Shown: positions 1 through 64,000 of the stretch, piece after piece | How the letters are laid out: the number at the start of each line of letters is the position of its first letter | Numbering within the stretch: position 1 is the first letter of the stretch | From: Octopus sinensis | Lineage: Eukaryota | Assembly (NCBI RefSeq): GCF_006345805.1 | Contig: NC_043012.1 | Span: 7,192,001-7,256,000 of the forward strand | DNA length: 64,000 nucleotides | Reading direction: 5' to 3' | The notes under the pieces: generated by a model | Database searches by the model: none | Told to the model about the DNA's origin: nothing | What the model saw: the letters and a program-made list of their open reading frames with translations, nothing else | Translations under genes and position numbers: made by a program

Positions 1-167
1 TGGAGATGTCGTCGACTGTCCCCTTCCCTCAAAATTTCTAACCCTGTCCCCAAATGGAAAAGAATTATTATATGAGTTACCTTTCTTACTTTCAAAAAAA
101 ACAACAAAAAAAAAAAACAAAGAAGAAAAAAAAACGATTTGATATATTTTTCAAAACCTGCACAAAC

Positions 168-567
168 AGGCGTGGCAGTTTGGTAAGAAGCTTGCTTCCC
201 AACCACATGGTTCTGGGTTCAGTCCCAATGCGTGGCACCTTGAGCACGTGTCTTCTACTAAAATCTCGAGCCGACTAAAGCTATGTGAGTGGCTTTGGTA
301 GACAGAAACTGAAGGAAGCCCGTCGTATGTATATACATAGATGTGTGGGTGGGTGTACACCCTTCACTATCCCTTGACAACTGTTGTTGGTGGGTTTACG
401 TCCCCGTAACTTAGCAGTTCAACATAAGAGTCCGATAGAATAATTACGTGCCTTTTTCACAAAATAAATAAATACTAGCGGCAGGAGACTAATCATTTGA
501 CAAAAAATTCTTCAAGGCGGTGCCCCAACATGGCCGCAGTCTGATGACAGAAACAAGTAAATGAAAA
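168..567 (+). mobile_element. tRNA-derived SINE, family A
   Basis: tRNA-like head (TGGTAAG..GGTTCAGTCCC), CCTTGRGCA(A/C)GTG CORE-like start, internal microsatellite, tail GGCGGTGCCCCAACATGGCCGCAGTC..GAAACAAGTAAA; >15 related copies in the window. Confidence 0.9.
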
Positions 568-701
568 CTAGCGATAAAAGAAAGCGGTTAGGGTTCAACA
601 TCAACAAACGCTGTATAGAAATCCAATAACAACATATATACAGACCCCACAGAACCCCTCTTTTCTTTTTAGACAATGTGTGTATTTATAATAAGTCTTT
701 T

Positions 702-1152
702 TATGTGCCCTTTTCAAGCCTAGCCAGGCTCATGAGCCCGGATTCCCGGTTTCTATGTCGTATGAGTTCCCCCCCAGCTGGACGGGACGCCAGTCCATCG
801 CAGCATTACTCAAGAAACAGGAAGAAAGAGTGAGAGAAAGTTGTCAAGGGATAGTGAAGGGTGTACACCCACCCACACATCTATGTATATACATACGACG
901 GGCTTCCTTCAGTTTCTGTCTACCAAAGCCACTCACATAGCTTTAGTCGGCTCGAGATTTTAGTAGAAGACACGTGCTCAAGGTGCCACGCATTGAGACT
1001 GAACCCAGAACCATGTGGTTGGGAAGCAAGCTTCTTACAAAAGCTTTACGTGTTTTCGCTCAATGAACGCACACAACGTCCGGTCTGGGAATCGAAACTG
1101 CAACCCTCCGACCGCGAGTCCGCTGCCCTAACTACTGGGCCATTGCGCCTCC
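702..1152 (-). mobile_element. SINE family C (V-domain-like), middle replaced by an inverted duplicate of 183-382
   Basis: tRNA head at 1050-1152; TGCGATGGACTGGCGTCCCGTCCAG motif and GAAACCGGG tail at 702-838. Confidence 0.8.
839..1038 (-). repeat. 200-bp inverted duplicate of 183-382
   Basis: 199/200 identical by eye, including copy-specific SINE variants and the microsatellite. Confidence 0.9.
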
Positions 1153-1559
1153 GCATAAGTCTTACCAATTATAAATTAAATTGATAATGTACACATTCCA
1201 TATCTCCCATAAATCTAATTAACTGCGTAATTTCTCAGTCGCATCTGCACAACATTAGAGGTCTCCGATATTACTGTATCGAATATTAACATACTATTGT
1301 AATGCTTGTCATGGTAACTCTTGTTTAGCTCACTGTGTGCTAACTTATCGTGTTTCTCTATGCAAAATCTCAACAGTATTTTCGCATTGGAATTTTCCAA
1401 GTTAGATTGATGTTCATATAAGTAACATATATAAAATATTTAAATGGGAAAGCCTAACGTATTCCGAGCGGTTAATGTCTGATAGCTTTATGCAATGTGG
1501 AGTTTTGTCGTAGAAAATACACAGTACTGGTGACATTCGTCGCAGGCATAGGTGAATGG

Positions 1560-1718
1560 TTACGAAACTCGCTTTAAGAAACGACGTGGTTTCGAGTTCA
1601 GTTCCACTGAGTAACACTTTGGGCAACAGTCTCGTATTATAGCTCCGACCGACCAATGCCTTATAACTGAGTTTGGGAGACGGAAACTACATGGAAGTCT
1701 GCCGTATATGTGCGTGCG

Positions 1719-1759
<41 letters not shown>

Positions 1760-1948
1760 CTTTGTGCTTATTCCCCATCACCGATTAACAACCGGTATTG
1801 GTTTGTGTACATCCCCGTTACCTAGGAGTTCGACAAAAGACACTGATAAAATTAATAGCAGTCGATTTGCTCGGCTAAAACCCTTCAAGACAGTGCTCCA
1901 TGATGGCCGCAAACTAATGTCTGAAGCAAATACAAGATAAAAGAATAA
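1560..1948 (+). mobile_element. SINE family A, diverged
   Basis: head, body, (TG)n and tail align with other A copies. Confidence 0.8.
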
Positions 1949-2189
1949 AGATATATCGTCGGAGATTTGGATATCGTTCTGAATGAGTTCAGTTGTGATA
2001 GATTCTTTCTTAATGGCGAATACACTTGTCCTGTTTTTCTGCTTCGTAAGGTTGGATTCCATCATGCAAACCCAAGTAATATTTATATTTCAATGAAGGG
2101 CAATTTCAGCGAAACATTGTAAAAGCTGTTTCTAGTTATTTCTGTTATTGTTGTTCTTCGTTGTGGCTTCTTAGCTCCATTTCGATACT

Positions 2190-2420
2190 GATAATTTCAG
2201 TCACTGGATTGCGACCATGATGAAGCATGTTTGGTCTAACAAATCGGTTTCAGTACTTATTTTTAAGTCTGTGATTTATTTTATCTGCCCCTTGATGCCG
2301 AAACCACTAATTTACCGGGATCTAAGCAGACCAACACCGGTTGTTAAATGGTAGTGGTGAACAAACGCAAACATAAAAAAGACACACACATATACGCACA
2401 CTCGTATGTATATATATACA
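2190..2420 (-). mobile_element. SINE family A, 3' half, diverged
   Basis: reverse complement of A tail and body motifs. Confidence 0.6.
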
Positions 2421-2435
2421 CAACAGGAATTCGAT

Positions 2436-2960
2436 TACGTCGACTCCAGTGCTTACCTTATACTTATTTTATCGACCCAGAAAGGATGTAAAACAAAAAT
2501 TTATCTTGTCGGTATTTGAACGCAAAACATAAAGTAGGCAAAAATGGCGTTAAACGGTGTGTCTGATGCCGTAACGATCTTTCCAGATCACTGCTTCTGC
2601 ATCTTGTTAATATTGGTTCCAAATTAAGGCGGTGAGCTGGCAGAATCGTTAACACTCCGGGCAAAATGTTAGCAGTATTTCGTCTGTCATTACGTCCTGA
2701 GTTCAAATTCCGCCGAGGTCGACTTTGCCTTTCATTTTTTCGGAGTCTGGTTTCATTTTGCAGAAGGCCAGGCATTTTGGGAGAGGAGTGCAAGCTGACG
2801 ATATCGATCCCAGTGTCCAAATGGTACTTATTTTATCGGCTCCGAAAGGATGAAAGGCAGAGCCGACCACGGTGGAATTTGAACTCAGAAGCAAAAACGG
2901 AGAAAATACCGCTAAGCATTTTCTCTGGCGGGTTAACGATTTTCTCACTCGCCACTTTGA
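2436..2960. mobile_element. cluster of three family-B SINEs (-,+,-)
   Basis: AAGGCGGTGAGCTGGCAGAATCGTTA head; GAGGTCGACTTTGCCTTTCATCCTTTCGG core. Confidence 0.8.
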
Positions 2961-3550
2961 ATCTTGCCAATATTCCAGGCAAAATGTGCGGTTTGTTGGC
3001 AACATAGCAGCTAACAGGCTAAGGTAGGAGTTTATAGTTGTGCGGTATCGCCATGTTATTTGTCACCATCTTATTGTTTTTACGTTAAGCTTAGATTTTA
3101 GAAGTTCAATATCTAGTTCTTTCAGAGACTATCGCTGGTGCACAAGTCATCGATTTTCTAACTATGTACCATTATAATCAATATGTTACATAGCAGCTGC
3201 TCTTGATGTACTGGAAAGACAACGAGCAGCGTAGGTAACTGTCGTCTGAAACTATTCCTCTGACACGCAATAATCACCATCTTTTCTTGGTATGTTCTGT
3301 TGCTGGGTGTCTGAATTCACTTGTAATTTAATTAACATAGAATTAATGATGCTAAGAGTGACGTTTTCTAGTAGTACTGTCAATAAACTAGTTACTACGC
3401 TTCACTCCAATACTACAGAATCACATATTATAACTGGCTTTTGTAAATGTGTTAATTATATTTGTGCTACAGAGATGAGTTTTAAACCATCTTTTTTTAT
3501 GACTGTTAAAATATTAATTTCTCTTTGGCAATCGCCCAACAAATAGTTTT

Positions 3551-4046
3551 ATTATCGATCGCAAATACACAATGTATGCATTTTGTTTATTCGCCGAATT
3601 TACTGCGGGATAGCACTTAGGGAGACTTCCTAATAACGCTGGGTGTTAAAACACCTCTGAAGTCATAGGCCAGGCGAGACAACTCGCCTCGGATCGTCCC
3701 CAAGGGTAGTAGAAATCGGTATTTCACCATTATTGTGGGTTATCGACACCAAGCACTGGTATCGAACCGATGACGCATCGCCGTGGCATATCATCAAATA
3801 GTTTTCATACTACTTGTATACAGTCATAGACTGGGCATTCAATTCGGCTTCGGTTCGAGCCAAATGCGACAATAATGGCGAGAAATATCGATATCCACCA
3901 GACTTAGGTTTGATCCGAAGCGTGTTGTCTCACCTGATCTATGACTTTCGGATGTTTTAATACCCAGCGTTATTAGGGAGCCTCCCTAACTGATATCCCG
4001 CAGCGAATACACAAATCGCATAAACTGTGTATGTGCAATCGATAAT
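3551..4046. mobile_element. fold-back MITE-like element with ~180-bp imperfect inverted arms
   Basis: 3551-3736 is the reverse complement of 3869-4046 (~80%); no TSD found. Confidence 0.75.
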
Positions 4047-4409
4047 GTTTACATCACTAGAACTGCTTTGAAATCGTAATTTGAATAATTCTATGTTATC
4101 GATAAAGTAGAAATGTTACATAAGTCTTGTCTTCCTACTCTCTGTATAATACCTCGTCGTTGTTTTTTAATGAGCCCACCCAAGAGTAAACTAACAAAAT
4201 AAAGTAACAGTCAATCACTAGCGTCGATGAATCAACTACTTCACCAACCGTACCTTGCCTAAAATTGCTGGCCTCGTGACAAATTTTGAAACAATTACCA
4301 TTGTTTTGTTTTATTTTTACTGTTTTACTTGTTTCATTCATAAGAATGCAGCCATGCTGGAGCACCACCTTGAGGAATTTTAGTCGAACTAATCGTCGAT
4401 CGGAATTTC

Positions 4410-5133
4410 GTCCGTCTTTTTGTTCTACGTTCAAATTCCGCCGATTTTGTCTTTCATCCTTTCGGGGTCGATGAAATAAATACCAGTCGGGGGTCGATAT
4501 AATTAGCCAGCCCCCCCCTCACCACAAAATTTCAGGCCCTGCGCCAATGGTAGAAAAGATTATTATTTATTCTGCCAATATTGATTTTGCCTTGCAATTC
4601 TTTCGGAGTCGATATACTAAGTACCAGTTGAGTTCTGGGGTCGATGTAATCTTCTAGCCGCCTCCCCACAAATATTTTAGGCCTTTGACGACGAGGAAAA
4701 ATTGTTACTATTGTTACAAATGCGGCGAACAAGCCTACCAGACAAAATGTTTAACGACATTTCATCCGTCTTTACGTTCTGAGTTCAATTTCTGTCGAGG
4801 TCTACTCTGCCTTCAATCTTTTCTGGGACGAAATAAATAGCAGTTAAGTACTGGGGGGTCGATGTATTCGTCTATCTCCCTCCCCTAAATTTCAGGCCTT
4901 GAACCTTAAAGTAACAAGGATTAGATGTAATCGTTAACGCGTCGAACAAAATGCTTAACGATATTTCTTCTGACGCTTTACGTTCTGAGTTCAAATTCCA
5001 CCGAGGTCAACTTTGCCTTTCGTCCTTTCGGGGGTCGAAAAATTAAGTACCAGTTGAGTATTGGGATCAATGTGATCGACTATCCCCCTCCCCACAAAAT
5101 CCAGACCGTGTGCCTATAGTGGAAAGGATTATT
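4410..5133 (+). mobile_element. head-to-tail array of four B1 SINEs
   Basis: core and CCCCTCCCCAAAATTTCAGGCCTTG..AAAGGATTATT tail repeated four times. Confidence 0.8.
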
Positions 5134-5335
5134 ACCTCCGCCTTAGCGAAGGCGGAGGTATTGTTTTCAGTCGCATCTGTTTGTTTGTTTGACCATGGAC
5201 ATGATATCTCAAGAACCGCTGGATGGATTCAGATGAAATTTTCAGAGATGTTCGGCCTTGTGACTGGCACGAAATGATTAGATTTTAGGATCGATCCAGT
5301 ACTGGACAAGGATTTGGGATTATTTTTCCTGTTTT
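5131..5335 (+). mobile_element. Helentron-associated non-autonomous (HINE/DINE-1-like) fragment
   Basis: terminal hairpin TACCTCCGCC-TTAGCGAA-GGCGGAGGTA, then (GTTT)n and GGATGGATT..ATGAAATTTTCAG, resembling HINE ends as I recall them. Confidence 0.6.
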
Positions 5336-5341
5336 ATTTTT

Positions 5342-5462
5342 ACTTTGCCTTTCATCCTTTCGGGGTCGATAAATTAAGTATCAGTTGCGTACTGGGGTCG
5401 ATATAATTGACTGGCACCCTCCACCAACATTTCAGGCCTTGTGCTTATAGTAAAAAGGATCA
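5342..5462 (+). mobile_element. B1 SINE, 3' half
   Basis: core plus tail, ending in (CAT)n. Confidence 0.8.
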
Positions 5463-5475
5463 TCATCATCATCAT

Positions 5476-5930
5476 AGCCAGAAGCTGGCTACCCGCATGA
5501 TTCTTGGTCTCAAGTATTTGTCTTATGAAGAAAGGCTGAAGACGCTCGACCTTTATTCTCTAGAAAAACGACGACGCCGTGGTGATCTCATTCTCGCTCA
5601 CAACATCATAAGCGGAAAGTGTAACCTCTTGAAAGAGCTGTTCTTCACTCCTGCTCCAGAGCGTGGGCTGCGGGGTCACTCCGAAAAGCTCTATCTACGA
5701 CGATTTCATCTCAATCGAAGGAGAGGGGCTTTCTCCGTCTGGGTTGCGGATCCGTGGAATAAGCTGCCGGACGAGATAGTGAAGATGCCGACGATCGCTC
5801 GGTTCAAAGTCTCTCTTGACCAGAAATGGCCTGAACTCTTTGTATGACCATCCTCCCTGTACATAACTCCCTGTCCCCCTACATGGCCTTGCTTCTGCTT
5901 TTTGAGCCAATAAAAATTAAATTAAATTTT
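5476..5930 (+). mobile_element. CR1-clade LINE, 5'-truncated (ORF2 C-terminus and 3' UTR)
   Basis: YEERLKTLDLYSLEKRRRRGDLI..RGHSEKL..PWNKLP..FKVSLD motifs; ORF stop at 5847. Confidence 0.9.
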
Positions 5931-5961
5931 AAAAATTATTATTGTTGTTGTTGTTGTTGTT

Positions 5962-6540
5962 TTGATTCTCGCTGTTCTATTTCCGGTTGTTCTTTACTTG
6001 AAAGCAGGCAATAACAAATCCCCAAATGTTTCAAGTAGTGTCTTCTCCTGTGACTCAAAGAGACAATACTCTCCTTAGAATGCGAGCTGTTACCCAACAA
6101 TGCTGTCTTCTGGATCACTTCGAACCTGACAGCATCTCCAATATTCTGAATGTTTTTTCAAAGCTCTTGGAAACTGCTCCTAATGCTCCAATTACCACCG
6201 GTATCACCATTACTTTCCTCATGCTCCATATTTTTCCTATCTCGCCCTGCAGTCGCTGGTATTTCTCAGTCTTTTCTGTTTCCTTACTTTTCACCCACGA
6301 ATTTCTTGGTATTACAGCATCTATTATCTTTACTTCTTTTTCATCTTTGTGGATGAGCCCAATATCTGGCCGTCTCGCTTCTATGACTTGGACGCACTAT
6401 ATGTTAAAATCCCAGAGTATTTTGTAAAGGTTCATTTTCCATTATTCCCTCTGGCTTGTGTTCATACCATTGTTCAGCTCTCTCGTGGTTTGCTTTACCA
6501 TACAGTAGAGAGTGGACATATCTGGTCACATTGTTGTGTC
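5962..6540 (-). mobile_element. R4/Dong-type LINE 3' fragment (restriction-like endonuclease), frameshifted
   Basis: manual minus-strand translation RHNNV..WYEHKPE..ILWDFNI..EARRPDI..IID..P..KE.EK.EKYQ.L..VVIGALG..TARILRRVL; not in the ORF track. Confidence 0.85.
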
Positions 6541-6565
6541 ATTGCTGTTGTTATTGTTATTGTTG

Positions 6566-6633
<68 letters not shown>

Positions 6634-6638
6634 GTTAC

Positions 6639-6690
<52 letters not shown>

Positions 6691-6695
6691 GTTAC

Positions 6696-6732
<37 letters not shown>

Positions 6733-6787
6733 GTTATTATTATTATTATTATTATTATTGTTACCATTATTATTATTATTATTATTA

Positions 6788-6836
<49 letters not shown>

Positions 6837-6873
6837 GTTACCATTATTATTATTATTAATTATTATTATTATT
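6541..6873. repeat. (ATT)n microsatellite
   Basis: direct. Confidence 0.98.
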
Positions 6874-7229
6874 CAGTAGTCTTATTTTTATCCTATGCTT
6901 TCACTGTATTACCAAGCGCAGCTCTGTCTGCCTTGGATATGCACTGTGGTTTGTTGTGATGCTCTTATTTTTGCTGTATGGAAAGTGTTCTGCGTAGGAT
7001 GTGTGCGGTGCCTAGAAGTGCTATTTTCTCTATGTTATATATACTTGTTAGTCCTGGTGTTTTTGTTATGTATTGGTCTGAATATTTTTTTATCATACCT
7101 AATGCGCCTACTATGATATGAATTGTTTCTACCGCTATATCCAGATCGTTGTATTTTGAAAGTTTCTCCATTTCTTTTGGAGAAACGTTGTCATCTGTTG
7201 GTATTGATACATCAATTAGAAAGCATTTT

Positions 7230-7231
<2 letters not shown>
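6874..7231 (-). mobile_element. second R4/Dong-type LINE 3' fragment
   Basis: CFLIDVSIPTDDNVSPKEMEKLSKY..IVGALG..ALLGTAHILRRTLSI plus 3' UTR ending in (AAT)n. Confidence 0.88.
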
Positions 7232-7303
<72 letters not shown>

Positions 7304-7387
7304 GTCATCATTATCATCGTCATCATTATCATTATAATGATAATCATCATCATCATTATCATTATCATTATAATGATAATCATCATC

Positions 7388-7437
<50 letters not shown>

Positions 7438-7545
7438 CATCATCATCATCATCATCATTATCATTATTATTATCATCATCATCATTATCATTATTATTAA
7501 TATTATTAAACCAGTAGGATTCCTTGTACTCCCTAGTTTTATCAC

Positions 7546-7578
<33 letters not shown>

Positions 7579-7580
7579 TT
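7232..7580. repeat. (ATC)n/(ATT)n compound microsatellite
   Basis: direct. Confidence 0.95.
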
Positions 7581-7800
7581 TTTTTTCTTCTTTCAAATTT
7601 TCTTCCATTTCTTGCCGAGTGTCTTCCCGACTCCTAGGGCAAAGAAACTCATAGTGTATATTGGTAGGCCATTAAACCAAACTCAGTAGTTCGTTCATTT
7701 TTTTTTTTTTTTAAAGTTAAATTAAAATACATGAGCAGCAACAGTTCTCACATCGACAATGCTCTTCTCAATACGTGTGATGTACCAGTTATTATTATTA

Positions 7801-7854
<54 letters not shown>

Positions 7855-7856
<2 letters not shown>

Positions 7857-8078
7857 GGCGGCGAGCTGGCAGAATCGTTAGCACACCGGAGAAAATGCTT
7901 AGCAGCATTTCGTCCGTCCGTACGTTCTGAGCTCCAATTCCGCCGAGGTCGACTTTGCTTTTCATCTCTTTCGGGGTCTATGAAATAAAGTACCAACTGA
8001 CCACTAGGGAGGTCAATGTAATCGACTAAACGCGCCCACTCCGAAATTGCTGGCCTTGTGTCAAAATCCCAAACCAGT
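7855..8078 (+). mobile_element. B1 SINE adjacent to a (TTA)n tract (7788-7854)
   Basis: full head, core and tail. Confidence 0.9.
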
Positions 8079-8087
8079 TATTATTTA

Positions 8088-8126
<39 letters not shown>

Positions 8127-8510
8127 CAGCAGCAGCAGTAGCTACAACAATTATGATGCTATTTTTGGTTTGGTAATTATTCTAGTTATCATTACGCTGT
8201 CTTCATCATCATCACCATCATCACCACCGTCATCACAATCGCCATCATCATCATCATCATCATCATCACCGTCATCGCCATCGGCCTCACCTTCAGCATT
8301 GTTCGACTTCGTCATTGTCACACTGAATATTCGACAGTAAATATTACTCTTTTATGTATAAGATGACATTTAGTTTTTGACATTTATCCTTCATAATTCA
8401 TTTAGTTAAGGGGTTGACTTGTCACTAATGCCCTAGGATTGGTACCAGTGTAGATTTCGGTATATATTTACCGCATACACACACACGCACACACACACAC
8501 ACACACACAC

Positions 8511-8562
<52 letters not shown>

Positions 8563-9269
8563 ATATATATATATATATACGTACATATATACCCATACAT
8601 ACACACACGCATATATATATATTTATATATATATATATATATACACATATGTACATACATACACAGATATACTCGTGCGTGTATATATGTGAGTGCGTGT
8701 GTTTATACGCACACACACACACACACACACACGACGACTACGAGATAGAAAAGATTGACGGCCGGAAGCGGCCCCAAATTATGGTAATTTTCTGCATATT
8801 TTTGTCATGTTGATCAGATTTAGGGAACATTACATGTTTTGTTTTTTCTCGTTTCACTTTTTACTACGAAGGGGTTGGCGATAAGTTCGCATCCTTGCCA
8901 ATCTGTCCAGATTCCATCTCACTTGTCTAAGACGGTGATTCTAAGAAAGGAAGCGGGTGTGTGGGGATGAGGAGAGGGAGGAGCGATAAAAAAAAACACG
9001 GAAGTATGATAAGCGTTGTTATAGGAAGTCTGCCACACACCTTGCGTATATTAACGAAAGAATATTTAATTACGGTAAACTGCGGAATTCAAAGAGGCTT
9101 GTCGCTGATCTACGTCAATAATGAATAGATGATAGCTTAGTAGTAGTAGTAGTAGTAGTAATCGCTACTGTTATTGTTGCTGCTTTTGTTGCAGCAGTGG
9201 CTGTTGTTGCTGCTACTGCTGCTAGCTAGGGTGTTGTAAGAGTATCCCAGAATGACGCCTTAAGAAGCA

Positions 9270-9995
9270 TAGTATAATATAACATAGCATAGCATACTGT
9301 AACGTATCATAGCCTAATATAGCGTAGCTTGGCATAATAGAGCGTAGCGCGGCATAACATAGCTTAGCTTGACATAATATAACTTAGCTTGGCATAATAT
9401 AGCGTAGCATGGCAAACTATTTATAGCCTAATATAGCGTAGAGCGGCATAATTTAGCGTAGCTTAGGATAAAGTAGCGTAACTTAGCATAATATAACGTA
9501 GCAGAGTGTTCAAAAGTCTTTCCGCAGTAAGTATTTTACTGCAAAAGAAATATCTATAAGATGGTATAAACCACAAAAGAATATATAAGACTTTATAAGA
9601 GTTTTAAAAAACTTTATAAGAGCTGTTAAGGGTGTCGTCCTTCATTTTCAACACATAAGTTGACTCTTCTACACATGTTTTGAAATACATCTTCAATGAA
9701 AAAATATCACTGAGTAGAGACGTTTTGAACACCCTGTATATCGTAACATAGTTTAATATAGCACAGCTCAGCATAGTATAGCTTGGCTTGACTTAATATA
9801 TCGTAGCTTGGCATAATACAACATAGTAAAGAATAATTAACGGTAGCATAGTCTAACAGAGGATTGTATAGCATAACAGTCATCCTGTGATTTCGTAGCA
9901 GAGCATAGCATAATACAATGTAGTATTGCAGAGTAAAAAGTAGCACTGCATTAAAATTATGTAGCAGAGTAAAATATTACGTAGCTAAACATGTA
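9270..9995. repeat. degenerate pentanucleotide (ATAGC/ATAAC/GTAGC) satellite
   Basis: 5-nt periodicity with a recurring ~20-nt unit CTTGGCATAATATAGCGTAG. Confidence 0.75.
9502..9736. mobile_element. Tc1/mariner-type MITE
   Basis: TIRs CAGAGTGTTCAAAAGTCT and AGACGTTTTGAACACCCTG; TA at the right end. Confidence 0.75.
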
Positions 9996-10551
9996 GCATC
10001 GCAACCATTTCGATCTGCTACAAATAGTAACCAAATCTCTCTTGAGCCATACTATTGCTGTATTTAATAAACGAAGGGTCGCATCGATTCCATAGTGCCA
10101 GGTACACTGCTTTAATTAAAGATTGATGGTCATGGCTGAGATGAATTTAATCATAGACCTGCTCACTGACAGACCTTTTGGGCTAAATAGCCTTAACAAG
10201 AGGATGGAACAAAATATAAAATTTGTAAACTATAGCAGAAAAAAAACGGACCTCCGTCGGTACGACGATGAGTATTTAGTGGCTTTGATCAACTGAAGAA
10301 CTCAAATTATCGCCAAAGTTGCAGAACATTTCACAGAGCCCTATATTCGTAACGTAGGCTTAAAGCAGAATCAATCTGAGACAAGCATGCCAAATTTGGA
10401 CCTTTAAATTTCTGATGCAATCAATGTTAAAGGCTTCTGTGCAGTTTTCGTTTACCTTATTTGGAACGACCCGGGAGTATGAAAACAAAATTCTTGCACA
10501 ATATGGTACTGCGTGACATCTTTTACGATTATATTCGGTTATTAAGACAGT

Positions 10552-10860
10552 AGTGGAGGCACATGACCTAGTGGTTAGAGCAGCGGACTCGTGGTCGAGG
10601 GATCGCGGGTTCGAATCTCAGACCGGGCGATGTGTGTGTTTATGAGCGAAACACCTAAGCTACATGCAGTTCCGGCAGAAGGTAATGGCGAACTTCTGCT
10701 GACTTTTTTGCCCCAACTTTCTCTCACTCCTTCCTCCCACATCTTGCAGCTCACCTGCGACGGACCCGCGTCCTGTCCAGGTGGGGAACCTATACGCCAA
10801 GGAAACCGAGAAACCGTCCCTTATGAGCCAGGCGTGACTCAAGAAGGAACAAACAAACAA
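10552..10860 (+). mobile_element. SINE family C, full length
   Basis: A/B-box head GGAGGCACATGACCTAGTGG..GGTTCGAATCTC, V-like CCTGCGACGGAC..GTCCAGGTGGGG, (ACAA)n tail. Confidence 0.92.
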
Positions 10861-10904
10861 TAATTACAGTAAATATACCACAATTAAGTATCCTTCACCA
10901 TTAT

Positions 10905-11027
10905 GACTGCGTGGAGCCTAGGTGTTTCGCTCATAAACACACACACATCACCCGGTCTGAGATTCGAACCCGCGATCCCTCGACCACGAGTTCGCTGCTC
11001 TAACCACTAGGCCATGTGCCTCCACTA
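10905..11027 (-). mobile_element. SINE family C, 5' part, inverted relative to 10552-10860
   Basis: reverse complement of the head, ~95% identical. Confidence 0.9.
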
Positions 11028-11079
11028 ATGCAGTATAGTAGAATATAACGTATCGTTGCATGGTATTATTAATATAACA

Positions 11080-12055
11080 CAGAAGGTGGTGAGCAAGTGT
11101 TTAGCGGCATTTTTTCCGGCTTCACAATCTGACTACAAATCCCGCCTTTCATCCTTTCGGGGTCGATAAATTAAGGTACTAGTTGAGCATTGGGATCTAT
11201 GCAATCAGCTTAACCTATATAGCTTTATAGCTTTAGTGAAAAGAACTATTAATATAACATTAAGGGCGTTAAGGCGATTAGCTGGCAGAAGCGTTAAGCA
11301 CATTGAGCAAAATGCTTAGCGGTATTTCGTCTGCCGCTACGTTCTGAGTTCAAATTCTGCAGAGAACGACTTTACCTTTCATTCTTTCGGGGTCGATTAA
11401 ATCCACTTAACCCAGCCGCCGAAGGTTCAGGCCATGTCCCCTATAGTTGGAAGGAATATAACACTGAAGGCGGCGAACTAAAAGAAACGTTAGCGACTCG
11501 AATAAAATGCTTTGCAGCGTTTCGTCCTGTTTTTTCGCGTTCTGAGTTCAATTTCCTGCCGAGGAAGAATTTTCCTTTCATCCTTTCCAGGGTGATAAAC
11601 TACTTACCAGTTGAATCCCAGGGTCGAAATACTCGACTAACCCTGTCCCCTAAACTTGGGAACTTTGTGCCAAAATTAGAAACCATTCTTAATGTAACAT
11701 AGCAATGTGTATTATTAGCCGAGGAACAACGTTTAATTAATTAAAACTGCGCACATAGAGAAGTGGAGAGTCCTTAACTTCAATGAAATTTTTGTTTTCA
11801 TTAAAAACTCTGCATTACTTTTTACATTAAGAAGGCGGCGAGCTGGCAGGCTCCTTAGAACCCGCGGGATGAAATCCTTAGCAGTATTTCGTCCACTGCA
11901 ACTTTCTGGGTTCAAATTCCGCCGAGGTCGACTTTACTTTTCATCCTTTCGGGGTCGATAAATCAAGTACCTGTTGAGTACTGGGGTTGAGGTGATCGAC
12001 TGTTCCCTCTCCCCACAAAATCCAGGCTTTGTGCCTATAGTAGAAAGAATTATTA
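11080..12055 (+). mobile_element. cluster of four co-oriented B1 SINEs
   Basis: copies near 11080, 11270, 11465 and 11830. Confidence 0.8.
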
Positions 12056-12360
12056 TATTAAGTAGTAGCATGTGTAATCATGTGTGGGCGATCTTTGGTA
12101 TCTGGTGATAACCTCGGGGATGCTTTGGGTTTATAAGACCTTTTCGACGAATTATAGTTTAACCAGTATTCACGGACCCAAAGAGACTCACAGAATAAAA
12201 GATTCCTGGTGAAAAAGCGAAATGGTTAGTCGTGTTAAATTAATGGCAAAATAAAATATCATAGAGCAGCCTTTTGGATAGAAAGCATAGAGTTAAGTTT
12301 TAGTGGGGTTAACTTAGTGTATATATGTGTGTGTGTATATATATATATATTATTTATATA

Positions 12361-13195
12361 CCTTTTTTAGTTTCAGCTCAGAGATGTGGCCATGCTGTGG
12401 CACCGCCGTTTTGCTACACTGTTATTATTGAGAGCCTCCTCTAATATGTGGCATTTGGTGAATAAAGGAGTTTGATCTTGCTACCCTCATCTGCACCTCT
12501 GGCCACGAAGTAAGTTCATCTGAACTCTCGACAGGAAGAGGTACAGTTTTGATTTGAAACACCTACGTCCACTTTGTGTAGGTCCCTCAGGCTCTTTGGG
12601 AAAATATTAAAAAGCTGTGAGACCCTGAAACCCAGGCTGTTGCAGTAACTGGTCCTGAAGTGTGATGGCATTGTTGGTATCTTTGGCACTGTGCAGTGTC
12701 GACCCGTTCTGGCATTGGTGTAGCTTTCAATGCAAAAATTTGGCACAATTCCTTCGAGGATCTTCCAGGTGTATATTACTGCATATCTCTCTTGCCTTCT
12801 CTTCAGGGAGTAGAGTCTTAGCAGTTTCAGCCTTTCCCAGTAGCTGAGCTGTTGTAATGAAACGATCTTTGTGAAGCTTCTCTGGGTTGCTTCAAGGTCC
12901 GCTGTTAATTTTACTCTCTTGGGTGACCATAGCTGAGAGCAGTAATCCAAGCGGCTGAGGACAAATGTCCTCCAGAGGACCATCATAGTTTCCTTATCTC
13001 TGGTTCTGAACGTTCTCAGGATCCATCCATCCAGCCATCTGCACTTCGTCACCATCCTGTTAATGTGCAATTGGAAAGAGGTGTCATCACTCATGTCGAT
13101 ACCCAGGCCCCTTACTGATTTAGGCTCTGGTATTGTAATCTCCTGTTGACCAGTGCATTCTGTAAGTTTTATATTCAGTTTTGGACGCTGATAGC
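12361..13195 (-). mobile_element. CR1/L2-group LINE, 5'-truncated, with complete 3' end
   Basis: RLDYCSQLWSP..LEATQRSFTK..LSYWERLKLLRLYSL.RRQERYAVIYTWKILEG..PN; tail GGCGGTGCCACAGCATGGCCAC..CTGAAAC. Confidence 0.9.
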
Positions 13196-13339
13196 ATATA
13201 AATATATATACATATACCACGTTATAGCATGCTATAACATAGCTCTGGCAGATGGCTCTTTCGGGGACAGCCGCAATACATTGCCAAAGATGAAACACGT
13301 AGAGATATCTCGTTGGTGCCCTATACTCCACACTGAATC

Positions 13340-13552
13340 AAATGAAGAAGAAGAAGAAGAGGAAGAGAAGAAGGAGTAGAGGAGGAAGGGAAGGGTAGAG
13401 GATTAAGAGGATGACAAAGAGGAGCAGGAGGGGTTTCAGAAACAGCAACTGCAAGAGGAGGAGGAACAATTGGAGGAACAGACGGACAGGAAGAGGAACA
13501 GACGAACAGGAAGAGAAAGGGTGGACAAGAAGAAGAAGAAGAAGAAGAAGAA

Positions 13553-13584
<32 letters not shown>

Positions 13585-13750
13585 AGATGGAGGAGGAGGT
13601 GGAGGTGGAGGAGAAGAAGAAGAAGAAGAGGGAGGAGGAGAAATGGGAGAAGGAGGAACAGGAAGAGGAAGAAGTGCAGCAGAAGGAGCAGGAAAACGGG
13701 AGAGGAAGGGGAGGGGAAATAAGAAAAAAGGATGTTGATGATGATGATAA
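13340..13750. repeat. purine-rich (GAA/GGA)n low-complexity tract
   Basis: direct. Confidence 0.95.
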
Positions 13751-14437
13751 AAACTACTTTATGTCTTTTGTTCAAAATATTCCAAGCGTTGCACTGCCTC
13801 AAAATGCATTCTCCTATAATTTCCACGAAGGCGCTGGTATGTAGTTGCTCGTTCCGCTAGAAATAGGAGCCAATGTCTATCAAATCACAACATTCTTTCT
13901 TAAACACCATAGATCGTATAAGATAATGCAGTAATGGTCACATTTGGAAGTCTTATCTTTCGTCACAGTTCTGCTCAGTTCTGCTTCAATCACAACGGAA
14001 CTGGAACCAAACAACAATAACAATAGAACGAGCAACATCAACTACACATGCCTATCGCAAAGAAGGTAAACAAGTTCAATTCTATAGCTAATATTATATA
14101 TTATAATGGGATCTGACTTATATGGTTTGAAAGAATTTCGACCTTTCAATTGAACTAGACTGCTATAGAATAACATAATTAAAGCAATCGCAAAAAACTG
14201 AAATTTATCCATCTGCTCCTTCCCAAACCCAAACGATTATAGATAATTAGCAGATAAAAACAATGCCTCGTGTTTTGACATTTACTTTGGCCATGACGCA
14301 TTTATTCAAATTTCTTTATTTCTTTTTCCTTTGTTTTGTTTTTGTTTTTGATTTCCAATTTCTGACAAGCAGACGACACAGGAAAAAAAAACTATGCTGC
14401 TGGTTGAAAATTCAAATAGGAAGGAGGGAAAAAAGGC

Positions 14438-14479
<42 letters not shown>

Positions 14480-15083
14480 ATACTGCTGCTGCTACTACTG
14501 CTACTGCTACTGCTGCTGCTGCTGCAAATAGAAAGTGCAGGTTATTGATAAAACAAAGGTAATATACGATTATCATTAACCGTTATGTTGCTAGCTAGAA
14601 CTTCTCTAAAGTCCTATAAAGTAATTCAGATTAATTCTCTTGAATTAAAGATTAATAAATGAGAGTCTACTAAACAAAGAGAATACTTAATAACGGAATT
14701 CACTGTTGTCCAATGACCATATTAAAAGACTCATCTTATGAACCTCAACTCACTGCTTTCTTTATATTTCATCAGAAGATAACAGAAACGGCTTTAAAGA
14801 TTCTGTTTCTTATGGCGTCGCCAAGTGGAAAAATCTTTAAAACAAAATAAACCTGGTCCGCCACCAATACCAAAGCATTGTCTTAGAAATAAGATAACAT
14901 TTATCTATTTATCAACCTTACTTTTTTCAACTAGAATTGATAATTTTGAACGGTGTGAGTGAAATAATTTAAATAAACGTCAGAGATGCAGGAGAAACTG
15001 CATGTCTGAAACTGCAGGAGAAACTCCGAGGTTTTGCAAGCTTTTCTAAATTCATTGCAATGCAGGAAACACTTTTGTATTTT

Positions 15084-15476
15084 TAGCAGGTATCTCAGGG
15101 TCACAGGCGTTTCGGCCCTTAGCCTGTACACTTCACCTGAGTGGGTTAGCGAGGACTGAACTAGTCTTCACCTGTTGAAGGGTTCTACTTGCGTCGCTTA
15201 TCAACCATGGCCACCTTGAGCTAATTTCAGCTGTCTTGGCTTGTCTCCATGATGGCTTTCTTTAGTTGTCTAGGTTCCAGATCTATTTTCTGTAAGAGAT
15301 AGCGCACTAATCCAACAGGAAAGCAGTGGTAGCCGACTTCAGTGGAGAATAAGGCCGTACGCTCTCCTTTCACAAGGGCCTCATCGACTAAATCCTGCTA
15401 TTTCGCTCTCGTTAATTAGTGAGAAATATCGAGTCTGTCCTCTTAGGGCACTGTGAGTTCGATCACGAAGATTTTT
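15084..15476 (-). mobile_element. Hero-clade LINE 3' end, decayed
   Basis: manual translation IELTVP*ED..RAK*QDLVDE..G..EVGYHCF matches the Hero REL pattern IELTVPWE..KY..L..EVGCRGF; UTR GGCCGAAACGCC..TGACCC. Confidence 0.7.
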
Positions 15477-16247
15477 TATATTCCTGGACAAATTAATCAT
15501 GCTATTTCCACCTAAGTATTATATTTCCTAATTTGTCTTGTCGAACATTTAACACACATCTAAAACGATTTATCCGAGACTTCTTTCGCCCATATGCTGA
15601 CACTTTTCAAACGCCACTGGAACCAATCAAAGGGAGGAAACGGCATCTGGCCCAGAAAATTTTGAAAATATTTCCGAGTGCACATGACGAGGAAATAACT
15701 ACTTTAAAAAAAAAACATTTTCAGTCATATGACTAATGAAGTGGTAGTGCTTCACACCTGACGAGAGAACCTGTTAATAAATACGTAAGTTATCTACTGC
15801 CACCTGAGATCGTGAAAACCGTAAAATTTTTTAAATTCCGTCAATCGATGGTTCGAAACAAAATTGCTGGAACTGGGGAAATCACAAGGGATTGGTTTTT
15901 CAAGAGACGGAAAAGAGTCGATTTGGATCAGTTGCTTTCGAGGGATCAAGATAATTAGTTGATGAGGATCAACTCTACATTATATTGTTCATTGTGTTCT
16001 CTAGCAGATTTTTGCCTGAACATGCATTCCCAATATATCTTTGATTGAGAAATTATATATACATGTGTGTATGTACAAGTGTGTGACAAACAAAAGAAAG
16101 TGGGTCCTCAACACATTTGACAATTTTATTCAGCTTCATGTGAAGTAATTTTCGTCAAGATTCGTTCTACCTGCCTACGAAAGTAGCATAGAGCTGAGTC
16201 AAACTGGTGTAAAATTTTATTTTCACTGCTGAACTCTACACGTTTTG

Positions 16248-16308
<61 letters not shown>

Positions 16309-16309
16309 T

Positions 16310-16450
16310 TGTTTATCCCTCTTCTTATTTTCTGTTGAAGAGCTTAAGCTCGAAACGTAAAGGACTTTTTCATTTTTCCTCGAGCGTCAAACTAATACAC
16401 TTACTTGTTTTTCATACACCTGACTTCGTCTTTTGTTTTTCTATAAATTC
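16310..16450 (+). mobile_element. Penelope pLTR-like remnant, related to 45000-45200
   Basis: CTGTTGA-AGAGC-TTAA-GCTC-GAAAC motif followed by GAGCGTCAAACTAATA, shared with the 45-kb copy. Confidence 0.45.
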
Positions 16451-16451
16451 C

Positions 16452-16504
<53 letters not shown>

Positions 16505-16511
16505 GTGTATG

Positions 16512-16600
<89 letters not shown>

Positions 16601-16611
16601 GTGTATGTATG

Positions 16612-16746
<135 letters not shown>

Positions 16747-17010
16747 TGACATTAAGTGCAAGACATCACCAGCGAGTGAATAATACGTAAACATACGAGA
16801 GAGAAGTACAGGTCAAAATACCAAAAGAAGTTTAACTTCTCCTCAGTTGTCGACTGTTTATTACTATCAGTTTCGTATTTGTCCTGTACTTAATGTGTAT
16901 TTTTAATTATTTATAATTGAACATCACGCAGCCTTTGTCAACAGTAAGTTTTTACACACACACACGTATGTATGTATGTATGTATGTATGTATGTATGTA
17001 TGTATGTATG

Positions 17011-17043
<33 letters not shown>

Positions 17044-17875
17044 CGCTTACTAGTTCATAAATCCGCAAAAATGACACTCTAAAGCTTAAGAGCAATAATA
17101 CTTAAGAGGTTGTTGGTTAAAACTGGCCAGAGAATGACCATCGGTCTCGCATCAAAAATCCTGAAACCAAACTCTACTGTTCGACAATACTTCTGGGTGA
17201 GATGGCGCTTCCTCCCCTTGATTAATTCCAGTTGCGCCTGAAAAGAATCAGCATACGGACGATTATTTTCACAAGTGGGCAAGCGGAGACTTCCATGCTT
17301 CGAACTTGAATTTCCTCTGATGAGGGTACTGACTAAAATTTTCTTTTCTGAAGTTTAAGGAGAACCCTTGGTCAAGCGATTTCTGCAAGACTCTTACTCT
17401 CTCGGGGAGGCAAACTTTATATCATTTGATCCCGTTAAAGTATGGCCTAGGTTGTTCTAGGAGCTTCCATTTAATTATAATTTTCCAATTAATTATAATT
17501 TTAAACGCCATCCGTAACTGGCAAAGGATGCAAGTTTCCGTCTCTCTGGGATCTCTAAAAGAGGACTTGTGATCGCTAAGACGTTGCTCCTACAGCAACA
17601 ACACCAACAATAACAATGAGTCCGAAGGTATCAGCATCAACAGCAGCGATAGCGGTAGCAACAGCAACAACTACAACACCAGCACCACGTCTTGCAATAG
17701 AAGCAACAATAACAGCAGCAGCTTCAGCAGCTGCACCAGCAACGTTTCCGGCAGTAACAACAGCAACTGCAGCACAACCAGCACAAGAGCACAGACACGG
17801 AAATATGTTGGAGCTAGAGAGACTCTCCTACTGTTGTGATTTGAATGTTCATTTCCTCTTGTATTATAAATTAGA

Positions 17876-18046
17876 TTATATAGTGGCTGTGTGGTAAGTA
17901 GCTTGCTTACCAACCACATGGTTCCGGGTTCAGTCCCACTGCGTGGCATCTTGGGCAAGTGTCTTCTACTATAGCCTCGGGCCGACCAAAGCCTTGTGAG
18001 TGGATTTGGTAGACGGAAACTGAAAGAAGCCCGTCGTATATATATG

Positions 18047-18079
<33 letters not shown>

Positions 18080-18290
18080 TTGTGTGTCTGTGTTTGTCCC
18101 CCTAGCATTGCTTGACAACCGATGCTGGTGTGTTTACGTCCCCGTCACTTAGCGGTTCGGCAAAAGAGACCGATAGAATAAGTACTGGGCTTACAAAGAA
18201 TTAGTCCCGGGGTCGATTTGCTCGACTAAAGACAGTGCTCCAGCATGGCCGCTGTCAAATGACTGAAACAAGTAAAAGAGTAAAAGAGAA
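17876..18290 (+). mobile_element. SINE family A, near-consensus full copy
   Basis: all modules intact; tail AAGTAAAAGAG. Confidence 0.93.
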
Positions 18291-18346
18291 AGAGAGTATA
18301 TATATATATCGATGTGTGTGTGTGTGTGTGTAATCTTAATTATATA

Positions 18347-18592
18347 TTGAGTTGGTGCATAATTATTGCGGCTTTTTTCAACAAATTTTATTCAACAAAA
18401 AGAATAACAATATTTAGTAAAAACATCTTCAAATAACGGTATGGCCTTCTGCCAAGCAGATGGGAAGCAGTAATTGAAGTAGATGGTGAATGTGCTCCGG
18501 AATAATTATTTAAAGGTGTTTTGGTGAAATGTTATTGTTTTGTTGAATAAGATTTGTTGAAATAAACCCGCAATAATTATGCACCAACCCAA
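18347..18592 (+). mobile_element. mariner internal-deletion derivative (MITE)
   Basis: ~29-bp TIRs TTGRGTTGGTGCATAATTATTGCGG (Hsmar1-like), TA TSD on both sides, internal LPSRWEAVIEVDGEC* transposase C-terminus. Confidence 0.9.
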
Positions 18593-18604
18593 TATATAAA
18601 TATG

Positions 18605-18652
<48 letters not shown>

Positions 18653-18724
18653 AATGTGTGTGCGTGTGTAATTCACAAATAAAGAAATTCTATCCAACGT
18701 TGTGTTGAGCTCTCGTTTTCATCG

Positions 18725-19130
18725 TTCGACATTTACCTATAGTCTTTTACTATTTTACTTGTTTCAATCATTTGGCTGCAGCCATACTGGAGCATCGCCT
18801 TCAGTCAAACAAATCACCCCCACCCCAGTACTTATTCTTTGTAAGCCTAGTACTTATTCTATCGGTATCTTTTGCCGAACCGCTAAATTACTGAGACGTG
18901 AACACACCAGCATTGTCTGTCAAGTCATGGTGGGGGTGACGAAGACAGATAAACAAAAACATATATGACGGGCTTCTTACAGTTTCCGTCTACCAAGTCC
19001 ACTCAGAAAGTTTTGGTCGGCCCGAGGGTATAGCAGAAGACAGTTGCCCAAGGTACCACGCAATGGGACTGAACTCGGAACCATATGGTTGAGAATCAAG
19101 CTTCTTACCATACAGCCATGCCTGCGCCTA
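18725..19130 (-). mobile_element. SINE family A
   Basis: reverse complement of the A consensus. Confidence 0.85.
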
Positions 19131-20236
19131 TATATGTATATATATATATATAATATATGTATGTACACATGCATATATATAGGTATGTGTATGTATGTAT
19201 GTATGTATGTGTGTATGCTTATCTGTATGCATATATATATACATGCATGGGAGTAAATGAAGTGTTGCATGCAGAGATGTCTTTATAAAAATCCAGGTTT
19301 CCAAATCGAAGTAGCAGCTTGGTTTCCCTTTCTCTTGTATTATCATTCTCAATATTTCGGCCATATTATGTATTCAAATTGGTCTTCCAGTGTTGTGTTG
19401 GCAGTAATGTGGTATGTTACAGGAAGATGTGATGGTAATGTTCTCCAAACAGCTAACCATTTCACCTGTTGTCGGAACCCTAGGGGCTCAATTGCAGAAT
19501 GTTAGCCTAAAGCATATTGTTGACACAGATCGATAATCGATCAAATTGACTCCAACATTTTACCTGTACATTATCTTATCGACCCGGAAGAATAGAAGTT
19601 AAATTCAACCTCAATGAGATTTGCACTCAAAACGTAAAGAGCAGCTATAACAAATACTGCAACGGAATTTGCCCAACGGTCTAACGGATCTGCTAATCCA
19701 CCAGTTTTTATGCAACAAGAGCAGATAATCTGATTTAAAAGCCCCAACGCTTAAATTACTGATTTAATAACAATTTTGCTCTTTACTCGTCTCTGTCTTT
19801 TGTTTGTTTCATTTGATTCTTTATCTTTGTTAGTTTTCTCATTTGCTAATGTACTTGAAAACTAGATAGAATTTAACATGGTGAGGTACATTGACGTCAC
19901 ACGGAAGCTTAATGTGTTCAAAAGAAAAAGAAAAGAGCGAAGACAAAGGCTTCTAGCTAGGCGTCATAATTCCTATTCTGACATGTTCCTCTAACTATCC
20001 CTAATTCATTATTTTCTTTTATGCATCTCATTCCAACACACACACACACACTTACACACACACATTTACATACACACCTATATTCCTTCATCTCTCTCGT
20101 TTTCTTCTTTTTTTCTCTCTTTCTTCCATTACCTTTATATAGTAAAAGAAGGTTTTACTCATTCTTAAATGGCCGTGTGCAAATCAACCATACGATATAT
20201 GGATTGTGAAAACATATACACCAATGGACCTCCACA

Positions 20237-20278
20237 TATACGTTTTTACGATCCATTAATGGATCGTAAAAACGTATA
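20237..20278. repeat. perfect 42-bp loopless palindrome
   Basis: TATACGTTTTTACGATCCATT|AATGGATCGTAAAAACGTATA. Confidence 0.95.
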
Positions 20279-21114
20279 CACCAACCAGAATAAAATCTAA
20301 TCATTGATTTGGCCATCGAGGCGCCTCTTCTTTTGGGTAATTTGTATCATGTGCAAATCTGAATGACTACGTTAATCTATAACCACGGCTAATATTCATA
20401 GAACGATTTACACAGAGCACAGAAAGCTAAAGAAATTTCAAATCGCTTCTGCTATCTCTAGTGTGCAACTGTATAGCCATTGCTATTTATAACAATTTCG
20501 TTTCTGGATGATATTAAAAATGGAATATCTTTATTATGGTGTCAAACCCCATCCGGGTTTGTCCAACAGACTATCGACAAAGCAAGCAGTGACTCGTGCA
20601 GAGGAATACAGACACGTGACTTACATAATCACTTGTTATCATCACAATAGATATGGATTATCAACCGGTTTTCTCTCTCATTCTTTCATTCTCTCTTTCA
20701 CTATGTGTCTATCTCCCTTCATACGCGTTCTCATTTTCCGCTCTGTGATACTAGAAGGTTTGGCCCCACACCACTCACCTGATCCATGAAGTTTTATAGG
20801 GTTGCCACAGCTTAGACGGTCGAATTGTTCCTGCCTTATGGTAGGATATATTATCATATTCGTTCTGAATAAGTGGAGAAGAGAACCTCACTCGTGTAAT
20901 GGAGGCAGCGTCTTCTTTAACAAAATAATTGAGAAACGCAGGAAGAAAGAACTCAAACAAAACAAAAGATTAGAACATCTAAAACACTGCATCGCTGTAT
21001 CGACCTGACAATCGGATGCTGTTATACCCCACTGGTCACAATGCGCTTCCTCGCATTGTTTAGCTTTCCCATGTTACCACTCCGCTGGCTAGGTATGTCT
21101 TTTATATTTTAGCT

Positions 21115-21330
21115 TTTACATATCTCAGTCATTGGACTGCGGCCATGCTGGAGCACCGCCTTGAAGGGTTGTTTTTCAGTTGAAGAAATCGAAGCCAGGG
21201 CCTCATTCTTTTAAAACTTGGTGCTTATGCTATCGGTCTTTATTGCCGAACCGTTAAGTTACGGGAATGTAAACGCACCCCACCAGTGGTGGGGGAGACA
21301 AACACAAATACACACGCACACACACACACG

Positions 21331-21379
<49 letters not shown>

Positions 21380-21534
21380 GTCAGGCTTCTTTCAGTTTCC
21401 GTCCACTAAATCCTCTCACAAGGCTTTGGTCGGCCCGAGGCTTCAGTAAAGGACACTTGCCCAAGGTGCCACTCAGTGGGAATGAACCCCGAACCATGTG
21501 GTGGAGAGGCAAGCTTCTTACCACACAGCCACGC
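21115..21534 (-). mobile_element. SINE family A
   Basis: reverse complement of the A consensus. Confidence 0.88.
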
Positions 21535-21540
21535 AGAAGT

Positions 21541-21955
21541 GAGTGATTGAGAAGCTTTGTTCCCAACCATGTGGCCTTGGTTTCAGTCCCACTATGCGGT
21601 ATTGTGGACAAGTGTCGTCTACTATAGCCATGGGCCGATCATATGCGTGTAACAGGATTCGCCTGATGGAAACTGAAAGAAGCCCGTCTTGTATGTGTTT
21701 GTATGCCTATGTGCGTGTCTGCGTATGTGTGTGTGTGCTGGTGTGTCTTAGTACTTGTGTTTGACCCCTATCATCGATTGACAACCGGTGTTGGTTTGTT
21801 TACTTTCCGATAACGTAGCGGTTCGGCAAATTGAACGGAGAGAATAGATACCAGACTTATAATATAAATACTGAGGGTTGATTCGTTCGACTAAACGCTA
21901 CAGGGCTCTGCACCAGAATGGCCACAGTGCAATGATTGAAACAAAATTTAAAAGA
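21541..21955 (+). mobile_element. SINE family A, head-to-head with the previous copy
   Basis: A consensus. Confidence 0.85.
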
Positions 21956-22061
21956 TATACGCCTGTGTGTGTGTGTGTACGGGCGTGTGCGTGTTTATGT
22001 GTGTGTGTGTGTGTGATTGTATGTGTATGTAAGTTTATGTATGAGTTAGTTGATATGTATG

Positions 22062-22128
<67 letters not shown>

Positions 22129-22139
22129 GTGTGTTTGTT

Positions 22140-22170
<31 letters not shown>

Positions 22171-22664
22171 TTGTTTGTTTGTGTGTGTGTGTGTGTGTGT
22201 GTTTGTTTGTGTGTGTGTGTGTGTGTGTACACGCTTCCAAGCCTGAAACAGATGAAAAAAAGTCTATAGCGAAAAATATAATATTCCCATTCTGACAAGT
22301 TTAACTGATAAAGAACAAAAACTTTAATCCTCTCTCTAACAACCCTCACTGCATCTCTCTCTCTTTCTCTCTCTCTCTCACTGTCTGTCACTTTGTCTTT
22401 CAGTTTATCTCTCTCTCTCTCTTTCTCTCTCTCTCTTTCTCTCTCTCTCTTACTCTCTCGCTTTCTCTTATTTCGCTTCTGTTGTGTCACGTTCACTTTA
22501 TCTATTTGTGACACATTCACTCGTCCATTGCCTTTCTTCCTCTCTCTTTCCTCCTTTCTCTTACTCTCCCTTCCTCTTTCTTACCCTCTCTTCTTTCTTT
22601 CTTTCTTTCGTCTTCTCTCTTCCTTCTCCCTCTCTAATTTCAATCCCAATCCATACGTGCAAAG

Positions 22665-22697
<33 letters not shown>

Positions 22698-22739
22698 ATA
22701 CTACGTACACGCATCATGCGACTCATTATTTAACCAATA

Positions 22740-22756
22740 GGTTGATGATGATGATG

Positions 22757-22791
<35 letters not shown>

Positions 22792-23190
22792 AATGATGAT
22801 GATGATAATGATGATGATGATAATGATGATGATGATAATGATGATGATGATGATGGTGATGATATTGATGATGATAATGATGATGATGAAGATGATGATG
22901 ATGATGATGAGGATGATGAGGATGATGAGGATGATGATGATTATGATGATGATATTGATGATGATGATGATGAGGATGATGATGATGATATTGATGATGA
23001 TAATGATGATGATGAAGATGATGACGACGATGATGATGATGATGATGATGATGATGAGGATGATGATGATTATGATGAGGATGCTGATGATGATGATGAT
23101 GACGATGATTATGATGGTAATGGTGATAAAAATGATGATGATGACGATGACGATGATGGTGATGGGGATGACGATGATGAACATAGCGGA
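22740..23190. repeat. (GAT)n microsatellite; (GT)n at ~21965-22228
   Basis: direct. Confidence 0.97.
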
Positions 23191-24249
23191 GGGGTAAAGT
23201 GATGGCGAAAATTTCAGATAGATGAACGAAAAATTAAAAAAAAGGGAAGAAATAGAACAAAATACAACAGAAGCGAAAAGAGATCAGATTATAAAAGGAA
23301 AATAATACCAGGGAGTTAGACAAACATGGCGAACATAAAAAAAAAAAATGTTAGGATGAAGAGGAAAGGTAGGAAAAAAAGAAAGGGAGACGTTAATTGA
23401 GTGAATCCGATGGTTTAAGAAGAAAAAAAGCCTTGTTTCCTATTCAGTAATTGCACACAAAGGATCAGTGGATCACGTGTAAAAACTCTCCTGTGATTAG
23501 CTGCGCCTGCGCATGTCCAACATCTTTTTTTTGTTTCCTGTTTGTTTCATTCTGTTCCTATACAGTTATGGCTGTCCGCGTTCCTCCTGTTGTTGCTGTT
23601 GCTTTTGCAGGTTGTTGTTGTTGTTGTTGTTGTTACTTCAGTTGCTTCTCTGGTTTATTTTTATATTATATTTTATTTTTGTTTTGTTTTGGATGTTCTG
23701 ATGTTTTATTTTACTTGAGTTCTTTCTTCCTGCGTTTCTCAATTATTTTGCTAAAGAAGACTCTACGTCCATTACACGTACAGTCCTCTCGTACTAATCT
23801 ATGGCGAAGCAACTGATGGACGAGTGCTGCTTGAATGCCCATATAACACTTGAAATAAAATAAAATATGGTTTGATAGAACCATATACTTTACATGTAAT
23901 GCAAGCTCTCTGCATTCTCTGGCTATTTTTTCCATCATTCTGCAAGCTGGTAGATATTCGACCTAAAAAATAAAATTACACGGATCAGAAAAAAACAGTG
24001 GAGGAAACTTCATCGTCGAACTTCGTTTATTTCATAAGTGTTGGCATGGCTTTGCGGTTATGAAGCTGGCTTTGAAATCAAGTGGTTTCAGGTTCAGTCC
24101 CACTGCGATTCAAGCCACATTTCACGCTGCTCTCTTCTAACCGCATCAGTCATATTGTTCTTCATCTCAGACTAGTTTCTATGGTGTGCAGGTGGTCGAG
24201 ATCATAAAACTCCCACAGAAGCGGTCGCGGTTCCGTTGCAGACGTCAAG

Positions 24250-24430
24250 GCCAGTAATTTTGCAGACTTCGACCCCAGTATTTGACTGGTACTTTTATAT
24301 CATCGGCGCCGAAGGGATGAAAAGCAGGTAAAGTTGACCTCAGCGTGATTTGATCTCAGTACGCAAAGAGCAAGAAGAAAGGTCGCAAAGCATTTTGTCC
24401 GACACACAAACGATTCTGCCAGCTCAACGG
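24250..24430 (-). mobile_element. SINE family B, diverged
   Basis: core and head motifs. Confidence 0.7.
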
Positions 24431-24517
24431 GAGGACAGAATTTCCAATAAGACTGATTAGACATGGTTTAATGATTATTTTCAGAATTTAACTGAGTGAC
24501 TCTTTCTGGACAACTTT

Positions 24518-24826
24518 GCTGTTTGTTTGTTCCTACTCGAGCCATACCTGGCCCATATAAGGGCCGGTTTCCCGGTTTCATTGGCGTATAGGTTCCCCAC
24601 CTGGACAGGACGCCGGTCCGTCGCAGGTGAACTGCTAGATGCGGGAGGAAAGAGTGAGAGAAAGTTGTGGTGGAAGAGTCAGAAGAAGTTCGCCATTACC
24701 TTCTGCCGGATCCACGTGGAGCTTACGCGTTTCGCTCAGAAACACACACACTGCCCAGTCTGAGATTCGAACCCGCGATCCCCCGACTGCGAGTCCGGTG
24801 CTCTAACCACTAGGCCATGTGCATCC
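24518..24826 (-). mobile_element. SINE family C, full length
   Basis: C consensus; ACAACTTT TSD at 24510-24517 and 24827-24834. Confidence 0.92.
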
Positions 24827-25208
24827 ACAACTTTATGAACTAATATTTGCTTTCTCTCTTTCTCTGGCTGACTTTCTTACACACACACAAACACACGTGC
24901 TCGCTCTCTCTCTTTCTTTCTTTCTTTGTGTGTGTGTATGTGTATCTCCAATGGTAATTTGTTGTTTTCTTAAATCCAAAGGTTTCCCAAGCTACAATGT
25001 CGAATTTATGTCAGGTATTTCTGCCGCCGAGTCGATGAATGTAGCAAGGATTTCCGTATCGTGATCCCGAGCTATTGATGAACATATCTGATTACAAACC
25101 TGTTGAGAAAAGTAATTGATTTTGTTTATCATGCCTACGTGTGAGAGATGGATATAATGAACGATCGATTGATTGAATCACAATGTTGTCGAACATGTTT
25201 GTTGATAA

Positions 25209-25209
<1 letters not shown>

Positions 25210-25295
<86 letters not shown>

Positions 25296-25667
25296 TACAT
25301 ACATATGTGTATGTGTATGTCTCTGTGTGTGGGTATGTGCATGTATGTATATATATATATGTAAATATGTGTATATATATATATGTATATGTATATATGT
25401 GTATATATATAGGTATATATATATATGTATATATATATGTATATAAATGAATGTATATATATATGTATATGTATATATGTGCATATATATAGGTTATATA
25501 TATTATATATATATATATATATATATGTATATAATGTACATATATGTGAATATATATGTATATATATGTATAATATGTATATATATAGATATATGTATAT
25601 ATATATATGTATATATATATATGTATATATATATATATGTATATATATGTATATGCATATATGTATA

Positions 25668-25723
<56 letters not shown>

Positions 25724-25735
25724 ATATATATGTAC
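25210..25735. repeat. (TA)n/(TATG)n microsatellite
   Basis: direct. Confidence 0.97.
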
Positions 25736-25814
25736 ATAGAGAGATCGAGACTAACTAGCATTTGAAGAGCTTTGGATACACAAACAATTTGATGGAAATC
25801 ATTTTGTATAACGT

Positions 25815-25983
25815 AGGCGCAGTGGTGGCTGTGTGGTAAGAAGCTTGCTTCCCAACCACATGGTTTCGGTTTCAGTCCCACTGCGTGGCACCTTGGGCAA
25901 CTGTCTTCTACTATGGCTTCGGGCCGACCAAAGCCTTGTGAGTGGATTTCATAGAGGGAAACTGAAATAAGCCTATCGTATAT

Positions 25984-26034
<51 letters not shown>

Positions 26035-26197
26035 AGTCCCTCCCACCATCGTTTAACAACCGATGTTGGTTTGTTTACGTTCCCGTAACGTAGCGGTTCA
26101 GCAAATGAAACCGATAGAATAAGTACCAGTTCTACAAAGAATAAGTCCTGGGGTCGATTTCTTCGACTAAAAGGCGGTGCACCAGCATGGCCGCAGT

Positions 26198-26200
<3 letters not shown>
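25815..26200 (+). mobile_element. SINE family A
   Basis: A consensus. Confidence 0.9.
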
Positions 26201-26237
<37 letters not shown>

Positions 26238-26724
26238 TGATAAACTGATCTTTATTGAAAGGGTCGGTTACTGTAGTGCATGGAGGACTGATTAGAACGC
26301 ATACAGTTATATGCACACATACATACGCACACATATATTCACACAAGTACATACACACACATACAGAGAGAGAAAGAGAGAGAAAGAAAGGGAGAGAGTG
26401 AGAGGGAGAGAAAGGGGGAGAGAAACTAGCAATTGAAGAGTGTTAGATGCACAAACAATCTGACATGGAAGTCACTATGGGCAACGTAAAAAGCGATATC
26501 AATCTCTCTCGACAGAGACAGAAAAAGATAATGAAATAAGAAAACAGAACACATTCAAAGTTATATTTGTTTTCATCATAAGTACGGTAAAAAGATGCAG
26601 GATGCTAAATAGATTACGGTGACCTCAGCTCATCTGAATCCATAAACAAGTAAACAAATTAAATCTTTTATTTGAAGAATGAAAGAAAATATAGTCAACA
26701 GATACTGGGATTTTGATACAGTAA

Positions 26725-26734
26725 TCATTATTAA

Positions 26735-26792
<58 letters not shown>

Positions 26793-26796
26793 GTTA

Positions 26797-26849
<53 letters not shown>

Positions 26850-26853
26850 GTTA

Positions 26854-26918
<65 letters not shown>

Positions 26919-26925
26919 GTTATTA
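26725..26925. repeat. (ATT)n microsatellite
   Basis: direct. Confidence 0.97.
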
Positions 26926-27367
26926 CATACATATATGTGTGTGTGTGCGTGTATAAATTTTTTAAGGGATTTTCAGTAAAGGATCTTCAAAAATCCCTGA
27001 GAATGGCATTGATTATCAATAGTCAGTAATGGAGAAATTCAAACAAATTCCTTACTAAAATCAAACTTATACAATATCACCAATGAATGCATTGTTAAGA
27101 TGGCGACATTCTTTCATCTAATTCTTTCTTCAGTTCTGATTATTCGCTAGGTAGCATTGTGTTATTCGTAGACCATTTTTTTTGTTTTTGTTTTATTCAT
27201 TTCTAACCAAGCATTAAAAGCGAGATATTATAGCGATAAAAGCCAATAAGGGCCAACAAGTGAACTGCATAATTTCACTTCTAAACAAGTGAACCCCTCT
27301 GTGGTCGTTTGACCAGCAAGAAATAGGAGTTAAATCTCTCATAAATCGCACACTTACTTCACTATAG

Positions 27368-27674
27368 GAGGAAGCACATGGCCTAGTGGTTAGAGAAGCA
27401 GACTCACGGTCGAGGGATTCGCGGGTTCGAATCTCAAACCGGGCGATGTGTGTGTTTATGAGCGAAACACCTAAGCTCCACGTGGCTCCGGCAGAAGGTA
27501 ATGGCGAACTTCTGCTGATTCTTTCGCCACAACTTTCTCTCACTCTTTCCTCCTGCATCTTGCAGCTCCCCTGCGACGGACCGACGTCCCGTCCAGGTGG
27601 GGAACCTATACGCCAATGAAACCGGGAAACCAGCTCTAATGAGTCAGGGATGGCTCGAGAAGGAACAAACAACA
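27368..27674 (+). mobile_element. SINE family C, full length
   Basis: TSD ACT(T/C)CACTATAG at 27356-27367 and 27675-27686. Confidence 0.92.
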
Positions 27675-28391
27675 ACTCCACTATAGAAAAATAGAGCTAA
27701 TAATACAAGAAAATTCAAACAAGTACGATGGGATGGCCATTGCTGGAACACACTTGATCATAAGTCTGTTTGACCAGGAATAATGTGGAGCTAAACAAGC
27801 ACAAGAACAATAAATGTAAAGAAGAATGAAAATATGATGTTTGGAATTGAATAAAAGGAACAAGGATAATATCTAAGCATTGTGACGTCAGTGGATGGTA
27901 GCAGAGGATAAAAGTGTTAGCAGTATTTAGTGACGTCCCATCTATTTCTGAGTTCAAGTCAGGTTCATCTTTCATCAATCGTAGATCGACAAACTAAGTT
28001 CCAGTTAAATTTTGAGTCGATATAATCGAAATAATAAATTCCTACATTACAGACACGAAGAAATCGAGAATTTCAACCAAGATTAGAATACAGTATTTAA
28101 TACCTCGGTCACAGTGTTGGCAGAGCAGTGAAAAAATTGCCAAACGGTATTTATATGGTCCTTTACAACCGGAGTTCAAAATCTTACTGAGATCAATTTT
28201 CCATTGCAGCCTTTTGAGTTAGATATGATAAAGTACCAGTCACGTACTACTGGGAATTTCTTACCAATTTTCAGGTCCTTTTTCGCACCTGTCGTTTAGC
28301 ATATTATCGTTCACGTAACAAGAGTGTAAATATTCGTTGTGTAAATTATTTCTACGTTTGTTTACTCTGTGAAAAAGAGCTCACACAACAC

Positions 28392-28792
28392 AGTTCTTTT
28401 CTATTCTAGACATAAGGCGCGAAACTTTGGGGGAGGGGACCAGTCGCTTACATCGACCCAGTACGCAACTGGTATTTAATTTACCAACCCCGAAAGGATG
28501 AAAGGCAAAGTCGACCTCGGCGGGATTTGAACTCAGAACATAAAGATAGACGAAATACCTATTTCTTTACTACCCACAAGGGGCTAAACACAGAGGGGAC
28601 AAACAAGAACAGACAAACGGATTAAGTCAATTATCTCGACCCCCGTGCGTAACTGGTACTTATTTAATCGACCCCGAAAGGATGAAAGGCAAAGTCGACC
28701 TCGGCGGAATTTGAACTCAGAACGTAACGGCAGACGAAATACCGCTAGGCATTTCGCCCGGTGTGCTAACGTTTCTGCCAGCACGCTGCCTT
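28392..28792 (-). mobile_element. composite: B2-tailed SINE inserted into a B1 SINE
   Basis: AGACGAAATACC duplicated at 28548-28559 and 28732-28743; B2 tail at 28560, B1 tail at 28392. Confidence 0.85.
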
Positions 28793-29099
28793 TCACACAA
28801 CGTAGTTTCCTTTCCCAAGTAACGTCGTTTCAATTCGCACTCGTGAATAATGCGTGAAATGCATGAGTGCTAGATAATCGCATTGAATTGTTTTACCCCT
28901 GCACGTATGTATACACACGTATATATACACACGTATGTATACATTACTTCGGGATGAATGTGAAATAATTCTATTTTGGAACATTGAAGCTTGAAGCATA
29001 TATATATATATGTAAAGCCATAAATAAACTTCAAAAGTCATACTCAATCCTTCCCGACAAAATTTCTGACCTTGTGTCTAAATTATAATCAGTGAACCC

Positions 29100-29480
29100 T
29101 GAAGGCATGTCTCTTGGCCTTTGTATGCTTTCCGTGATTGGTGAGACTGATGTGGTTAAGGTTCCGCTTGAGATTGCAAGAAAGACATATGCAGGGAGAG
29201 ATTTCCAGAGAATAGAGATTCTGACGCAGGAGAACTGAGTATAGTGGATATTTCGATGCCTGAGAAGGCAGACAGAACATTCGTAATGAGAAGGAAGACA
29301 GATGCCTGGCTGGTTGTGAAACAAAACCAGATAGAGCCGCGGAGCAAATAGCATTGTTAGAAAATGTAAAGAGATGAGACAGCACGTGTGGCGGATGGTG
29401 GAGAAGAACGGGTCGAACGTATTTGTGAGTTCGTGATAATTAGTCGTGAAGCTTCTCACTAGATGCAAAATAGTAGCAGC
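29100..29480 (-). mobile_element. decayed CR1/L2-like LINE 3' remnant
   Basis: RISILWKSLPAYVF resembles the (RT)..LWNSLP..VF ORF2 end. Confidence 0.45.
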
Positions 29481-30044
29481 ACATGAAAAGCTAACTACGC
29501 CATTCCATAAACAGAGATCGATAAAATAAGTATCAGTCTGATACAACTATTGGGGGTCGATATGATCGATTATAAAAACCATTGAAAGCTGTGTTTCCAA
29601 CATTGCTGCACTTAAGTGACTGATATCAGAGAAAGAAATAAAATTGTTTTCTACTCTGTTCTGTAATCTTCAGAACTTTCTGGTAAATGCAGTTTTATGT
29701 ACAGATATACCACCGGTGTTCCGGCAGCTGATGATCTGGTACCTCCTTTAATCCAAATAAATTTGGGAGGGAAACCAGAAATACCCGTGGCCACCAATCT
29801 AGTTCACTGCACGACCACAGATGGCGTTGTGTGTACTGTGTGTTTACATGCATTAATTACACTGCACTTGTTAATATCGATATCAAACTTTTGAGAGATC
29901 GTCTGCCTTTTTAGCTCAAAGTTACCCTTAGTCAGGTAAGGGTAACTGACTAAGTTACTCTTAGTCAGTTCTCTTCAACAGGTAGGAGAACTGAGAGCAT
30001 CAGCAGCAATGTCAAATGTAAGCACTTATCCATTTCGGTTTCAA

Positions 30045-30460
30045 ATTTTGACACAAGGCTAGGAATTATGGGGGATGGGTTAAGTCGATAACATCGACCA
30101 TAATGATCAATTCGTACTTATTTTATTGACCCCGAAAGGATGAAAGGCAAAGTCGACCTCGGCGGAATTTGAACCCAGAACGCAAAGACGGACGAAATGC
30201 CGCTAAGTTTTTTGCCCGGCGTGCTAACGATTCTGCCAGCTTGCTGCATTGTAAACACCAATCCATATCGATAACGTATAACTTGAAACGAAATTAATCG
30301 TGGTATTCTTTTCTACTCTAGGCACAAGGCCCCCAATTTTTTTTGTTTTTTTTGGTGGGTGGCAGTCGATTAGATCGACCCCAGTACGCAACTGGTACTT
30401 AGTTTATCGACCCCGAAAGGATGAAAGGCAAAGTCGACCTCGGCGGAATTTGAACTCAGA
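30045..30460 (-). mobile_element. two B1 SINE copies
   Basis: core motifs at ~30125-30180 and ~30405-30460. Confidence 0.85.
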
Positions 30461-31590
30461 GACGTTTGTAATTAGTATGTAATGTAGGTTTTTACTTGAG
30501 CTTCGTAGAACCCATCAAAGAAGAAGGATCGTTCATCCCGAATCAGCATCACTACCAGAACTATTATCACTACCACACTATTCAATCACGCAATAGACTT
30601 TAAAAAAATAATTAAATAATGATAATAAGCGTCTGGCATATGATAACATATGTAGCGGGCATGTACAGCAATCGTTTAATAAACAACAACCGTTTCCATA
30701 GAAGAATAAAATAAAGTAAAATGGAATGGAAAAAAAAAATTATTGGTTTGATCTTGTGCCAATGTAAGAAATCATTAAAACGAACTAAAGTTGACAATTC
30801 TGCTATTCAAGCGACCACCATTTTGAAAGGCAATATCGCAATGGTTTTATTTGTGTTGCAGTATTTATCCATCAATTAGTATTCAGCGCTGGTAATTGCT
30901 ACATATTGGAATTTCTTAATGCCGAATCACGATACTATCAGAGAGATTTTATGTCCAAGACAATCCAAACATTAAACTCTTATTCCGTTTTATTCTATTT
31001 TTGCAGCAGGGCGTGGCTTCTTGTTAATCTTTATATATTTTTATCGTTACTTTTCTCATTTTTCACGCTCGTTTTCCATATTTTTACATACTCATACACA
31101 CATATCTATAATGCTTGCATGTGTGTGTCTGTGTGCGTGTCTGTGTCTGTGTGCGTGCGCGCGTGTGTTGTGTTCAAACATACCATTTAGTAATTTGCCT
31201 TCATAAAATGTTCCCATCCATTGCCTTCGAGGCAAACAAAACATTACAACGCTTTGTGTAGGTGTGCGTGTGACTGTGTGAGCGTGTGTGTGTATTGTCA
31301 TGTGTATGTATGTGTGTGTGTGTTTTCTTATTTTTGTCACGTGTTTTGTATATTTGGCTTTTAAGTTGTCGATCGAACTAGTAATAAGCACTAAGATGTT
31401 TCCTCGGCGGACAGTTTTATCTGAATTTATCTCCGCCGGACCAAAAGAGGCACGCAAACTGACGAACACATCTAACAAAAACATACACACAAAAACACAT
31501 ATGCACGCGTACATTTATATTTACAAACGACGTGCATGCGTGTGTGTGTGTTCATGTATATACATATATATATATACAGACAGCCGACAA

Positions 31591-31685
31591 ACAGATAGAT
31601 AGATTGATAGATAGGTAGGTAGGTAGATAGATAGACAGATAAATAGATAGATAGACAGACAGACAGACAGATAGGTAGATAGATA

Positions 31686-31741
<56 letters not shown>

Positions 31742-31743
31742 AT

Positions 31744-31810
<67 letters not shown>

Positions 31811-31859
31811 AAGATAGATAGATAGATAGATAGACAGATAGATAGATAGATAGATAGAC

Positions 31860-31894
<35 letters not shown>

Positions 31895-31901
31895 TAGATA
31901 A

Positions 31902-31946
<45 letters not shown>

Positions 31947-31967
31947 CAGATAGATAGACAGACAGAC

Positions 31968-32018
<51 letters not shown>

Positions 32019-32037
32019 AAGATAGATAGATAGATAT
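31591..32037. repeat. (GATA/GACA)n microsatellite
   Basis: direct. Confidence 0.98.
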
Positions 32038-32970
32038 GTTTCTTTATTAGCCACACAGGGCTGCACACAGATAGAACAAATTACAAGGTAGTGTGCGTGC
32101 CTCTTTTGAAGGTAAAAAAATAATTTTAAAAAATAAATAAATAAATAAAATTTTAAAAAAAAGGGGGGGTCGATCAAAAGGGATCGTAAAAGGAGAGAAA
32201 GAGGACAAAAAAAGGGGGGGTTAAAAAAAAGGGGGAGAGGAAAAAAAATTGATCAATAGGGATCGTTATCACAGAAATGTCAATATGAAGTGTAAAGGGG
32301 AAGACAGGTGAGGTTTAGCCGTGGAAAGAAAAGCCTACGGAAAAGACCACGGTAACCTCGGTCAATGAAGTCACATGTTATATTTCTTTTTTTTTTTTTT
32401 GCAAATAAGCAACTCTCTGTATTAATTTTTACGGTTCATATAATCATAGTCAAGGTGGCTTCGTCATTCATACGTGCCATCCTTGCTACATTCACCCATC
32501 TTTTTTTAAAACATTCACTAGACAAAACTTGCCTCTCTACTCTCACTTTCCTCTTCAAGTGATACTTGAAGAAGTTGATGAGAGATTGACCAGAGAGGAA
32601 AGTGTTTGTCTCTAATCCTTTCAGGCGCGTCCACCAGATACATTCTTTCGCCATAGTCACAAGTATGATAAAAATAGCTCTTCCTTCCCCTTTGAAGGAA
32701 GGAGGCGTGACGATATTAACGATAGACTCGGCTGATAAACCGACACGTCCCACACGTGACAGCAGTCGTTCGACATAAGCCCACAGGTGGGAAATTGCTG
32801 GACACTGCACGATTGCGTGCAGAGCGGTTTCGTCGCTCTGCCCGCATCTCGGGCAGGTCGGCCCCGTGTTTCTCGAGCCATGCCTATAGAGCTTATCCCG
32901 AACGGGTAGCTTCTCGGTAGCACCGCCAGGCCAGGGATCTCTGGAAGTTGTCCATAGGTCCCGGGCCGAA
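32038..32970 (-). mobile_element. Tx1-type (L1-clade) LINE, 5'-truncated, inserted in (GATA)n
   Basis: DNFQRSLAWRCY..LPVRDKL..CPRCGQSDETALHAIVQC zf-RVT/CCHC end, homologous to 43070-43566; stop at 32436; tail GCAGCCCTGTGTGGCTAATAAAGAAAC. Confidence 0.9.
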
Positions 32971-33428
<458 letters not shown>

Positions 33429-33604
33429 TGTACACGTACACACAAGCATACATACACGTAAACACAAAATCACATGATGCTTGCATTCAGCAACACAATC
33501 ATACACCCGCACACATTTCACACGTTTTTACAAACATATCTACACACGAAGATGCACACATAAGTGCACCAAACACACATAAACACATCCACATCCACAA
33601 CCAC

Positions 33605-33645
<41 letters not shown>

Positions 33646-33884
33646 TCAATACTATGAAAACATTAAATGTTTAGGAAATAATTAAAAATAAATGACATCG
33701 ATCAGAATTCCATAGAAGTCAGCTCTCCATTTCTTTCCTTTCTTTTTTTCAAATAGATAATTAAACGAACACACACACACATGCACATATACATACATAC
33801 ATACATACATACATACATACATACATACATACATACATACATACATACATTCATGCATGCGTTCACCATGACATAATGGTTTCA

Positions 33885-34065
33885 AATTTGGGCACAGGGC
33901 CAGCAGTTTTCGGGGGATGGAGGAAGTGGTTACGTGATTCCAGCGTTCAACTGGTGTTTATTTTATTGACCCCGAAAGGATGAAAGGCAAATTCGACACC
34001 CGGTGGAATTTGAACTCAGAACGCAAAAAACAGACGAAACGCCGCTAAACATTTTGCCCGGCGTA
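33885..34065 (-). mobile_element. SINE family B
   Basis: core motif. Confidence 0.75.
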
Positions 34066-34194
34066 TGTAATATATATGTATATATATATGAATGTGTGTG
34101 TTCGTGCGTGTGTATTCGTATGTGTGTGTGTGTGTGATAGACGAGGATTACAGAAATTTGAAGTAGACATAAAGCACTTTATTGACTATATATA

Positions 34195-34353
34195 CTAGGG
34201 TGTGGCTGTGTGGTAAGTAGCTTGCTTACCGACCACATGGTTCTGGGTTCAGTCCCACTGCTTTCATCTTGGACAAGCGCCGCTCTCTATAGCCTCGGGG
34301 TGACGAAAGCCATGTGAGTGGATTTGGTAGACGGAATTTGAAAGAAGAGCGTC

Positions 34354-34398
<45 letters not shown>

Positions 34399-34693
34399 GA
34401 AATGAAGAAAATGTTGACAAAATAATTTAAGTAATTTAAGTAATTTAATTAGGTGAAAGTTCTTTTTACCGGTTGCGCATTTGTTATGCTTATCAAAAAG
34501 AGAGATAGAATTCTAAGAGGAAAAAATCTATCAGAAAGGAACTCTATCTCTCTTTTTGATAAGCATAACAAATGCGCAACCGGTAAAAAGAACTTTCACC
34601 TAATTAAATTACTTAAATTACTTAAATTATTTTGTCAGTATTTTCTTCATTTCCTTTTTTATATATCACAACTCGTGTTCCACATCTCCTTTT

Positions 34694-34753
<60 letters not shown>

Positions 34754-34895
34754 TGTGTGTCTGTTTGTCACCTCCCACCATCACTTGACAACCGAAGAAC
34801 TAAGCTTACAAAGGGTAATCCTGGGGGTTGATTCGTTCAACTAAAGGCGGTGCTCCAGTAAGGCCGCAGTCAACTGACAGAAACAAATAAAAGAA
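34195..34895 (+). mobile_element. SINE family A, split at its internal (TA)n
   Basis: 5' half 34195-34355, 3' half ~34750-34895. Confidence 0.85.
34394..34658. mobile_element. near-perfect hairpin element (120-bp arms, 25-bp spacer)
   Basis: 34394-34513 is the reverse complement of 34539-34658, 3 mismatches; TA-repeat flanks. Confidence 0.85.
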
Positions 34896-35227
34896 TAAAA
34901 AAAGAAGATGAAGACTGGTTGTGCAGTTAAGCATCTCGTTTTCCAACTACGTGGTTTCGGGTTCATTCCCGCATCGTGACACCTTGGACAAATATTCCCT
35001 ACGAGAGGCTCGGGCGGAGTAACGCCTTTTGAGGTTATTTGGTAACGGATACTGTGTGGTAGCTTGTTGTACATGGGATTGTGTATGGGTGGGTGTATGT
35101 GTGCCCTTTGAGGTTGTCTCCTCCACCGCCTGACAACCAGGATTGATTTGCTTTCGTCTGCGTAACCTAGCGGTTCAGAGAAAGATTTTCGATTGAATAC
35201 ATACCACACTTTAAAAATTTAATACCA

Positions 35228-35437
35228 GAAGGCAGCGAGCTGGCAGAAACGTTAGCACGCCGGGCGAAATGCTTAGCGATATTTCGTCTGTCTTTAAGTT
35301 CTGAGTTCAAATTTAGCCGAGATCGACTTTGTCTTTTATTCTGCCAGAGTCGATAAATTAAGAACCAGTTGTGTACTGGGGTCGATCTAATCGACTGGAC
35401 CCTGTCCCCAAGTTTCGCACCTTGTGCCTAGAGTAAA
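35228..35437 (+). mobile_element. B1 SINE
   Basis: head, core and tail. Confidence 0.85.
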
Positions 35438-35685
35438 AAAAAATAATAATAAATAAATATCAGACACGAATTGGGATGGTACTTCAGCGTGGCCTCTAAC
35501 CTTTGGTTGCAACAAGTTGAAACATATTTTCCATTATAAAAGTGGAATTTCTCGCACCAAAAATCCAGTATGAAATGCAGCAGAATTTGGAAAAATAGTG
35601 ACTATGTCTGAATGCTAACACTACATGTCTGCTCTATGTACTTCATCGCTGGTACGCCAGAAACTACGGTATACGTACGTACATA

Positions 35686-36045
35686 AAGGCGCAGGAGTGG
35701 TTGTGTGGCACACTGGGCAAGTGTCTTCTACTATAGCCTAGGGCCGACCAAAGCCATGTGAGCGGATTTGGTTGACGGAAACTGAAAGAAGCCCGTCGTG
35801 TGTATGTGTGTATATATATATGCATGTATTTGTTATTTGTGTCTATGTTTGTCCCCCCATCATTGCTTCACGTCCGATGCTGGTGTGTTTACGTCCCCGT
35901 ATACTAGCGGTTCGGCAAAAGTGACATATAGTATGTGTACTAGACCTACAAGAAATAAGTCCTGGGTTCGATTTGTTCGTCTAAACGTAGTGATCCAGCA
36001 TGGCCGCAGTCAAACGACTGAAACGAATGAAACAAAAAGAAAAAT
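35686..36045 (+). mobile_element. SINE family A with internal head deletion
   Basis: body and tail. Confidence 0.8.
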
Positions 36046-36369
36046 ACATACATACATAGACACGTACACACACATATACACATATATTACAAATAATACG
36101 ACTGGAATCCAGTTCAAACTCCACTTTTGCGGATACTCTAGAAACGATCTGGAGTAGTTTGTTATATTTGACCAGAGTCGAAAATTCTTGTATCTGGCAC
36201 TGTTTCTTTGTGTAACACGATGCGCGCGCGCGCGCGTGTGTGTGCTACGGGCTTCTTTCAGCTTGTCCAAGGTGTCAAACAGGGAGACTAAACTCAGAAC
36301 CATGTGATTGGGTAGGAAGCTTCTTACCACACAACCAAACACACAATATATTAACGTACAAACATCCAT

Positions 36370-36880
36370 ATATGGGCATGACTGATCTCGATTACTGGGA
36401 TCACCTTAAAGCCTTGAAACTCTACTCTCTCCAGCGCCGCCGTGACCGGTACATCATTTGCACGATGTGGAGAATATACCGCCAGTATTGCCCAAATGAC
36501 CTAAACATTAGTTTCAAGGTTCATCCAAGGCTGGGACCACGGTCTATACGCACCCTACCCAATTCAAGATCATAACATATAGGTACACACCGACACAATT
36601 TCTTTTCCTCAACAGGCCCTGTCCTGTTTAACATTGTCCCCAAACTGATCAAAGACGAAAAGGATCCCATCCCCTTTAAGCGGAGTCTGGACAAATTTCT
36701 TCAAGGAATACCATATAAGCCACCCATACCTGGATACAACTCACTCAACAAGAACTCACTACTTGAATGGACCATGATACCCAAAAACTTGACTTAAAAA
36801 GTATTTAGATAATCCTATCATGTGGTGCTATTAAGTTAGACATGGCCTGAACCAATCTTTGGTCGGAACATATCTAAGTT
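36370..36880 (+). mobile_element. CR1/L2-group LINE 3' fragment
   Basis: LDYWDHLKALKLYSLQRRRDRYII..WRI..PN..GP.LFN.VP..FKRSLDKFL. Confidence 0.85.
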
Positions 36881-37017
36881 TATATATATATATATATGTA
36901 TGTATGTATATAAAGTTCAGCAAAAATTTAGACTCAAATGAATATGGGGCTTAAGTTGAGGCACCAGAATTTAGTACAGTATTATCCATGCAATTTCAAA
37001 GTAAGGTAATTTAAATT

Positions 37018-37260
37018 AAAATAAGCAACAAGGATATCCAGAGGTAATGCTGTACGATCGTTTCACGCAACTCCATCTAATTGAAAAATGAAATCATTAC
37101 ATCAATTTACAATGCAGAGCAATTCTCAGCTGCACAAAGACATAGAATTTAATTAAATTAGAACAAATGGACACATTGATGTAATGATTTCATTGTTCAA
37201 TTAAATGGAGTTGCATGACACGATCATACTGCATTACCTCTGGATATTGTTGCTTATTTT
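37018..37260. mobile_element. MITE-like fold-back with ~87-bp arms
   Basis: 37018-37106 is the reverse complement of 37175-37260 (~90%). Confidence 0.75.
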
Positions 37261-37704
37261 GATATATATATATACACTCAATACGCTTACATATATGCAC
37301 TCATTTGTGTGTGTATGTGTGTGTGTGTGTGTGAGTATTACTTATGAATATCTTTACTATTTTAATCATTATAAAATTATAAAATTGCAAACTACGTATT
37401 TCCCAGCTGCCAACTGAAATATAAACATAATCTAAACATTACGACGCAAAACAATCCAACAACGATTGACTGAACAAAAATACGAGCGATTATATCAGAG
37501 AACAAAACATAACTATTTTTACCCTATTCACACCAAAATAATCGGATTTGCAATCTATATTTATCCACAATAACATGTATTCGTAGTTTTACGGGTAATC
37601 TGTAACTTAATATAATAGAAGCAGATCTAAAGAAATTATTGGAAGTTTCCAGCTTCACAAAGACATTCATTGTGTAGACAAAGTATAACCTTTTATCGTT
37701 TAAT

Positions 37705-38277
37705 TTTTACTCGTTGTAATCATTGGACTGCGGCCATGCTGGAGTACTGCCTTGCAAGGTTTAATCGAACACATTGGCACCTGTTTTTTGTTTATTTGTA
37801 TATTCTTTACTTATTTTGTTCTTAGCTTGGTACTTATACTAGCATCCTTTTTTGCAAAATGCTAAGTTACAGGGAAATAAACAAACAAACACCAGCTGCC
37901 AAACGGTGGTGTGGGACAAACACACACATATATACACTATATATATATATATACATTATATATGTATACACATTATATATATACATACATTATATATGCA
38001 TACACATACATGATATATATATATATATATTATATATATATATATATAATATATATATTATACACATTATATATACAGACAGACAGATAGACATAGGAAC
38101 GCACACACACCACACACATATATGTATATATATATATATATATGACGGGCTCCTTTCAGTTTCCGTCTACCAAATCCACTCACAAGCCTGTGGTTGTCTT
38201 GGGGATATAGAATGAGACATTTACCCTCGGTGCCATGCGATGGCATTGAACCCAAAACCACGTGACTGGGAAGCAAA
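37705..38277 (-). mobile_element. SINE family A with expanded internal microsatellite
   Basis: reverse complement of the A consensus. Confidence 0.8.
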
Positions 38278-38400
38278 ATATAAAATGATAATAAAGAAAA
38301 GTCACCTCAATGCAACTACGTATCGCTTTGCAAGATGTTCACAAATACTTCAGGTATTAGGTTCCGGAGTATTAATTTATTGATTGGTATAATTAATTTG

Positions 38401-38460
38401 CGGTGAAGTGGCAGAATCGTTAGCACGCCGGGGGAATGCGTAGCCGTATTTCGTCTGCCG
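38401..38460 (+). mobile_element. 5' part of a B2 SINE (host of the Tx1); continues at 43815-43998
   Basis: SINE TSD GGTATAATTAATTTG at 38386-38400 and 43999-44013. Confidence 0.92.
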
Positions 38461-38624
38461 CGCATGTGTTCGTGAAGTAAGAATTGCTGTTTCGTGGTGT
38501 TAATATTGTTAACAACTGTTGTTTCTTGTTAAACTGTTGAATAACTTAACTGTTGGAGTTTTCAATTGAAAACACTTAGTGCTTGTGGTAGCACGCGTTG
38601 TTCATTCCCCCTTTGGGGGGAAGA

Positions 38625-40158
38625 ATGTCGTCTAGCATGGAGCCTACCGTTGGAGCAGAAATACTTGTTTCTCCTGTTGAGAGGAGGAAATACATGTCCG
38701 GCGAGGAGCCAACTACAGACAAGGAAATAGGGGTTTCCCCCGCTACAAGAAGGAATAGCAGAGAGGATAATATATTTGATATTTTTGGAGATGTGTCTGA
38801 GAGCTCGTCAGAACTTTCACCAGAAGAGTTTCCGACTTTGCCAGAGAACAAAGGCATTGTGTCGAAGAGAATAATTGATGTGCCTAGCATCCAGATAGAA
38901 CCAAAAAATGGAAAAAAAAGTTTTGCGTTGGTTGCTGGGGGTGGAACCCAGATACTGTCGACGAATAAAAGCGAAATTATGAAATACAGCAAAATGATGG
39001 AAATAAATGACAACAGTGTGAAAATTGAACCTCCGCAAAAGTTATTACAGGAAGAAAAGCAAAAAACAATAATTTTCAAAACATATTGTCTACAAAATAG
39101 AAAAATTGAAAGAATGTCAGAAGAGAAAATAGAAAAGTGCTTAAAGCCAATATTGGGCGACGTAGTATTTCTGAGAAGAGGGAAAAAATTCGGAACGGTG
39201 GAAGTAAGGTTCACCATAAAAAATAAATAGCACACAAGAACTCAGTGGAAACGTTGAAAACGAACGACGTGGAGTTAATACCCTATTATATGGGGATGAG
39301 GACGTCGCGAATAAAAATTACAAGGGTCCCGCCAGAGGTCGAACCTATGTGGTTGTTGGCGGCAGTCCTAATCAAAGAGGTAGAAAAAAATTACTCTCCT
39401 CCAGGCTACCGCTACGGAAAACCCACGCTGGGATGGTAAAACAATTAATCTTCTCATTCAAGCGGACCCTAAAATAATTCAAACAATTCCTGAGACAATT
39501 GAGGTAGGGGAGGAGAACCTCGTGGTGTTTGTTGAGGGCCGAAAACCTCGATGTTTTTTATGTGGTCAATTAGGCCACATTCGAAGGAACTGCAAGGAAA
39601 ATGAAGAAGAGGAGGAAGAGGAGAAAAAAGACAAAGAGGAAGAAGATAGAAGAAGAAACAGATGAGAAAAAAACAACAAACAAAAGAAAAATACAGCCAG
39701 CAACCCAGCCGAGAGCGGCGACTACTACAGAACAACGACCAAAAAAGACTGCCAGAAGAGAAAAAGAAGAAAAAGGCATAATAGCCGTATACACTAAAGA
39801 TACTGAGCTCATGAGAGACATTCAACTCATAAAGACTGTAAAAAAAATTGATAACCTTTCAGAGGAATTTATCAATTACGACATATATGAAGTCTCAAAT
39901 AAGACTTATAGAATTCTACAAAATAAGTACAGAAAGACTGTATCTTCATTGAGATTAGATTTTAACAAGTCGATATTTCATGGATTACCAGCTCCGATCC
40001 CGCGAGAAAAGGAAAAGGTGGAGATTCCCCCTCCACCTGATAATTCTGTGTCGGTGGTGAGACGGGATTTTGACAAATCTATTTCCCAAGACCGTCCACC
40101 TCCGACCCTGGATAAAAAAAAGGTGGAGGGTCCCCCTCCACCGGACAATCCTAATTAA
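38625..40158 (+). pseudogene. Tx1 ORF1 (gag-like), ~3 frameshifts
   Basis: CFLCGQLGHIRRNC zinc knuckle at 39552-39593 (manual frame), E/K-rich tract, two PPPPDN repeats. Confidence 0.85.
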
Positions 40159-40169
40159 ACAGGTAAGTG

Positions 40170-43100
40170 ATGGCTATTCACATTGGTTGTTTAAATGTTC
40201 ATGGCCTGTTGTCAAGCTGGAAGCAAGGACGCTTTCTGAATGACATCAGGTCGAGAAATTTGGATGTAATTGTTGCAACGGAAACCCGGGTGAAGGGGCC
40301 AAGAGATCTGCTCCCCCTCCTGAACGGCTACGAGAAATACGTTTCTCCGAGTCGGGCGGGGGGAGGTGGGGGTGGGGTTTGGTCCTACTAAAACGAAACC
40401 GGGTAGCCGAGAAAAAGTTGGTTTTTTGTGACCCAGAAGGCAGGCTGGTCGTTCTCGACTTGACATTCAGTTGTGGCAAGACAATCAGGCTGGTCGCTAT
40501 TTATGCACCAAACATTATTGGCCCGCAAACCGAATATTTTCGTGGCCTAGGAAAGTTCCTAGCCACGTCGCATTCACTAGTAGTGTTAGGAGACTCTAAT
40601 ACAATATGTGCAGCACACACAGATTGTGTTGGCTCAAACTCGAACATGAACAGAAAATGTAACACAGGCTTTCGGGATCTGCTAAGTCAATTTCAGCTAG
40701 CAGATCCATATAGGTTGGAGCACCCGAACACTCCACAGTGGACGTGGTCAAATAGTGACGGGTCTACCAGAACATATCTAGATAGGATTTTAATTAGAGA
40801 AAAAGATAAGTCCATAGTTGAGTGTCCACAGTTTTTTCTAGTCAGCTACAGTGACCACAAGATGGTTACCTGTAAACTGACGGTAGATAAGTTGCATAGA
40901 CAGGGATCTGGCTACTGGAAACTCAATACGTCCCTTTTGGCGATTGAGGAGTACAGAAAGCGGATCAAGATGTTAATACAGAGGGCATTAACAGGTACCA
41001 TCATTAATAACAAATGGTGGTACGCCCTAAAAAGAGCCATCAAATATGAGTCTATTAGGTTTAGCATAAGTTTAGCTAAGAAGGGACGTAAAATAGGAGA
41101 TGGTCTAGTTAAGGAACTAGAAGAAGCCTGGAGGACTGGTAATACAGACCAAGCGAGGGTGAAAAGACTGGAGTTAAACCAGCATCTTGAAGCCCACCAC
41201 ATGGGAAGTATTACCAGAGCTAAGTTACGTGCAATGGGAGTGAAGGAATCAAAGCCGCTGGATGGGCCCGAGTGGTGGAAGCTCGGCAAGGAAATAGTTC
41301 CTCTATTCGGTCTTTGACGAATCAAAATGGTGTCTTGATAAACGAACCCGAGAAAATGTGTGAGGTCTTTCGGGAGTACTTCGCCCAGCTGTTCGGGGGT
41401 GACGGCGGTCCTGGTGGTGGGAGAGCCCTCGAGGACTTTGTTACCGGGCTGCCGTGCCTCTCGGGGTCGGATGCGGAGTCTTGCGAAGGGCCAATCACAC
41501 TTGAGGAGGTGATGGAGGCTTTGGCCGATTGTAAAGCGGGTAAGTCACCGGGACTTGATGGTCTTCCGTACGAGCTGTATAAATGTATGCCAGACTTGTT
41601 CGGGCAACTACTGACTGACGTGTACGCGAACTGGAAACAGAATGGGTTATCCCCAGATCTGTGCGCCGGGGAGTAGTGACGTTAGTCAGAAAGGACCCGG
41701 ACAAGGGGGACGTTCTAGAGAATTTCAGGCCATCACTCTGTTAAACGCAGAAGTGAAGATTTTGGCCAAGGTTCTAGCAAAAAGGTTGGCGCGTGTCGCG
41801 AATGGTATAGTCGGGGAGGCACAGACATGTTCCATCCCAGGCAGAACCATTCAGGATACCCTCCATCTTATTCGCTATACCATAGAGAGGTTTGGTAATA
41901 AATCTGGCAAAGGTGGGGCATTGGTGCATTGGACCAGTCTAAAGCTTTTGATAGGGTTGACCATCGATACCTAGCGACTGTACTTGCGCGGTTTGGCCTG
42001 GGCCTTGGCTTCCTCGGGTGGTTTATCGCTTTGTACCACAACATTGACTCGATAGTTCGGGTGAACGGTTTCCTTTCGAAGCCGTTCTGCATCAGACGCT
42101 CGGTTCGTCAAGGATGTCCGCTTTCACCACTTTTGTATGTGATGGCTCTCGAGCCATTACTGCAAAGGTTGAGTGGCATCCCGAGAGAACCAGGACTAGA
42201 GGAGTTTGTTACGGCTTTCGCGGATGATATCACTATCAGTGTAACCACAGTGGTACGCCTACGTGAAGTAGGTAAGACTATTGAGGCTTACGAGGAGGTA
42301 GCAGGAGCAAAGATTAACCGGGAAAAGTCGGTCGGCTTGCAGCTCGGCACCTGGGTTGGCAAGTCGATGCCTTCAGACAGTGTTGTTAGGCGCTGGACGG
42401 AGGGACCGGTTAAGTTGCTGGGAGTCTGGTTTGGACCAGGCCTCCAGATAGAGAAGAACTGGACGGAGGTATTGAGCAGGGTGGCTGCAGTAGTCAAGAC
42501 TTGGTCTTGGCGGTGGCTATCCCTGAAAGGGAGGGCGGAAGTGGCCAATGTGTTTATCGCATCGGTCATTACCTACCGCCTGACTGTCGTGCCCTGTCCG
42601 GATTCGTGGTTGATCAGGTTGGAGAGACAGCTCTTTCGCTTTTTGTGGAAGGGCAGGTCGCCACTTGTGAAACGCTCTGTCTGCTGTCAAAAGCCTTTAA
42701 ATGGAGGTTTAGGGATGCCTTGGTTAATGATGCGCAGATATGCGTTGAGGTTGAGGCACCTCTGGATTCTCCTGGATAGTGAACGGGTGTGGTCTCCGCT
42801 GGCCAGACAAATGTTCCCTGAGTTCAAGAGTTTTTGCGAACAGGAAGCCTGGTGTTCTCGTAGACCGAGGTCGAGTGAGTGGCATAAAGAGTGCCGTAAG
42901 GCCCTCTTGCTGTTCCGGCGCTCGGGCAACGCCAGCGGTGGGGGTTCCACACGGATTTTATATAGTGGGTTGGTAGAGTCTGAATGCGACGATGGCCTGG
43001 GGTCGACTCTAGGTCTCGGATTTATTCAACTGGACAGCTTGTTTCATCGTACATTCGGGTTGAGAACGTTGGACAACTTCCAAAAGTCCTAACCTGGCAA

Positions 43101-43566
43101 TGCTACAGAGGTGCCTTGCCTGTTTGGGATAAGCTCGCAAGACATGGTAAACGTCAGTCGCCGACCTGTCCAAGATGCGGTGGGGACAGGGAAACCGTCC
43201 CTCACGCTATTGTTCAGTGTCCGGAGATAACTGAAATGTGGGCTTATGCTGAACATCTGTTGTCCGGCGAAGGAAGAGTACGGCTGTCGACTGAGTCAAT
43301 TATAAAAATTGACCCACCGGGAGTTCTAACGAACGAAGGTAAGAATTGTTTTCTCACGGTTGTAGCAATAGCAAAAGAGGCTGTATGGAATACTAGGATA
43401 AAAGGAATTAAGACAGGCAACTTTATCTCTGGTGACAATTTACGATCCTTTTTTTTTTCATTTGAAAAGGAAACTGTGGCTGGAGAAGAGGTGTCTGTCA
43501 GAGTGTACGTTCCAAAAGAGATGGAAGTATGTTACACGAGTGTTGTGCGTGCAAGGAACCGTGTGA
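40170..43566 (+). pseudogene. Tx1 ORF2: APE endonuclease, reverse transcriptase, zf-RVT; ~7 single-base frameshifts
   Basis: LNVHG, TET, VLGDSN, LDRIL, SDH (APE); KSPGLDGLP, DQSKAFDRVDH, QGCPLSPLLY, FADD (RT); CPRCGGDRETVPHAIVQC. Confidence 0.93.
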
Positions 43567-43814
43567 ATAGACGAGGAAAAAAAAAAAAAAGGAAAAATAA
43601 AAAGGTATCAGCGGTAGATCGGGGCTTGTGGGATCGGAGCGTAACTTGATCATCGCTTCATTTGTATTGTTTTTGTACTGTGTATTCCATTCGATTTTTA
43701 TGTATTGTATTTTATTTTTGATGTCACATTTATGTAAAATCATATCGATTCACTGATCCCATCAGTTGTACTGTCCATATCTATGTTTGGCCCCCGGTGG
43801 GCAATAAAGAAATT

Positions 43815-43998
43815 CGTATTTCGTCTGCAGTTACGTTCTGAGTTCAAATTCCGCCGAGGTCGACTTTACGTTTCATCCTTTCGGGGTCGATAAATTAAGT
43901 ACCAGTTACGCACTGGGGTCGATGTAATCGACTTAATCCGTTTGTCTGTCCTTGTTTGTCCCTTCTGTGTTTAGCCCCTTGTGGGTAGTAAAGAAATA
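43815..43998 (+). mobile_element. 3' part of the host B2 SINE
   Basis: resumes exactly at the duplicated target; tail TGTGTTTAGCCCCTTGTGGGTAGTAAAGAAAT. Confidence 0.92.
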
Positions 43999-44204
43999 GG
44001 TATAATTAATTTGTTGATTGCTATGATTGCTAAATGATGTTTTATCTTTTATCTTAATCTGTTTGGAATATCTAACTTTCTGTAAGGACTCGAGAAACTC
44101 CTCCAGTCGGTTCTTTGGAAAAGCTCAATAGACGCGCCATTTGTTGCATCTGCGGTATTTGCAAAGTACCAAGCATTCGTACATAAATAGACGCAGACAT
44201 GGCT

Positions 44205-44625
44205 GCGTGGTAATAAACTACTTTCCTAAACCACACATGGCTCCGGGTTCAGTCCCACTGCGTGTCACTTTGCGCAAGTATCATCTGCTATATCCTAGGG
44301 TCGACCAAAGCCTTGTGAGTGTCGGAATGTAGCTTTTCTATGTTTCAGTTGTTACTTGTTTCGATCATTAGACAGCGGCCATGCTAGAGAACCGCCTTGC
44401 AAGGGTTTGATCTAACGAATCGACCCCGAGTGGCATTCTCAAAAACACATGCGCCTACACTCCCCCATACACATATGTGTGTGTGTGTGTATTTATATAT
44501 ATATACGACATGCTTCTTTCAGTTTCCATCGACTAAATTCACTAAGAAATACCCTGGTCAGCCCGAGGCTACAGTAGAAGACGCTCGCCCAAGGTGCCAC
44601 GCAGTGGGACTGAACCCAGAACCAT
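44205..44625. mobile_element. family-A SINE pieces (+ 44205-44310, - 44340-44625)
   Basis: A motifs. Confidence 0.7.
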
Positions 44626-44831
44626 ATATATATGAGGGCGGGGGTGGCTGAATCTACATATATGGGTGGGGGAACAAACGAACGAAAGTAGCACTCAAGA
44701 TATTTATTTGGAGTTATAAGTATTTAATGAAAAACGAGCTGTCCACAAGGCCAAAGCCTTGTGGATACGAAACCTTGGGTAACTCTATGTCCAAGATATA
44801 AGTTCTTTTGTTCTAACATATATATAAATAG

Positions 44832-44864
<33 letters not shown>

Positions 44865-44938
44865 ACACACACACACACAACACACACACACACAACACAC
44901 ACACACATATATATATATATAATATATATATATATATA

Positions 44939-44969
<31 letters not shown>

Positions 44970-45236
44970 TACATAAATATACTTCGGCAATTTAACTGCA
45001 CGCGGTCCATTGGCGATTTCTTCTCTTCTGTCTTCTTTGGACTTTCCCGTTTCTTCTTTCCGACGAAGAGCCAGTGTTCAAAACGTTAAGCTGTCTTCTT
45101 TCACTGGGCGTCAAGCTAATATATACTCCTTTCGCACGTCTTCACTTTCGTTGTTTTCTTGTTCTCGATTTTTATCCGTTTTTTGAATTGTTTGACTACA
45201 CATGCGTAGCTATACACATAAAACATTTGTAAAAGT

Positions 45237-45544
45237 ATATCAACAGTTATCGCCAAGCTAACATGGCAGTCCAGATAAATAGGACGAATGCTACCGTTGA
45301 TTAGCCCTAAGAGGCCATCGCCTCTAGCTAGCTAGCTATGTTACACACAATCCTGTGTTCCTTATAACCTTCGAACTGGAGAGGTCAGCAGCTTCCCCTT
45401 GCTGGTCTGGCACCCACAGACTAGTTTCCAGGTGTTTGCCTCTTATCAATGTGGAGTAGCCGAATTCAGCAGGCATCGCTGTTACGGCAGCATTCGTCCT
45501 ATTTATCTGGACTGCCATGTTAGCTTGGCGATCACTATTAATAT
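45237..45544. mobile_element. MITE with ~60-bp TIRs
   Basis: 45249-45297 is the reverse complement of 45484-45532 (48/49); looser match extends to ATAT flanks. Confidence 0.85.
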
Positions 45545-45549
45545 CCATT

Positions 45550-45880
45550 AATTATTCTTTGTAAGCCCAGTACTTATTCTATCGGTCTCTTTTTGCCGAA
45601 CCGCTAAGTGACGGGGACATAAACACACCAGCATCGGTTGTCAAGCAATGCTAGGGGAACAAACACAGACATACAAACATACACGCATACACACACACAT
45701 ATATATACATATATACGACAGGCTTCTTTCAGTTTCCGTCTACCAAATCCACTCACAAGGCTTTGGTCGGCCCGAGGCTATAATAGAAGACACTTGCCCA
45801 AGGTGCCACGCAATGGGACTGAACCCGGAACGATGTAGTTGGTAAACAAGCTACTTACCACACAACCACTCCTGCGCCTA
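45550..45880 (-). mobile_element. SINE family A lacking its tail
   Basis: near-consensus reverse complement. Confidence 0.88.
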
Positions 45881-46450
45881 TGTATGTATGCATGTGTGCA
45901 TATATGTGTCTTGCAAATATCATGGATGAGTTAATAATCACTGAAGCCTCGGAGTCGTTCATATTGAGATACCTTTACGTAATTTGGCGAACAGCACATG
46001 CATGCTGGATATTTCCGTTACGACATAAACTGGTCCCGCTCACTGATCTGTCGTCACTTGATCGTAATGGAAGTTTGCCAGGGCCAGGAAAGCAGCTACT
46101 TTTTGTATTGACATCTTTATTTGTCAACTGACACAATAGCAAATACGCATCCGGTGTGGTAGTGGTGATGGTGGTGGTGGTGGTGGTGGACTTCGATAAA
46201 AACTGTATTGAAAAAGAAAGAGAAAAAGATTGTTTATAGATGTTAATGGTGTCTTGTGCTGCTCCGTATTCTTCCGATTTCTGTAAAAGAGGAAGTGCTA
46301 GCAACCAGCCAGGAAAGATGGCTCTCTTTAGTGACAGCACCAACAACGTTGAGTCATATCTGCTGAATAACAACAACAACAACAAAAATTATGATGTTAC
46401 ATTTTCCCATATGCATACGTGCATATATCCATACATGTGTGTGTGTATAC

Positions 46451-46499
<49 letters not shown>

Positions 46500-46560
46500 T
46501 ATGTATGTATGTAAACGTACATATGAATGTACACACACACATACACACACACGCACACAC

Positions 46561-46609
<49 letters not shown>

Positions 46610-46659
46610 AACTTAGAATAACTTAGAAAGGTTTTGGCTAGTATTGGCCCAGGCCATGT

Positions 46660-46734
<75 letters not shown>

Positions 46735-47110
46735 GAAACGTACATATGAATGTACACACACACATACACACACACGCACACACAGATTTATATATATATA
46801 TATATATATATGTTTCGAAACAGGTCTAGAGATTGTGTATCGTTACTGTGACACATAGAACAGTATTGTGTCTGATTCGACCTCGCTTCAAAAAAAAAAA
46901 AAAAGAAAATGGAGAATGCGCATCAGTCGTTCTATCAGTTACTTCCGGTGTGCATTCGTTGCGTCAAGCTCTGAAGTATGGTTTTGTTTTATCTGTTTCT
47001 TTCACACAATACGTCTATAAAGAGATGTTTTCTCTTACGAAAACTACATTTCATTGGCTTTTCATTGGCACACACACGTTATGTCAATAATAATAAAAAT
47101 AATAATAATA

Positions 47111-47737
47111 GGGTAGGACAGTATATACATTGGAAGATATGTAAACACTACAAATTCGGCACTCCTGCTAACTGGTATGAACATCATCCTCAGCCAGTTG
47201 TTGAAGGTAAAAATGTCACCATCCTCTGGGATTTTCCAGTCAACACTGACAGAACGATCAGGGCTAATCGACCAGATATAATTCTTAAAGACAGGGAAGA
47301 AATTACCTGCAGACTAATGGAGGTAAGTGTCCCCACTGATAACAATATATTTGTAAAGGAATTTGACAAACTTAGTAAATATAAGGACCTGGAAATCGAA
47401 ATACAAAAGATGTGGAATCTTAAAACAAAAACTGTTCCTGTTATTGTAGGTGCCCTAGGTATGATAAAAAAGGGATGTCAGAAACACCGAGACAATATCC
47501 CTGGAGAACCATGTCTCAAGGAAATCCAAAAGATTGTGCTAACAAGTACTGCCCACATCCTTAGAAAAACCCTATCAATATAAATATTTGTGTTGTATTA
47601 CATGGAGATATTTCTCTACTTCCCCTCCCCAAGCTTTCAGCTATATTTCAACAACTCTTAACCTTCACTTGCCCTAGGGCGCTGGGTGTGCCCCGGCAGG
47701 TGATTGCATCAAACATGCAGATTAAAAGTAAATGACA
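47111..47737 (+). mobile_element. third R4/Dong-type LINE 3' fragment, between (AAT)n runs
   Basis: VGQYIHWKIC..WYEH.P..ILWDF..RANRPDII..VSVPTDNN..KE..KLSKYKDL..VIVGALG..TAHILRKTL, open to the stop at 47583. Confidence 0.92.
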
Positions 47738-47779
47738 ATGATAATAATAATAATAATAATCACACACACACGCATATAC

Positions 47780-47818
<39 letters not shown>

Positions 47819-48265
47819 TATTGTAATTCAAAACGACAAAGGCAGTGTCTGTAACTGAGGAATCGAAATTATATCGAAACATCTGTTTGATTGTTTGATG
47901 ACGTTATTTGCAGTATGTTGCGTGCTTAACAAAAACAAAGTCTCTTGGCTCTTTTCCAAGATTAAATCTCACAGTGAGAACCGTTCCTCGTGCTCCAGAA
48001 TGGTCGCAGTCTACTGACTGGAACAAGTAAAAGACGCAAGAAAAAAGTGATAAACGGGTTGTAAACGATGTACACCTCGTTGCATGTGTGTGTGAGAGAT
48101 GGAGACAGAGAGAGAGTGAGAGTGTAGTTGTAAATATTACTGGTAACTTGTACGTATTTCATGGCTTAAAGTTTCATGAAGTAGAAGGGAATTAAATTGC
48201 TGTTACTTGGAAGATGATATCAACTTTCCTTTATGCGCGCATTAAGACAAGTGATAACAGTTTAA

Positions 48266-48484
48266 CAGTAGACCCTCGCCATTTCGCGGTTCACCTATCG
48301 CGGCTTATCATTTAAGCTTACGTCGATTCCTCAGTGGTATTGTTTTGCATTTATGATAAAATAAATATATACAAATTATAAAAATAATTTTAAAAATACA
48401 GTACAATACTGTTTCTACTTCGCGGATTTCACCTATCGCGGTGGGGTGTGGAACGTAACACCCGCAATAGTCGAGGGATTACTG
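48266..48484. mobile_element. pogo/Tigger-like MITE
   Basis: TIRs CAGTAGACCCTCG..CGCGG and CCGC..CGAGGGATTACTG. Confidence 0.7.
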
Positions 48485-50569
48485 TGTAACTTATAACTTG
48501 TTTCTTCAAAATTATTTAGAAGGCATTTCTCTCCTTCCTGCTGGCTGATGTCCTTCTGAAATATGTAAACATTTAAAACATGCGTCTATGTATGTGTCTG
48601 TATACACAATAAGATACCTTGGAAAAGTAGAGAAAGCATTTTAAATCACAATTATATTAAACACAGCACCAAAAATATTGAAGAGTGTTGATCTGTTCGG
48701 TAGTTAGGTTTCAGGACCCAAGGGAAGTAAGTCGTCCACAATTTATTTTTTAGCATTTGAGCCAATAATTTCTATCTGCTGTTGTCATCTGTATAATAAT
48801 GTAGTTGATTTCTCTGCTGCAATAGGAAACTGGAATTCATGGACTTGTAAATTTAACCAACAAGCACAATAATTTGCTTAATGCTTTGTTCTCCTCTATG
48901 CATCGTGTAGATTCATTTTGTACGTGACGACACCAACTGTGGAGCATACAAATGCTTCAACGGGTCTTTAGAACTTAACCTAGAAACCAAAGCTAACATT
49001 CAATCTAGCAGTTGATTTATTAAAAGCTTCTATGATAATGTAAATGTTGGAAAGCTTGTTAAATGAAATGCCTCGTCCATGACTTAGATATCAGCGATTA
49101 ATCTATTGTAAAAACCTGGAACTTCCTGCAAGGAATTAAAGACTTTGTAGAAAGGACAGCAAAAATAAGAATGTTCTTACGTCGAGACAAACTTCAGGTA
49201 AGAGTATAACACCACACTCCACCAGGATAAGAACTTGTTGGACGTACCTATACCAGAATAAGAAGCTGTTGGGTGCACTCCACTACCCCATTCTCTCGTC
49301 AGAACCTTCTATCCCTCTGTCATCCGCTCCACACGTTTGTTCACCTCAAAGTCTTGACGAAGAAAGACGCTGCTCAAACGCCTCCTCTTCTTGACGTGAC
49401 GTCACTCCCCCTTGCCACCGGACCTGATGTCTCTCTTCATTCCTCCACAGACTTAAAACAACTATTTGATTCTAGCTTCGCAAGTATGATAAATAACTTT
49501 GGATTTGATACGTACAAAAACCGTTTGCAATACAACCTCAACTCTATTGAGAACATGAAGAGAGAGAGAAAAAAAGAAAGCATTTTCACAAGTAAAACGA
49601 AAAATCGTTACGAAGCCATGTATAAACGACTTCCAGTCAAGAACGTCAGCGAAAGCTATGTATCTCTCATATAAATAGATAATGGAGCTGAAACTATTAT
49701 TTATGAACTTAGACTAAATAACAATTAGAATGTTTGGCTAAACACCGAGTATAAATCACGCTAAAAAACCATAAGAAGAAATTTTCCTGTAAACCAATAA
49801 GTAGATTAATCAACCCTGCGTAAAGTTCAATCGGATTAATAAGCAAAAACGTTTTTAAATGTTAACGATAAAATTAGATACATAACTTAATCCGGGAAAC
49901 AGAACAATAGCAGTGCCATTATTGTCTTTAAAAGTACTTTTAAATTTACTTCCGTAAAATCGTTATTCAACACTGTTCTAGAAATTGCATCGCTTCGTAG
50001 TACTATGGATGTCAGTGATATAGTTATACATGCCAGGAAAAATTATTTTTGGACAAAAATTCTTCCTTAGTCAAACAAATAAAAAAAAAAGGACCAGTTC
50101 AGTAGATGTTAGCATGAGATCGTTTAAACGGCAGAGACAGGTGATCTCGTTGTCTCTCGTGTCAAAAATAAGTTCGTACTTATAAATGAATTTACACATA
50201 CAGATATAGGACTATTATGGGGATAACGTGTTAGTCCTATCACAGTGCGCCAATAGCCGCACAGTAGACGGAATATAGGAACCATTCAACTGGCACCTTT
50301 CATACTTCCTGCATGGAAAACAAATATCTCTAAATTATGTTTTCTAAATTTCTTAGATATCAATCTCAATCTTAACTCAGACAAATGGACGTGATATAGC
50401 AAATCTTATGAAATGCTTAGATATATTAATATAGATTCAAGCAACCCGCCTATCGTTTTAAACATTTAATCGAAAATATTAACAGGAATTTTTTAAAGTT
50501 GTCATCAAATATTCCATGCAGTTGCATTTTGCAATACTGCATACAGCATACTGCTAGTATGCTAGTGAG

Positions 50570-50656
50570 CATAGTTTTCATAAGCAGCAGACACTCGCCA
50601 TGTGATCAAATGCCCTACAGCATTTTTGAAACGTTGGGATTCCCTAAAAATAGAGA
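50570..50656 (+). repeat. 87-bp inverted repeat, partner at 52632-52718
   Basis: ~4 mismatches. Confidence 0.9.
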
Positions 50657-50964
50657 ATAAAAATGTTATTGTAAGAGTCTGGGCATCGAGGGTCACGAAT
50701 CGTCAATCTTTTCGCAGAAAATACAAGGGATAAATTTCCAGTAGATATAAAATATTTTCAAAGCAATTCAGATAACCTGCACAACACAGTGCATGAGAAT
50801 CTTCCATCACGTTAGGAGATGTGGATGAGGAGAGCACCCCCACCTCACTGGGTGCTCAGCTCAGCTTCTTTTTGAAGTCTAAGAGGATTACCAGGCTTAA
50901 GTAAGAAGTTAAATGCATTGATAGGTGAGCTTTTAGTTATGCAAATAATAGCCTATGAGAATAT

Positions 50965-52020
50965 TCCATTTTGACGTAGGCTGTTTTTTGTTGCCCAACA
51001 TATTTCTTTACTACCCACAAGGGGCTAAACATAGACGGGACAAACAAGGACAGACATATATATTAAGTCGATTATATCGACCCCAGTGCGTAACTGGTAC
51101 TTAATTTATTGACCCCGAAAGGATGAAAGGCAAAGTCGACCTCGGCGGAATTTGAACTCAGAACGTAACGGCAGACGAAATACAGCTACGCATTTCGCCC
51201 GGCGAGCTAACGATTCTGCCAGCGCGCCGCCTTTGTTGCCCAATATATTGCCGTTTACATCCCGAGCATGTAATTAAATCAAGTTCTCCGATGCGCATGT
51301 AAAATTAGTTTTTATGGTGAAATTATGTTCTTGTTCTAATCGCTGTCCTGATCCCTCTGTTATATTGATACAAATCCCACAGTTGGCTCTCCTACATTTT
51401 TTTACTGTCGGCTTAGCGGTTATTGTTGGGAGTAATTAGGCCTGGGTTAAAATCTTTTTCATTGATTTTGGTTGTCTCTTACTTTTGATGATTGGGTGTG
51501 TTTTGAGGATTTGATTCATCTTTGGGTCTCTCTTGGGTGGAGCTATGCTGTGGAGAATAGTGTCGAAGGCATCATTGTTATGTTGATTGTGTGTGGAAAT
51601 GTAAGGCAGGGTTTTCAATTTTTCTTCCTTCTTTGGTCTTGATTGCCTAACTTCTTGTGTATTTAATTTAAGTACTCGCTGGATCGTATTGTCGATTAAG
51701 AGCTGCGGGTAATTCCTATTGATGAGTGTGGTTTTCAATTCCTGGAGTCGTGTGTAACGGGTGTTTGCGTTTGATATTATTGTGCATATTCTTTTGGCTA
51801 AACAAAATGGGACATTCATTCTGGTGTGTCTCGGGTGGCAATAATCAAATGGCAAGTACTGCTTCGAGTCTGTGGGTTTGTAATAGATATCTGTCTCTAT
51901 TTGGTCTCCAACTTTCTTAATAAGGATATCTAAAAACGGTAGTTGTTCCTGACTGTACTCTATCGTAAATTGGAGGTTTTCATTTATTCCATTTAGAAGT
52001 GTTCGGAATTCGTTAAGTTT
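50965..52020 (-). mobile_element. Penelope-like element fragment (RT C-terminus, linker, start of GIY-YIG)
   Basis: LQFTIE..QLPFLDILI..TDIYYKPTDSKQYL..CHPRH..VPF.LAKRICTI; C..NCGIC..NFTCASENLI..CSGCKRQYIGQ. Confidence 0.9.
51002..51232 (-). mobile_element. B2 SINE inserted in the GIY-YIG YIGQ codons
   Basis: TSD TTGTTGCCCAA(C/T)AT at 50988-51001 and 51233-51246. Confidence 0.92.
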
Positions 52021-52033
52021 ATGTGTATGTGCG

Positions 52034-52098
<65 letters not shown>

Positions 52099-52942
52099 AT
52101 GTTGGTGTATGTACATGCATGTGTATGTGTGTGTGTATATATATATATGTATACGTATATGTATATATATTTGAGTGTCTGTATGTATGTATGTATGTAT
52201 CTATCTATCTATATATATATATATAAATATGTGTGTATGTATGCATGTAGGTATGTATGTATGTATGTATATGTGAATACGGATGAGTGTGTATATATTA
52301 ATATATACTCATATACATACAAATCTATGTATAAAAATACATGCATACATATATGCGTGTGCTTGCGTCGGTGCATATGTGTATGTGTATGCGTGCATGT
52401 GTGTGTGCGTGTGCGTACGTGTGTGTGTACGTGTGTGTGTGTGCGTGTGCGTACGTGTGTGTGTACGTGTGTGTGTGTGTGTGTGCGCGTACGTGTGTGT
52501 GTGTGTGTGTATGTGTTTGTGTACGTTTTACTATTTATCTATTTAACGAGTTCAATTTCCTGAAGAATGTTGAAGCTCTTTAATACTTCCACACACAATA
52601 TGCAATTATCGCTCACAAATCACCTGCTTTCTCTCTATTTTTAGGGAATCCCAACATTTGAAAAATGCTGTAGGGCATTTGATCACGTGGCGAGTGTCTG
52701 CTGCTTATAAAAACTATGTCAATGGAGTGATCCCCACACATGCTGCTGCAAGAAACCTCCCAATTTGGTCTCTTTTTAAGCAGAGTGAGATGTAATGCAC
52801 ATTTAACAAGTGAACTCAATGGCACAGTCAGCCATTGCAGAACAACTTACGTGGTCATTTAACCTGTTAGAAACAGCAGCTAAGTCACCCTAAGATTACT
52901 CTTAATAAAATGAACATGTTAGCATGTATGTATGTTTGCACA

Positions 52943-52991
<49 letters not shown>

Positions 52992-53267
52992 CTATATATG
53001 TGGTCTGATCAATAAGTATCCGGACTGTTGGCATAGTAACGAAGCTAAGGTATGCACAGTGAAGTATACAAGCATACATACTACACATGCATATGTACTT
53101 GGTATGCATGTATGGTATATATGTATGTATTCATGCATGCATGTATACATGTATGTATATATATATATATATATGTATTCATGCATGTATGTATGCATGT
53201 ATGTATATGAGTGTGTGTATGTATGTATATGTATGTATACATACATACACACTTTTCACTTTCTCAT

Positions 53268-53574
53268 CACTGGACTATCTTCTCTTCAGCCCCATAAAAG
53301 AGGGTTTGAGAGGCAAACATTATTCCAGTGACGAGGAAGTGAAAACTGTAGTGAAGAAGTGGCTCAAAGGACAGTCAACAGAATTTTACGGGGCAGGGAG
53401 ACATGCTCCCATTCGAAAGTGGAACATTGCTATTGAGAGAAACGGTGACTATGTTGAGATGTAGGGATGTGATCCACAGAGGACCAGCTTCCTTTTGATG
53501 TATGATACATGTTCCTGTGTTGGGTAATTATACCTGTTCTAAACAAAATGGCATTACTTTTTAACTCACCCTCG
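53268..53574 (+). mobile_element. mariner 3' fragment (transposase C-terminus and right TIR)
   Basis: DYLLFSPIKEGLRGKHYSSDEEVK..KWL..FY..GDYVE; TIR TTACTTTTTAACTCACCCTCG|TA. Confidence 0.88.
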
Positions 53575-53607
53575 TATGTATGTGTATGTGTGTATATTTA
53601 TATATAT

Positions 53608-53839
53608 ATTTCTTTACTGCCCACAAGGGGCTAAACATAGAGGGGACAAACAAGGACATACAAAGGGATTAAGTCGATTAAATCGACCCCAGTGCGAAAC
53701 TGGTACTTTATTTATCGACCCCGAAAGGATGAAAGGCAAAGTCGACCTCAGCGGAATTTGAACTCAGAACGTAACGACAGACGAAATACTGCTAAGCATT
53801 TCACCCGGTGCGCTAACGTTTCTGCCAGCTCGCCGCCTT
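53608..53839 (-). mobile_element. B2 SINE in (TA)n
   Basis: full copy; TSD-like TTTATATATAT. Confidence 0.9.
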
Positions 53840-54299
53840 TATATATATTATAATTACTATTATTGCTGTTGTTGTTGTGGTTCAGAATATTAGACAGGCA
53901 GGCGGGCAGGCAAGCAGCCGACATCTTCATCCGTTTTGAAAATACACTGAAGATACACAAACTCTTTTTGACTGGTATCAGATATAATGTTAGCAATGAT
54001 TCACACATACAAGATATTTATCATTATTTGACCTTATTAAAAGACCTGCAGTCGAAACTGATATGTAGTCACGAACTAGCTCAGTGTATGTCTGTTCGTC
54101 GTATTTCCTTTCATTAACCTTTACTCATTAACCTTGATATATTTAGATTGAATATAAAATCAAGTCCACCTCAAATATTCTCAGGACTTAAAGCAACTGT
54201 TGTTTCGTCGTTATTTTCTTTCAATTCGATATCTCATTTCCATTTAACGATGTATTTCAATCCATATATAGAAAGAGAGAGAAAGAGAAAAGAAGAGTG

Positions 54300-54387
54300 A
54301 GGTAGACAGATAGATAGATAGGCAGATAGATAGACAGCTAGATTGGTAGCCAGATAGATAGACAGACAGATAGATAGATAGACAGAC

Positions 54388-54478
<91 letters not shown>

Positions 54479-54553
54479 TAGACAGACAGACAGACAGATA
54501 GATAGACAGACAGACAGACAGACACATAGATATATATATATATATATATGTAT

Positions 54554-54601
<48 letters not shown>

Positions 54602-54675
54602 ACAGATAGATAAACAGACAGACAGGCAGACAGACAGACAAATATATATATATAGATAGATAGATAGATAGATAG

Positions 54676-54709
<34 letters not shown>

Positions 54710-54710
54710 A
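54300..54710. repeat. (GATA/GACA)n microsatellite
   Basis: direct. Confidence 0.97.
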
Positions 54711-55011
54711 TGCATAAATGCATTGGTTATATCTATACATATTCATACACACTTGGACACATAGGCACATGCACTTACGTATACATACAGACATGTACAT
54801 ATGTGTGCGTGTGCATACGTATGCATACACATACGTACGCACATGTACATACTCATAAATGTACGTGCATGGGCATAGATATACATACATAGACATACAT
54901 ACACACATAAGTTAATGTACTTTCGAAGACATGTATATTATTCGCAGTCTTTATCATATGGATATTTAACGGAAATAAGTCACGTTCTATCGAGGCTGTG
55001 CATGGAACACG

Positions 55012-55075
<64 letters not shown>

Positions 55076-55129
55076 TGCACATATATGTTTGTGTGTATGT
55101 GTGTGCGTGTGTGTGTATGTTTTTTGTGT

Positions 55130-55332
55130 GTGTGTTTGTCCCCCACCACCGCTTGACAACTGGTTTTGGTATATTCACGTCCCTGTAACTTAGCGATTCA
55201 GCAAAAGGGACCGCTAAAATAAGTTCGGGGATTAAAAAAACAATCAATACCGGGGTTGATTCGTTCGACTAAAGTTTCTCTTAGGCGGTGCCCCAGCATG
55301 GTCGCAGTCTAATGACTGAGGCAGGAAAAAGA
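55130..55332 (+). mobile_element. SINE family A, 3' half
   Basis: body and tail. Confidence 0.8.
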
Positions 55333-55349
55333 TGTGTGTGAATGTGTGC

Positions 55350-55449
55350 GTGTGTGTATACATACATATATATATTTATGTATGAATATATATATATATA
55401 AATTTATATATATTATACATATCTTTATATATATATATATATGTGTGTG

Positions 55450-55522
<73 letters not shown>

Positions 55523-55531
55523 TAATATATG

Positions 55532-55584
<53 letters not shown>

Positions 55585-55760
55585 TATATATATAATATGT
55601 ATATATATATATAATATATATTATAAATATATTTATTGACTATTTATTAAAATTTTATGTATTGATTAAGTCTTTCCTTGTTTGTTTTGCAAAATAGTGG
55701 TTTTGTCTCTAATAATATTTTATATGTATATATATATATATAAATATATATATATATAGG
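55350..55760. repeat. (TA)n-rich tract
   Basis: direct. Confidence 0.95.
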
Positions 55761-55783
55761 GAGAGAGAGAGATAAATATATAC

Positions 55784-55821
<38 letters not shown>

Positions 55822-57399
55822 GTAAAAAGTAAAAGAGTCAAAAGGAAAGGTAAGTACGGTTAGGCAGCCTTTTGATCGCGACGAATGTTTCGATACATAC
55901 AGATCCTCGTATATACAGGATTTAAATCTAAGTTTAAATTAAATTATGTAACGATTTACCTGTATAAGAAGATCTATACGTTTCTCCTCAGGCGATACTC
56001 AGTTGCTGTCTCCGTAAGTGAATCTAGATTTCCATGCTACAACTGACTATATATATATATGTGTGTGTGTGTGTGTTTGTGTGTGTGTGTATGTTTATGT
56101 ATATGTATATATATACGGAGCAAAAAATTCGAGAAAAAGTAATTTGCGAAGATTCCATTGACTCTACTATTATCTAGTGTAACAATTTAAAAATAATAAT
56201 AACTGAATCAATAATATAGGCGATTGCAGGCAAAAAAAAAAACAACAACATTAAATCCTTCAGCTATATATATATATATTATATATATATATATATATAT
56301 ATCTTGCACCAGAAGTAGTTATTAAACTTCTAGTTTTGAGATCTTTGAAAGTTCTTTGAGTCTCAAAGCCAGCGCTATATCATCTCTCAATCCATTATCA
56401 TAGAGACAATATGCAATTGTTCCCTTATTTACGACAAGGAAATATTCTGTTCCGTTTCCTTTACTAGGTTTTAAATACAATTCTTTTTTGACCTAGTTTA
56501 ACGCTAGATGCGGTCATTGAAACCATTGCAATGTCCAGGTTCTTTTGTGAGTCTTAAAAGTCGTTTAAGGATGCTACACAATCTCTGATGATTTTCTAAT
56601 GTTATCTGCTTATAAGGTTTTCCTAATAATAACAAACATTTCTATTACTGTTCACGAAATAAGTGTAAGTTGCCAGAACTAAATTATTTTCGAATAAATT
56701 CTATTTTGATAGATTAACACAAATATACACCGCTCTTTCTATCTATCTATCTCTCCCCCTCTCTCTCTCTCTTTGTATCTCCCCCCCTCTCTCTCTCTCT
56801 TACTGTATTGTACCATTAAAAAGTGGTGAAAGAAAATATACGGAAAGTGCAGGTTTGCAGTTTACAAATTTCGAAATATTGCAAAGATTTGTATTATTGT
56901 TGTTTTGTAGTTTTTGTTTGTATCTGTTGCTATCTCCGGCGCTCACTTCGCCGTCGTTGAAAATGTTGTTGTTAGCATTATCATTGTTGTTGTAATATAT
57001 ATTTTGCATGAAGGCAAACTGTTCTATAAATATTACTGTGAATAGAATGTTAATTGCAAAAATAATGTCGACAATAAAAAATTCTATAAATATTAACACT
57101 AAACCCTTTTAAAATGTTTCCCGAATACGTATGTTTATATATGTATGTTTGTGTATGTATATTACATATGTGTGTGTGTTTGCGTATTATGAATATATAT
57201 GTATATAAATATATGTATATGCATTTATAAATACGTGCACACGCACGCACGCACACACACAAACACACACACACATATATTGCTATGTCCTTTTAACTCT
57301 CTTTCATTCTCTCTATTTAACTATTTATATACATATGTATATATATATATATTCATATACACATAACCACACACACACACAAGCACATACACACATATA

Positions 57400-57587
57400 T
57401 GTGCGTGAGTGATGCGTGTATGTGTATATATATGTATTATATATATAAGTGTGTGTATATATATATATACTTATACATATATATTTATATGTATGTACGT
57501 GTATATATATATGTGTATATATGCATATATGTATGTGTGTATGTATGTATGTATGTATGTATGCATGTATGTATGTATATATGTATG

Positions 57588-57619
<32 letters not shown>

Positions 57620-57647
57620 CATGTATGTATGTATGCATGTATGTATG

Positions 57648-57681
<34 letters not shown>

Positions 57682-57800
57682 TGTATGTATGTATGTATGT
57701 ATGCATGCATGTATGTATGTATGTATGTATGTATGTATGTATGTATGTATGTATGTATGTATGTATGCATGTATGCATATGTATATATATATATATATAT
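57400..57800. repeat. (TATG)n microsatellite
   Basis: direct. Confidence 0.97.
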
Positions 57801-58120
57801 AATGTGTGCGTATTTGTATACATATTCGTTTATTCGATCAACGATAATACTAAAAAGAAAAACATTGCACAAGCGCATAGAAAACACAATATCCGGTGTC
57901 TTTCCGTCACTGCGATAGATTTGCTCAAGTGCAACTTGGATGAGTAGAGTAAGAGGGTGGGCAGAGTGGGAGAGAAATGGAATGGAGGAAGAATGGTAGA
58001 AAATTAAGGGAAGAAAGACAGAAAAGGTAAATAACGCAAAAGAGGAAAAGAACAGAGAGAGAAATGGAGAAAAAGAGAGTAAGAGAAAAAGGGGGAGAGT
58101 GTAAGAGGGTAGCAAGGAAG

Positions 58121-58159
<39 letters not shown>

Positions 58160-58862
58160 AGAAAGAGATAAGGAGAGAGAAGTACAATACTAAATTTTTG
58201 AGAGGAGGAATTTATGTTATGTGCACTGTTTATATTGGTCGGACTGATGTCCTCATCTTAATTGCTAATATTCACTGCGTTTCGGCTGTTGTATTCTCCA
58301 TTCTTCTTCAGGTGTCTTGCGATTCATTTTCGTGCCTCTACTGTGGATTGAACTGAGAACCTCAAGGTGATTGCATTGCATTAACCAACGCCTTTATCCA
58401 CTACGCTTCGAAAGTAGACAGACTGACAGACAGATATAGACAAAGAGAAAGACAGAAGGGAGACAGGTTATAAGTGGATAAAGACTGACAGAGACGGAGA
58501 GGGGGAGAAGAACAAAGAAAGACTAATGACAGACAGACTGATATAGAAGTAAACTGGATTCAACAATGAGGAGATATAAAGAAAAACATACAAGTAAAAA
58601 TAAACGATTGTAAAGTGAGACGATAAAAGATTAGATGTATTGAGGTGGGGCAGAGGTAGTGGTTATATGAAGGAGAAAATGTGGGGAGGAAACGGAAATA
58701 TCTATAGACACACACTCTGTGTGTAGGGCGTATTCAAAGTTGAATTAGAGTGAGGCATTATTGAAGTGTCACATTTCCGCTTCGACGGGCGACTAGCAAT
58801 AAACTGTGTTCCGCATATAGTCTTTGCTAGGTTTCTTTACGAAAAACCTGGACAACCTACGT

Positions 58863-59234
58863 ATATCCTTTTGTACTCCAGGCACAAGGCCCGAAATTTT
58901 TGGGGAGGGACCCAGTCGAGTAGATCTACCCAGTACGCAACTGGTACTTAATTTAACGACCTCGAAAGGATGAATGGCGAAGTCGACCTCGGCGGAAAAC
59001 CTATTTCTTTACTACCCTCAAGGGGCTAAACACAGAGGGGACAAACAAGGACAGACAAACGGATTAAGTCGATTACATCGACTCCAGTGCATAACTAGTA
59101 CTTAATTTATCGACACCGAAAAGATGAAAGACAAAGTCGGTCTCGGCGGAATTTGAACTCAGAACGTAGCGGCAGACGAAGTACGGCTACGCATTCCGCC
59201 CGGCGTGCTAACGTTTCTGCCAGCTCGCCGCCTT
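58863..59234 (-). mobile_element. composite: B2 SINE followed by the 3' half of a B1 SINE
   Basis: B2 at 59002-59234, junction AAAGAAATA|GGT, then TTCCGCCGAGG and a B1 tail. Confidence 0.82.
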
Positions 59235-59396
59235 TCGAACATAACCAAAATAATTCACATATGAAGGAAATTTAAATACTATATATTATTTTAACTCCTA
59301 TATTATTTTAACACCTGGCAAAGTTAAAGATTATGAATAAAAAAATAATAATTTGGCAATTTATATGTTAACAGATTTCGAAGGAAAATTTATACT

Positions 59397-59572
59397 TTTC
59401 TACTCGAGGCACAAGGCCCGAAATTTTGGGAGAGGGGCCAGTCGATTAGATCGACCTCAGTACATAACTGGTACTTAATTTATAGACCCCAAAAGCATGA
59501 AAGGCAAAGTCAACCACGGCGGAATTTGAACACAGGACGTAGCAGCGGGCGAAATACCGCTAAGCTCGCCGA
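59397..59572 (-). mobile_element. B1 SINE
   Basis: core and tail. Confidence 0.8.
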
Positions 59573-59614
59573 TGATGAAAAATAACAGATTTCAAATATT
59601 CCCTTTCGAGTCTA

Positions 59615-59830
59615 TATTTTACTTGTTTCAGCCATTAGACTGCGGTCATACTGGGGCACCGCCTTGACGGGTTTTGTCGAACAAATCGATACCGGTACTT
59701 TCTTTTATAAGCCTGGTATTTACTTTATCGGTCTATTCTTTTTTCTTTTTTTTTTTGCCGAACTGTAAGTTGTGGAAAGATAAACAAACTAACACCGGTT
59801 GTAGGGGACAAATGCAAATACTAAGAGACA
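59615..59830 (-). mobile_element. SINE family A, 3' half
   Basis: tail motifs. Confidence 0.7.
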
Positions 59831-59871
59831 CACGAACACAGAAATACACGCTCATAATATGTGTTTGTGTG

Positions 59872-59908
<37 letters not shown>

Positions 59909-59910
<2 letters not shown>

Positions 59911-60814
59911 CAATAATAATTCTCTAAATGAGATATAGACAGTGACTTCTCCATAACATAAGGGACATTAGCCAACTGAATATGGCTAGGGACAGGGCAG
60001 GGTGGTGGGGGTGTCACTGTTGCATTTAGCCCCAGGCGAACATCAACGTCACCAGATAGGCCGACGCCATCACGGCGTCCTCTATCTTGCAAAGGGAGAT
60101 CATTCCCCAAGAAGCGGATGCCACACACGGACCTAGGTTTCAAGGTGTATTGCCTATTATCAACGTATGGTAGGCACCGCTTCTCGACGAACAACTTACC
60201 GTGCAAGATATATATAAAGATTTTCAAGTAAATACATTTACTGATTTCGAAAATCTGTTCGACAGCAATAATAATTCTCTAAATGAGATATAGACAGTGA
60301 CTGCTCCATAACATAAGGGACTAAAGCCAACTGAATATGGCTAGGGACATGGCAGGGTGGTGGGGGTGTCACTGTTGCATTTAGCCCCAGGCGAACATCA
60401 ACGTCACCAGATAGGCCGACGCCATCACGGCGTCCTCTATCTTGCAAAGGGAGATCATTCCCCAAGAAGCGGATGCCATCTCATTTAGAGAATTATTATT
60501 GCTGTCGAACAGATTTTCGAAATCAGTAAATGTATTTACTTGAAAATCTTTATATATATCTTGCACGGTGAGTTGTTCGTCGAGAAGCGGTGCCTACCAT
60601 ACGTTGATAATAGGCAATACACCTTGAAACCTAGGTCCGTGTGTGGCATCCGCTTCTTGGGGAATGATCTCCCTTTGCAAGATAGAGGACGCCGTGATGG
60701 CGTCGGCCTATCTGGTGACGTTGATGTTCGCCTGGGGCTAAATGCAACAGTGACACCCCCACCACCCTGCCCTGTCCCTAGCCATATTCAGTTGGCTAAT
60801 GTCCCTTATGTTAT
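59909..60814. repeat. 355-bp unit in partial tandem plus an inverted copy, between (TA)n tracts
   Basis: unit 1 59909-60263; partial unit 2 60264-60478; 60478-60814 is the reverse complement of 59953-60289. Confidence 0.9.
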
Positions 60815-61305
60815 ATATATATATATATATATGTATACTCGACAGGTTTCTTTCAGTTTACATCTACAAAGGCTTTGATCGGCGTAGGGGTTTATGGTGA
60901 AAAACACCCAAGGTGCCACGTAAACAGACTGGACGAGGAGTCACAGGTTCAACCCATCTTACCACTCAGCCACTTTAAGCTTATTAAATTTACAAAACGT
61001 TATAAAAACGGAAAATTTTGATGACCAGACGAGATTAAAAGCATTAGAAACAGGTGTAGTGAGACTGTCTGAGACTGGTTCAGGAATAAGATGGCTCTTA
61101 GTGTTGAGCTTATATAAGTGGTTTGGTTGCATTCGGTGCAGCAGATAATAAATTAGATTTTCTAGAGAAAGGTATTTGTCTTAATTTGAAGGAGGAAACA
61201 ACTTGGTGTGAGAGGAGAGACAGATTCATGTATGCATGCACACACAAGTTGTGTGTGTTTTATATATGTATATGAGTGTGTGTTTTATATATATATATAT
61301 AAGTA

Positions 61306-61336
<31 letters not shown>

Positions 61337-61374
61337 AGTATATATATATAATACATATATATATATATATATAA

Positions 61375-61457
<83 letters not shown>

Positions 61458-61459
61458 AG

Positions 61460-61493
<34 letters not shown>

Positions 61494-61763
61494 GTATATA
61501 TATATATATGTGTGTGTGTGTGTATGTATGTGTGTTTGTGTGTGTGTGTCCATTTACACCCACAGTGTACTACATATGCATACACACAGATATTACCCAC
61601 AAATATGTGCACGCACACACACATTCTGCTTGCACGTACGTACATTGAAACAATTACACACCTTTATATATATATATATATGCACACACATACACACACT
61701 CATATGAAATACGTACACATATTGAGCCATAGGTATGTGTGTGTATGTTGTGTGAGTGTATGT

Positions 61764-61809
<46 letters not shown>

Positions 61810-62274
61810 TACGTATGTGTGCTAACAGGTACACACCAATATATATATACACGCACAGACACTTGTTCACGCGAGGGTGTTATATAGACCTATATACATA
61901 TGAATATATGAACGCGCAAAAACACTCAATTAAATATATAGATTTTATTTGTAACTTCACATTTGAATGGAGACGTACATTCGAATAAGTGGACGAAGCC
62001 TGTTGTCTTGGAAAGGATCACAGAGAAACTCACACACAGGACCACAGAAAAATGGCAATAAATGTTGCATTAACACGTGCGCACTCACACACATACACAC
62101 ACTTACACACACACATACACACACATACACACATACATACACACATACACACACATATACACATACACATACACACACATACACACACATATACACACAC
62201 ATGCACACACATACACACGTACACACACGCACACATATGGTTCTATACGTCGTCTAGTTTCCTATCCACATACA

Positions 62275-62885
62275 CAGGTGTGGCTGTGTGTTAAGCGGTT
62301 TTGCTTCACAACTGCATGGTTCCAGGTTCAATCCCACAGTGTGGTACCTTGGGCAAGTGTCTTCTACTATAGTCTCAGGCTGACCAAAGCTTTCTGAGTG
62401 GATTTCTGAAAGAAGCCCGGAAACTGAAAGAAGCCCGTCGTATATATATAAATATGTGTGTGTATGTATATGTGTGTATATGTGAGAGAGAAAGAGTCTT
62501 TGCGTTTGTTTACCTCACCAAAGCATGACAACCGGTGTTGGTGTGTTTACGCCCCGTAACTTAGTGGTTCAACAAAAGGCTCCGAAAGAAGATGCCAGGC
62601 TTTAGAAAATAAATACTGGGGTCGATTCGTTCGGCTAAAATTCTTTAAAATGGCACTCCAGCATAGCCGCGGTCTAACGACCGAAACGAGTGAGCGATAA
62701 AAGATACAAGAGATACGATTTCACGATTTCCTGGTGGTAAGTAGCTTGCTTACCAACCACATGGTTCCGAGTTCAGTCCCGCTGCGTGGCACCTTGGGCA
62801 AGTGTCTTCTACAATAGCCTCAAGCCGACCAAAGCCTTGTGATTGGATTTCGTAGATGGAAACTGAAAGAAGTCCATCGTATATA
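62275..62885 (+). mobile_element. family-A SINE copies (62275-62700, 62735-62885)
   Basis: A motifs. Confidence 0.8.
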
Positions 62886-62899
62886 TGTATATATATATA

Positions 62900-62945
<46 letters not shown>

Positions 62946-63206
62946 TATTTTAGCAATTAAGGACAACTACTTAATAAGGAAAACTTAACAAGAAATTGTC
63001 AGGTAGATAGCGTAAAAACCTCATAAGAGAAAAAATTTCGAAAATAATTATTTCTTATTGAACATATTATTTATATATAGAGGGCATTATACATACATGC
63101 CAGGAGGCATTCTACAACACGCCATACGCTAAAGGGACAATCAGTCATTTCTACCAAAAATATTACTAATCCCACCGAATGCAATTTCAAAAGAAAGACA
63201 TTTAAA

Positions 63207-63270
63207 AATATATAGACCTGTATCACAGTGATTTCATACTTACGTAATCATCAGCAGGCCTGAATATACT
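63207..63270 (-). ncRNA. candidate type I hammerhead ribozyme
   Basis: minus strand: AGUAUAU-UC-AGGCCUG CUGAUGA UUAC-GUAA-GUAU GAAA UCAC-U-GUGA UA CAGGUCU-AUAUAUU. Confidence 0.75.
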
Positions 63271-63693
63271 AAAATAAACAAACGACCCTGCTTCGCTTAA
63301 GCCGATCAGCTAACTGATCAACATCAACGAAGCACATGGGTGGGTTTATATATACTATATCCGGATGAATGGCAAACTTTTACGAATTGCATTTCGGGAG
63401 AGGAAAAGTTTTTTCGGAATAAAAATTTAGCAATTAAGGACAACTACTTAATAAGGAAAACTTAACAAGAAATTGTCAGGTAGATAGCGTAAAAACCTCA
63501 TAAGAGAAAAAATTTCGAAAATAATTATTTCTTATTGAACATATTAATTTATATATAGAGGGCATTATACATACATGCCAGGAGGCATTCTACATACACG
63601 CCATCGCTAAGAGGACAATCAGTCATTTCTACCAAAAATATTACTAATCCCACCGAATGCAATTTTTCAAAGAAAGACATTTAAAAATATATA

Positions 63694-63736
63694 GACCTGT
63701 ATCACAGTGATTCATACTACGTAATCATCAGCAGGC
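63694..63736 (-). ncRNA. second hammerhead copy with three 1-nt deletions (possible sequencing errors)
   Basis: same motif; GAAA reduced to GAA, loop II and stem I each lose 1 nt. Confidence 0.5.
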
Positions 63737-64000
63737 TGAATATACTATAAATAAACAAACGACCTGCTTCGCTTAAGCCGATCAGCTAACTGATCAACAT
63801 CAACGAAGCACATGGGTGGGTTTATATATACTATATCCGGATGAATGGCAAACTTTTACGAATTGCATTTCGGGAGAGGAAAAGTTTTTTCGGAATAAAA
63901 ATTTAGCAATTAAGGACAACTACTTAATAAGGAAAACTTAACAAGAAATTGTCAGGTAGATAGCGTAAAAACCTCATAAGAGAAAAAATTTCGAAAATAA

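What the first reader, a model, noticed from the sequence alone, without database searches (positions are those of the whole stretch)
43772..43997. B2 SINE tail is homologous to the Tx1 3' end; B1 and B2 share head and core but differ in tail
Seen: LINE TGTCCATATCTATGTTTGGCCCCCGGTGGGCAATAAAGAAAT vs SINE TGTCCCTTCTGTGTTTAGCCCCTTGTGGGTAGTAAAGAAAT, about 34/42 matches. The second Tx1 family (32038) ends similarly. All three keep a GCCC..GGGY-type hairpin before (A/G)TAAAGAAA and have no poly(A). B1 copies instead end in CCTTGTGCC..AAAGGATTATT. Known: SINEs borrow partner-LINE tails, but L1-clade partners with stringent tails are uncommon. Inference: a tail swap recruited Tx1 machinery.
Basis: partly seen in the sequence, partly recalled or inferred. 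Interest (0 to 1): 0.8.

Follow-up and report, generated by a model that had tools for sequence, protein, structure and literature searches.

The report
Octopod SINE shares LINE 3' tail
A short octopod mobile element (SINE) ends with the same small hairpin-plus-AAAGAAAT tail as an L1-type LINE in the same window, a new example of the well-known SINE/LINE "shared tail" partnership; the older SINE family also seems to use this LINE group.

Summary
The LINE end (43772-43813) and the B2 SINE end (43957-43997) match at 34 of 42 aligned columns. No dinucleotide shuffle out of 2000 reached that score, and a second LINE fragment (tail 32039-32080, minus strand) ends the same way.

A covariance model of the tail finds only the five B2 ends and the two LINE ends in the 64 kb. 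Both LINEs belong to the L1 superfamily (AP endonuclease, RT, zf-RVT; best solved-structure match is human L1 ORF2p). Tx1-clade membership could not be tested here.

- **Nested insertion:** the LINE (38461-43815) sits inside a B2 copy, with its own 15-bp target-site duplication.
- **Age of the B2 design:** the same core-plus-tail design occurs in Argonauta hians, where the SINE tail matches the Argonauta LINE tail. It is therefore old, not a recent swap.
- **B1 tails:** these carry the same kind of hairpin (GGC-CTTGT-GCC). They match the 3' ends of related LINEs from other sources significantly, so B1 probably uses the same LINE group.

Verdict: a genuine stringent-type SINE/LINE pair and a new member of a known kind. 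The "tail swap recruited Tx1" reading is only partly supported.

The parts
38386..38400 (+). Left copy of the 15-bp target-site duplication (GGTATAATTAATTTG) of the host B2 SINE
   Evidence: Exact 15-mer repeated at 43999-44013; sequence read.
38401..38460 (+). 5' piece (tRNA-like head) of the B2 SINE that LINE1 split
   Evidence: Aligns to the head of the B2 consensus. The joined copy is 3.5% from consensus.
38446..38460 (+). Left copy of LINE1's own 15-bp target-site duplication (GTATTTCGTCTGCCG), made of B2 sequence
   Evidence: Repeated at 43816-43830 as GTATTTCGTCTGCAG.
38461..43815 (+). LINE1: about 5.35-kb L1-superfamily LINE. ORF1-like 38598-39230; ORF2 pieces 39601-40158, AP endonuclease 40379-41317, RT 41587-43092, zf-RVT 42984-43649. 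ORF2 is broken by at least three frameshifts, so this is a dead copy.
   Evidence: Pfam Exo_endo_phos, RVT_1 and zf-RVT. Best solved-structure hits are human L1 ORF2p for both EN and RT. Frame changes seen in tblastn.
43772..43813 (+). LINE1 3' tail, homologous to the B2 tail. Hairpin GCCC-CCGGT-GGGC at 43790-43802, then AATAAAGAAAT; no poly(A).
   Evidence: 47.4 bits with model R1.
43816..43998 (+). 3' piece of the split B2 SINE (rest of head, core, tail)
43957..43997 (+). B2 tail. Hairpin GCCC-CTTGT-GGGT at 43974-43986, then AGTAAAGAAAT.
   Evidence: 51.9 bits.
43999..44013 (+). Right copy of the host B2 target-site duplication
32039..33003 (-). LINE2: 5'-truncated fragment of a second L1-superfamily family (C-terminal zf-RVT region plus 3' UTR). 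Tail 32039-32080 with hairpin AGCC-CTGTGT-GGCT. (TATC)n microsatellite on both sides.
   Evidence: 68% aa identity to P0001; 39.3 bits.
28561..28793 (-). Full-length B2 copy, joined at its 3' end to a 5'-truncated B1a (28385-28558). One 9-bp duplication (GTTGTGTGA) flanks both.
51002..51234 (-). Full-length B2 copy with an 18-bp target-site duplication (AATAT[A/G]TTGGGCAACAAA)
53608..53840 (-). Full-length B2 copy with an 11-bp target-site duplication (ATATATATAAA)
59003..59235 (-). Full-length B2 copy followed directly by a 5'-truncated B1a (58850-58997)

Best explanation
The window is octopod (cephalopod) DNA. The interval holds two things: the 3' end of a dead, apparently full-length L1-superfamily LINE (probably Tx1 clade), and the 3' part of a roughly 230-bp SINE ('B2') into which that LINE inserted. 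The SINE has a tRNA-like head and a conserved core.

The last 42-64 nt of B2 are homologous to the end of the LINE 3' UTR. The shared module reads UCUNUGU.., then a 4-bp G+C stem capped by a 5-6 nt loop (CUUGU in the SINE), then A(A/G)UAAAGAAAU, and there is no poly(A).

The most likely mechanism is stringent-type trans-mobilisation. The Pol III-made SINE RNA presents the same 3' stem-loop that the LINE ORF2 protein recognises on its own RNA. Target-primed reverse transcription then starts just after ..AAAGAAAU and leaves 9-18 bp target-site duplications.

Shown here:
- the homology and its significance;
- that the motif is confined to SINE and LINE 3' ends;
- its conservation in LINE relatives;
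- matching stem variants in the SINE and LINE of each species;
- similar target-site duplications.

Inferred: protein recognition of the hairpin, internal initiation, and actual trans-mobilisation.

The older B1 subfamilies probably use sister lineages of the same LINE group. Tail differences among subfamilies would then reflect exchange or co-evolution within one LINE group.
For: - Tail similarity: 34 of 42 columns, score 42 vs 15.5 +/- 2.4, 0 of 2000 shuffles. LINE2 scores 40, 0 of 2000.
- blastn of the whole SINE against the window finds, outside SINE copies, only the two LINE 3' termini.
- Model R1 with filters off finds in the window only 5 B2 ends and 2 LINE ends (39-52 bits). The next best match is 15.6 bits.
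- The LINEs encode AP endonuclease, RT and zf-RVT. Their best solved relatives are human L1 ORF2p, with RT E = 2.6e-20 and EN E = 4e-10.
- Protein relatives from elsewhere end the same way: L002 (62% aa identity) and two Argonauta hians tails.
- Stem variants match within each species. The window has GCCC/GGGY in LINE1 and B2. Argonauta has GGCC/GGCU in its LINE and SINEs, and the Argonauta SINE vs LINE tail scores 51 vs 14.0 +/- 2.5, 0 of 1000.
- 90.7% of cells pair in the proposed structure, against 40-51% when partners are slid. One pair flips CG<->GC in 4 of 10 sequences. Every tail's minimum-energy fold contains the hairpin.
- Target-site duplications: LINE1 15 bp; B2 11, 15 and 18 bp; the B2::B1a chimera 9 bp.
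- B1a tail vs L002 LINE tail scores 34 vs 13.7 +/- 2.1, 0 of 1000. B1a and B1b vs the L004 LINE 3' UTR score 36 and 33, 0 of 1000.
- Published octopus annotations list L1-Tx1 as the L1-group LINE of coleoids, with 13 recently active families in O. vulgaris (PMC13282606, PMC8967140).
Against: - No LINE in hand has a tail closer than about 81% to B2, so the true master partner has not been seen.
- LINE1 is frameshifted and LINE2 is a fragment.
- The stem is only 4 bp. Single-sequence folding energies are no better than shuffles for the window's tails (z from -0.8 to +0.2).
- Covariation rests on 10 related sequences, and 10 of 500 shuffles reach the covariation score.
- B2 and B1a tails are not significantly similar pairwise: 17 vs 13.9 +/- 2.3, with 110 of 1000 shuffles reaching it. 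The link between them is transitive.
- L002, L004 and L005 come from unidentified organisms in metagenome assemblies.
- Tx1-clade placement was not tested.
- The direction of transfer (LINE to SINE) is inferred from the wider conservation in LINEs.
Confidence: 0.75

Rival explanations
1. One reading: B1 uses an unrelated, non-Tx1 partner, and B2 arose recently in this genome by swapping that tail for a Tx1 tail, so recruiting new machinery.
For: The B1 and B2 consensuses are nearly identical in head and core (7 mismatches in 134) but differ after ..ATCGACT. B2 copies are young (3.5-6%) and B1 copies old (17-19%). B2 and B1a tails are not significantly similar pairwise.
Against: - An Argonauta hians SINE aligns to B2 through the core and the whole tail: 90 vs 56 for B1a, with the tail at 51 vs 16.6 +/- 2.8, 0 of 1000. 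The design is therefore old.
- B1 tails carry the same hairpin and loop.
- B1 tails match the tails or 3' UTRs of LINEs of the same protein group.
Confidence: 0.15
2. B2 is really mobilised by another LINE clade that is abundant in octopus (RTE, CR1 or Dong-R4) and whose 3' end, absent from this window, matches B2 better. The match to the L1-type LINEs would then be secondary, for example because LINEs picked up a SINE-type tail.
For: The best LINE match is only about 81%. RTE, CR1 and Dong-R4 are the most active LINEs reported in O. vulgaris (PMC13282606). Only two LINEs with an RT are present in the window.
Against: The tail motif is conserved in every complete 3' end examined from the closer octopod-type relatives: the window's two LINEs, L002, and two Argonauta tails plus two further tail-only fragments. 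The stem variant tracks the SINE of the same species. No other sequence in the window resembles the tail.
Confidence: 0.08
3. The similarity is chance, or convergence on an A-rich polyadenylation-signal region.
For: The last 11 nt contain AATAAA or AGTAAA and are low in complexity. The stem is short.
Against: 0 of 2000 shuffles reach the score. The similarity covers the U-rich arm, the stem and the loop, not only the A-rich end. The motif is confined to 3' termini.
Confidence: 0.01

Closest known systems
Stringent-type SINE/LINE pairs, e.g. eel UnaSINE1/UnaL2 (Kajikawa & Okada 2002; cited in PMC4494074, PMC3472496)
   Same: The SINE 3' tail is copied from the LINE 3' end. A conserved terminal stem-loop is the presumed recognition signal, and there is no reliance on poly(A).
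   Different: The partner here is an L1-superfamily LINE, not L2, CR1 or RTE. The terminal motif is A(A/G)UAAAGAAAU, which contains a poly(A)-signal-like hexamer. Mobilisation has not been tested.
Stringent L1-clade pairs in plants and algae: maize LINE1-1_ZM and its SINE, Chlamydomonas L1-1_CR/SINEX-3_CR (Ohshima 2012, PMC3472496)
   Same: An L1-clade LINE shares a specific 3' end with a stem-loop with a SINE, which argues that stringent recognition exists within the L1 clade.
   Different: Those are in green plants and mostly still end in poly(A). This one is in an animal and has no poly(A).
SINEU / Tx1-Mar of crocodilians (Kojima 2015, PMC4494074)
   Same: SINEs assigned to Tx1-clade partners.
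   Different: SINEU has snRNA heads and poly(A) tails. It is linked to Tx1-Mar by shared target preference and shared 5' heads, not by a shared 3' tail.
CORE-SINE superfamily (MIR/Ther-1, octopus OR2; Gilbert & Labuda; Ohshima & Okada 1994; cited in PMC4758252)
   Same: tRNA-like head, conserved central core and exchangeable LINE-derived tail. Octopus SINEs are annotated mostly as tRNA-Core and tRNA-Deu (PMC8967140).
   Different: Core membership was not established here: alignment to a human MIR consensus recalled from memory gave p of about 0.07. Known CORE-SINE tails come from L2, CR1 or RTE-type LINEs.

Membership tests
SINE/LINE pair with shared 3' tail (stringent type) | The SINE 3' tail is significantly similar to the 3' terminus of a LINE in the same genome, up to the last base | tested here: met
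SINE/LINE pair with shared 3' tail (stringent type) | Conserved terminal secondary structure in both partners | tested here: met
   A 4-bp hairpin lies at the same place in all tails. 90.7% of cells pair, against 40-51% in slid controls, and there is one compensatory pair. Support is modest because the stem is short and the sequences are few.
SINE/LINE pair with shared 3' tail (stringent type) | Both partners integrated by target-primed reverse transcription with similar target-site duplications | tested here: met
   LINE1 15 bp; B2 11, 15 and 18 bp.
SINE/LINE pair with shared 3' tail (stringent type) | Overlapping periods of activity | tested here: inconclusive
   B2 copies are 3.5-6% from consensus. 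LINE1 inserted after its host B2 but is frameshifted. There are too few LINE copies to date.
SINE/LINE pair with shared 3' tail (stringent type) | Trans-mobilisation that depends on the tail | not testable with these tools
   Needs a retrotransposition assay.
L1 superfamily (L1 + Tx1) of non-LTR retrotransposons | N-terminal AP endonuclease, RT, and C-terminal CCHC zinc-binding domain in ORF2 | tested here: met
   Pfam Exo_endo_phos (below the curated cut-off, E = 4e-4), RVT_1, zf-RVT. CX2CX8HX4C read.
L1 superfamily (L1 + Tx1) of non-LTR retrotransposons | RT and EN closer to L1 than to other solved LINE proteins | tested here: met
   Human L1 ORF2p E = 2.6e-20 over 278 residues of the query (2-279), against R2 at E = 1e-11 over 136 residues. 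The EN matches only L1 EN, not other LINE endonucleases. Many clades have no solved structure, so this is a limited test.
Tx1 clade | RT-domain phylogeny places the element with Tx1 reference elements (RTclass1 / Repbase) | not testable with these tools
   No named Tx1 reference could be retrieved. Inferred only from the literature: L1-Tx1 is the L1-group LINE reported in coleoids and molluscs (PMC13282606, PMC8967140, PMC10294476).
Tx1 clade | Target-sequence preference (common in the clade, not universal) | tested here: inconclusive
   LINE2 lies in a (TATC)n microsatellite and L002 abuts (ATT)n. LINE1 lies in a SINE head. B2 target sites are heterogeneous and AT-rich, with (G)GTAT at three junctions.
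CORE-SINE superfamily | tRNA-derived head with Pol III A and B boxes | tested here: inconclusive
   A B-box-like GAGTTCAAATTCC is present, but ARAGORN and Rfam find no tRNA.
CORE-SINE superfamily | Conserved roughly 65-nt CORE domain | tested here: inconclusive
The core is conserved between the window and Argonauta.
CORE-SINE superfamily | Variable LINE-derived 3' region on a constant head and core | tested here: met
   B1a, B1b and B2 share head and core and differ in tail.

The most novel reading that the evidence does not exclude
One LINE group drives all the head/core SINE subfamilies seen here (B1a, B1b, B2), and so much of the octopus-specific SINE expansion. That group is made of L1/Tx1-type elements recognised through a small CUUGU-capped 3' hairpin rather than poly(A). 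Under this reading the stringent hairpin recognition is old: it predates the Octopus-Argonauta split and is also present in distant LINE relatives from other, unidentified organisms. That would support the idea that stringent recognition is ancestral in the L1 superfamily of animals as well as plants.
Probability: 0.35. Interest if true: 0.6.

Novelty: new member of a known kind. Interest (0 to 1): 0.4.

Why it matters
SINEs make up roughly a tenth of octopus genomes (11.6% in O. vulgaris, PMC13282606) and are a hallmark of octopus genome evolution. None of the open papers I could search names the LINE that moves them.

A shared, non-poly(A) tail with an L1-superfamily LINE gives a concrete and testable partner. 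It would also add an animal case to the few known stringent-type L1-clade pairs, which bears on whether poly(A)-based 'relaxed' recognition in mammalian L1 is derived.

The principle itself (SINEs borrow LINE tails; core-type SINEs exchange tails) is textbook, so the gain is incremental.

Tried and rejected
- **Public collections:** a scan of metagenome contigs with an alignment of the LINE C-terminus found no relative. A scan with the degenerate B2 tail pattern found nothing.
- **RNA tools:** Rfam at gathering threshold on the window, Rfam in E-value mode on one B2 copy, and ARAGORN all found nothing. The tRNA origin of the head is therefore unconfirmed.
- **Other ORFs:** Pfam on ten other long ORFs of the window found nothing. 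tblastn with LINE relatives found only LINE1 and LINE2.
- **Tx1 naming:** cluster look-ups returned no useful names. Look-up of P0008 failed.
- **L007:** its tail is degenerate and uninformative.
- **CORE test:** alignment of the core to a MIR consensus recalled from memory was not significant.
- **B1 and B2 tails as direct homologues:** rejected pairwise. Only a transitive link through Argonauta and L002 remains.
- **LINE1 carrying a native SINE head at its 5' end:** rejected in favour of nested insertion, because the 15-bp overlap is exactly a target-site duplication.

Full report
**What is at the coordinates.** The quoted strings are exact: the LINE tail lies at 43772-43813 and the SINE tail at 43957-43997. 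Upstream of 43813 are ORF fragments with AP-endonuclease, reverse-transcriptase and zf-RVT domains. Their best solved relatives are human L1 ORF2p, for both the RT (E = 2.6e-20 over 278 residues of the query) and the endonuclease (E = 4e-10). R2 proteins match only the RT fingers and palm.

The best named protein relative is from the octopod Argonauta hians. The window is therefore octopod DNA, and the element is an L1-superfamily LINE.

I could not place it in the Tx1 clade directly, because no named Tx1 reference was retrievable. The published literature lists L1-Tx1 as the L1-group LINE of coleoids and molluscs, with 13 recently active families in O. vulgaris (PMC13282606, PMC8967140, PMC10294476). 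'Tx1' is therefore likely but inferred.

**Is the similarity more than chance?**
- The two tails share 34 of 42 aligned columns. The local score is 42 against 15.5 +/- 2.4 in 2000 dinucleotide shuffles, and none reaches it.
- The second LINE fragment (32039-33003, minus strand; 68% aa identity to relative P0001) has a tail that aligns to B2 over 50 columns with 38 identities, also 0 of 2000.
- blastn of the SINE against the window finds, apart from SINE copies, only these two LINE termini.
- A covariance model of the tail, run with filters off, finds only the five B2 ends and two LINE ends in the window (39-52 bits). The next best hit scores 15.6 bits.

**Anatomy of the SINEs.** B2 is about 230 bp. 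It begins (AAA)GGCGGCGAGCTGGCAG.., has a B-box-like GAGTTCAAATTCC and a core ending ..GGGGTCGATGTAATCGACT, and finishes with a 64-nt tail. The five B2 copies are 3.5-6.0% from their consensus.

About twenty older copies ('B1') share head and core and then diverge. B1a is 16.7% and B1b 18.8% from rough consensuses. The B1a consensus differs from the B2 consensus at only 7 of 134 shared positions.

B1 tails are of two types:
- B1a: ..CCCCAAAATTTCRGGCCTTGTGCCTAKAGTAGAAARGATTATT
- B1b: ..GAAAATTGCTGGCCTTGTGYCAAAATTTGAAACC

The sequence after 43997 (GGTATAATTAATTTG, 43999-44013) is repeated at 38386-38400. Between that repeat and the LINE lies the missing B2 head (38401-38460). The 15 bases GTATTTCGTCTGC[C/A]G occur at both LINE junctions, 38446-38460 and 43816-43830.

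So a B2 inserted first, with a 15-bp duplication. LINE1 (38461-43815) then inserted into it with its own 15-bp duplication. The tail and the SINE lie side by side because of this nesting.

Other B2 copies have duplications of 18 and 11 bp. One B2 is fused to a 5'-truncated B1a, and a single 9-bp duplication flanks both. That points to one integration event, most simply a template switch from a B1a RNA to the 3' end of a B2 RNA.

**The tail in relatives.** LINE relatives fetched by protein identity end in the same module:
- L002 (62% aa identity): ..GGGCCCTTGTGGCCAATAAAAGAAATC(ATT)n
- Argonauta, tail 1: ..GTCAGCCAGGTGGCTAAGAAAGAAAT
- Argonauta, tail 2..GTCGGCCCTTGTGGCTAATAAAGAAAT

In the Argonauta locus the model also finds SINE copies with the same core whose tails nearly equal the Argonauta LINE tail: 51 vs 14.0 +/- 2.5, 0 of 1000.

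An Argonauta SINE aligns to B2 from the core through the whole tail. The score is 90 against 56 for B1a, and tail against tail is 51 vs 16.6 +/- 2.8. The B2 design therefore predates the split of the two lineages.

The stem variant tracks the species. It is GCCC/GGGY in the window's LINE1 and B2, and GGCC/GGCU in the Argonauta LINE and SINEs. This is what co-evolving partners would show.

**Structure.** Every tail's minimum-energy fold contains the 4-bp hairpin, usually extended by pairing of UCUNUGU with AAUAAAGA. Single-sequence energies are not better than shuffles.

On the 10-sequence alignment, 90.7% of cells pair, against 40-51% when partners are slid by 1-3 columns. One stem pair flips CG<->GC in four sequences and another shows GC/GU/AU. 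Four of 500 shuffles reach the paired fraction and 10 of 500 reach the covariation score. This is supportive but thin.

**B1 tails are not foreign.** B1 tails carry AGGC-CTTGT-GCCU, with the same loop and another base-pair flip. Pairwise, B2 and B1a tails are not significantly similar (17 vs 13.9 +/- 2.3). However:
- B1a matches the L002 LINE tail at 34 vs 13.7 +/- 2.1, 0 of 1000. Without the ATT repeat the score is 22 and 4 of 1000 shuffles reach it.
- B1a and B1b match the best-conserved block of the 3' UTRs of more distant LINE relatives. Against L004 (44% aa identity to LINE1) the scores are 36 and 33, 0 of 1000. Against L005 (42%) they are weaker: 23 and 24, with 14 and 3 of 1000 shuffles reaching them.

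B1 therefore probably depends on sister lineages of the same LINE group. The source organisms of L002, L004 and L005 are unknown.

**Mechanism.** The best reading is a stringent-type SINE/LINE partnership. The LINE ORF2 protein recognises the terminal stem-loop on its own RNA and on SINE RNA. Reverse transcription starts just after AAAGAAAU, which explains the precise ends without poly(A) in both Pol II and Pol III transcripts. The AAUAAA/AGUAAA hexamer within the tail may also serve as the LINE's polyadenylation signal. These steps are inferences; only the sequence relationships are shown.

**What is known.** Shared SINE/LINE tails and tail exchange on a constant head and core are classical. 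Stringent L1-clade pairs are known in maize and Chlamydomonas (PMC3472496). Tx1-mobilised SINEs (SINEU) are known, but they were identified through target preference and have poly(A) tails (PMC4494074).

I found no open paper that names a LINE partner for octopus SINEs. Repbase and Dfam could not be consulted. I therefore rate this as a new member of a known kind, of moderate interest.

Noticed in passing
window 38386-44013: LINE1 is nested inside a B2 SINE. The outer 15-bp duplication is GGTATAATTAATTTG and the inner 15-bp duplication is GTATTTCGTCTGC[C/A]G.
   Followed up: yes
window 28385-28793 (-) and 58850-59235 (-): Two B2 copies are joined at their 3' end, after 2-5 extra bases, to 5'-truncated B1a copies. 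The first pair is flanked by a single 9-bp duplication (GTTGTGTGA), suggesting template switching during one integration. Its junction is at the same SINE position (G|GTATTTCG) where LINE1 entered the other B2. It is unresolved whether this reflects an endonuclease preference for (G)GTAT or an RT stop point.
   Followed up: partly
window 11060-11710 (+); also 4400-5470 (+): Head-to-tail arrays of old SINE copies. In the first array, three copies with different tail types are separated by the same roughly 16-bp junction (TATTAATATAACAYWG). This looks like repeated insertion into one target site rather than simple tandem duplication.
   Followed up: partly
window 31500-32038 and 32950-33450: Long (TATC)n / (CTAT)n microsatellite on both sides of the LINE2 fragment. 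Argonauta tails end ..GAAATCTAT, so the repeat may be a preferred target or may have grown from the LINE's terminal CTAT.
   Followed up: no
window 10558-10568 (-), 11010-11020 (+), 24813-24823 (+), 27373-27383 (-): A different tRNA-like repeat family (..CGAACCCGCGATCCCTCGACCACGAGTCCGCTGCTCTAACCACTAGGCCATGTGCC..), seen four times. It is probably another SINE, read here in antisense.
   Followed up: no
L004 3860-3985 and 4290-4365: In an unidentified organism (ENA assembly), a distant relative of the LINE and a neighbouring non-coding element both end with GGCCTTGTGCCAAA ... AAATATYTACCCCTCAAAATC. The same LINE group may therefore have a tail-sharing partner there too.
   Followed up: partly
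protein P0008: A protein deposited as 'zinc-binding domain-containing protein [Herbaspirillum sp.]' from a MAG is 53% identical to this LINE's RT and C-terminal region. It is almost certainly eukaryotic LINE contamination in a bacterial bin.
   Followed up: no
L001 6390-6649: In Argonauta, a heavily 5'-truncated copy (3' UTR only) of a sister LINE subfamily lies about 100 bp downstream of the full LINE's tail, in the same orientation.
   Followed up: no

What the first reader, a model, noticed from the sequence alone, without database searches (positions are those of the whole stretch)
63207..63270. Hammerhead ribozyme fold on the minus strand of the terminal tandem repeat
Seen in sequence: every element is in the correct order. 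Stem I has 7 bp, a UC bulge and 7 more bp; then the CUGAUGA core; stem II UAC/GUA capped by a GNRA loop (GUAA); GAAA; a palindromic stem III UCAC-U-GUGA; and an AUA cleavage triplet (predicted cut between plus-strand 63220 and 63221). Known: type I hammerheads with very short or palindromic stem III occur in Penelope-like elements and retrozymes and can cleave as dimers, and a stem I bulge contacting loop II is the usual tertiary interaction. Atypical here: 10.1/11.1 is U.U rather than the usual G-C. Activity is inference.
Basis: partly seen in the sequence, partly recalled or inferred. Interest (0 to 1): 0.9.

Follow-up and report, generated by a model that had tools for sequence, protein, structure and literature searches.

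The report
Hammerhead ribozyme in octopod tandem repeat
One unit of a 477-bp tandem repeat at the end of this (probably octopus-type) genome window encodes a complete type I hammerhead self-cleaving RNA motif, which makes the repeat look like a "retrozyme", a known class of small ribozyme-bearing mobile elements of animals, so it is a real but ordinary find.

Summary
The minus strand of 63207-63270 carries every hammerhead element in type I order, with the predicted cut between 63221 and 63220. My descriptor found this as its only hit in the window. About 0.005-0.009 such hits per window are expected by chance, and about 1e-4 at the observed stem lengths. The motif lies in the only long-period tandem repeat of the window: 476-477 bp, at least 2.2 units, 33% GC, no coding capacity, next to a (TA)n tract. 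The 479-nt unit RNA of ribozyme polarity is unusually well folded (z about -6).

The "atypical" U.U at 10.1/11.1, the 3-bp helix II, A17 and the palindromic helix III are all shared with the axolotl HHR_Amex2 retrozyme ribozyme. That ribozyme self-cleaves, and cleaves better as a dimer.

Caveats:
- No Rfam hammerhead model matches.
- The neighbouring unit has three 1-nt deletions in the motif (GAAA to GAA), so only one complete ribozyme is visible.
- No other copies could be retrieved, so there is no covariation evidence.
- Activity is untested.

Verdict: a probable non-LTR retrozyme, or hammerhead satellite, of a cephalopod. It is a new member of a known kind, of modest interest.

The parts
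62949..64000 (-). Head-to-tail tandem array. Period 476-477 bp, at least 2.2 units: 62949-63425, 63426-63901 and 63902-64000. It runs off the end of the window. It is 33% GC with no ORF longer than 51 aa.
   Evidence: TRF, alignment, blastn of the unit against the window, ORF list, GC.
63207..63270 (-). Complete type I hammerhead motif of unit 1. It comprises helix I (7 bp, UC bulge, 7 bp), CUGAUGA, helix II (U.U + 3 bp + GUAA), GAAA, helix III (AUCA-CUG-UGAU) and A17.
   Evidence: Sequence reading, descriptor scan, RNAfold, whose MFE keeps helices I and II.
63220..63221 (-). Predicted self-cleavage site: 3' of A17 (63221) and 5' of C1.1 (63220).
   Evidence: Position of H17 derived from the core register. 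Cleavage itself is inferred, not shown.
63222..63232 (-). Near-palindromic helix III segment AUCACUGUGAU, which can pair with the same segment of a neighbouring unit (double hammerhead).
   Evidence: Duplex -12.1 kcal/mol against -1.6 for the hairpin. Cofold of two motifs gives -34.5 against 2 x -13.4. The MFE of the natural 544-nt two-unit transcript pairs the two segments.
63686..63746 (-). Hammerhead motif of unit 2, defective as written. It has 1-nt deletions in helix I (GG to G), loop II (GUAA to GUA) and the core (GAAA to GAA). Its substrate strand and cleavage-site context (A17 at 63700) are intact.
   Evidence: Alignment of units. It fails both descriptors.
63221..63699 (-). Predicted 479-nt monomer RNA released by cleavage at the two sites. 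It is highly self-paired, and its ends are brought together by helix I.
   Evidence: MFE -127.5 kcal/mol with z -5.96, against z -3.74 for the opposite strand. The circular fold gives -120.8 kcal/mol, 66% paired, z about -5.2.
62880..62948 (.). (TA)n microsatellite that directly abuts the 3' end (ribozyme polarity) of the array. It is a possible insertion target.
   Evidence: TRF. (TA)n covers 3.8% of the window. Penelope-like elements prefer (TA)n targets (PMC8557442). The link to this array is inference.

Best explanation
The array at 62949-64000+ is a non-LTR retrozyme, equivalently a hammerhead-bearing satellite derived from Penelope-like elements, in a cephalopod genome that is probably an octopod.

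Inferred life cycle, by analogy with characterised retrozymes:
1. The minus strand is transcribed as a multimer.
2. The type I hammerhead in each unit cuts 3' of A17 (63221|63220). It does so poorly on its own, because helix III is weak. It cuts better when the near-palindromic helix III segments of two neighbouring units pair into a double hammerhead.
3. This releases a monomer of about 479 nt with 5'-OH and 2',3'-cyclic phosphate ends held together by helix I.
4. A host tRNA ligase can circularise the monomer.
5. The reverse transcriptase/endonuclease of a Penelope-like element can copy it back into the genome.

Shown here: the motif, its improbability by chance, the repeat architecture, the RNA foldability and the presence of PLE remnants. 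Inferred: transcription, cleavage, circularisation and mobilisation.

At this locus only unit 1 has an intact catalytic part. Unit 2 keeps an intact substrate strand but has a broken core. The locus may therefore be a partly decayed copy, or unit 2 may carry assembly errors.
For: - The core and type I topology are complete at 63207-63270.
- It is the only descriptor hit in 128 kb of searched strand. Chance expectation is 0.005-0.009 per window for the relaxed descriptor and about 1e-4 at the observed stem lengths.
- The motif lies in the only long-period tandem repeat of the window.
- The unit is 476-477 bp, 33% GC and non-coding. This is close to the published definition: 150-450 bp tandem repeats, GC <45-50%, type I hammerhead (PMC7229834).
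- Strand-specific structure: the ribozyme-polarity monomer has z -5.96, the other strand z -3.74.
- The double-hammerhead helix III is strongly favoured, as in newt and axolotl repeats (PMC7229834, PMC4209133).
- The architecture matches the experimentally active axolotl Ax353/HHR_Amex2: U.U at the base of helix II, 3-bp helix II, A17 and a palindromic helix III.
- A remnant of a Penelope-like element lies 11 kb away. It has an RT C-terminus, HTH_animal and a GIY-YIG motif, and its homologues carry PF00078/PF26215/PF01541. Retrozymes and PLEs co-occur (bioRxiv 10.64898/2026.07.22.740005).
- The array abuts (TA)n, a preferred PLE target.
Against: - No Rfam hammerhead family matches, at the gathering score or even at E<=10 on a 101-nt slice.
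- A covariance model built here from four validated retrozyme hammerheads gives only 13.5 bits (E about 0.1) and ranks an unrelated site higher.
- The second unit lacks one A of GAAA and two further bases. The published criterion 'two consecutive units with complete hammerheads' is therefore not met as the sequence stands.
- Four of the 10 indel events between the units fall in the 64-nt motif. That is the opposite of conservation.
- Only 2.2 units are visible, and no further copy was found anywhere. There is therefore no covariation evidence.
- Helix II has only three Watson-Crick pairs.
- The 64-nt motif alone is not unusually stable (z -0.94).
- The unit length is slightly above the published 150-450 bp range.
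- There are no expression or cleavage data.
Confidence: 0.7

Rival explanations
1. Relic only. The repeat descends from a hammerhead-bearing element, but this locus is dead. The ribozyme of unit 1 is too weak to cut (U.U at 10.1/11.1, 3-bp helix II, marginal helix III), unit 2 is broken, and nothing is transcribed or processed.
For: Unit 2 has GAA instead of GAAA plus two more deletions. The differences between units cluster in the motif, 4 of 10 indel events in 13% of the unit. Individual genomic copies of retroelements are usually under no selection. Rfam models do not recognise the motif.
Against: Unit 1 is complete and has the same deviations as a ribozyme that does cleave, the axolotl HHR_Amex2 (22% in 1 h as a monomer, more as a dimer; PMC7229834). 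The units are 97% identical, so the array is young. Ten indel events against a single CT/TC swap is an odd mutational spectrum and may reflect assembly error rather than decay.
Confidence: 0.18
2. Terminal repeat of an autonomous Penelope-like element. The 477-bp units are pseudo-LTR copies, and an RT/GIY-YIG reading frame lies just beyond the end of the window. On this reading the ribozyme belongs to a PLE rather than to a non-autonomous retrozyme.
For: PLE pseudo-LTRs carry hammerheads and form partial tandems, and PLEs insert at (TA)n. The window holds a PLE remnant. The array runs off the window, so what follows is unknown.
Against: PLE tandems repeat the whole element or its truncated 3' part, not a 477-bp unit two or more times. 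PLE hammerheads of animals are 'minimal', with almost no helix III, a long helix II and a short helix I (PMC4209133). This one has the canonical architecture found in retrozymes. The unit shares no sequence with the PLE remnant or anything else in the window.
Confidence: 0.07
3. Chance resemblance. An AT-rich satellite happens to contain CUGAUGA and GAAA with complementary flanks. There is no ribozyme ancestry or function.
For: A genome of gigabase size offers tens of thousands of windows. The relaxed descriptor is expected about 0.005-0.009 times per window. Curated covariance models do not score it. The neighbouring unit does not keep the core.
Against: At the observed stem lengths the expectation is about 1e-4 per window, before counting the 7-bp distal helix I. 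It is about 1e-6 if the hit must also fall in a long-period tandem repeat. The whole unit is strongly and strand-specifically structured. The deviations from consensus are those of a validated ribozyme.
Confidence: 0.05

Closest known systems
Axolotl retrozyme Rtz_353 with hammerhead HHR_Amex2 (Cervera and de la Pena 2020, PMC7229834)
   Same: Both are tandem non-coding repeats of a few hundred bp with a type I hammerhead. Both have CUGAUGA, a U.U mismatch at 10.1/11.1 and a 3-bp helix II. Both have a palindromic helix III containing CAC...GUG, and an A17 cleavage nucleotide. The axolotl ribozyme is weak as a monomer and efficient as a dimer, which is also the energetics predicted here.
   Different: The host phyla differ (vertebrate against mollusc). 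The unit is 353 bp there against 477 bp here. Loop II is CACUA there and a GUAA tetraloop here. Helix I is 7 bp before a 2-nt bulge here. There is no sequence homology outside the core. The axolotl RNA is shown to cleave and circularise, whereas here nothing is tested.
Mussel (Mytilus galloprovincialis) and coral (Acropora millepora) non-LTR retrozymes (PMC7229834)
   Same: All are invertebrate, low-GC, tandem, non-coding units with one type I hammerhead per unit. The monomer RNAs are predicted to be highly self-paired. The mussel ribozymes likewise lack most of the archetypal loop 1-loop 2 nucleotides.
   Different: Those ribozymes have a G-C pair at 10.1/11.1, a 4-bp helix II and C17, and pass a strict descriptor. 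Their units are 220-350 bp. Thousands of copies and circular RNAs are documented.
Double hammerheads of newt satellite 2 (known from the literature cited in PMC6155905 and PMC4209133)
   Same: Helix III is too weak for efficient single-motif cleavage, and two tandem motifs pair their helix III strands to form the active structure.
   Different: Newt motifs have a 1-bp helix III with a palindromic tetraloop. Here a 4-bp/triloop hairpin is possible, so some monomeric activity is conceivable.
Minimal hammerheads in pseudo-LTRs of Penelope-like elements (Cervera and de la Pena 2014, PMC4209133)
   Same: Both are type I with a palindromic helix III and are thought to act as dimers. Both sit in animal retroelements that insert at microsatellites. 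A PLE remnant is present in this window.
   Different: Minimal PLE motifs have almost no helix III, a 7-8-bp helix II and a 4-5-bp helix I, and they flank an RT-endonuclease ORF. The motif here has canonical proportions and lies in a short tandem unit with no ORF.

Membership tests
Hammerhead ribozyme, type I | Conserved core: C3 U4 G5 A6 N7 G8 A9, G12 A13 A14, A15.1-U16.1 pair, and H17 that is not G | tested here: met
   CUGAUGA at 63254-63248, GAA at 63235-63233, A15.1 at 63232 paired with U16.1 at 63222, and A17 at 63221.
Hammerhead ribozyme, type I | Three helices around the core, with helix I open and helices II and III capped | tested here: met
   Helix I is 7 + 7 bp. Helix II is 3 bp plus a GUAA loop. 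Helix III is 4 bp plus a triloop, or 10 bp between two units. The MFE of the 64-mer keeps helices I and II. Helix III loses to an alternative pairing by 2.1 kcal/mol.
Hammerhead ribozyme, type I | G10.1-C11.1 pair closing helix II (usual but not universal) | tested here: not met
   It is U.U at 63247/63236. The same mismatch occurs in the self-cleaving axolotl HHR_Amex2.
Hammerhead ribozyme, type I | Score at or above the gathering threshold of an Rfam hammerhead covariance model | tested here: not met
   There is no hammerhead hit at gathering level on the window. There is none at E<=10 on 1.1 kb or on 101 nt. A home-made model from 4 validated motifs gives 13.5 bits and is not discriminating.
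Hammerhead ribozyme, type I | Tertiary contact between the helix I internal loop or bulge and loop II | not testable with these tools
   A UC bulge on the 5' strand of helix I after 7 bp, together with a GUAA loop on a 4-layer helix II, gives a plausible geometry. The canonical spacing is 6 bp and 4 bp (PMC4209133). This is inference only.
Hammerhead ribozyme, type I | Conservation of the core and covariation of the helices among copies | tested here: inconclusive
   Only two full units are available. Unit 2 has three 1-nt deletions in the motif. No other copy was found in any searchable collection.
Hammerhead ribozyme, type I | Site-specific self-cleavage giving 2',3'-cyclic phosphate and 5'-OH ends | not testable with these tools
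   This needs in-vitro transcription or RNA end mapping.
Non-LTR (metazoan) retrozyme | [quoted passage not shown] | tested here: met
   The period is 476-477 bp with at least 2.2 units, slightly above the published range.
Non-LTR (metazoan) retrozyme | Low GC content (<45-50%) and no coding capacity | tested here: met
   GC is 33%. The longest ORF is 51 aa and has no homologue.
Non-LTR (metazoan) retrozyme | A complete type I hammerhead in each unit, or in at least two consecutive units (criterion of bioRxiv 10.64898/2026.07.22.740005) | tested here: not met
   Unit 1 is complete. Unit 2 fails both the strict and the relaxed descriptor. The motif of unit 3 lies beyond the window.
Non-LTR (metazoan) retrozyme | Monomer RNA predicted to be compact and highly self-paired | tested here: met
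   z is -5.96 linear and about -5.2 circular, with 66% of bases paired.
Non-LTR (metazoan) retrozyme | Co-occurrence with Penelope-like elements in the genome | tested here: met
   A PLE remnant lies at about 50900-52017 on the minus strand. Its homologues combine RVT_1, HTH_animal and GIY-YIG.
Non-LTR (metazoan) retrozyme | Expression as linear and circular RNAs of unit length | not testable with these tools
   No transcript data are available here.
Penelope-like element pseudo-LTR hammerhead | The motif lies in a terminal repeat flanking an RT-GIY-YIG reading frame | tested here: inconclusive
   No such ORF adjoins the array within the window. The sequence beyond 64000 is unknown.
C/D box snoRNA (source of the weak Rfam hits) | A C box RUGAUGA and a D box CUGA brought together by a terminal stem, and an Rfam score above threshold | tested here: not met
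   The best score is snoZ7 at 14.3 bits against a threshold of 43. There is no CUGA next to the 3' strand of the stem.

The most novel reading that the evidence does not exclude
This may be the first active retrozyme family described in a cephalopod. On this reading octopod tissues would hold abundant circular RNAs of about 479 nt made by this ribozyme. In mixed arrays, an intact unit would cut the still-intact substrate strand of a defective neighbour through the double-hammerhead pairing, so partly decayed arrays would still release unit-length RNA. The library search found no paper listing that pairs retrozymes with cephalopods.
Probability: 0.3. Interest if true: 0.4.

Novelty: new member of a known kind. 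Interest (0 to 1): 0.3.

Why it matters
[quoted passage not shown] A cephalopod family would extend their known host range within molluscs. It would also add a second natural ribozyme with a U.U pair at 10.1/11.1, which is useful for structure-function work on helix II. Finally, it would give a marker for annotating a repeat class that standard covariance-model scans miss, since Rfam finds nothing here. It does not change the understanding of how hammerheads or retrozymes work.

Tried and rejected
**Rfam scans.** I ran three: the whole window at gathering level, 1.1 kb at E<=10 and 101 nt at E<=10. None gave a hammerhead hit. The only hits were weak snoRNA/miRNA noise driven by UGAUGA, and I rejected those.

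**Home-made covariance model.** I built it from four experimentally validated retrozyme hammerheads: coral, mussel and two from axolotl. It is too small to discriminate. The candidate scores 13.5 bits, unit 2 scores 14.9 bits, and an unrelated site scores 18.5 bits.

**Searches for more copies.**
- blastn of the unit against the window found nothing beyond the array.
- Exact-pattern scans of metagenome contigs (twice), viral contigs and prokaryotic genome contigs found nothing.
- Exact look-ups of two ORFs of the unit, and a homology search with the 51-aa ORF, found nothing.
- Exact look-up of ten window ORFs, meant to locate the source assembly and read past 64000, found none on record.
- Two 20-kb loci from Octopus vulgaris and O. 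sinensis, and two metagenomic PLE contigs, hold no copy of the unit.

**Pfam on the PLE remnant.** Nothing was significant. The homology search settled its identity instead.

**Readings rejected.** I considered and rejected a C/D snoRNA, a microRNA hairpin and a ribozyme on the plus strand. The descriptor finds nothing on the plus strand.

Full report
**What is there.** The last 1052 bases of the window (62949-64000) are a head-to-tail tandem repeat. Its period is 476-477 bp, 2.2 units are visible, the units are 97% identical, and the array runs off the end of the window. It is the only tandem repeat of period 50 bp or more in the 64 kb. The unit matches nothing else in the window. It has 33% GC. 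Its longest ORF is 51 aa, with no homologue among 5.8 billion proteins. On the left the array directly abuts a (TA)n microsatellite at 62880-62948.

**The motif.** The minus strand of 63207-63270 reads AGUAUAU-UC-AGGCCUG / CUGAUGA / U-UAC-GUAA-GUA-U / GAAA / UCA-CUG-UGA-U / A | CAGGUCU-AUAUAUU. Every invariant hammerhead position is present: C3 to A9, G12 A13 A14, the A15.1-U16.1 pair, and H17 = A. The order is type I, with helix I open.

The one correction concerns helix III. It cannot close on a single U. As a hairpin it is 4 bp with a CUG triloop and is worth only -1.6 kcal/mol. Pairing the 11-nt near-palindrome of one unit with that of another gives 10 bp and -12.1 kcal/mol. Two motifs cofold at -34.5 kcal/mol, against 2 x -13.4 for separate folding. 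The minimum-energy fold of the natural 544-nt two-unit transcript uses this intermolecular-type helix III.

**Chance.** I wrote a descriptor with these requirements: CUGANGA; helix II of at least 3 bp; GAAA; helix III of at least 2 bp closed by A-U; H not G; and helix I of at least 5 bp. A relaxed form allows a mismatch at 10.1/11.1.
- The relaxed form finds exactly one hit on both strands of the window, and it is this one. The strict form finds none.
- First-order Markov sequences of the window's composition give 0.005 to 0.009 relaxed hits per window. They give about 1e-4 at the observed stem lengths, based on one event in 300,000 planted cores, so the figure is rough.
- Requiring the hit to fall in the 1.6% of the window that is long-period tandem repeat lowers this to about 1e-6.
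- The "as good as observed" figure is post hoc. Even so, a chance origin is unlikely at genome scale.
- As a calibration, three of the four experimentally validated retrozyme hammerheads pass the same descriptor. Their construct sequences are printed in the supplement of PMC7229834.

**The negative results.**
- No Rfam hammerhead model matches, at the gathering score or at E<=10 on a 101-nt slice.
- A covariance model built here from the four validated motifs is too weak to decide. It gives 13.5 bits for unit 1, 14.9 bits for unit 2 and 18.5 bits for another site.
- The 64-mer on its own is not unusually stable (z -0.94).
- Most important, the motif of unit 2 (63686-63746) lacks one base each in helix I, loop II and GAAA, and fails both descriptors.
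- The two units differ by 10 indel events and one CT/TC swap. Four of the indels lie in the 64-nt motif. By my own binomial arithmetic, not a tool result, the chance of 4 or more out of 10 falling there is about 0.03.
- An indel-only spectrum in short homopolymers is unusual for real divergence. It may reflect consensus errors of a long-read assembly in a tandem repeat, but this cannot be settled here.
- Taken at face value, only one complete ribozyme is visible. The substrate strand of unit 2, including its cleavage-site context (A17 at 63700), is intact. In a double hammerhead, the enzyme strands of unit 1 would face the substrate strand of unit 2. This last point is inference.

**Context supporting a retrozyme.**
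- The 479-nt RNA that would be released by cutting at both sites (63221-63699, minus strand) folds to -127.5 kcal/mol with z = -5.96. The complementary strand reaches only -95.4 kcal/mol and z = -3.74.
- As a circle the RNA folds to -120.8 kcal/mol with 66% of bases paired. In the linear fold its two ends are held together by helix I.
- This matches the published description of metazoan non-LTR retrozymes: tandem repeats of 150-450 bp, GC below 45-50%, no LTR/PBS/PPT, one type I hammerhead per unit, and expression as compact linear and circular RNAs (PMC7229834; bioRxiv 10.64898/2026.07.22.740005).
That ribozyme self-cleaves 22% in one hour as a monomer and much better as a dimer.
- Its sequence (CUGAUGA-U-GCC-CACUA-GGC-U-GAAA-CACGUG-U-A) has the same descriptor profile as the candidate: a 3-bp helix II, a mismatch at its base, a palindromic helix III and A17.

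**The genome and its Penelope-like elements.**
- A LINE reverse transcriptase in the window has Argonauta hians as its best named relative.
- A second fragment has an Octopus vulgaris protein as its best hit, at 72% identity.
- The SINE next to the array is 88-89% identical to copies in O. vulgaris and O. sinensis loci.
- The window is therefore probably from an octopod.
- The second fragment, at about 50900-52017 on the minus strand, is a remnant of a Penelope-like element. It has the RT C-terminus, an HTH_animal region and a GIY-YIG motif (LITCSGCKRQYIGQ), and it is split by a SINE insertion. Its homologues combine PF00078, PF26215 and PF01541.
- Retrozymes are reported to co-occur with PLEs and to derive from them. 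PLEs prefer (TA)n targets, which fits the array's left boundary. However, (TA)n covers 3.8% of this window, so this is weak evidence.

**Mechanism proposed.** The minus strand is transcribed as a multimer. Cleavage occurs 3' of A17, mainly through double hammerheads between neighbouring units. This releases a 479-nt monomer with 5'-OH and 2',3'-cyclic phosphate ends. A tRNA ligase circularises it, and PLE enzymes reverse-transcribe and insert it. Only the sequence-level anatomy and the energetics are shown here. Every biochemical step is inferred from characterised relatives.

**Rivals.**
- A dead relic of such an element (0.18).
- A pseudo-LTR of an autonomous PLE whose ORF lies beyond the window (0.07). 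The short repeated unit and the canonical, not minimal, architecture argue against this.
- Pure chance (0.05).
- A C/D snoRNA reading is rejected.

**Novelty and interest.** Type I hammerheads in tandem repeats of molluscs and other animals are well described. The U.U variant, dimeric action and the PLE link are all published. The library search found no paper listing that pairs retrozymes with cephalopods. This is therefore best called a new member of a known kind. The finding is real and correctly interpreted, but a specialist would not be surprised, so I score interest at 0.3.

**Limits.** No further copies could be obtained. The accessible DNA collections are viral, metagenomic or prokaryotic, and the source assembly is not on record. 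The sequence beyond 64000 is unknown, and nothing about activity or expression was tested.

Noticed in passing
window 60163 (-) and 60604 (+), i.e. about 60124-60169 and 60598-60643; and window 45413-45455 (-): This is a second, different hammerhead-like motif, with a UUGAUAA core (U3/A8 in place of C3/G8). One form reads CAUACG-UUGAUAA-U-AGG-CAAUACA-CCU-U-GAAA-CCUAGG-U-C|CGUGUG. The other reads UCCACA-UUGAUAA-G-AGG-CAAACA-CCU-G-GAAA-CUAG-U-C|UGUGGG. The roughly 55-nt motif is the only part that aligns between the two elements. Two helix I pairs differ by changes on both sides (C-G to U-A, U-A to G-C). The U3-A8 core covariation is reported for minimal hammerheads of Schistosoma Penelope-like elements (PMC4209133).
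   Followed up: partly
window about 50900-52017, minus strand: This is a remnant of a Penelope-like element. It has the RT C-terminus, an HTH_animal region (PF26215 in its homologues) and a GIY-YIG motif. It carries a frameshift, and a SINE insertion is flanked by an apparent target duplication (tattgggcaacaaa / tgttgggcaacaaaa). It is truncated upstream by a microsatellite at 52021 onwards. The best hit is an Octopus vulgaris protein at 72% identity.
   Followed up: partly
window 59953-60289 and 60478-60814: This is a perfect (100%) 337-bp inverted repeat with a 188-nt spacer. Each arm carries the UUGAUAA hammerhead-like motif. It may be a head-to-head pair of retroelement ends, as described for PLE insertions, or an assembly foldback artefact.
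   Followed up: no
window 62949-63901: The two full units of the array differ by 10 single- or double-base indel events and only one adjacent CT/TC swap. This spectrum suggests consensus errors in the assembly rather than ordinary divergence. The LINE at 40379-43649 is likewise split into five overlapping ORFs by frameshifts.
   Followed up: partly
window 40379-43649, plus strand: This is a non-LTR retrotransposon with an endonuclease/exonuclease/phosphatase domain and a reverse transcriptase, broken into five frames. Its closest named relative is from Argonauta hians at 58% identity.
   Followed up: partly
window 62480-62880 and many other places: A tRNA-like SINE followed by microsatellite lies immediately left of the (TA)n tract and the array. 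Copies in Octopus vulgaris and O. sinensis loci are 88-89% identical.
   Followed up: no
L004 1474-1509 (ENA metagenome scaffold encoding a PLE endonuclease, 48% identical to the window's remnant): A minimal hammerhead, UGUGC-CUGAUGA-ACUUUUU-GAAA-CGCG-U-U|GCACA, lies about 100 nt downstream of the HTH_animal/GIY-YIG ORF. This is the position where PLE hammerheads are expected.
   Followed up: no
window 63302-63321 and 63778-63797, minus strand: A 9-bp hairpin, UUGAUCAGUUAGCUGAUCGG, inside a longer stem is identical in both units and appears in all predicted folds of the unit RNA. Its function is unknown.
   Followed up: no
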